DNA of 32,420 nt from Fonticula alba ATCC 38817 (lineage: Eukaryota > Protista > Nucleariida). This document shows, piece by piece, positions 1 to 32,420 of this stretch. The position numbers and the translations under genes are program-made. The notes beneath the pieces are model-generated. The model saw nothing but the letters and a program-made list of their open reading frames with translations. It was not told where the DNA came from and made no database searches. How positions within the stretch are numbered: position 1 is the stretch's first letter; the number at the start of each line of letters is the position of its first letter. Location: assembly GCA_000388065.2 (NCBI GenBank), contig KB932201.1; one strand, 5' to 3'.

Positions 1-119
1 CCCCGCCGCTACTTCCATCTGCCTCTTTGGCTTCCCCTCCTTCTTGTGGCGGATGCGACTAGTGTTTATATACTCCCCCCGCTCCTCTGACACTGGCGGC
101 GACCTACACACATATGTAG

Positions 120-3100
120 ATCTCCCTCAACCTCTTCCGGTCTTTGGCCCCCGAAGTCAACCCTCATGGGGATGCATTTGATCCGGATGAGGATGAGCCG
201 GTTCTGGAGCCGGCCTGGCCGCATTTGCAGTTGGTATACGAGCTGTTTCTTCGGTTCATCGAGTCGGCCGACTTCAACTCCAAAATCGCCTCGCGCTACA
301 TCAACGAGCTCTTTATTCAGGAGGTGCGCACCGCGGGCGGCAACCCATGGCCCCATCTACTTGGCCTTACCCCTGCAGGACGCACACGCACCTGCATGCA
401 TCGCACGCACGCACGCACGCAGGCTTCTAATGCTCCCTCCTCCCTCCCCAGCTTCTTGCCCTTTTCGACGGCGAGGACCCGCGCGAGCGAGACTACTTGA
501 AGACCACCCTTCACCGGATCTATGGGAAGTTCCTCCCCCTGCGGGCATTCATCCGCAGGGCCATCAACGACGTGCTGCTGTCCTTCGTCCATGAAACCGA
601 GCGGCACAATGGTGTGGCTGAGCTGCTGGAAATCCTGGGATCCATCATCAATGGGTTTGCCCTGCCGCTCAAGCGCGAGCATGTCATTTTCCTGAAGCGC
701 GTGTTGATCCCCCTCCACAAGGCCCGCGCCCTGTCGCGCTTCCACCCGCAGCTGGCCTATTGCGTGGCCCAATTCGTGGAAAAGGATCCCTCTCTGGCCG
801 AAGTGGTATGTGTTGCCGGGGACAAAGCACCCCCCCCCCCCCCCCTGCCCAGGCGACCTCGCATCGCTCTTTAACCAACCACCCAGGCTGGCGGCGATGC
901 CAGCCTGCCTTCGTGTACCACTTCGCCCGAGTGGCATTTCAGGCGCGTGAGGATGCCGGGGCCCCCGCCCCTCCCGGCGACCCGCACGCCGGAGGCAGGG
1001 AGCCTTTCCTGACACGTATGCCAGGGATGCATACTCCCGTCTATGGGGGACCAGCAGGGGGGGGGGGGGGCGGAGCCCAACCGGGCCCCGAGTGCAGCGG
1101 CATCCAGTCGGTCCGGAGGCGGCCGGAAGAAATTTGCTCCCAACACGCCCCCACGAATACGGCCCCCGGACGGGGGAGGGTGGGCGGGGAATTCGCTGTC
1201 CATCAGGCGGCGGCCCCTACCCTGGTTGCCGGGGCGCGCGCACGCAGGAGGAGGTCTAAGCGCGATGGGCGCGCCTGCCGGCCGGGCGCGCAAGCCAACG
1301 GGTGCGCGCTCTCTCTTTAATCACGGCCGCTTGAAAGGACGAAAAATTCGTCTTCTTGCAGTGTTTCCTCCGCGCCCCCCCCCCGCCCCCTGCCCTGGAC
1401 GGCCTCTCACATACTTACATTTGCAGGGCGGGGGCGGGGGGGCGGGGCGACCGGGGGCGGGGTTGGGGGGTGCCGGGCCCGACCAGGGAGGGGCCTGGGT
1501 GCGGGAGCGGGAGACAGTCGCCTGTGCCCGTGTCTGCCGCGTACGCAGGAAGGGGGGGGGGGGCGAAGGCCGGAGGGCGTCCTTTTTCCCTCTCCAGGCC
1601 CCTCCCACCAGTAGGCGGGGGCCATCGCCGGCGCCGCCGGGGGAAGAGGAGCTCTTTCAGATTGCGATCTCATGTTCCCTGCGCCTGGTCCCGCAGTTCC
1701 CCATTGCTTTCCGAAGAGCCCTCCCACCCCCATCCCCTCGCGACCGTAATCCCATTCTCCGCCCCGCCTCCCTGCCTCCCGCCTGTCTCTCGCCTCGCTC
1801 CCCGTGCGCGCGCGTGTCCGCAGTCTCCTTTCCTCCCTCCCTCCCCGTGCCTGCCTGTACGCTGTCCTCAAACACCCTCGCCTCCGCCAGACTCCCCTGG
1901 TGGCGGCCTCCTCCCCGTCCTTCCGCTTGAGGTCAGCCCGCTCACTCTGCCGCCCCCTTCTTCCCCTCTCCCCGGTCACTCCTCCCNNNNNNNNNNNNNN
2001 NNNNNNNNNNNNNNNNNNNNNNNNNNNTCTCCCCCCGGTTGTGCGCATATCTCCACGTTGCAGGTGCTCCGCGGCCTGCTCCGGTACTGGCCAAAGACCA
2101 ACAGCCCCAAGGAGGTGATGTACCTCACCGAGGTGGAGGAAATTTTGGACGCCACCGAGCCGGCCGCCTTTGCCAGGGTCATGATCCCGCTTTTCCAGCA
2201 AATTGCCCGGTCCACGGCCTCGCTACACTTCCAGGTGGCCGAGCGGGCCCTGCATTTGTGGAACAACGAGTACCTGGTGTTTCTGGTTCAGCCGGCCGTG
2301 GAACAGATCCTGCCGATCATCTTCCCAGCCCTGTACCGGAGCTCGCGGAATCACTGGAACCGGTACTTTTGCCCTCCGCATCTCGGCTCTGCCTTTCTTC
2401 GCGCTCCCCCCCGGCCGGGGGACTCCCTTTTTTTTTTTTGGGGGGGCCTGTGCTCCGGCGGCCCTTTCTTGGCTCTTCCTAACTCCCTCTCCCTCGAACC
2501 TGTCCCCTTCTTCCTTCTCTCCTCCGTGTCTGCGGCTCGCTCACGGCCCAACACCCAATTACGCACACGCTCCCCCCCCCCCCCCCCCGATATAACCCCA
2601 GCAATCTGCATGGCCTCGTTTACAATGCCCTCCGCCTGTTCATGGAGATCTGCCCGGCCCTGGTGACCGAGTGCACGGCCCGTCTTGCGCGGGAGAAGGA
2701 GGCCGCCGCCGCCGAGCGGCGCTCACGCACGGATGCCTGGAAAACCATCTATGAGCGGGCCCTCCATAATGCGGCCACCCTTGGTCTTCCGGAGCCCGAC
2801 TGTCCGTGGAAGTCGCCGGATGGCGGCGAGTCGCCGGATGGCGGCATCGGCTGGGGTGGCTTCGGCCTCTTCGGCGATGTGGAGGATTCGGATCTGGACT
2901 ACTACCACCACCAGCAGCAGTATCAGCAGGCACAGCAGCAAGCACAGGAGGCCGAGCAGCAGCACCATCACCAGCAGCAGCAGCAGCAGCATGCACAGGA
3001 GGCGCACTTCCAGCAGCAGGCGGCAGCCGAGCAACACCATCAAATGCAGCAGCACATGCAGCAGCAGCAGCAGCAGCAGCAACAGCTCCTCCAGTTCCAG

Positions 3101-3431
3101 GCGCAACAGCAGCTCCTGCAGTTCCAGGCACAGCAGCAGCAATTCCACCAGCAATTCCAGCAGCAACAACAACAGCAGCAGCAGCAGCAGCAAATGGATG
3201 CCGGGACGTTTGTGTCCGGGCACTTCCAGCAGCAGCCGGCCACGCAACCCGGGCCTGGCCTGGGCGATGGGTCCTTCCTTCCAGCCGGGTCTGGAGGCGA
3301 TGCCCTGCTGGGGCCGGATGAGCTGGCTCTCCACTACCAGGCCATGAGCCTCGGCAATGAGGGCCAGTTCCAGGAGCAGCAAATGCCGGAAATGATGATG
3401 ATGAGTCACCACCACCACCAGCAGCTCCTCC

Positions 3432-3465
<34 letters not shown>

Positions 3466-4646
3466 CTTTTCCTACCAGCAGCCGCTTCACCACTTCACTT
3501 CAGATTCTATTGATGACCACCACCTTTCGGCACAGACGCAGGAGGCATCTCTCGCTGGGAACTTCGACCCGGCGGCCAGCCAGCAGTCGCATCAAGCCAG
3601 CTCGGCGAGCGACCTGGATGGCTCGATTGGTGGCGACATTTCAGGGAGCACATGCGTTGCGGAGACTCTGCCCCCATCGGTCTCATCGTCATCATCCTCA
3701 TCGTCAGTCTCCTCATCGGCCCTTTTGGCGGATGGTGGCCGCCTAGAGCCGGAGTCCGGCCCGGGATCGGGATCCGAAGTCCACTCTCCGGCTGGGGCCA
3801 TTTCGGTGCCCGGGGGGGATCGGTCGCGTGCCGGTCTTGATGCCACGTGCCAGTCCTCTCCCCCGGGCGGCTCGCTGTCACCCTCGCAGCAGCCGGTGCG
3901 TTGTGTTGTCACACGGCGCGCGAGAGAGAGAGGGGGGGGGGCCGCAGGCCGCGCGGCCGACAGTCAGCCTGCTTCGCTTTGGCTCTTCTCTCCTTGACAC
4001 ACCGCGTTTCTTTGCTCCTCTTGCTGACATCCACTTCCTGCCCCATCCTCCTGACTGCGCTCATCGTCGCCCCTGCTCCTTTGCGCGCGGGCGCGCGCAC
4101 CCCACGACACGCATGCAGCTCACTTCTCCGAATGCCGCTGCTGTGGGAACAGGCATGATTCGCGGCTCGGGCGGGCTGGTCCTGCTGCCGCCGCCGTCGG
4201 ATGCCCCGCCTCCTGGCTTCAACCCGCACGTTCGGAGAAAGTCCACCCTGCCGATGGACCACCAGGTGCTGACAATGCTCCAGCGCCACCGGTCTCTGGA
4301 GGACGTGCTGATGAACCCGCCCGAGGCGGCCGACCCCAGCGTCGCCTTCAGCGCGGTGTCTTCCTCTTCCTCCTCCTGCACGTCGTCCGATGGCGGCGTC
4401 TACGACCCCTCGTCGTCGCAGCACGGGAGCCCTTCCGTGGGGGAGCTCTCCTGCACCGGGTCCGCCAGCCCGGGCTACGAGGATCTGGTTGCCGGCATGG
4501 TGTTGGGCTCCGCGTCGGTGTCGGCCGACACGTCTGACAGCATGCCCATCTCGCCGGACGGCTCGGAGCTGGCCGACACTTCGGTTTCCCGGGCGGCCGG
4601 TGCCGACACCAAGGGTGACGATGAGCGGTTCTATTCCGACACCTGA
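120..4646 (+). CDS. PPP2R5: Protein phosphatase 2A regulatory subunit B' (B56/Rts1 family), 5'-incomplete; model join(<120..323,452..805,2064..2362,2602..3895,4119..4646)
   Basis: Spliced translation gives B56 hallmarks: [126 protein letters not shown], and the C-terminal RRKSTLP motif. All junctions are GT..AG with matching phases. Confidence 0.96.
2900..3470 (+). repeat. CAG/CAA trinucleotide tracts encoding polyQ and His/Gln-rich segments within the B56 gene
   Basis: Direct reading of repeated cag/caa codons at about 2905-3192 and 3410-3462. Confidence 0.95.
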
Positions 4647-4659
4647 GCGAATGTATGTC

Positions 4660-4798
4660 TGTATATATATATATGGTATATATCTAAGGATATGCGTGTG
4701 TGTGGGAGTGGAAGTGGAAGTGGAAGTGTGTCTGTGTATGTGCATGTGTGTGGAAGTGTGCATGCCTGCCTGTGCACGGACGGCTGGCCAAGTAGCGT

Positions 4799-4845
<47 letters not shown>

Positions 4846-4996
4846 CTTCCGCTCAAGAGCCCCGCAGCGGCCGACTACTCGCTCCCCTCCCTCTTTCTGC
4901 TACTTCTTGACGTTTGTGGACGATCGCGCGGCGTATCGAGCACACACAGCCTTCCTCCAATTCACACTCCACCGCGTCTCAAACAGCCCATTGTCG

Positions 4997-5027
<31 letters not shown>

Positions 5028-5030
5028 GCA
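4660..5030. repeat. Microsatellite cluster downstream of the B56 gene: (TA)n, (GTGGAA)3, (TG)n, (CT)n about 4809-4841, (CA)n(TA)n about 4996-5026
   Basis: Direct reading. Confidence 0.9.
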
Positions 5031-5794
5031 TATTTATCTATTCATGTCCACGAATCGAGCATATGATTGCTCGCCCTTTGATCATTGCCGTCTTTGATGC
5101 TGATACGGCATGGCGCTCAATTGTCGCCGAATCTCCTGGCCGACACAGAAGACAGGGTCACGAGGTGACAGGCGGAGAGGGGGCGAGGGGGGCGGCAGCG
5201 GCGGACGCCGAAGGGGAGGGCGGCAGCGCCGGCCACACATCCCTGGCCTTTTTTATTGAGAATAGCAAAACCACGGCCTGCTGCCCTTGGTGGGGCCATC
5301 GGCAAACCCCCTGTGCAATGGCCGAACTGCTGTGTGGCGACGGAAGGGGGCATCGAGTGTGTTGTAGCCGCGTCCGTTGCCCATGGGAAAGGAATGGAGA
5401 AGGGGAAAAAGCCGGTCCTTGATGTGTCTCAACACTCGGGGGGAGGGGGAAAATGTGCAGGGGGCATGCGAAAAAGGGGGGGGGAAAAAAAAAACAAGAT
5501 GCCGGAGACGGATCTGTCCGATCGCGCGCCTGAAAATAGAAAACACCGCACAATAATGGATGGCGCGCGGCCGCCGAGTTGGTCTGTGCCGCGCGCTCCC
5601 CCCTTCTCCTTCACACGCACGAAAGGCAGGCACAAACGGGGAGCCACAGCGCCCCCCCTTCCCCCCCTTGGGGGGACACTGCGCTCCAGGGACGAGCGTG
5701 GGAGCAGGAGGCCGCGCGCGCGCGTGTCGGAGACGAAGGAAAGGGAGAAGTGGCTTCAATTCTTAAGAGGGAAAAAGGGGGAGCGTATGATGCA

Positions 5795-5975
5795 AGGCAG
5801 TGCATGGAGCTAGTGCGGATTCCACGACCACCTGCGATCCACCTGGCACGAAGCCAAGTGGTTCACGCCTCAAATATAGGGAAAATACCAATAAAGTCAT
5901 ATTGACTTTACTTTAGGTATTAACCTAAAGAGAACAGATACTACACTTGATCTTAGCCGAAGCAAGAAAGCTGAT
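5795..5975 (-). ncRNA. RNU2: U2 spliceosomal snRNA
   Basis: Minus strand reads ...UUGCUUCGGCUAAGAUCAAGUGUAGUAUCUGUUCU..., the near-invariant U2 core with the GUAGUA branch-point recognition sequence. It is followed by stem IIa (CUUUAGG-UUAAUA-CCUAAAG, 5911-5930), stem IIb (UAAAGUCA-AUA-UGACUUUA, 5892-5910), a candidate Sm site (AUAUUUGAG), stem III (CCACUUGGC-UUCGU-GCCAGGUGG) and stem IV (CGUGGA-AUCCGCACUAGC-UCCAUG). Length is about 180 nt. Ends are approximate. Confidence 0.94.
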
Positions 5976-6756
5976 CCCAAGTCCTTACGGTCGGCGCGTC
6001 GACGACCCTTCTTGTCCCCGGGACTTTGCCCGGCAAGAGGACGCCCGAACTTGGCCCCTCTAAGTAACACCATTCGGGGCGGACCATCGCCGGGCCCCGA
6101 GTTGGGGCCCCACATTCCTCTTCTACACCCCGGGGGATGATCACGGGTTGGGCAATAACGCTGACTGGCTGGCGTTCCTCGGCTCCGTGGATACGCCCCC
6201 CCCCCCCCCCCCCCCCCCGCCGCACCGAGCCGCGCCCCGCCATCCGCCGCCCGCCAGCACCCGAGCCCGAGAGATGGCGAGGGCAGCTCCCCGGCCCAGG
6301 CCCGCGGAGCGTTGGAGATCGGTCCACAGCGGGTGGCCTCCCTCGGGGCGGGGAAGGCCACCCCGCTCTGGCCGGCGTCGGCCCCGCGCCTGCCTCAAGT
6401 GCCCCCTGTCTGTTGTTGTCGGCCGCCCGGCACCGGCCCCCGGGCAGCCCGCCCCCCTCTCACCACCCCGCCCGGAGCGGGCCCGGCGGCTGGCCCCCCC
6501 ACCCCCCAGGCCGGCGTCCGCCCTGCAGCGCCCGGCCCGGGGCCAGGATGCCGGGCCCGGGGCGCGGAGACTTCCGACCCTTTTTTGCCGCTCGATCTAC
6601 GCGGGCTGCGCGAAGAATCGCGGGTCAGGCTTCGCCCCCCGGCTGGTCGGTCGGCCGGCCGGCCGGCCGGTCGGTCCCCAGCGCGTGTGCTGGGGCATTT
6701 TTACGCGGACACGCACACTTTCGCACCCCCTGCCCCCCTTTTTTTGTGGCCGCCCC

Positions 6757-7337
6757 NNNNNNNNNNNNNNNNNNNNNNNNNNNNNNNNNNNNNNNNNNNN
6801 NNNNNNNNNNNNNNNNNNNNNNNNNNNNNNNNNNNNNNNNNNNNNNNNNNNNNNNNNNNNNNNNNNNNNNNNNNNNNNNNNNNNNNNNNNNNNNNNNNNN
6901 NNNNNNNNNNNNNNNNNNNNNNNNNNNNNNNNNNNNNNNNNNNNNNNNNNNNNNNNNNNNNNNNNNNNNNNNNNNNNNNNNNNNNNNNNNNNNNNNNNNN
7001 NNNNNNNNNNNNNNNNNNNNNNNNNNNNNNNNNNNNNNNNNNNNNNNNNNNNNNNNNNNNNNNNNNNNNNNNNNNNNNNNNNNNNNNNNNNNNNNNNNNN
7101 NNNNNNNNNNNNNNNNNNNNNNNNNNNNNNNNNNNNNNNNNNNNNNNNNNNNNNNNNNNNNNNNNNNNNNNNNNNNNNNNNNNNNNNNNNNNNNNNNNNN
7201 NNNNNNNNNNNNNNNNNNNNNNNNNNNNNNNNNNNNNNNNNNNNNNNNNNNNNNNNNNNNNNNNNNNNNNNNNNNNNNNNNNNNNNNNNNNNNNNNNNNN
7301 NNNNNNNNNNNNNNNNNNNNNNNNNNNNNNNNNNNNN
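6757..7337. other. Assembly gap (581 N). Other gaps: 1987-2027, 16258-16299, 17764-18042, 27477-27597
   Basis: Runs of n, each adjacent to C-rich or CT low-complexity sequence. Confidence 1.
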
Positions 7338-7552
7338 CCCCCCCCCCTCCCCCCCTCCGCCCTCTGCCTCGATCATTTCCTAACCCACCCACTTCTGGCA
7401 TGTCTCGCCCACACCTGCCCGCCTGTCGTGTGTAGGCCGGCACCCCGGCCGGATCGCGCGCCCTCAGTGCCGATGCCACGGCCACGGGGATCAACACGCC
7501 CGTTCGTCAACTCTCTGCTCCCGGGCCCGGGCGTCCGGGCAGCCTCTTCAGC

Positions 7553-8469
7553 ATGGCTCGCCCTGGGCCCCTTTTCCAGGCAACCGGCAATGAGCTGGAC
7601 ATGATTGACGGTTTCTCAGATATCTCCTCTGATGAGGACAACTTCGGCCGGCGAAGCATGGTACATACCCCGCACATTCCCCCCCCCCCCCGCCCCCCAC
7701 CCGACCTCTCCTTCTCCTGCGTCCCCTCCTGCCCTTCATCTTCCTCGGTAGGCTGGGCATCTCCCTTTTGAGCCTGCGCTAACTCTTACCCTCTCTCCCT
7801 CCTGCTCTGCCCCCTCCCTCCCTCGAACCTCAGGACTCGTCCCCCTCGGCTGGACTGCACAATAGTGCGACCCCTCCCTCAACCGGCGGCCCCCCCCGAC
7901 TGGGGCTGATCTCGCGGCTCCCGGCCCCAAGCAGCAATGGCCCGCACGTCGTCGGCCGCATGGTTTTCGACCCGGTGTCCATGCGGTGGGTTCGGGTATC
8001 GGCGGCCCGGTCAGCCTCGCGCATCTCCGACACCGAGGCCGACGACGAGGGGGCCGGCGAGGAGGACTCAACCGACGAGGACGAGGCCGACATCTTCGAT
8101 GGGCTGGGCTTCGATGAGGCGTCCCTGGCCTCGGGGCAAACACACGATGGCTCGCGCGAGAAGTCCCTCGAGGATGCCTTTGTCGTCACCCACTCCATGA
8201 TGGCCGAGTGGCGCGCGGCCGAGCGCCAATACCAGCGCATGGTCGGCCATGCGGCCCCGGGGCCCTCTTCATCTGCCACCCTCAGCGGCCCGTCGGCCTC
8301 GTCGTCCAGTGCGTCCCTCGGCCCGGGGCAAGGGCCGGCCACCAGCGACCCCGGGGCATCCTCCTCCTCCTCCGTCCCCTCCTCGGCTGGCCCGTGGGCC
8401 GGTCTGGCGGCCATCGAGCCTCGCTCGCACTTCCAAATGATCCGGGACATCGCCGCGCGGCTGGTCTAG
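7553..8469 (+). CDS. Byr4/Bfa1-like protein (SIN/MEN two-component GAP scaffold), C-terminal part; model join(7553..7660,7834..8469); may have further 5' exons in the gap
   Basis: Phase-0 intron 7661(GTACAT)-7833(CAG). Translation has GNELDMIDGF, LISRLP..HVVGRMVFDPVSMRWV, an acidic tract, AFVVTHSMMAEWRAAERQYQRMV and terminal SHFQMIRDIAARLV*. As I recall them, fungal Byr4/Bfa1 C-termini carry the same motifs in the same order (GNE, VGxMxFDPxxMxW, WRxxE, terminal YEIRxM). No search was run. Confidence 0.6.
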
Positions 8470-8917
8470 AGCCGCATGCTTTCTGCCCTTCCTCGGTCCT
8501 TGATGGGGCCCTCGCGGCAGAGGCACACCTTGGCGTCCGGCGTGGCCCATCTGCTCCCGGCGAATACACTGCCCGGGGGCTGGTTGTACACTACCCCCTT
8601 TCTTTCTTTTTTCCTTTTTCTCCGCCCCCCCCCCCCAAACCGCCCGGGCGTCCTGGCGCTCATGCGCAAGCCTCCTTGCCTCTGCCTCCCCCTTCTCTCC
8701 GTCGACCTCCGGGACTGTCGCCTGCACGAACCGCGTCGCTGTTGCATAGAAAAATACACCCCCCCCCATGACACTCGCATTTCGGAGGGCTTCAAGTCCA
8801 TTGTTTTTCGTGCCTGCTTTCCGGCGCATGCCGCCCGGCCCTTTACGCATCGGCTCACACGGGCATACACACATGTAGCCGCATCTAGCCCCGGATGCAT
8901 GGCCAAGGGCGCCGGCG

Positions 8918-10827
8918 TCAAGTGGATCGTGGCGACAGGTGCCGAGTGATCATGGTCAGGGCCCCGGTCAAGCCGGCAACGCGCACCAGGCGATCGAATT
9001 CCCGGACCAGCGTCTGGGCCAGGGCCTCGGCATCGCGCCGGACCAAAGTACTGTCCGGCGTTTGGGCCTCTACCACCATGGGTCGGGGCATGTGCGTGCG
9101 TGCGTGCGTGCGTGAAGGCGCATGGGTATGTATGTGTATCGGTGAGTGCGTGAGCATGCGTGAGCATGAGCATGCACATGGGGGCATATTTGTATGAAAT
9201 AAGCTCATCCCACAGCGCATGGATGTCTGTCTGGCTGACCAAGTGTGCAGGCCAAATGAGGGGGGACAAGCGGAAGGCCCCAAAGGCGAGGAGGAGGGAA
9301 GGGGAGGGCCCATATACGCACCACTGCGGCCGGTCACACAGGTCATGTATATCCGGCAACGAACGTCGGCGGCCAAGACCCACGGGGGCGCGGCGGCCAC
9401 AGGCCCGAGAGCCCGCTCAACCAGGGCCCGGATGTCGGCGTGATCGCTGGCCGCCGTGGGCTGGGCCTCGGCCGAGGCCCGCGGCGGGCCAATCTCCCAG
9501 GTAAGCTGCAGGCCGACGCGGCCACCGACGGCCGGCAGGATGACCATCTGCGCGTGGGGGTCCATGGCCAGGGATGCTGGCGGGGCGGTGGCAAAGTCCA
9601 CCGGCCGCCCGGGGTCCCGGACCCAGCGATTGAGGCAGGCAAAGATGTGTGCCCGGGTCGCAGCCAGCCGTGCCACCCGGGCAAAGGTCCGAAGAACCAG
9701 CCGTGCCAGGTCCAGCCCGTCGGGGCTCCGGCCTCCAAGGCGCGTCAGGGCCCGGAAAAAGGGCTCCGCCTCCGAGGCCACCCCCGGGCTCAGCAGGACA
9801 TCATACAGGTGCACCCCGGCGGCTGGCGGGACCGGGGGGCCGGCCTCGTCGGCTGATGGGTCGGCCGGCGGCAGGAGAAGTTGTGCCTGCATGCGCGCCC
9901 CGTGCGCGCTGACAAAGAGCGTGGACGCGATCCACCCGTCGGCGGCCGGATCGCCGGGGGGCCGACCGGCGCGCACATACTCGCGCGCAAGATGGGCGCT
10001 CTCATCCGGCGCCAGGGGCTGGTATGTGATGTTTTCGATCTTGAAGTCATTGATTGCCTCCAAAGCGTAGAGCTGGACCGCGCCGGACCATGTGAGTGCG
10101 TGCTCGCAAAAAAAAGGAAGAAGAGGGAGAGGGGAATGTCGCCTCGGCTTTCAGGCGAAGGGGCCCGGGCGCGCCCGGGGCCTTTCGGCGAAATCCAAAC
10201 GCCAGCCCCACAAGGGGGCCTCCGGCCAGGGGCCCGGCCGACGGACCTCATTCTCGATGGTGGAAATGGACTCGCGATCGCGTGGCGAGGCAACAGGCTC
10301 CACTGGCCGGCCGGTCGACAGGGAGACGATGGTCCGCCGGGCGGACCCGGTGTCCAGGTGTGGTGCCTCGCCACGCGGTTGCACCGTGTCGCGGAGGAAA
10401 TTCCGGGTCGAAACGTCCAGCAGGGAGGAGCTTGGCCAGGGGGGGGGGGGGGGGATCAGAGGACCGGCCTGCAAGGAGAGTCCAGCGAGAGGGAGAGAGA
10501 GAGGAGGTCATACCAAATCTGCGCCAGCGCCGGGCCGGGGTGGCCGTCCGGCTCGCCGAGAGCGCGATCGATCTGCCGCAGCCGATTGGCATCGGCCGTC
10601 AGCGCCGCCAAGGGAAGGGCCCCATCGCCGGAGAGGATGGCCGCGTCGCGCGCTCGCGCAGCGACCGCATCCGCCAGAATCCCTTCCAGTTGGGCAATGT
10701 CGGCCTTGGCCGTGTGAATTTGCTGCAGCAGGCGGGTCTTCCGAGCTGCAAGGGACATGCTAGACGAGGGCCCGAGCGGCGAGGAGGCCGCCAGCTCGGG
10801 CTTCGGAGGCTCCGGCCTGCCGACCAT
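8918..10827 (-). CDS. CENP-P/Ctf19-like inner kinetochore protein; model complement(join(8918..9069,9322..10072,10247..10430,10514..10827))
   Basis: Four exons with phase-consistent GT-AG introns. N-terminal coiled coil (RKTRLLQQIHTAKADIAQLEGIL), then ENELYALEAINDFKIENI, RTFARVARLAATRAHIFACL, LQLTWEI and terminal EFDRLVRVAGLTGALTMITRHL. These resemble recalled CENP-P segments (FRSLHFFVEWFEYRKRTF, LVIVWRI, FRTLVGLLGIEAALESLI). Confidence 0.62.
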
Positions 10828-11438
10828 GGTGCCGATAGCGTGGTGGCAAGGTGTATGCGTGCGTGTGTGCGTGCGTGTGTGTGTGGGGGGGGGGACGTAC
10901 ACATGGTGGGGAAAGGGAGGAAGGGGGAAAAGATTGAGAGAGAGCAGGACAGGGATGCCGATTCGGTGTCTGTCCAGCGGGCTGTTTGATGGCCACCTCT
11001 TCTGGGCATTTCACATTTGCCCGGGCGCCCCTGGTCCGCCCCGTCCAGTCCAGCGGACGGGGAGGGGGGGGGGGGGGGTGCGGATCTCCCGTCGCGTCCG
11101 GCCAAGTGCGCCTCCAGAGCCGCGGGAACACGGAACGCGGCTGGGGTGGAATACAGCGGGACAGTGATCGGGGTCAGCATTGGCAGATGCCAACGCGCGG
11201 TGTCCCGAGCATGTTTGAGCCCACCCCCGGCCCTGGGGCCCCGGCACCTCGGAGCAAGGCGGCGGCGGCGGCGGCCGCCGTAGAAGGGCATCCGTCGTGA
11301 TGGGTGCCGGCACACATCTGGGGACATCTCGCGCCACGTCCTCCCCTTCTCCCCCCTGCCTCTGCTGCTTCGTCCCCCCTCCCCCGCCCCTCCCCCGCCC
11401 CTCGCCCCTCCCCACTTTCCTCTGGCCGGCATCAATAG

Positions 11439-11910
11439 CCATCGAGGGCCGCACTCAGTTCGACATGCTGCAGGTGATCCAGCGCGAGTACAAGCTCCGG
11501 TCATACTCGCTGAACTCCGTGTCCATCGAGTTCCTGGGCGAGCAGAAGGAGGATGTCCATCACTCGATCATCTCGGACTTGCAGAACGGCAACTCCGAAA
11601 CCCGCCGGCGCCTGGCCGTCTACTGTCTCAAGGATTCGGACCTGCCCATGCGGCTGATGGAGAAGCTGATGTGTGTCTTCAACTTCGTGGAGATGGCCCG
11701 TGTGACCGGCGTCCCGTTCACATACCTGCTCACGCGTGGCCAGCAGATCAAGGTCGTGTCGCAGCTCTTCCGCAAGTCCCTCGAGCGGGACTTCCTCATC
11801 CCCACTCTGCGTGTGGGTGGCAGCGGCGCCGACGAGCAGTACGAGGGTGCCACCGTCATCGAGCCGGAGCGCGGGTACTACTCGAAGCCGATTGCGACGT
11901 TGGATTTCTC
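11439..11910 (+). pseudogene. POLD1: Single isolated internal exon of DNA polymerase delta catalytic subunit (end of exonuclease domain to start of polymerase motif A); gene fragment or misplaced assembly piece
   Basis: [109 protein letters not shown] is unmistakable Pol delta. Intact acceptor (TAG 11436-11438) and donor (GTGCGC 11911). No other Pol delta exon is visible on either side. Identity confidence is high; status is uncertain. Confidence 0.85.
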
Positions 11911-11996
11911 GTGCGCATCCACCTCCCTCCATCTCTGCTCCATGACCCGCGGGGTTCCTGCCTCCGGCGTTTCTCACCACTGTGCTTTGCCCCTCG

Positions 11997-12115
<119 letters not shown>

Positions 12116-12157
12116 CCCGCCCCTTCCCCACCTCGGCTTACTATCGCCCCGTCTGCC

Positions 12158-13452
12158 ATGTCTGCCAGCGAGCAGGATTCCACCGCGGCGGCCGCCACGC
12201 CGGCCGCCATGACCGACGCCGGGCGGCCCGGCGTCGCGGGCACCGCCACCAGCGTCGCCTCCCCGCCGGGCCCCCGGACCGACGGCAAGAAGCTCGGGTT
12301 CTTCCGTGACCCGCGCGTGACTTTGGGCATGGTCCCGCTGGACCGGGGGTTCCGAGCGGCGGACGTGAGCATGCCCATCTCGCAGGACCTGTGGTTCTAC
12401 ACCAAGTCCAACTTCCAGACCTTCTCCACTTTCACGGCATGCTTGCTGCCGGTGCTCGTGCTGTCGTACAACTCGCGCTTCTGGCGCTCAGCCGGCACGA
12501 CGAGCCTGCAAGCCATGTTGCAGTCATGCACGCTGGTCCCGGTGCGTACGCCAGCTTGCCACCTTGTCGCCCGAATGCCGGGCCCTCGAGACACTGTGGG
12601 CTGTGCCATGCTTGGGCACTCCCTCGTTGCATGCAATTCTCACCCATTCTTCGGCCCCTCGCCGGGGCCTTCCCTCGCTCGCCCTGCCTTGTCCCCCGCC
12701 CGCCCCCCTCCCCTCCACCTCCCCGGGGCATCTGTCTCCCTCAGGCGGTCCTGCCGCTGGCGGTGCTGGCCAGCCAGTGGCTGTCCACCTGGTCCATCGA
12801 GAGCCCGGCCGCGCGGCTGGCTTCCGTCCGGTCGGCCTGCCTGGCCCGCTACGAGTCCCTTCGCCGGCGGCGTGGCGATCTGATCTCCGGGCTCGGTGCG
12901 CCCCCATGCCCCCTTTGCCGTGTTATAAATGGCCTCTTTTCCCTCTCTTTTTGATTCCCCCCCCCGCGCCCCTGGGGACCGGCTAACCCTCTCCTCGCCT
13001 CCTTCTCCTGCTGGCCCGCTCTCCCGCGCCGACCATCAGGCGTGGCCGTGGGAGTCCTCTGCACGCCGATCATCACCCGGCAGCTGACCTCCTCGGCCAC
13101 CCTCTTCCGGCGAGTGATCTTTTCCGGGGTCGTCGGCGGGTCGGTCGCCGCCGGCCTCAATCTCATGGACACCATGTACCGGGAGATGCGCCTGGCCCGG
13201 AGCCTGAAGCACATCTGCGAGGGGCAGCTGGTCCGGTCCGGGGCCATCCCCTCCAGCCAGCAGGCGGTCACCATTCAGCAGGACCGCGAGGCGGGCCGGG
13301 CCGAGCTTGCTGCCGCCACCGGCGAGTATCCGCTGGCCTTTGTCGGCATGACCACCATCGAGCGCAATGCCCTGATCGAGGCGCGCTTGAAGGAGGTCCG
13401 CTCGGATGCAGCCCAGATGCGACCCATTGCCGAGGCCTTCGGCCTATACTGA
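12158..13452 (+). CDS. Uncharacterised multi-pass membrane protein (about 315 aa), weakly Tim17/22/23-like; model join(12158..12541,12745..12895,13040..13452)
   Basis: gccATG start and phase-consistent introns (GTGCGT..CAG, GTGCGC..CAG). About four hydrophobic segments ([57 protein letters not shown]) with small-residue GxxxG-like motifs, then a charged helical tail. The family call is weak. Confidence 0.72.
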
Positions 13453-13846
13453 AGGCCCACATTTTTGTCTCTCCTCCTATTCCCCCCTCCCTTCCCTCCC
13501 TCCCTCCCTCGCCAAGCTGGCCATTCTAGAGGCCGCGGGCGTGGGCCAATGTAGATCCCCACTTTCCCCTGCCCTATTTTCCTCGTCCCCCCCCCCTCGG
13601 TTTTCGTGAAGGCGGGGGAGGCATTTCCCGGCTGGCAAGCGGGGCCGTCTATTTCCCTTGATCGGTATTTGCGGGCGCCGGCAGGCGATGAAGGATGATC
13701 CCGCGCTCTTTCGGCCAGATCGACAGGGTTACGGGGCAGGGGTGGCTCTGTGTCAGTGTCTTCTGCGTGCATGGACACATTCGCGCACGTGTCGGGGCAT
13801 TTTGGGGAATGAGAGGCAGGCCCCCGCCCCCGGGAGGCAGGCGCAC

Positions 13847-15182
13847 CCTTGGGAGTGTTGAAAGGAATCACGGCGCTCCGGAGCCGATCGTCAGCTTGGC
13901 AGAGCGCCGCGACGCGGTCAGAAAGAAGAGCATGTAGCCGACTCCGGCCGGCCTACAGATCCATCGGGGTCAGCCAGTTGGCCGGTCAGTCGCGAGATCC
14001 GCCATCAAGGGGCGAAGCATATGTGTCACATGGGTGTACCTCATCGAAGGGGACGCCGCCGCGGCGCTTCCTGGCTGCCGGCACGTGCAGGATGATCGCC
14101 CCGCCAAGCGCCGGGTCCAGCAAGGCCACAGCCAGGTCGACCACTGCTCGGAGGGCGTGCTCGCCATTTTGCAGGGCGGCTCGCAGGAGGCTCGAGCTAT
14201 GTTTCGGAGGCCAGTCAGCATGGGATCCCAGGCACGGCGGGCGAAGGGGGCGGGAGGAGGCGGGGGGGGGGGGCGGGGGGGGGCGGGAAACCCGGGATAC
14301 ATACCAATACACCACGTCGAAGGTGCCCGGGTGGAGGACCTCCCCCAGGGAAGGATGGACATCGTCCAGCGGGGTGTCATCAGCCCCGGATGCCAAAAGG
14401 TCCGCACACAGAAGAGCCACATTGAAAGGCCACCGGAGTCGATCAAGGCGAGGGCCCTGCTCCTCCTGCAGTGGCAAGTCCGCCGGAGGGGCATTTTTCA
14501 AGGCGGCCGCCGCATCGGCCACCGGCAGCGGGTCGCCAAGCGCCAGCATTCGGCGCCGGGCATCCAGGGCGGCGGCTTCCAGACGCTCGCCCTGGCGCAC
14601 GTCAACCGGGGCATTGTGCTGGCGGCTGGACCGGAGCCAGCGTGCGAGGTGGCCTCCACCGGGGCTGCTGGCAACTGGCCGGATGTTCTCCCCGAACACC
14701 GGCAGTGGCAGGGGCAGGAAGCCGCCGGCCCCCGGCAGCGACATCGGGAAGTAGCTCTCCGGCCCGGCCGACCCTTGGGGCATTTGCCCCTCGGAGTCGA
14801 CCACCGGCAGGGCGCCCGGCGAGCAGAGGGAGGCGCTGGCCCGGGCCACCAGCCGGGCATGGCGAATCTTGGCCAGATCATGGTCAACCCCGATGACATG
14901 CACCAGTCCCGGGCCGAAGTCCCGAGCACCCGGGATCGCCAGCCGGGCAAGGTGCTGCGTCAGCCGGCCACTGCCGCAACCAAGATGTGCAAGGCGCAGC
15001 GGGCGCCGGCCGCCGACGGTCGCAGGCTCTCCGGCCACCATCAAGGCCGGCACCTCTTTCAGGGCTGCCTGGAGGAAGTACATCAGCGGCTCAACCACCA
15101 GCGGGGAGACTGGCTCAATGTCCGGGGCCGGACGCTTGGCTGGGGGCATCGCATCGGCCGCCGGGCGCGTACGAGGGGGCAT
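13847..15182 (-). CDS. Class I SAM-dependent methyltransferase-like protein; exons 15182..14305, 14196..14040, 13952..13847; last exon or stop unresolved (about 13.65-13.75 kb)
   Basis: Motif I LRLAHLGCGSGRLTQHLA, motif II VHVIGVDHD, later LCADL..GTFDVVYWC and GGAIILHV strands typical of the Rossmann MTase fold. Donors GTATGT (14304), GTACAC (14039), GTGCGC (13846) with phase-matched acceptors. Confidence 0.72.
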
Positions 15183-15757
15183 CCCTCGTGTGGTGGATGC
15201 AAATCCAATGGACCCGCGGCCGGGCAGACAAGGCACAAGGGGGGAGAGTGGCCGGAGCACTTGGCAGGCCAGAAGGTGGCGGGCAAAGCAGGAGAGGAGG
15301 GGGGGGGGGGGGGGGGGACGGGGGCAGAGGAGGGCAGAGGAGGGCAGAGCAATGTGGCATGGCTGGGGCTCCGGTCGCCCAGGTGCCCCCCCCCTCGGGG
15401 GGCGCGGCTCTTGGGGTGCTTTCGTGCGGCACTCGATCGCGAGCCGGCGAAGGCCCCCCTGCGCCATCGTTGGCAGTTCCCCAACTGCGCGGGGCTCGAT
15501 GCGCGCGTGTGTTGCCCGGCCCGTCTGCCCGTCTGCCCGTCTGCCCGTGGGCCGAGGGGAGAGGGGGGCGGCGAGGGGGAGGGATGTCGGGCGTGGCGCC
15601 GGCAGGAGCGGGGCCTGTCTCCCCGCCCGAAGGGCCCACGATCCGCGAGGGGGTGATGTGGAGCCGGCCTGGCCGCCGTGACCGGCAAGGGTTTCCTCTT
15701 AGCATCTATCCTTCCCTCCCCTCCCCCTCTTCCCCTTGCTTTCTATCACACGCACCC

Positions 15758-17628
15758 ATGGGCGACGGCAATCCTTCGCCCCGGGACACCCATCCCGGGG
15801 GCGGTTTTCGCCACCACCACCATCACTCCCAGCAGCAGCCGAGGCAGCAGCAGCAGCCGCCGCAGCAGCAGCAGCAGCATTCCTCGCACTCGCAGCAGCC
15901 AGCCCTGTCGTCTCATGCCCCACAGCACCCTCCATTCCCTCCGCACCAAGGCAGCCACCACTGGTCGTACTCCTCGGGCCATCATCCGCCCCAGTATCCG
16001 CAGCACCCTCCCCACTTCCACCACCCCCACCACCAGCAGCAGCAGCCGCCCCCGCCGTCCTTCCCGCGCCACCATCATCATCATCATCAACATCTCCATC
16101 ATCGGCAACAGCCCTACCGCCCTCACCAGCAGCCTCCCCGCGGCCGGGCACCTGCCAATCAGAACACCCGGGAAAAGCGCCTGGTACGCTCTCACCCTGG
16201 GCTTTGAGCATTGCTGACCGGCCCAGGGCGCCGCCTTGCGCCATGGGCTTGCCCCCCNNNNNNNNNNNNNNNNNNNNNNNNNNNNNNNNNNNNNNNNNNC
16301 CCCCCCCCTGCCCCTGCCCTTGCCCCGGGACTGACGTCGCGCCCTGTCATCCGCCACCACCGGCCTAGAGCGAGCACATTCCCCAGCTCCCTGACCTGAA
16401 GAGCATCCCCGACGAGCTGTGGCAATTCTTCCGCGAGCGCCTGGCCCTCGTTCGGTACCCGGACCCGGGGCTGATTGTGGCGCACCTGCGGCGATTGATG
16501 CCGGCCACGGCCGGCGAGCCTGGCACGCCGGAGCTCCTGCGGTCCGTTCTGTCGGATGGCATCCAGCGCCAGGACCCGGAGGTCGTGGACCCGGCCCGGC
16601 CGGACCCGGATTCCGGGGCCCCCTTCAACAATCCCTGCGGGGCTCGGTACCAGCTGGTTCTGAGTGACAGCGACTGGCGGGTTCTCTTTGCCGAGTACTC
16701 GGACGCGCAAATCCTCTTCTGCCTGGTGCGGCTCTTTTTGGATGGCCATCGTTTTGGCCGGCCGGTCGGCGACGATGGCCAGACCGAAGACGGCTGGTCC
16801 CGGGCCGCGCCGGCCATCAACCCCGACACCGGCGCCCGGGTGGAGCTCCACTCCCCGGCGGATGATGAGCTCGTGCGCCTGACCTTCCCCTACAAGCACC
16901 TGTCCTATTCGGCCGGCGATTGCGCGCAGCTCTTCACCAATCTGTCGCGCTTCTACCTGGTACGCCCTCGGCATTTGGCGGCTCGCTGTCCTCCGGCCCG
17001 GGACCCGGCCCCGACTGACCGTGTCTCGTGCCCCCTGGTCGGGCATGCCTCGGTGGCCCTCCCGCCTCCCTGCCCTGCTCAGAGCCCGTCCACCTTCAAG
17101 CATCCCAAGGGCCATCGTGCCCCCCGGTGGGACGTCCGGTACCGGAGCGACGCCATGTGTGTCGTCTATATGCCGATGCCCAGCTTCAAAGACGGCCCGC
17201 AGGACCGATGCTTCTATGTGATCGGCGACAGCCACTACCATGTGATTGATATCCTGCCAGACCTGTTCACGGAGCCCGTGCGCCTGCGGGCGTCACGTCG
17301 CAAGTTTGGCTCCACAGCCGCTGTCACCAGCTCCCACTGCCCGAACGAGTCGCGCGAGGCTCTGGATGGCGAGATTTTCTCCCCCTCCGTGCACGCCACC
17401 TGGTACGGCGTGGCCGACGAGTCGAACCAGGCCGCTGACCCGACCGGCCGGTCGCGCTCACATGTCACGGCCGCACTCTACAGGTGTGTACTCTGGCTTC
17501 CCTGCCTCTCTCTTTCTCCCTGATCTGTCTCTCCATCTTTGTGTCTCTCTTTTCTGCTCCTTCCTCAAGGTCCTGACTGACAGTTGGCTTTGTCTTTGGT
17601 TTGGCCTCTTTCTCTCTTTCTCTCTTTC

Positions 17629-17659
<31 letters not shown>

Positions 17660-17678
17660 TTCTCTCTTTCTCTCTCAT

Positions 17679-17748
<70 letters not shown>

Positions 17749-19318
17749 CCCCTCTCCCCCTCTNNNNNNNNNNNNNNNNNNNNNNNNNNNNNNNNNNNNN
17801 NNNNNNNNNNNNNNNNNNNNNNNNNNNNNNNNNNNNNNNNNNNNNNNNNNNNNNNNNNNNNNNNNNNNNNNNNNNNNNNNNNNNNNNNNNNNNNNNNNNN
17901 NNNNNNNNNNNNNNNNNNNNNNNNNNNNNNNNNNNNNNNNNNNNNNNNNNNNNNNNNNNNNNNNNNNNNNNNNNNNNNNNNNNNNNNNNNNNNNNNNNNN
18001 NNNNNNNNNNNNNNNNNNNNNNNNNNNNNNNNNNNNNNNNNNCTCTCCTTTTCTGACACAGTCCCCCGGCTTGGCCGATCGCAGGTCTCGATCGCCGTTC
18101 AGTTCTACAAGCAATTCAAGGCCACGCGCATTCTGGACATCTCGGCTGGCTGGGGCGACCGCATGATCGCCGCGCTGGCGTGCGCGCCGACCGTGCGCAC
18201 TTACGTCGCATGCGATCCCAACCGCACGCTGATCGAAGGGCACTCGCTCATTCGGCAATCCTTCTCCCGGTATCTGGAGGAAAAGCCCCCCCAGGACCAG
18301 GAGCCTGGGCAGTTTGCCCCACATGCCGCGGACTTCCGTGTGGTGTATGGCCCCTTCGAGTCGTCGGACCTGAAGCTGGCCCCGGGGCAGCGCTTCGACT
18401 TGGCCTTCAGCTCGCCGCCCTACTTCAACTTCGAGAAGTACACCTTCGACCAGACGCAATCCTGGGTGAAGCACGGGTCCAGCTCGGACTCGTGGCTTGT
18501 TCGCTTCCTGCTCCGGTCGTATTCCCGCTGCTGGTCGCTGCTTGAGGTGCGAGGCGCATGGCTCCCCGTGTGCGGGATGCTCTTTCCGGGGGGAGGGGGG
18601 GGGGGGGTCGCGCTGCTGCTTGGCCGACTCTTTTTTTCTTTCTTTCCCGGCCCCCCTCGTTCATCTCCTCCTGGCTCCTCCTCCCTCTCCCCCCCCCCTC
18701 TCTCTCTCTCTCTCTCTCCGTCCAGCTGTCCCCCTTCTCTTTTCCTTTTGCGCACTGCCTCTTCCCCTCCCCCTCCCAGGTCCTGACTCCTTCTCCCCCC
18801 TCCCCCCGGTGCGCAGGATGGCGGCCACTTGGCCATCTACATCCAAGATGTGTCCGATGAGCCGATCTGCGAGCCGATGTCGATGTTCGTGCTGGCGCAC
18901 CTGCCCAACTCCTCGGCCCGCGGAGTGTACAGCATCCTCGGCGGGGTGGGGAAGTCGCGCCCGGTGTGGGTGTGGCAGAAGCAGGCCCCCGGAACAAGCC
19001 CCTTCGCGGCCGAGGGCCGGCTCCAGTTCCCGACCGGGTCCTTTGCCCCGGTGAAGCCCGGCGATCTGTCCATTCCCTTTGTGCCCTGGTCCAGCGGCGC
19101 CGAGCCCACCTTCGACGAGCGGGTGTCGCGACTTCTGTCCTTGGCAGATCGCCGACGCATCGACGACGAGTTCGATGTGCACTACCCCATCGCTCGGCGA
19201 CTGCTCTTCCTCGGTGGATCTGACGCCACCGACACCACGGTCCCACCGCCGGATGTGGTGGCCTTCAGTGGCCGGACCCAGGCCATGCATCTGTCCGAGG
19301 GGTGGTTCGATGGGGGCT
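15758..19318 (+). CDS. His/Gln-rich N-terminus plus SPPY-type amino (N4-cytosine/N6-adenine) methyltransferase domain; exons 15758..16183, 16369..16959, 17083..17483, [exon predicted in N gap], 18085..18546, 18817..19318 (or stop at 19326 if unspliced)
   Basis: Motif I RILDISAGWGDRMIAA (18127-18174), motif II YVACDPN, catalytic motif IV FDLAFSSPPYFNFEKY (SPPY at 18412-18423), and LLE|DGGHLAIYI across a phase-0 intron (18547-18816). Upstream FPYKHL and IDILPDLFTEPVRLRA blocks match my recollection of this MTase family. Confidence 0.88.
17605..17763. repeat. Degenerate (CT)n/(CTTT) microsatellite in an intron, next to an assembly gap
   Basis: Direct reading. Confidence 0.95.
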
Positions 19319-19464
19319 GTGCGTGACGCACGCGCTCTCCGCTCTCGTGTGCTCTCTTCTTTCTTTCCCCTTTTTTTTTCCGCCCCCGTCCCGCACTTGT
19401 TCCAGCCCCGGCCCAGGCCAGGCCGGGGGGCGGACACTTTCTAACCATAGCGAGCACGCTCGCC

Positions 19465-19510
19465 TTCCTTCTTCTTCTTCTTCTTCCTCTTCCTCTTCCT
19501 CTTCTTCTTT
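19465..19510. repeat. (CTT)n/(CCTCTT)n pyrimidine tract, the candidate polypyrimidine tract of the intron joining the MTase and GNAT domains
   Basis: Direct reading; ends about 10 nt before the CAG at 19520-19522. Confidence 0.85.
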
Positions 19511-19522
19511 TTGGGTCGACAG

Positions 19523-20845
19523 TCGACATTGCCCCCCTGCACGAGGCATCGGCCGAGTTGCGTGCCGATGCGGCCATCCTCTTCCAGCAGGCCGGGCTAC
19601 GGGCTGCCGAGCTCAGCGAAAACTATCCCGTGGCCTCGGTCCGGGCCAACCTCGGCAGTGAGGCCTTCCGGGCGTTGGAGGACCCGCCGCAAATGCAGGA
19701 CCTCTTCCCGGCGGCCTCCGGCGATTCGAAGACCTCGAGAAGCTCGGCCGATGCGCATGACCCGGCTGTGGACTTTGTGTGTGACTACCTGCGCGCTGGC
19801 CAGGCGGCCATTGTGGCCGGCCAGCCGGGCCCCGGCGGCGAGGACCCGGCCGATGGCCGGTGGTGGGTGGCCACGGCCCGGTCGACCGGCTTCGCGGTGG
19901 GTCTTCTCCGAGCTCGGCGCGTGCCTGCCGCCGGTGCGGCCGGCGCCCCTGCGGCCGATGTCCCGGGCAATGAGGCTCCGGCCGAAATGTGGCTGGTCAG
20001 TGACTTTGCCGTGGCCCGTGCCTGGGACACGGACTACGCCGCCATCAGCTACGCCCTGCTCCGGGAGTTTGTCCGGTCGGTGGCTCCAGCCGACGGGACG
20101 GCCGGTGCCTGGCCGCTGGTGCGCTTCCGCTTCTGGCCGTGGATGCGCATCCGTGGCGCGCCGGACTCGGAGCTTTCCGAGCCCCAGCACTATCAGAGCC
20201 CCAATGCTTTGGTAGAGGCACAGCGTAAGTTCAGCACGCTGCTCCTGGAGTGCATGGCTCCGGGGGCCTCTTCCGAGGGGTTCGATGCGGGGCTGCTCAG
20301 CCGTATGGTGCGTGGGGCTGCGCCTCTGCCTTTCCCCCCTTGCCGCCTGGCGCTCGTCTGTCGTCAACTGCCGCCTCCCCCCCCCCCCCCATTCGCCGCG
20401 CATTTCGCTCTCCTCTCTCTCTCCCCTCGGAGCCTCCCACTGCCTTTTTTTTGTCTTCGCTGACACCCCTCGATGCCGGTCGCGCGATGTGGGCGCCTGC
20501 TCAGTGTGACTCGGTCCTGGAGCACGCCAAGGCCCTGTGGACGACAAGCCGCGGCCGGTCCTCGGGCTTGGACATCAAGTTCCCGGCGCGCCGGGGCGCC
20601 GTGGCCGCCAAGCGCACCATGCGTTTCAGGTGAGCATTCTGTGCCTGGAAGGCTCCCCCCCCCCTCCCCCCCCTCCTGCCTCCGCCTGGGCGGGGCTCCT
20701 GTTGTTTGTGTGCTCCCCCGGCCCCCTGCCATTCGCGGTCTGTCCTTCCCCCTGCTTCTGTCTTTTACTTCTCCTCTTTGCCCCTTTCTCCCGGCTGGCT
20801 CGCTGGGCCGGCAGCTGTTTGTGGCTTCATGCGCGCGAGCTGTGA
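19523..20845 (+). CDS. GNAT-like acetyltransferase domain; exons 19523..20307, 20505..20629, 20815..20845; probably the C-terminal part of the preceding MTase gene
   Basis: DIAPLHEASAELRADAAILF (beta1-alpha1-like), WWVATARSTGFAVGLLRAR (beta2-beta3), MWLVSDFAVARAWDTDYAAISYALLREFV (motif A-like beta4-alpha3) and terminal SCLWLHAREL*. Phase-consistent introns GTGCGT 20308..20504 and GTGAGC 20630..20814. No in-frame ATG precedes the first 55 or so codons. Confidence 0.62.
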
Positions 20846-20993
20846 GAAAGAATATAGATTTGGTTTTGCCCCACTTGGCCGGGGCTTGTGTGGCCGAATG
20901 CACACCCATGCGGACACCGGGCGGGTGAGTGCCTCCCAGGGGGCTCCCTCCTTGGGCTGGGCGGCGAGGGCCACGGGCCGGGTGGGTGGTCAC

Positions 20994-23900
20994 CTACTCG
21001 CGCTTCAGCACGAGGGCCGTTCGGGAGGGGATATACACCTGGATGCGAGCCGCACGACCATCCCAGCCGCCCTCGGCCTCGCGATCCGAGAAGTACCGCC
21101 CATTCGGGTCGATCAGGGAGTCGGCCCGGCAGGTGGCACACTCTCGTCCCGAGGCCACCTCCAGCAGCTGCTTGGTCAGGAAGGCCGTGGCGGCCGGCTC
21201 GCCACCGGCCCGGGTGTGCTCCTTGCTGGCACAGCCGGCCCGGGCCAGCTGGAAGCACAGCGCGTGGAAGCGATTGACGCACGACCCGGGAGTCGGAATG
21301 TCGGCGGCCGAGTCGTCGCCACGGTCCGACTGGGTGGCGGCCACCAGCTGCGAATGGGACAGCTGCGGTGCGGAGCATGAGCGGCGGTAGCACTCGGTGT
21401 CGCGGTCGGAAAAGATCGGCGCCTCCGAGGACAGCACCATGCGGTAGGTCCCGGCCGCGGGGACACCGATGCTGTATCCCTCGAAGCTCTTGTACGGGTG
21501 GAAGTTGGCCACCACCACGTAATGGTCGTAGGCCGGCGGGGCGTCGGCCAGGGTGGCGTCCAGCCGGACATTCGGATTTGCCGGGGCCGGGAAGCTGAAA
21601 TCGAAGGCCAACACCTGGTCGCCATCGTTCTTGCGGCTGACGAACTGTCAGGGGAACAGCCCGTGGACGGGACCGTCCATGAGGGGGACCCGTGGCCAAG
21701 GTCGGGGGAGGGGGGGGAGGGTCACACAGGGTTCCGAGTCAGGAGCGGCGAATGGGGGGCATGGCGGGCGGGCGGGCGGGCGGGCGGGCGGGCGGGTGGG
21801 TGGCCGAAAGCCCGCGAGACACGGTGTACCTCGCGCGTGGTCCGGGGCACCACCCGGCCCAGGCCCCAGATGAGGCCCGCATCAAAGCGCCAGAGGGCTC
21901 CAAAGTGCAGGTTTGGATCGTCGAGCAGTTGGAACTGCCGCCGCGCGTGGTTGTATGAACTGAGGCAGCAGGGGGCGGCCGACGCGGGCGGCCGGTCGAT
22001 CAATGCCGGCGAGCGACGAGCGAGGCCACATCGAGAACGGGAAAGGCCCGCGGGCCCGGGCGGGAGACACGGCGGGCAGGGGTTAGAATACCGGGGGGAG
22101 AGAGAGAGAGAGAAAAAGGCCGGCCCACAAGCATGCTGGAAGGCGAGCATGGGAGGCGCACTTTCCATTGCCCTCGCGCGGGAAGTCCAGCCACTCGGGA
22201 TGGCCAAACTCATTGCCGATGAAGTTCAGATAGCCCTCGCCGCCGAGGGTCAGGGTCACGAGGCTGTCGGGGACCGGGGGGAGGAAGCAGAGGCAGCGGG
22301 AGGCGTCCCGGAGCCCGGGGGGGGAATGCATCAAGGGCGGCACAGGCCCAGAGGGAGGGTCAGCAAGCGGGAGCAAGGCCCTCGGGCCAATGGGCCCGAA
22401 GCCAGGCCAGATGCCCGGCGCAGACGGGCCAACGCACCGAATCATCTTGTGCAGGCGGAGGGCGCGCTCGACGGCGCCCTTGTCCGGCCCGGGCGGGCTC
22501 AGACGCGACATGGCCGAGTACATGCTGGCGCCGGCCATGCGGAACATGAGGGCCTGGTCGCCGACGAGGCATTGATCGTGCGACTCCACATAGACCACGG
22601 TATTTTCCTGGCGCGCACGGGCCGGCATGGGGGGGGGGGGGGGGGGGGGACAGACGGACCGCGAGTCAGGGCATGGGGGCCGGTAAAGCGGCAGCCGTGG
22701 GGCCTTCCCATCGGCCGGCCGGCCGGCCGGCGGGTGGGCCATCGATCGGCGTCGCGTACCATGTGCCGGCGGTTGGACAGCATCCAGCTGATATTGCTGA
22801 CGGACCAGTCCTCGTCCCTGATCTCCTTGGCCAGGCGGGTCCACTCGTCGGCCGGGAACATGGCCATGCGCCAGCCGAAGCCCATGCCGGCCTCGGCCAG
22901 CGGCCGGGCCAGCAGCGGCATGCCGGACACATCTTCGGCCACGGTGATGGCCCCGGGGTGGGTATCCGCCACCAGGGCATTGGCCAGCGTCAGGTAGGCG
23001 ATGGCGTCTCGGTCGGTGGTGATGGGGTCGAAGTATTCGCGGTAGTCGCCGGAAAAGACGTGGAAAATGCCATGGTGGGTGTACAGCTGTCGCCGCGGCC
23101 GGTCAGCATATTGCACCGGGTGGCCGAGTGTCGCAAGCCCCGCCCAGTGCGCCGTACCATGGAGGTGATCCCGTCAAAGCGGAACCCATCGACCCCGTAG
23201 CAATCGAGCCAGAAGCGCAGGTTGCTCAGGAGGTAGCGGGCCACCTGCGGGCGCTCATAGGCAAAGATCCGGCTGGCGTCCATCCGACGCGGGTCAGTCG
23301 AGGAGGTGCGACCGGGGGGGGGAGGGGGGGGGGGGCGGGGAGCACGAGCCCGGCCTCCGGGCCCGGGAGCCAAATGATCAAGAGACACACCTATCCCACT
23401 GGGAGTGCGTGCCGCGCGGGCCGCCATGGAAGTAAGTCCCGTCCGGGGTTCCGTCAAACTCCCCAAGGCCATCGAGCACTGCGCCCGGCCGAGGGGGGGA
23501 GGGGGGGGGGGGGGGCATGCCCACGAGGGCGGTCAGTGGCTGGGGCCGACATGGGGGGCTCGAGGACGAGGCGACGCTGGTGTACCATTGCTGCAGCCAT
23601 GTGCCTGGACAATGTCCAAGATGACCCGGAGGCCGAACTGGTGGCACTTGTCCACGAGCGCGCGGAACTCACACGGCGTGCCGCTGTAGCCGGACACGGC
23701 GAACGGGTGGGTGACATGGTACCCGAAGGAGGCGTAATACGGGTGGTGCTGGACGGCCATCACTTGGATGGCATTGTAGCTGTGGCGACAAGGGTTAGCT
23801 TTGGTGGTGCGGGGGAGCCGGCCACCGGCCGGGGCGGGACTCTGATGGAGGGGCGCGCGCGGGGGCGGGTGGCCCTTTCCCCGCCGCCGGGCATATGTTG

Positions 23901-25699
23901 CGTCTGGCAAGGGACCATGTACCCGAGGGCGGCAATGCGAGGCACCACGCGCTCGGCAAACTCCATGTACGAAGCAATGCGTGGCTCGGGCGAGGCGATG
24001 CCCACTGCATGGAGGGGCATCGGGAAGGCAGGGAGGATATGAGCCGCGTGGCGGTGGGGGAAGGGGGTATGTAGGTGAGAGGGTGAGGGGCAGCGCGCAC
24101 GCGCGCGCGTGGCGGAGGCGGCAAGCAGGAAGCACCGAGGGGGAGGCAGGGAAATGCCCTGGCCCCGGCCAGGGGAGGATCGCACCGTGGGCCTCGTAGA
24201 TGAGCAGACGCTGGCCTGGCGGCAGGGGCGCCGGCCGGGCAAAGCGCGGCCGGTACGGCCGCTCGGGACTCCAGTGGATGGCGTCGAAGAGCTTGCCATC
24301 GCCCCCGCCGGCCAGCAGGTACTTGGCCCAAGCGGGGGCCCGCTCGAGCCAGGCGCCAGTGTTGCGAGTCCGAAAGCCGACCTGCTCCCGGCGTGCCCCC
24401 CGGGGGGCGAAGGTTAGCCGCGACAATCAGCGATGCAGGGACCGGAGGCACATGGGGGCGCACCTTGTACCGGGACTGGTGGGGGATGGCCGGCCCGGCC
24501 GGGCCGTGGGGGATGAACACATGGTGGACGCCGTCCTGATCCCGAAGCATGGGGAAGTCGGCGCGCCGCCAGTCGGCTGGGCGTGGGGCCGAGAGCCCGG
24601 CATCCACGGATGCGGGTCTGTGTCAGCGAGGAGGCGGTGTGTGTGTGTGTGTGTGTGTGTGCGTGCGTGCGCGCGCGTGTGCGTGCGTGTGTGTGTGTGG
24701 GTGTGGGTGTGGGTGTGTGCGAGCATGTGGGTGTGTGCGAGCGTGTGGGTGTGGGTCTGCAAGCGATGCGGGGAGGGAAAAACAAAAGGAAGCTGGAGAA
24801 AGGAGGAATGGCGTCCGGGCGGCGAGGGAACATGGGCGCGTACAGAAATCCCCGAAAAGGAAAGCACACCGGCCGTTGGGGATCCACTCGCGGTACCAGA
24901 GGCCGGGGACCAGGGCATCGGGCCCGGCTTCCGGAGCCTGGCATGTCACGGCCTCCGGGTACAGTGTGTCCAGGGCGGGGCCCAGGGCCGACGGGACGGT
25001 GCCATCCCGGTGGCACCCCATGTCCAAGGCCAGGGCGCACCGATCGGGCAGGGAATCCTGCTGCGAGACAAAACGCTGGCCAAGCTTCTGCAAGCGCTGG
25101 TAGAAGTGCGCGGTGGCCGCCGGGGCCGTTCCCTCGATGATGCCGAAGAAGAGGTGGCCCTCGGCGAAGTGCTGGAGTGCCATGCGCTCGGGCGACCCCT
25201 CGGCCAGGGGATCGGCGTCGCGCGGGGCACCGGCCGCCTCGGGACCATGGGCCTCCCGGGGGCCGGGGGCCGGCGTGCTGCGGAAGGGCAGCGCGGCGGC
25301 CACGCACGCCGGCAGCGGCCCCGGCCGGGGGACTTGGATTTCCGCACGAGTCAGCGACTGGAGCATGCGCGCGGCATCCTGGCGCCGGGCCGCCAGAGCG
25401 CCCTCAAACCATCCGAGAGCGGGATCGTGGGCGGCAGCCCGGCGTGCGGCCAGCACATGCGGTCCCACGGCCTCGGCAGGCTCGCGGGCTGGCTCGGGGT
25501 TCCCCGGCCCGGAGGCCAGGTGGTCCATCGACACGGCCGACACGAAGGACCCGAGCGAGGAGAGCGAGCTTACCAGCTCGGCGGACGACTCGACGGGCTG
25601 GCAGGCGCTGGCCGAATCGGTGGCGCCGGGCTTGACGACAGCCTTTAGGCGGGACTCCGGCAGATCGGGCGGCATCTCCACAACGGCGGAGCAGGACAT
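20994..25699 (-). CDS. GBE1: 1,4-alpha-glucan branching enzyme (GH13_8); 12 exons: 25699..24844, 24576..24464, 24381..24186, 24004..23923, 23779..23586, 23478..23391, 23272..23158, 23086..22760, 22607..22438, 22263..22162, 21959..21830, 21644..20994
   Basis: [63 protein letters not shown] (nucleophile Asp), [10 protein letters not shown] (acid/base Glu), [48 protein letters not shown] and [11 protein letters not shown]. All junctions GT-AG and in phase. Confidence 0.96.
24638..24760. repeat. (TG)n/(TGCG)n/(GTGTGG)n compound microsatellite in GBE intron 1
   Basis: Direct reading. Confidence 0.9.
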
Positions 25700-25705
25700 A
25701 GGCCG

Positions 25706-25751
25706 GGAGGAGGAGGAGGAGGAGGAGGAGGAGGAGGAGGAGGAGGAGGAG
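25706..25751. repeat. (GAG)15-like tract, i.e. (CTC)n on the sense strand just upstream of the GBE start codon
   Basis: Direct reading. Confidence 0.9.
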
Positions 25752-27153
25752 CTGAAACGGACAAAGATGAGGGGAGCGTCGGCTCGGGAGGGCTTGTCGG
25801 TGAGTGGGTATCGAAAGGTGGATGCGACGGAGGGGGGGCATGCGGGGATGTCTTGTTGCCTGGTTGGCCCCTCCCCTCCCCCTCGTCCGGTCCCAGGCGG
25901 GCGTGTCTTTTATGGGCCGGTGGTGGTCAGCCAGACACCACTGCCCGCCCACCTTTTCTTTTCCTCCTGTTTCCCTTTCTGTGTTGTTTACCACCCTCCC
26001 CCCCCCCCCCCCCCCCCCTCCCACCGACCCAAGCAACATCGCGGGTGCGGAGGACCCCCTTCGCGAGAGCGGGGGCCATCCACCCGGCAGGACACCCATC
26101 CTCCTCCGGCATCAATGCTGGACCCCCTCTGCCTGGACCCGGGCCCGGGCCGGGGGAGCGGCGGACAGCGCGACGGTGTGAGACACTCCGTCCCGAAAAT
26201 GGGCGGAAAAGAAAACCCCCAGCGGAATTGGCGCGCGATATGGCGGTCGGGCTGCCCCCGCGGATCGGCACGCACCGGCCCAGTGGGAAAGAGGGGAAAG
26301 GAGGCCCCTGGGCCCTCTCCACCGGGGAAAGCAGAACCCAAACCGAATGCCCCTGCCGCGAAGCTCACACGCCATCGCCCCCGGACATTCTCAGCCATCC
26401 CCGATGGTCGGCGGAGGAACCGCCCAAGTGCCAACCGTTTGACGGAGGACATCTGTCCGAGCCGGCACCTGATCCGCGCACATGACCTCGTGGATGGGGA
26501 CCCCGACTCTGGTGTCGCCCCCCCCCCCCGGCGAGCTGGCCGCCCGGTGCGCTGGCCGCTGGCCGGGCGGACGGGCGTGGGGTTTGACCACCGGTGTTCG
26601 AGCATCTGTCGAGGGGCCGTGGCTACCGCGGTAGCCCGATCCCTTGTGGTGCTCGCCCGAGATTTGGGAGGGGATTTTTTGGCGAGCTCCCGCCGGCGCC
26701 CGTGTCTTCCCCTGAAAAGCCCTCGCCACCAGCCCCCTCCCCCAGCTGGCGGCGCGGTCCAGCCGGATGTTGTCAAGACCGGTGATGGGGGCGCTGGTGA
26801 CCAGGGGAGCCGGGTCTTTTTTTTTTTTTTTTTCTGGCTGTCCAGTTCACATCCCCCCTGGGGCGAGCGGGGGCCACCCAGCGAGCCAAGTTGCCGCCCC
26901 GTGCTGCACGGGGCTGTATGTGTGTGTGTGTGGGGGGGGGACAGATTCCCTGCCACAGCCACGCCCGGGAGTGTCGACCCGGCGCCCGTTGCATTTCAGC
27001 AACGGTCCCACGGGCACCCGGGGCACACTCCCCACCACACCTCCCTCTTTTCTCCCCTCCGCGCTCCCCTCCCCCCCCCTCTCCCTCCGCGCGCGTTTCT
27101 TCCCCCTGTCCTCCCGCGTCACCCTTGCTCCCCCCCCCTCTCCATCCTGCGAC

Positions 27154-29186
27154 ATGTCCCTTGCCTCCCTCTCGTCGCTGTTGAACATGCGATCGCGGTC
27201 AGCCCTGGCCTTTGGCGTATCGGCCGGGATCGGCATCATCGCGGCGTTCTTTTTCCTGCGGCGGCACTTCGGCACCCAGCAGAAGGCCATTGATGGGTGT
27301 CCCGCGCCACAGGACACCACGCCGATGCCGGCGGATCTGGGTATGTGCCTGGACTTCTCCGCCGCTTTCCTTCCCCGGCGACCGCTGTCCCTCAGACCCC
27401 CACCGGACTTTCTTCCCGCCTCCCACGCCCCTGCCTCCGACCACTCCCCCTCCCGGTCTCCCCCCCCCCTCCCTCTNNNNNNNNNNNNNNNNNNNNNNNN
27501 NNNNNNNNNNNNNNNNNNNNNNNNNNNNNNNNNNNNNNNNNNNNNNNNNNNNNNNNNNNNNNNNNNNNNNNNNNNNNNNNNNNNNNNNNNNNNNNNNCCC
27601 ACCCACCCGCCCACCTCCGACAGAGCGTGAGTTTGAGTTGGCCACATTCTTCGTGTCCAGCTCCTCCAAGGCCGCTAGCCTTTCGAACAAGCAAAAGCTC
27701 AGCCTCTACTCGACCTACCGTGCGGCGCTGGCCACCCGTGATGAGGACGCCAGGCGCGACGCGGCCAACGCTCCCTCCGGCTGGGGCGAGGCCAAGCTCA
27801 AGCAGTGCGTTTGCGCCCGGCCCATTGCCGATCCCCGGCCCCCTTGCGGGGCCACTCTCCCGGCCATCACTAACCTTCGCCCGAATGCGCCGCATAGTCA
27901 TGCGCGCTCTGTGGCCCGGGAGAACTTCCCGACTCGGGCCGACGCCGCCATGGCCTACATCCTCATGGTGAAGGACTATTTCGGCCTGGAGGCCATCCCC
28001 GGGACTGGGGGTGTCCCCGCCCACGCCCCTGGTGATGAGAGTGACCCGGAGTTGCTGATGGACTCGCCGTCGGACGAGCGCCTCCGGGCATATACCCCGC
28101 CGGGGATCGCCCAACTGCCAGTTGCCGAGGATGCCACCGCTCCGGCGGGTGCCGATGCCGACATCCCGACCGAGGACTTTGCTATGAGCAACTGCGTGAG
28201 CCGGCCGGTGACCGATCTCTCGTGCGTACTCGCAGACGCAGACACACACACACACACACAAGCGCACAAGCGCACAAGCGCACAAGCGCACACGCACTGC
28301 TGGTGTCTTTTGGTGAGGACATCCTCCCCTCCTCCCTCGCTGGTGTCCTACGGATGCCCGCCCTTTCCCTCGGGCTTCTAACTCCCCTTCGGCTCGGATC
28401 CCCCCCCCCCCCCCCCCCGATGCGCACAGGCTTCCCGATGAACTCCCCCTGCACAACACCCTGCGGCTGACGCACTACAGCCACTTGGAGGATCCGCTTC
28501 AGGTGCAGCACGTCCTGGCGGCCACGGTGCGCGGGTTCCCCGCCCCGGCAGAGGCCCCCCCCAAGCCGGTCTCCTCGGAGCACCCGCCGCAGGAAGTGGA
28601 CACGGTCGATGCGTCGGGCCTGACGGCCCTCCACTGGGCCGCAGACCGGGGAATCTCCCGGGTGATCTTTTTCTTGCTCGCGCGCACCGATGCCGATCCC
28701 ACCATCCGGTCGCTGCAGGATGGGTGGACCCCGCTGCATGGGGCCCTCCTGTGCCGGCATGACGATTGTGCCCGTCTCCTGATCGGCGGCTCGGTCCCGG
28801 GGCTGGGCATGGAGTATGACCTGCCCCAGCGCCTGTCCATCTTCTCGCGCATCCAGGCCACCCTGGAGCGCGAGGCCGACACCGTGTTCGACCCGGCCGA
28901 GGACTCGCTACTGGAGGCGGTCCGCGAGGCGGTCGATCTGCTGGACTCTCAGGACCCGGCGCGCGCCCTGTGGGCTGGGTATCTCGCCGCGCGCGAGGCC
29001 GGCGGGGAGCCCTTCCCGGCGGCGGTGCAGGACCTCGCCGACCAGGTCGTCTCCTCGGCCATCAGCCAGGCCCTCTCGGCTTCCATCAGCTCCCCCCTGT
29101 CCCCGAGCCCGGAGGACACCCTGGTGGTCAATGTCCCGGTGCAGGACGAGTCCGACTGGAGCGACCTGTGCGAGGGCAATGCCTGA
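27154..29186 (+). CDS. N-terminal TM anchor, acyl-CoA-binding (ACBP) domain and ankyrin repeats; model join(27154..27340,27624..27804,27898..28221,28481..29186)
   Basis: TM segment ALAFGVSAGIGIIAAFFFLRR. ACB-like EFELATFFV..SNKQKLSLYSTYRAA..AKLKH..TRADAAMAYILMVKDY. Linker VSRP. Ankyrin repeats DASGLTALHWAADRG..FFLL..DADP and QDGWTPLHGALLCRHDDCARLLI. Phase-consistent introns. Confidence 0.85.
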
Positions 29187-29569
29187 AGCAATCCCCCTCG
29201 CTTTTGCTGCCTCCCCCTCTTGCCGCCCTTGCCGTCCGCCTGCTGCCTGCCTGTCCTGGCCGCCGTTGCGCTCCTTGTCCTTGCCACCTCCTTCCCCCTC
29301 TTCCCTTTGCGCTGTCCCAGCCGCAACGTCAGACCTGCCTCGCTTTTCCCCCCTCCTCCCCCTGCCAATCCCATCGGCGAGGGCGGGGCAGGGCATGTGA
29401 AAAGACACATGCATGCGCCGAAACAGAGTGTACAGTGTGTTTCTATTTTTTTCTTTCTTCTTGCCTGCCTCCTCCCCCCTCGCGCCCATCTTCACTTCCG
29501 GGGGGGGTGGCGGCGCGCCGGCAATCGGGAAGGGGCAGAGGGAGGGGAGGAAATGCGGCCGGGCACTTC

Positions 29570-32388
29570 TCAGGAGCTACTCGAGGCACCGGAGCGGGGG
29601 GTGGAGCAGTCGGCCGGCCCCGGCCCTGGGGGCTGCCGGCTGGGGAGGATTTCCGCCTCGAGGGAACTCAACAGGGTGAAGGCAAACATCTTGTCCACGG
29701 CCACCCGAACAAAGGACTGATCGCTCGGGTGCTGGGCGCCTTCCCCCACTCGGCGCGGGCTCGGGGCCAGGATCAGCAACTGCTCCAGCACCACGGCCAG
29801 GGCGCCCCACCGCTGCAAGTAGTCCCGGAGCTCATCGCTCGACGGGGTCCCCAACGTGGGCAGGTGATGGTCGATGAACATCTGGTTCCAGCGCAGCGGC
29901 TGGGATGGCTGCTCGGCCGAGCTGCCGACATTCGAAGTGACCCAGCAGACGCTGGCCAGGCCGCGCAGAACCAAGTCCGCGCCGTAATTCTTCATCAGGG
30001 ATAGGATGATGCGCTTGCAGGAGTCCATGTCGGCTGTCGGAGGAGGAGGTGGGGGTGGGGGTGGCGCCGGCTCGAAGACACTCCCCATGATTGGCAGCTG
30101 CATGGGCTGCTGATATTGCATGGGCTGCTGCTGCTGCTGCATCGGGTGCATGGGCTGCAGAGGGTGCTGCAGCTGGGGGAACTGCTGGAACTGGGGCTGC
30201 TGCAGCTCCGGCACGAACCGAGGCTGCTGAAGGGGCATCTGAAGCTGCATCTGCAGCAGTTGCTGCTGTTGCTGCTGCTGCTGCTGCTGCAAGGAGGGGA
30301 GAGCCATGCCACCCAGCGCGGACGAGGCGACCGGCACCATTTGCCCGTTGGAAAGGTAAAACAGCTGCGGAGTCCCGGCCAAGGTCCCGCCGCCGAGGGA
30401 ATGCTGGTGCTGCGGGGGGATCGCCAGCGGCGCCGACAGCTGCGGCGAGGAGTTGAGTTGCTGCTGAGCAAGGGAGGGCAGGGGCTGGAAGCCGGGCGTC
30501 ATCGAGCCCCCTCCGTACCCCATGCCGGGGGCATTCAGGCGCGGTGTCGAGTGCGGCAGGAGGACATCGCCGCCGACCACCCGGCGGAGATGGTGATCGT
30601 CGGCCGGGCGCTGGAGGAAGGGAGCCATCCGCTGGAAGGGGGTCTCAACGATCGATGGCTGCTGCTGCTGCTGCTGTTGCTGTTGTTGGGGGAGCATCGC
30701 AGGGACTGGTTGGGGCTGAACGGTGGCCATCGTCGGAGGAGCAGTCGTGGCGGCGGTGCTGGCGGGGGCGGCGGTGCTGGCCCCGGCGCCGGCAACAGGA
30801 GTACCGGCAGTCTTTGTCCTGGATGGCGCAAGGAGTCCACGCAAGATATCTGCCTGCTGGGGAGGCGACACGGCGGCCGCCTCGGCTGGATGCTTGCGAG
30901 AGCGGGTGCGCGTGCGTCGAGCCGTGGACGAGGCCCTGGATGCGATGGAGGGCGAAGATGCCACAGCGGGAGTTCCAGCCGAGGACGATGGCCGGGCAGA
31001 GGGAGTCTTGGGAGTGGAGGGAGCTTCGCCGGCGGTGGTTGCCGATCCCAGGGGGGCCCTTTGGTCGAAGAGAGCCGGCGAGGCGGAGGCCTGGGTGTTG
31101 GCCATGCTGCGCGTGGTACTGTCAGTGATCACCGGCGAGTGGTCGGGCCGGGCAGCCGGCCGGGGCGTGACCGAAGAGGAGTCTGCCACCGGCTCGGGCG
31201 AAGGTGTGGCCGACACATCCAGCACCGGCGGCAAGAGAGGCCGCGAGCTTGGGGCCGCCTTCGGGCCCGGGGCACCGGCCACCGGGGGAACTGGCGAGGC
31301 TGGACACAGGCTCAGGGTGTGCAGCTCGGAGTCCGACTCGGCCATGCTCTCCTCCTCGGCTGACAGGGGGGCTGGTGATGCGCTGAAGTCCAGCGACTCG
31401 TTTGTCATCACGCCAGCCAATGCGGCGGTGAGTACCTCGGCTGTCGGGGCCCAGGGGCAGCGGGGGCGGGGGGGATGCATATGATCTGTGGTTAGTTCCC
31501 CCGAACCGGGCGTCAGACCAGGCGCCGAGGTGAAGCCCGTACAGAGGAGCGCCGCATCCTTGGACAGGATGTATGACCCGGGCGAGAGGATGTCAAAGGC
31601 AAAGGGAGTCGACCCGGAGACCATGCTTGCCGGGAGTGGCGAGCTCAGCGCCAGGCATTCCTGCAGGTCGTCGATGTAGCACGAGGAAAGGACACACGGG
31701 TGGGCAACGCGCGGGTGCGGGCCATCCGAGAAGTGGATCTGGCCGCCGGTCTCCACATGCTTGCCTCCGAGGTCAACTGCGCGGGCAGGGGGTCAGGCAA
31801 GGGGAACATCGAGACCGCGCGGGCCGCAGGCATGAGGCGCCCAGCTGGGCAGTGGAGGAGACGGGGGGGAAAAAAAGAAAAAAAAAAAAAACCCTCATGC
31901 GGGCAATGCACACCCCACGCACCGAATGACCGAAGGCGACTCGGGGCCACGCTCGGATCGAAGGAGGCCGACAGGCCCTGGAAGGGGGTCGTCAGAGGGG
32001 GCGTCGAGGCGGGCATCTCTCCCGGAACATCGGCCCGGGCGTGTGAGACTGGCTCGGTCGGCAGAGACGCGGACGCGGACGGCGCCGGGGCCTCTCTCGA
32101 GGGTGCTCCGGTGGGGGATGCGTCGAGGTTGCCCGCGGTGGGAGATTGCCCCGAGGTGCCTTGCGGCTCGGTGGTGGCACTGACAGCGGCGGCCGCGGCC
32201 ACGATCTTGGGGTCTCGCGGCGACGTCTGCCCACCGGCGCGCCTGGCCGAGTCACGATGGCGCGTTGCCTTTTTGGCCGCCAGCCGAAGCCCCAGGCCCT
32301 CGTTGGCGGGGACCGGCTTCGTGTCGCGGAAGAAGCGCTTCTCGTGCCCGGAGAAGGCCTCCTTCGAGCCTATACGGAAGTGGTTCAT
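29570..32388 (-). CDS. Large low-complexity Ser/Pro/Ala/Gln-rich hypothetical protein with a possibly folded C-terminal helical domain; model complement(join(29570..31776,31923..32388)); may extend 5' beyond the window
   Basis: 728-codon open frame with polyQ tracts. Phase-1 intron 31922(GTGCGT)..31777(CAG) joins it to the upstream 155-codon frame. A pyrimidine-rich acceptor (CCCAG at about 32399-32403) upstream suggests an earlier exon. Confidence 0.78.
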
Positions 32389-32420
32389 GATGCCGGGGCT
32401 GGGGAGGGGAGGAAGGGGGG

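What the first reader, a model, noticed from the sequence alone, without database searches (positions are those of the whole stretch)
19300..19560. The MTase appears fused in frame to a GNAT acetyltransferase domain through an intron the ORF track hides
Seen: the MTase frame seems to stop at 19326, but 19319 begins GTGCGT, the commonest donor in this window. Splicing to the CAG at 19520-19522 (after a long CTT tract, with CTAAC at 19441) is phase 1/phase 1 and gives ..EGWFDGG-F-DIAPLHEASAELRADAAILF... An alternative acceptor at 19449-19450 is also in frame. The GNAT-like frame has no ATG of its own before its first strand and helix. Inference: one protein of over 1000 aa with a His/Gln IDR, an amino-MTase and a GNAT. 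I do not recognise this architecture. It could be a dual writer (base methylation plus acetylation of histone, protein or nucleic acid) or a two-step base hypermodification enzyme.
Basis: partly seen in the sequence, partly recalled or inferred. Interest (0 to 1): 0.9.

Follow-up and report, generated by a model that had tools for sequence, protein, structure and literature searches.

The report
Spliced virus-type methyltransferase gene with orphan tail
The predicted intron is real and joins a giant-virus-type DNA methyltransferase to a 300-residue tail in one Fonticula alba protein, but public annotation already has this fusion and the tail is not shown to be an acetyltransferase.

Summary
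Observation confirmed. Assembled transcripts from three RNA runs (two samples) join 19318 directly to 19523. This removes a 204-nt GT..AG phase-1 intron, and no transcript covers the intron.

The fusion is not new. The public gene model for Fonticula alba H696_00159 (XP_009492269.1, 1099 aa, "hypothetical protein") already contains the junction.

- The frame ends at 20633 after a further intron (20308-20504), not at 20845.
- A coding exon is hidden in the assembly gap 17764-18042. The public model wrongly skips it.

The methyltransferase is real. It belongs to a ~400-aa family (SAGWGDR and SPPYF motifs) that is abundant in giant-virus and phage metagenome contigs.

The C-terminal ~300 aa have no detectable relative in 1.84 billion representative proteins and match no family model. 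One low-confidence AlphaFold model (pLDDT 37) resembles GNAT acetyltransferases in four structure libraries. A second construct does not. I found no match to the acetyl-CoA loop signature by hand. The GNAT fold is therefore a plausible lead (about 50%), and an active dual writer is unlikely (about 15%).

The scan had already noted the methyltransferase exon on this same window (s1-065444).

The parts
15758..16183 (+). Exon 1 of the public model: start codon and His/Gln/Pro-rich disordered N-terminus (P0001 residues 1-142)
   Evidence: tblastn of P0001 on the window. ATG at 15758 and donor CTG|GTACGC at 16184 were read. The stretch 15758-17483 is held by the same four RNA runs at 0.57-0.67 of sampled words. 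The junction itself was not checked with reads.
16369..17487 (+). Exon(s) for residues ~143-473. The public model also removes 16960-17082. The last ~180 residues form the N-terminal domain of the viral methyltransferase family (FPYK motif). The 3' end of this exon is uncertain.
   Evidence: P0001 mapping. Family homologs align colinearly with P0001 from ~295 to ~700. The frame shows a GC3 signal. The public donor at 17487/17488 is contradicted by the transcripts.
17764..18042 (.). Assembly gap (279 N) that must hide at least one coding exon of this gene
   Evidence: Three contigs carry 134-255+ letters upstream of 18083. The last 30 of these letters are not found anywhere in the window. In frame they translate to TSRLECNQFK. 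This fits the family consensus E-A/C-x-x-F-K immediately before motif I.
18085..18546 (+). Methyltransferase exon: motif I (ILDISAGWGDR), DPN, and motif IV (SPPYF) near 18412-18426
   Evidence: Transcript contigs in four runs. Translation. 299 homologs down to E 1.4e-45.
18547..18816 (+). Intron (270 nt, GTGCGA..CAG)
   Evidence: Joint 18544->18815 (cut +2) in all four runs.
18817..19318 (+). Exon with the rest of the methyltransferase core (GGHLAIYIQD, ICEPM, RPVWVWQK) and a ~110-residue linker with no homologs
   Evidence: Family homologs end at about P0001 residue 683-700.
19319..19522 (+). The intron in question: 204 nt, phase 1, GTGCGT donor, CTAAC at 19441, CTT tract 19468-19509, CAG acceptor
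   Evidence: Contigs X1 rec2, X2 rec4 and X4 rec16 join 19318 to 19523 with zero depth inside. Sequence. TRF. The junction is present in public protein P0001.
19523..20307 (+). Exon for the C-terminal orphan alpha/beta domain (P0001 796-1057), the putative GNAT-like module
   Evidence: In-frame GC3 is 0.8-0.9. phmmer against 1.84e9 representatives finds only the protein itself.
20308..20504 (+).
   Evidence: Joint 20306->20504 (cut +1) in all four runs.
20505..20633 (+). Last coding exon (basic tail ...KRTMRFR) and stop at 20631-20633. The 3' UTR continues to at least 20667.

Best explanation
This is one ordinary spliced, expressed Fonticula alba gene (H696_00159). A U2-type GT-AG phase-1 intron (19319-19522) joins the exon that ends the methyltransferase region to the exon that encodes the C-terminal domain. 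This is shown.

The protein core (residues ~295-700) belongs to a ~400-aa family of [S]PPY amino-methyltransferases. The family is found mainly on giant-virus and phage metagenome contigs and has motif I before motif IV. The core keeps every invariant residue of the family. I infer that it is catalytically active, that it methylates an exocyclic amine of DNA (adenine N6 or cytosine N4), and that the gene came from a virus and has since acquired introns and host-like GC content.

The His/Gln-rich N-terminus and the ~400 C-terminal residues are lineage-specific additions. The C-terminal ~300 residues probably fold as an alpha/beta domain. Its topology may be GNAT-like (about even odds), but I found no match to the acetyl-CoA pyrophosphate-loop signature.

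I therefore think it most likely acts as an accessory module for targeting, regulation or substrate binding. This would resemble the pseudo-GNAT domains beside methyltransferases in polyketide loading modules, rather than a second catalytic writer.
For: Splicing and fusion:
- Contigs from three of the four runs (two samples) show the exact junction, with no intron coverage.
- The frame is continuous across three introns.
- The public 1099-aa model has the same junction.

Methyltransferase:
- 299 homologs, E down to 1.4e-45.
- They are colinear with P0001 ~295-700.
- All 18 invariant columns are kept.
- 21 of 38 family members hit PF01555.
- The best solved relative is a T. thermophilus putative modification methylase, E 8e-5.

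Viral distribution:
- At least 544 relatives in IMG/VR, with the best hits in giant-virus MAGs.
- Genomic contexts include protein kinases on one contig, and SNF2, DnaB and tandem paralogs on another.

Orphan C-terminus:
- It matches only itself in 1.84e9 representatives.
- There are no metagenome, viral or phage relatives.

GNAT lead:
- Model 1 finds GNATs in PDB, Swiss-Prot AFDB and the ESM Atlas, and in an aligner-independent wide search.
- 28 of the 100 nearest ESM-feature clusters carry Acetyltransf_1.
Against: - The methyltransferase substrate is not shown. Two homologs are named by their source as tRNA or rRNA methylases. P0001 itself gets no Pfam hit at E<=0.01.
- Viral origin is inferred from distribution, not from a rooted tree.
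- For the tail, every structural statement rests on models with pLDDT 37 and 44.
- Best Z is only 5.3 and Foldseek E is >=0.13, below what the tool notes call meaningful.
- The shorter construct gives unrelated hits.
- My placement of the beta4-alpha3 loop is a hand alignment, so the missing acetyl-CoA signature is not proven absent.
Confidence: 0.6

Rival explanations
1. Dual writer. The C-terminal domain is a very divergent but active GNAT acetyltransferase. One polypeptide would then both methylate and acetylate, acting on DNA/RNA bases, chromatin proteins, or one base in two steps.
For: Model 1 resembles GNATs across four libraries and two aligners. About 35 of the top 50 chains in the unbiased search of 48,161 chains are acetyl- or acyl-transferases by title. 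ESM-feature neighbours include Acetyltransf_1 clusters. The secondary-structure order is compatible with a GNAT core.
Against: No GNAT model of Pfam or NCBIfam matches, even at E<=10. hhalign against a (shallow) RimI profile finds nothing. Model confidence is very low, and the second construct is not GNAT-like. The loop after the presumed strand 4 (RAWDTDYA) has acidic residues where the glycines of Q/R-x-x-G-x-G/A should be. There are no homologs, so conservation of any pocket cannot be tested.
Confidence: 0.15
2. The tail is not GNAT-related at all. It would be a lineage-specific alpha/beta or partly disordered extension, Ala-rich as expected in a 67% GC genome. The GNAT resemblance of one model would be an artefact of single-sequence prediction.
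For: There is no sequence relative and no family match. The composition is 19% Ala. pLDDT is 37-44. The 872-1080 construct gives helical-hairpin and miscellaneous hits only. Z around 5 is within the background quoted by the tool.
Against: A random poor model should not return about 35 of 50 GNAT-type chains from 48,161 representatives. It should also not recover the same fold in three other libraries. Model 2 serves as a control and shows what unspecific output looks like. The ESM-feature neighbours, computed from the sequence without that model, point the same way.
Confidence: 0.45
3. Two separate genes: the methyltransferase mRNA ends after the 19324 stop, and the downstream ORF has its own promoter.
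For: None found. The only basis is the bacterial-style ORF list.
Against: Spliced contigs cross the junction in three runs. There is no coverage in the intron, and no contig starts or ends there. The downstream frame has no ATG before its first structural elements.
Confidence: 0.01

Closest known systems
Giant-virus/phage ~400-aa SAGWGDR...SPPYF methyltransferase family (uncharacterised; partly PF01555 N6_N4_Mtase)
   Same: It is colinear over ~400 residues at 25-43% identity and shares all invariant residues: motif I, DPN, SPPYF-x-x-E-x-Y, QS, and W..FL.
   Different: The viral members are stand-alone and end ~140 residues after SPPY. The Fonticula protein has introns, a 290-residue N-terminal extension with a His/Gln tract, and a 400-residue C-terminal extension. 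None of these additions is found in any relative.
Bdelloid rotifer N4CMT (PMC8885841, PMC10406627; PDB 8s9n is a weak hit of the family profile)
   Same: It is a eukaryotic, expressed amino-methyltransferase of non-eukaryotic type that has been fused to an extra domain.
   Different: N4CMT is of bacterial origin and is fused to a chromodomain, and its 4mC activity is demonstrated. Here the source looks viral, the added domain is an orphan, and no activity is known. Sequence similarity between the two is marginal (E 0.04).
GNAT superfamily acetyltransferases (Hat1, RimI, AAC(3), TacT/AtaT, Gna1)
   Same: The secondary-structure order and the rough topology of one AlphaFold model agree. 80-125 residues align at 3-5 A.
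   Different: There is no HMM match. The Q/R-x-x-G-x-G/A loop is not recognisable. Z is at most 5.3. The resemblance is not reproduced with a second construct.
AprA MT2-GNAT didomain of the apratoxin loading module (PDB 6d6y, rank 15)
   Same: A methyltransferase is covalently followed by a GNAT-fold module. From my own knowledge, the GNAT-like parts of such loading modules can be non-acetylating.
   Different: AprA is a bacterial polyketide C-methyltransferase that acts on acyl-ACP. It is unrelated in sequence to this [S]PPY amino-methyltransferase. The match is Z 4.3 over 79 residues.
T. thermophilus putative modification methylase (PDB 2zie/2zif/2zig)
   Same: It is the best solved sequence relative of the family profile (E 8e-5) over motif IV to about motif VI.
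   Different: In 2zie the SAM-binding motif I lies after motif IV. In this family it lies before. The two are therefore circularly permuted relative to each other (alignment).

Membership tests
Spliceosomal GT-AG intron | GT donor and AG acceptor at the exact boundaries | tested here: met
   GTGCGT at 19319 and CAG ending at 19522. The other two confirmed introns use GTGCGA/GTGCGT..CAG.
Spliceosomal GT-AG intron | Absent from mature RNA, with exons joined precisely | tested here: met
   Three contigs join 19318 to 19523 with 0 mismatches. Depth is zero inside the intron in four runs.
Spliceosomal GT-AG intron | Branch-point-like element and pyrimidine tract upstream of the acceptor | tested here: met
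   CTAAC at 19441-19445 and a CTT tract at 19468-19509. Actual branch-site use was not tested.
[D/N/S]PP[Y/F] amino-methyltransferases (N6-adenine / N4-cytosine type, PF01555 and relatives) | SAM-binding motif I (glycine-rich loop after a beta strand) | tested here: met
   ILDISAGWGDR. The columns L, D, S, A, G, G and R are invariant in 38 family members.
[D/N/S]PP[Y/F] amino-methyltransferases (N6-adenine / N4-cytosine type, PF01555 and relatives) | Catalytic motif IV | tested here: met
   FSSPPYF. S, P and P are invariant and Y is nearly so.
[D/N/S]PP[Y/F] amino-methyltransferases (N6-adenine / N4-cytosine type, PF01555 and relatives) | Significant match to the curated family model PF01555 | tested here: not met
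   P0001 290-720 has no Pfam family at E<=0.01. 21 of its 38 relatives do, with a best E of 1.6e-9. Membership is therefore by transitive homology only, and the motif order is permuted relative to 2zie.
[D/N/S]PP[Y/F] amino-methyltransferases (N6-adenine / N4-cytosine type, PF01555 and relatives) | Methyl transfer to an exocyclic amine of DNA | not testable with these tools
   This needs an enzyme assay, or 6mA/4mC mapping in Fonticula DNA.
GNAT acetyltransferase superfamily | Match to a GNAT sequence model | tested here: not met
   Pfam and NCBIfam give no hit at E<=10. PDB phmmer gives none. hhalign against a RimI profile gives probability 0.2%, though that profile is shallow.
GNAT acetyltransferase superfamily | GNAT fold (mixed sheet with splayed strands 4 and 5, helices alpha1-alpha4) | tested here: inconclusive
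   Model 1 (pLDDT 36.7) matches mainly GNATs, with Z up to 5.3 and TM by target up to 0.52. Model 2 (pLDDT 43.6) does not.
GNAT acetyltransferase superfamily | Pyrophosphate-binding loop Q/R-x-x-G-x-G/A between strand 4 and helix 3 | tested here: not met
   After the presumed strand 4 (MWLVSDFAVA) the loop reads RAWDTDYA. No register gives the two small residues. This is my own hand alignment of the sequence to the secondary structure, so it is tentative.
GNAT acetyltransferase superfamily | Acetyl-CoA binding and acyl transfer | not testable with these tools
   This needs biochemistry.

The most novel reading that the evidence does not exclude
A bifunctional writer unique to the Fonticula lineage. 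It would be a giant-virus-derived DNA amino-methyltransferase covalently fused to an extremely divergent but active GNAT. One enzyme would then deposit a methyl mark on DNA and an acetyl mark on a nearby protein or nucleic-acid substrate.
Probability: 0.15. Interest if true: 0.7.

Novelty: new variant of a known kind. Interest (0 to 1): 0.38.

Why it matters
Methylation of eukaryotic DNA on exocyclic amines (6mA, 4mC) is contested. The clearest case, bdelloid N4CMT, is an acquired prokaryotic enzyme fused to a chromatin domain.

Here a close relative of fungi expresses an intron-bearing methyltransferase of giant-virus type. All family-invariant residues are intact, and the protein carries two lineage-specific extensions. 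That makes it a concrete candidate for a second, independent domestication. It can be tested by mapping 6mA/4mC in Fonticula DNA and by assaying the recombinant protein.

The specific point raised, the intron that fuses the two parts, is ordinary gene structure and is already in RefSeq. The practical gain on that point is a correction of the model at the assembly gap and a clear statement that the GNAT label is unproven.

Tried and rejected
- Pfam, NCBIfam and PHROG scans of each exon translation. Nothing for the tail. The methyltransferase exon gives only weak hits.
- PDB sequence search with the tail and with the methyltransferase exon: nothing.
- Word-index search with the 154-aa methyltransferase exon alone: nothing, because of the length window. 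It succeeded once the spliced piece of P0001 was used.
- Viral-contig scan with the single exon: nothing.
- Metagenome and viral scans with the tail. The only hit was a chance match, L004, with no GNAT-like ORF there.
- Phage tblastn with the tail: no match.
- I fetched E. coli rimI and spent the last homolog search on it to build a GNAT profile. The 120 rows listed were all >=80% identical, so the profile is shallow and its negative hhalign result means little.
- Test for an internal repeat, or a relation between the tail and the rest of the protein: none.
- Test of whether the ~260-aa C-terminal extension of four giant-virus homologs is the same domain as the Fonticula tail: it is not (hhalign probability 0.1%).
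- I looked at the DNA polymerase delta exon at ~11400-11900 to ask whether the region is an integrated virus. It reads like an ordinary eukaryotic Pol delta, and the other neighbour is an alpha-amylase-family gene. I see no sign of a viral island.
Full report
**1. The observation**

The window is 67% G+C eukaryotic draft sequence with five N gaps.
- In the frame whose codons start at positions equal to 1 modulo 3, an open stretch runs from 18787 to 19323 and stops with TGA at 19324-19326. The same frame is open again from 19327 to 20460.
  - GTGCGT at 19319
  - CTAAC at 19441-19445
  - a CTT tract at 19468-19509
  - CAG at 19520-19522
  - a second in-frame AG at 19449-19450
- In-frame G+C at third codon positions is 0.8-0.9 on both sides and collapses between 19320 and 19520.

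**2. RNA evidence**

Four small runs of the source organism (two samples, kept as assembled contigs) hold 58-64% of the sampled words of 18043-20900. I laid them on 18043-21600.
- Three contigs (X1 record 2, X2 record 4, X4 record 16) run from 18815-19318 straight on to 19523 and beyond. Their record coordinates are consecutive and there are no mismatches.
- Depth is zero in 19352-19470 in every run.
- Two more introns are removed in all four runs: 18547-18816 and 20308-20504.
- The spliced sequence reads through in one frame. It passes the methyltransferase motifs and ...EGWFDGG-F-DIAPLHEASAEL..., and ends at a stop at 20631-20633.

So the predicted junction is exactly right. The predicted end of the protein (20845) is not. 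The alternative acceptor at 19450 is unused.

**3. The fusion is already annotated**

I ran a full HMMER scan of the 260-aa exon product against 1.84 billion representative proteins. It found one true match, a 1099-aa protein with 100% identity over residues 797-1056. That protein is Fonticula alba H696_00159, XP_009492269.1, UniProt A0A058ZF55, named "hypothetical protein". Its sequence contains the junction. The second hit (P0002) is a repeat protein that matches a short DGRW segment. I regard it as chance.

**4. An error in the public model**

- Three contigs carry 134 to more than 255 letters upstream of 18083. The last 30 of these letters occur nowhere in the window.
- In frame they encode TSRLECNQFK. 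In the family alignment the position just before motif I reads E-A/C-x-x-F-K.
- The public model instead joins ...ALYRC directly to VSIAV... across the 279-N gap at 17764-18042.
- At least one conserved coding exon therefore lies in that gap.
- The upstream exons are held by the same RNA runs. They are also tied to the downstream exons by colinear homology: relatives align with P0001 from about 295 to 700.
- I could not show physical linkage with reads.

**5. The methyltransferase**

- The spliced piece 474-796 has 299 relatives with E down to 1.4e-45, mostly 360-430 aa long.
- In a 38-sequence alignment the Fonticula protein keeps all 18 invariant residues. These include the LD.SAG.G.R of motif I, DP, and SPP.F..E of motif IV.
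- 21 of the 38 members hit PF01555. The Fonticula protein itself does not.
- The family profile's best solved relative is a T. thermophilus putative modification methylase, E 8e-5. That alignment shows motif I after motif IV in the solved enzyme and before it here, so the two are circularly permuted.
- The family is abundant on viral contigs, with at least 544 tblastn relatives. The best hits are on giant-virus MAGs.
- Two genomic contexts were examined. One is a 190-kb contig with protein kinase genes. The other is a 36-kb marine contig with at least five tandem paralogs beside SNF2 and DnaB genes.
- From this I infer a DNA amino-methyltransferase of viral origin. The substrate and the direction of transfer are inferences, not results.

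**6. The C-terminal domain**

Relatives of the family end about 140 residues after SPPY. The Fonticula protein continues for 500.

Sequence searches with the tail all came back empty:
- no relatives in the 1.84-billion-protein library
- none in JGI metagenomes, IMG/VR or phage genomes
- no Pfam, NCBIfam, PHROG or PDB sequence match

Structure prediction gave mixed results.
- A single-sequence AlphaFold model of 790-1099 is poor (pLDDT 36.7). Its elements come in the order helices, three strands, helix, (strand), helix.
- Foldseek against the PDB gave no significant hit (best E 0.13). Yet, by their titles, practically all of the top 50 are GNAT acetyltransferases or M. tuberculosis ICL2, which has been crystallised with acetyl-CoA.
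- The same preference appears in Swiss-Prot AlphaFold models and in ESM Atlas clusters, where TM by target reaches 0.52 over 117 residues.
- It appears again in a Foldseek-independent comparison with 48,161 representative chains. About 35 of the top 50 there are acetyl- or acyl-transferases, but the best Z is only 5.3.
- ESM-feature neighbours include 28 of 100 clusters with Acetyltransf_1.

Against the GNAT reading:
- A second model of 872-1080 (pLDDT 43.6) contains the whole region that aligned to GNATs. It gives only miscellaneous or helical-hairpin matches.
- If the strand MWLVSDFAVA is strand 4, the following loop is RAWDTDYA. This does not fit the Q/R-x-x-G-x-G/A pyrophosphate loop. That is my own reading.

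I put the GNAT fold at about even odds and an active acetyltransferase at about 15%.

**7. Other architectures in the family**

Four viral members, three of them from giant-virus MAGs, carry a different conserved ~260-aa C-terminal extension.
- It has an RDD.L.GGTKQR motif and a weak resemblance to PLP-dependent ACC deaminase/D-cysteine desulfhydrase.
- It is not detectably related to the Fonticula tail.
- C-terminal additions to this methyltransferase have therefore arisen more than once, but the Fonticula one is unique.

**8. Verdict**

- The GNAT half is a lead that my tools could neither confirm nor exclude.
- The earlier scan note s1-065444, on this same window, pointed me to the methyltransferase exon. 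I verified it independently.

Noticed in passing
window 17764-18042 (N gap) and 17484-17490: The public gene model joins ...ALYRC to VSIAV... across the gap. The transcripts instead carry other sequence there, whose last 30 nt encode TSRLECNQFK, the family's conserved segment before motif I. So at least one coding exon is missing from the assembly, and XP_009492269.1 is wrong at this point.
   Followed up: partly
L006:3377-5386, L017:1-1881, L047:2565-5297, L081:2-2149: Four viral homologs, three from giant-virus MAGs, fuse the same methyltransferase to a conserved ~260-aa domain (RDD.L.GGTKQR ... VQVGK ... YDAKLW ... WNVG). The domain weakly resembles PLP-dependent ACC deaminase/D-cysteine desulfhydrase (Pfam PALP E~0.1; PDB 9jqf E 0.07). 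It is unrelated to the Fonticula tail.
   Followed up: partly
L001:5561-17224: A 36-kb marine metagenome contig carries at least five tandem ~400-aa paralogs of this methyltransferase family, interleaved with SNF2-type helicase and DnaB genes.
   Followed up: no
window 20308-20504 and 20631-20667: A third intron (197 nt, GTGCGT..CAG) and the true stop at 20631-20633.
   Followed up: yes
window 20843-21614 (minus strand): A convergent neighbour with an Alpha-amylase_C domain (Pfam E 1.3e-13). Its transcript contigs start at 20843-20846 in all four runs, about 176 nt from the last laid base of the methyltransferase transcript.
   Followed up: partly
window 16960-17082: The public model removes a 123-nt stretch here (GTACGC..CAG). 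It is a multiple of three and has no stop, so it could be an intron or be retained. I did not check it with reads.
   Followed up: no
window ~11400-11900 (plus strand): The exon flagged elsewhere as an orphan DNA polymerase delta exon reads like ordinary eukaryotic Pol delta (YCLKD exonuclease motif up to ...IATLDFS). I saw nothing viral about it.
   Followed up: no

What the first reader, a model, noticed from the sequence alone, without database searches (positions are those of the whole stretch)
18085..18546. Spliced eukaryotic SPPY amino-methyltransferase of a prokaryote/giant-virus-like type
Seen: LDISAGWGDR (SAM binding) followed about 85 aa later by FSSPPYFNFEKY, with no large insert between motifs I and IV. 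The gene has spliceosomal introns and a eukaryote-style His/Gln-rich N-terminus. Established: (S/D/N)PP(Y/F) is the catalytic motif of exocyclic amino MTases, and SPPY is typical of N4-cytosine DNA MTases; eukaryotic 4mC writers are known only from rare horizontal acquisitions (bdelloid N4CMT, Marchantia). From memory, the xAGWGDR..SPPY..E.Y pattern occurs in phage and NCLDV MTases. Inference: a horizontally acquired, domesticated DNA (4mC/6mA) or RNA methyltransferase that may give this lineage an undescribed epigenetic mark.
Basis: partly seen in the sequence, partly recalled or inferred. Interest (0 to 1): 0.85.

Follow-up and report, generated by a model that had tools for sequence, protein, structure and literature searches.

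The report
Giant-virus-type SPPY methyltransferase in Fonticula
An intron-containing nuclear gene of the protist Fonticula alba encodes an intact member of an unnamed methyltransferase family shared by giant viruses and many single-celled eukaryotes; in the viruses this family is repeatedly fused to the enzymes that cap messenger RNA, so it more likely marks RNA 5' ends than DNA.

Summary
Window 18085-18546 is exon 4 of Fonticula alba H696_00159 (XP_009492269.1, "hypothetical protein", 1099 aa, 7 GT-AG exons, 15758-20633). It carries LDISAGWGDR and FSSPPYFNFEKY about 85 residues apart.

The protein is a divergent but intact member of an unnamed family: a family-specific N-terminal domain followed by an unpermuted SPP(Y/F) methyltransferase (MTase) domain. 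It scores E 1e-66 against a family profile and keeps 40 of 44 highly conserved columns. No Pfam, NCBIfam or PDB sequence match reaches significance.

Relatives occur in giant-virus (NCLDV) contigs, one T4-like phage contig, and many protists: Capsaspora, six choanoflagellates, four amoebozoans and Stygiella. The gene sits among host genes (Pol delta, U2 snRNA) and has host codon composition (GC3 0.85).

It is not an N4CMT-type or PF01555 DNA methylase. Viral relatives are fused, in several independent architectures, to:
- the mRNA guanylyltransferase/N7-methyltransferase capping enzyme
- FtsJ 2'-O-methyltransferase
- PCIF1-like and Tgs-like cap methyltransferases
- an NPH-I-like transcription helicase

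A GNAT domain often follows the module directly.

The best reading is a co-transcriptional, cap-proximal RNA base N-methyltransferase (confidence about 0.5). A DNA 4mC/6mA writer remains a rival (about 0.2). The direction of virus-host transfer is unresolved.

The parts
15758..20633 (+). Whole annotated gene H696_00159 (7 exons, 1099 codons plus stop)
   Evidence: Exact mapping of P0045 onto the window. Protein identity.
15758..16183 (+). Exon 1: His/Gln/Pro-rich low-complexity N-terminus (residues 1-142)
   Evidence: No similarity to other family members. pLDDT about 30.
16369..16959 (+). Exon 2: lineage-specific N-extension, then the start of the family N-domain (the FPYK motif lies near its end)
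   Evidence: The family profile match starts at residue 312, which is window 16876.
16876..18984 (+). Span of the conserved family module (N-domain plus MTase, residues 312-684), interrupted by three introns
   Evidence: hmmsearch against the family profile covers columns 19-332 of 336 at 210 bits. 40 of 44 highly conserved columns are kept.
17083..17487 (+). Exon 3: family N-domain (the D..F.E..R motif). An alternative in-frame donor after 17409 would remove a 26-residue insertion
   Evidence: The two splice variants score 211.5 and 214.0 bits, so the choice is undecided. Residues 446-459 have low pLDDT.
18085..18546 (+). Exon 4 (the finding): MTase motifs X and I to IV and beyond
18133..18162 (+). 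Motif I, LDISAGWGDR (SAM-binding loop)
   Evidence: The columns are 90-100% conserved in the family.
18406..18441 (+). Motif IV and following residues, FSSPPYFNFEKY (catalytic SPPY plus invariant E and Y)
18817..19318 (+). Exon 5: second half of the MTase domain (DGGHLAIYIQD ... VWVWQK), then a linker
   Evidence: pLDDT is above 90 up to about residue 690.
19523..20633 (+). Exons 6-7 (19523-20307 and 20505-20633): annotated C-terminal extension with no detectable relatives. It depends on an intron (19319-19522) that removes an in-frame stop at 19324-19326
   Evidence: No Pfam hit. No similarity to family members and none to their GNAT domains. Low pLDDT.
16184..16368 (+). Intron 1 (GT..AG; contains a 42-N assembly gap)
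16960..17082 (+). Intron 2 (GTACGC..CAG, 123 nt). It is absent from all relatives aligned
17488..18084 (+). Intron 3 (GTACTC..CAG; CT-rich repeat and a 279-N gap)
18547..18816 (+). Intron 4 (GTGCGA..CAG, 270 nt), inside the MTase domain
   Evidence: The junction lies between conserved profile columns 276 and 280.

Best explanation
The locus is a nuclear, intron-bearing Fonticula alba gene. It encodes a catalytically intact member of an unnamed family of SAM-dependent exocyclic-amine methyltransferases. The family module is a family-specific N-terminal domain of about 150 residues followed by an unpermuted Rossmann MTase with DxSAGWGDR and SPP(Y/F)...E.Y.

Shown:
- family membership
- intact motifs
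- host genomic setting and composition
- wide distribution in giant viruses and protists
- repeated fusion of the module to mRNA-cap and transcription enzymes in giant viruses

Inferred: the module methylates an exocyclic nitrogen of a nucleobase at or next to the mRNA 5' cap. The target would be the first transcribed nucleotide or the cap guanine. It would act co-transcriptionally after guanylylation and N7-methylation, with the N-domain supplying substrate recognition. In many relatives an adjacent GNAT domain may act on the same substrate. The target atom (N6-A, N4-C or N2-G) is not determined. The Fonticula copy has its own unrelated N- and C-terminal extensions, which may localise or regulate it.
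For: Membership and integrity. The profile match has E about 1e-66. 40 of 44 columns that are at least 85% conserved are kept, including all MTase motifs. The AF2 model of the Fonticula MTase domain has pLDDT above 90, and the family model has pLDDT 89.2 and pTM 0.87.

Host setting. A Pol delta catalytic-subunit fragment lies upstream (E 1e-72 to yeast Pol3). Also nearby are a U2 snRNA and glycogen-branching-enzyme and ankyrin genes. GC3 is 0.85 against 0.87 for Pol delta and 0.12-0.38 for viral homologues.

Cap link.
- P0048, P0192, P0271 and P0272: guanylyltransferase, then mRNA_cap_C, then N7-MTase, then the module, on an NCLDV contig.
- P0135: N7-MTase-like region (RNMT, E 3e-5), then module, GNAT and TTL.
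- P0273: region matching human capping enzyme 8p4a (E 2e-5), then a further MTase domain, the module and GNAT.
- P0314: Ecm1-like N7-MTase, then module, GNAT and an ALKBH8-like dioxygenase.
- P0090, P0317 and P0320: FtsJ 2'-O-MTase with the module. P0090 also has a Tgs-type cap guanine-N2 MTase.
- P0161, P0312 and P0313: PCIF1-like domain (PF12237, E 6e-31) with the module.
- About 40 clusters of roughly 2100-aa proteins combine the module with a helicase. In the one example tested (P0299), the helicase's only PDB match is vaccinia NPH-I, a viral RNA-polymerase-complex subunit (E 5e-12).
- Neighbourhood: on an 865-kb NCLDV contig the module-PCIF1 gene lies 1.6 kb from the capping-enzyme gene, with a GNAT gene adjacent. 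IF4E lies within 6 kb in two other NCLDV contigs.
- A full-length structural match to an uncharacterised protein of a poxvirus.

Context from a paper: mimivirus mRNAs have a near-invariant, modified +1 A that is read by the viral IF4E (10.1101/2025.09.30.678621).
Against: - There is no direct evidence on substrate for any member.
- All cap-link evidence comes from viral relatives 30-45% identical to the Fonticula protein, which lacks those fused domains.
- The MTase core's nearest named relatives are DNA methylases: PF01555 partial hits in 15 of 40 members, T. thermophilus TTHA0409, and phage genes annotated as N4-cytosine DNA methylase.
- One member sits in a T4-like phage contig next to PolB and another N6_N4 MTase. 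Capped mRNA is not expected there, from general knowledge of bacterial hosts.
- A UDG fusion exists (P0252).
- MTase-helicase fusions are also known for DNA methylases.
- Fusions to GNAT, TTL and PALP would also fit a protein or metabolite substrate.
- Gene neighbourhoods in other NCLDV contigs were uninformative.
Confidence: 0.5

Rival explanations
1. It is a DNA methyltransferase writing N4-methylcytosine or N6-methyladenine. It would give Fonticula and other carriers a DNA mark, and giant viruses a genome mark.
For: The S-P-P-aromatic motif is present. There are partial PF01555 (N6_N4_Mtase) hits, best 1.2e-8, in 15 of 40 members, and PHROG 'DNA methyltransferase' hits. PDB profile hits include TTHA0409 modification methylase. 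Cultured-phage core homologues are annotated as N4-cytosine DNA methylase. A phage-like contig places a member beside PolB and another N6_N4 MTase. A UDG fusion exists. Database names call viral members DNA MTases.
Against: The names are automatic. PF01555 matches cover only the motif IV-VIII half of the profile (positions 2-109 of 221), and the Fonticula protein has no Pfam hit at E<=0.01. The motif order is not the permuted beta-class order. No target-recognition domain was detected between or after the motifs, and no restriction partner was seen in any of the neighbourhoods examined. At least ten independent architectures and neighbourhoods link the module to capping or transcription enzymes. 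The module also occurs in a poxvirus.
Confidence: 0.2
2. It methylates an internal position of a stable RNA (rRNA, tRNA or snRNA; m2G, m6A or m4C), like RsmD, Trm11 or METTL5-type enzymes.
For: There are sub-threshold hits to PF03602 (RsmD family) in 8 of 40 members, and again in the fused proteins. JGI names them RsmD/TrmN6. Foldseek neighbours include Trm11, PH1948, MnmM, TrmN and rRNA methylases. The best PDB profile hits are 3evz and the RsmD-like 2esr.
Against: All these matches are generic (TM 0.3-0.7 on the Rossmann core, E about 1e-5). No THUMP or other known RNA-binding module is present. Stable-RNA enzymes are usually universally conserved, whereas this family is patchy and abundant in viruses. 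Fusion partners are cap and transcription enzymes, not ribosome or tRNA factors.
Confidence: 0.12
3. It N-methylates a protein or a small molecule, as part of a modification cassette with the acetyltransferase, ATP-grasp ligase or PLP enzyme that often follows it.
For: A GNAT domain lies directly after the module in 9 of 320 proteins. TTL/ATP-grasp, PALP and peptidase S9 fusions also occur. PDB profile hits include PRMTs at E about 0.1-0.3.
Against: The PRMT hits are not significant. The same GNAT-bearing proteins also carry the capping enzyme (P0135, P0273, P0314). No substrate-protein clue was found.
Confidence: 0.1
4. The Fonticula copy is a decaying or functionless remnant of an old giant-virus insertion. 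It is merely annotated as a gene, and parts of the 1099-aa model are artefacts.
For: It is the longest branch in the family, at least 1.21 substitutions per site from every other member and 28-38% identical. Two conserved N-domain residues are lost (W to T, R to P/D). The N- and C-extensions have no relatives and low model confidence. The C-extension depends on one unverified intron that removes an in-frame stop. Assembly gaps lie in two introns.
Against: The module has no stop or frameshift across four exons, and all splice sites are canonical. Every SAM-binding and catalytic column is kept. GC3 equals that of a housekeeping neighbour. No other viral gene is in the window.
Confidence: 0.06

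Closest known systems
PCIF1/CAPAM cap-specific adenosine-N6 methyltransferase (PF12237)
   Same: It is an exocyclic-amine MTase with an x-P-P-aromatic catalytic motif plus an accessory domain. It acts after capping. PCIF1-like domains occur in the same giant-virus polypeptides as this module (P0161, P0312, P0313), and a module-PCIF1 gene neighbours a capping enzyme gene.
   Different: The module itself gives no PF12237 hit. Its first motif residue is S in 98% of modules, whereas the PCIF1-like domain of P0313 has N. The N-domain is unrelated by every search run. Co-occurrence in one protein argues for a different specificity.
Tgs-type cap guanine-N2 methyltransferase (PF09445)
   Same: It is a cap-directed exocyclic-amine MTase. 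Weak PF09445 hits occur in 4 of 40 members (best 1.1e-3). A Tgs-like domain is fused with two modules in P0090.
   Different: The hits are below the Pfam threshold and the Fonticula protein has none. The Tgs-like domain in P0090 is a separate domain with its own motif.
Beta-class N4-cytosine/N6-adenine DNA methyltransferases (PF01555; e.g. TTHA0409 2zie; bdelloid N4CMT, PMC10406627)
   Same: The SPPY-type motif IV and the following helix/strand region align. The motif X-I segment also resembles the beta-class one in the profile alignment.
   Different: The motif order is I to IV (unpermuted), not IV to I. Only half of the PF01555 profile is matched. No target-recognition or chromo domain was detected. 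A unique N-domain is present, and the fusion partners are RNA-cap enzymes.
RsmD-like m2G methyltransferases (PF03602/COG0742) and P. furiosus 3evz
   Same: They have the same unpermuted order and a compact Rossmann core. They are the best PDB profile hit (3evz, E 1.9e-5) and give recurrent sub-threshold PF03602 hits.
   Different: There is no significant family-level match. The module is about 150 residues longer at the N-terminus, and its phyletic pattern (viruses and protists) is unlike that of RsmD.
Predicted DNA methylases of Vibrio, Bacteroides and Staphylococcus phages (e.g. MG592662.1, annotated as N-4 cytosine-specific DNA methylase)
   Same: Their MTase cores are 27-33% identical to the module over 35-52% of the query.
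   Different: They lack the family N-domain (no hit covers 80% or more of the query). Their function is also only predicted.

Membership tests
Unnamed NCLDV/protist 'N-domain + AGWGDR/SPP(Y/F)' module family (defined here from 243 modules) | End-to-end match to the family profile (N-domain plus MTase) | tested here: met
   hmmsearch gives 211-214 bits and E about 1e-66 over profile columns 19-332 of 336.
Unnamed NCLDV/protist 'N-domain + AGWGDR/SPP(Y/F)' module family (defined here from 243 modules) | Conserved residues of motif I (D.SAGWGDR), Y..DPN, SPP(Y/F), E.Y, QS, W...F, and W.W.K | tested here: met
   40 of 44 columns that are at least 85% conserved are identical. The four differences lie in the N-domain or are conservative.
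N4CMT / beta-class N6_N4 DNA methyltransferases (PF01555) | Significant PF01555 match | tested here: not met
   The exon and full P0045 give no hit at E<=0.01. Relatives match only profile positions about 2-109 of 221, mostly below the gathering score.
N4CMT / beta-class N6_N4 DNA methyltransferases (PF01555) | Circularly permuted order (motif IV before motif I) | tested here: not met
   Motif I is at residues 491-500 and SPPY at 584-587.
N4CMT / beta-class N6_N4 DNA methyltransferases (PF01555) | SPP(Y/F) catalytic motif | tested here: met
N4CMT / beta-class N6_N4 DNA methyltransferases (PF01555) | 4mC (or 6mA) deposited on DNA | not testable with these tools
   No modification data are available for Fonticula or any family member.
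PCIF1/CAPAM (PF12237) | PF12237 match covering the catalytic region | tested here: not met
   P0045 and 40 relatives give no PF12237 hit. PF12237 hits lie in separate domains of the fusion proteins.
PCIF1/CAPAM (PF12237) | Physical or genetic coupling to the capping and transcription machinery | tested here: inconclusive
   This is met for viral relatives through fusions and a neighbourhood. It is not shown for the Fonticula protein itself.
Tgs cap guanine-N2 MTase (PF09445) | PF09445 match above threshold | tested here: not met
   4 of 40 relatives hit at a best E of 1.1e-3, and Fonticula gives none.
RsmD family (PF03602) | PF03602 match above threshold | tested here: not met
   8 of 40 relatives hit at a best E of 2.4e-4, below the cutoff, and Fonticula gives none.
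   There is no PDB sequence hit. Trm11 appears only among generic Rossmann matches (E about 1e-5, TM 0.31-0.42). The distribution is patchy, and no animal or fungal sequence was among the hits listed.

The most novel reading that the evidence does not exclude
The family writes a so far undescribed base methylation on the cap-proximal nucleotide or the cap guanine of mRNAs. It may be paired with an acetylation by the adjoining GNAT and erased by AlkB-like domains. The system would be shared by giant viruses, at least one poxvirus lineage and many protists, including the closest unicellular relatives of animals. Tandem active/inactive module pairs would work like METTL3/METTL14-type heterodimers.
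Probability: 0.3. Interest if true: 0.85.

Novelty: new variant of a known kind. Interest (0 to 1): 0.62.

Why it matters
If the cap reading is right, this unnamed family adds a new enzyme class, and probably a new chemical mark, to mRNA 5'-end biology. The mark would be present in giant viruses and in choanoflagellates, filastereans, Fonticula and amoebozoans, but apparently lost in animals and fungi. That bears on three questions:
- how viral and host mRNAs are told apart by cap-binding factors
- the evolutionary traffic of RNA-processing genes between giant viruses and their hosts
- the annotation of hundreds of giant-virus 'DNA methyltransferases' that may not act on DNA

If the DNA reading is right instead, several protist lineages would carry an unrecognised 4mC/6mA writer. 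Either way, the locus shows that SPPY alone should not be read as DNA 4mC.

Tried and rejected
- **Curated libraries.** Pfam, NCBIfam and PHROGs on the exon, the full protein and relatives gave no significant family.
- **PDB sequence search.** phmmer of the exon found nothing.
- **Foldseek.** Both AF2 models against PDB gave only generic class-I MTases and no match for the N-domain.
- **Viral insertion?** Rejected. The neighbouring PolB is host Pol delta, the other neighbours are host genes, and GC3 is host-like.
- **Shared intron positions.** Intron positions in profile columns are 45/147/277 in Fonticula, 194 in S. rosetta, and 25/96/118/125/226/312 in Planoprotostelium. Capsaspora has no introns. 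None is shared, so this is uninformative on ancestry.
- **Neighbour-joining tree of 243 modules.** Eukaryotic and viral sequences interleave and Fonticula is a long branch. The tree is too crude to call a direction of transfer.
- **Alternative donor at 17409|17410.** The score is the same as for the annotated donor, so this stays undecided.
- **GNAT-like C-extension in Fonticula?** No similarity to the family's GNAT domains or to anything else.
- **NCLDV neighbourhoods.** L006, L007 and L008 gave no recurrent partner.
- **Literature.** Five searches found no description of this family. The 2015 survey of eukaryotic adenine MTases (PMC4738411), in the sections read and searched, does not describe a clade with this distribution.
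Full report
**1. Observation**

Window 18085-18546 (+) translates without a stop. It contains LDISAGWGDR (18133-18162) and FSSPPYFNFEKY (18406-18441). The stretch is 100% identical to residues 475-628 of P0045, which is Fonticula alba XP_009492269.1 / KCV72568.1 (H696_00159, "hypothetical protein", 1099 aa, on a 4.77-Mb scaffold).

Joining the annotated exons as they stand reproduces P0045 exactly. The exons are:
- 15758-16183
- 16369-16959
- 17083-17487
- 18085-18546
- 18817-19318
- 19523-20307
- 20505-20633

All six introns are GT...AG, and two contain assembly gaps. A U2 snRNA gene at 5788-5974 (-) confirms nuclear eukaryotic DNA.

**2. The protein family**

No curated library recognises the protein. 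Pfam gives only Methyltransf_23 at E 0.09 for the exon and nothing for the full protein. NCBIfam gives nothing. PHROGs gives only short motif-IV hits. PDB phmmer gives nothing.

It nevertheless has thousands of relatives. phmmer of the exon against 1.84 billion representatives finds 2653 proteins at E<1e-3 and 710 at E<1e-10. Alignments show a two-part module of about 330 residues:
- an N-terminal domain with FP.K, D..F.E..R, SP...W and LRE..Y....EC.QFK
- an unpermuted Rossmann MTase with D.SAGWGDR, Y..DPN, SPP(Y/F), E.Y, QS, W...F and W.W.K

Of 243 modules, 229 have SPPF or SPPY.

The Fonticula protein matches a profile of 40 relatives over columns 19-332 of 336 (about 211 bits, E 1e-66). It keeps 40 of the 44 columns that are at least 85% conserved, including every SAM-binding and catalytic column. 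AF2 gives a confident family model (pLDDT 89, pTM 0.87). It also gives a confident Fonticula MTase domain (pLDDT above 90 for residues about 470-690). The Fonticula-specific N-extension (1-311) and C-extension (685-1099) are unmodelled and have no relatives.

Three introns interrupt the module, at profile columns 45, about 147 and 277. The translation stays collinear with intron-less viral relatives across each junction. An alternative in-frame donor after 17409 would remove a 26-residue insertion. It scores the same as the annotated donor (214.0 against 211.5 bits), so I leave it open.

**3. Genomic setting**

The neighbours are host genes:
- a Pol delta catalytic-subunit fragment (E 1e-72 to yeast Pol3)
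- the U2 snRNA gene
- a glycogen-branching-enzyme gene
- an ankyrin gene

Module GC3 is 0.85, against 0.87 for the Pol delta fragment and 0.12-0.38 for viral homologues. There is no sign of a recent viral insertion.

**4. Distribution**

Relatives lie on several kinds of contig:
- Giant-virus (NCLDV) contigs: L002 (Rpb1, PCNA, IF4E, DUF5760), L004, L006, L009 and L010.
- One T4-like phage contig, L001.
- Eukaryote nuclear genomes or transcriptomes. These are Capsaspora (intron-less, host context), six choanoflagellates including Salpingoeca rosetta, the amoebozoans Planoprotostelium, Protostelium, Arcella and Mastigamoeba, and the jakobid Stygiella.

BFVD structures give full-length matches (TM 0.7-0.8) to metagenomic pithovirus-like and klosneuvirus-like proteins that are automatically named DNA methylases. 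They also match an uncharacterised poxvirus protein. Cultured phages have only MTase-core relatives without the N-domain.

In a neighbour-joining tree, small clades follow taxonomy: the Choanoeca pair, S. rosetta with Hartaetosiga, and the two protostelids. Eukaryotic and viral sequences interleave, and Fonticula is a long branch, at least 1.21 substitutions per site from everything else. Intron positions are not shared among Fonticula, S. rosetta and Planoprotostelium. The family is therefore not a rare one-off acquisition. The direction and number of virus-host transfers are unresolved.

**5. Function**

The core belongs to the exocyclic-amine MTases. The best PDB profile hits are 3evz (E 1.9e-5), the modification methylase TTHA0409 and an RsmD-like protein. 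There are partial PF01555, PF03602 and PF09445 hits. Foldseek against PDB returns only generic class-I MTases, with Trm11 among many. None of this fixes the substrate.

The informative signal is domain fusion in long giant-virus proteins:

| Proteins | Architecture |
|---|---|
| P0048, P0192, P0271, P0272 | guanylyltransferase, mRNA_cap_C, N7-MTase, then two modules |
| P0135 | RNMT-like N7-MTase, module, GNAT, TTL |
| P0273 | region matching human capping enzyme, a further MTase domain, module, GNAT |
| P0314 | Ecm1-like N7-MTase, module, GNAT, ALKBH8-like dioxygenase |
| P0090, P0317, P0320 | FtsJ 2'-O-MTase with module; P0090 also has a Tgs-type cap guanine-N2 MTase |
| P0161, P0312, P0313 | PCIF1-like domain (PF12237, E 6e-31) with module |

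The commonest long form (about 40 clusters, roughly 2100 aa) joins the module to a helicase. For the member tested (P0299), the helicase's only PDB match is vaccinia NPH-I, a subunit of the viral RNA polymerase complex.

On an 865-kb NCLDV contig the module-PCIF1 gene lies 1.6 kb from the capping-enzyme gene, with a GNAT gene beside it. IF4E lies within 6 kb in two other contigs. A GNAT domain follows the module directly in 9 of 320 proteins.

I therefore favour a co-transcriptional N-methyltransferase acting on a base at or next to the mRNA cap. The target atom is undetermined. The membership, integrity and fusions are shown. The substrate is inferred, and the inference is transferred from viral relatives that are 30-45% identical.

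Against this stand:
- the DNA-methylase affinities of the core
- the phage contig
- a UDG fusion
- the fact that GNAT, TTL and PALP partners would also suit protein or metabolite substrates

**6. Comparison with known families**

It is not a member of any of these:
- N4CMT/PF01555: unpermuted motif order and no significant hit.
- PCIF1 (PF12237).
- Tgs (PF09445).
- RsmD (PF03602).
- Trm11/HemK.

It may work like PCIF1 or Tgs, as a cap-directed amino-MTase. I found no description of the family in the literature searched, including the 2015 survey of eukaryotic adenine MTases.

**7. Verdict**

The gene is a real, intact, host-embedded member of an uncharacterised MTase family shared by viruses and protists. 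SPPY here does not indicate DNA 4mC.

Confidence by explanation:
- cap-proximal RNA methylation: about 0.5
- DNA methylation: about 0.2
- other RNA: about 0.12
- protein or metabolite: about 0.1
- functionless relic: about 0.06

Novelty: a new variant of a known kind. Interest: 0.62.

Noticed in passing
window 5788-5974 (-): A complete U2 spliceosomal snRNA gene (Rfam RF00004, 101.7 bits, model positions 1-192).
   Followed up: partly
window 11297-12883 (+), especially 11438-11980 and 11997-12123: A fragment of the DNA polymerase delta catalytic subunit (E 1e-72 to yeast Pol3) runs straight into a run of 127 C. The public annotation gives only a 460-aa product here. The gene looks broken by an assembly or sequence oddity, not viral.
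   Followed up: partly
window 13989-15467 (-): A long ORF overlaps the annotated divergent neighbour gene. It has a GCGSG-type SAM-binding loop but only sub-threshold Pfam MTase hits (E 0.012), so a second, unrelated possible methyltransferase lies head-to-head with the finding's gene.
   Followed up: partly
window 19319-19522 and 19324-19326: The annotated 1099-aa model needs an intron that removes an in-frame stop six bases after its donor. Without that intron the protein ends at about 797 aa. The roughly 300-aa C-terminal extension has no relatives, no Pfam hit and low model confidence, so it may be a separate gene or a mis-join.
   Followed up: partly
related proteins P0048/P0192, P0066, P0046, P0050, P0103 (tandem modules): In five of six tandem-module architectures, one copy has a non-aromatic or truncated fourth motif-IV residue (SPPM, SPPS, SP--). 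In two of these architectures (P0048/P0192 and P0066) that copy also has an altered motif I. This suggests active/inactive paralogue pairs within one polypeptide.
   Followed up: partly
related proteins P0314, P0135, P0273, P0317, P0139; locus L010 7380-7877: A GNAT acetyltransferase domain starts within about 2 residues of the module's end in four large viral proteins, and a GNAT is a separate adjacent gene in L010. An ALKBH8-like dioxygenase or a TTL ATP-grasp domain often follows. This looks like a multi-enzyme modification cassette.
   Followed up: partly
loci L002 4727-5311 and L009 3775-4497: A viral IF4E (cap-binding protein) gene lies 5-6 kb upstream of the module gene in two different NCLDV contigs. 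This may be synteny or chance.
   Followed up: no
window 2912-3140, 24637-24753, 17606-17756: Simple repeats: a long imperfect CAG array, a GT dinucleotide array, and the CT-rich array inside intron 3. Long N gaps lie around 6750-7300, at 16259-16300 and at 17765-18043.
   Followed up: no
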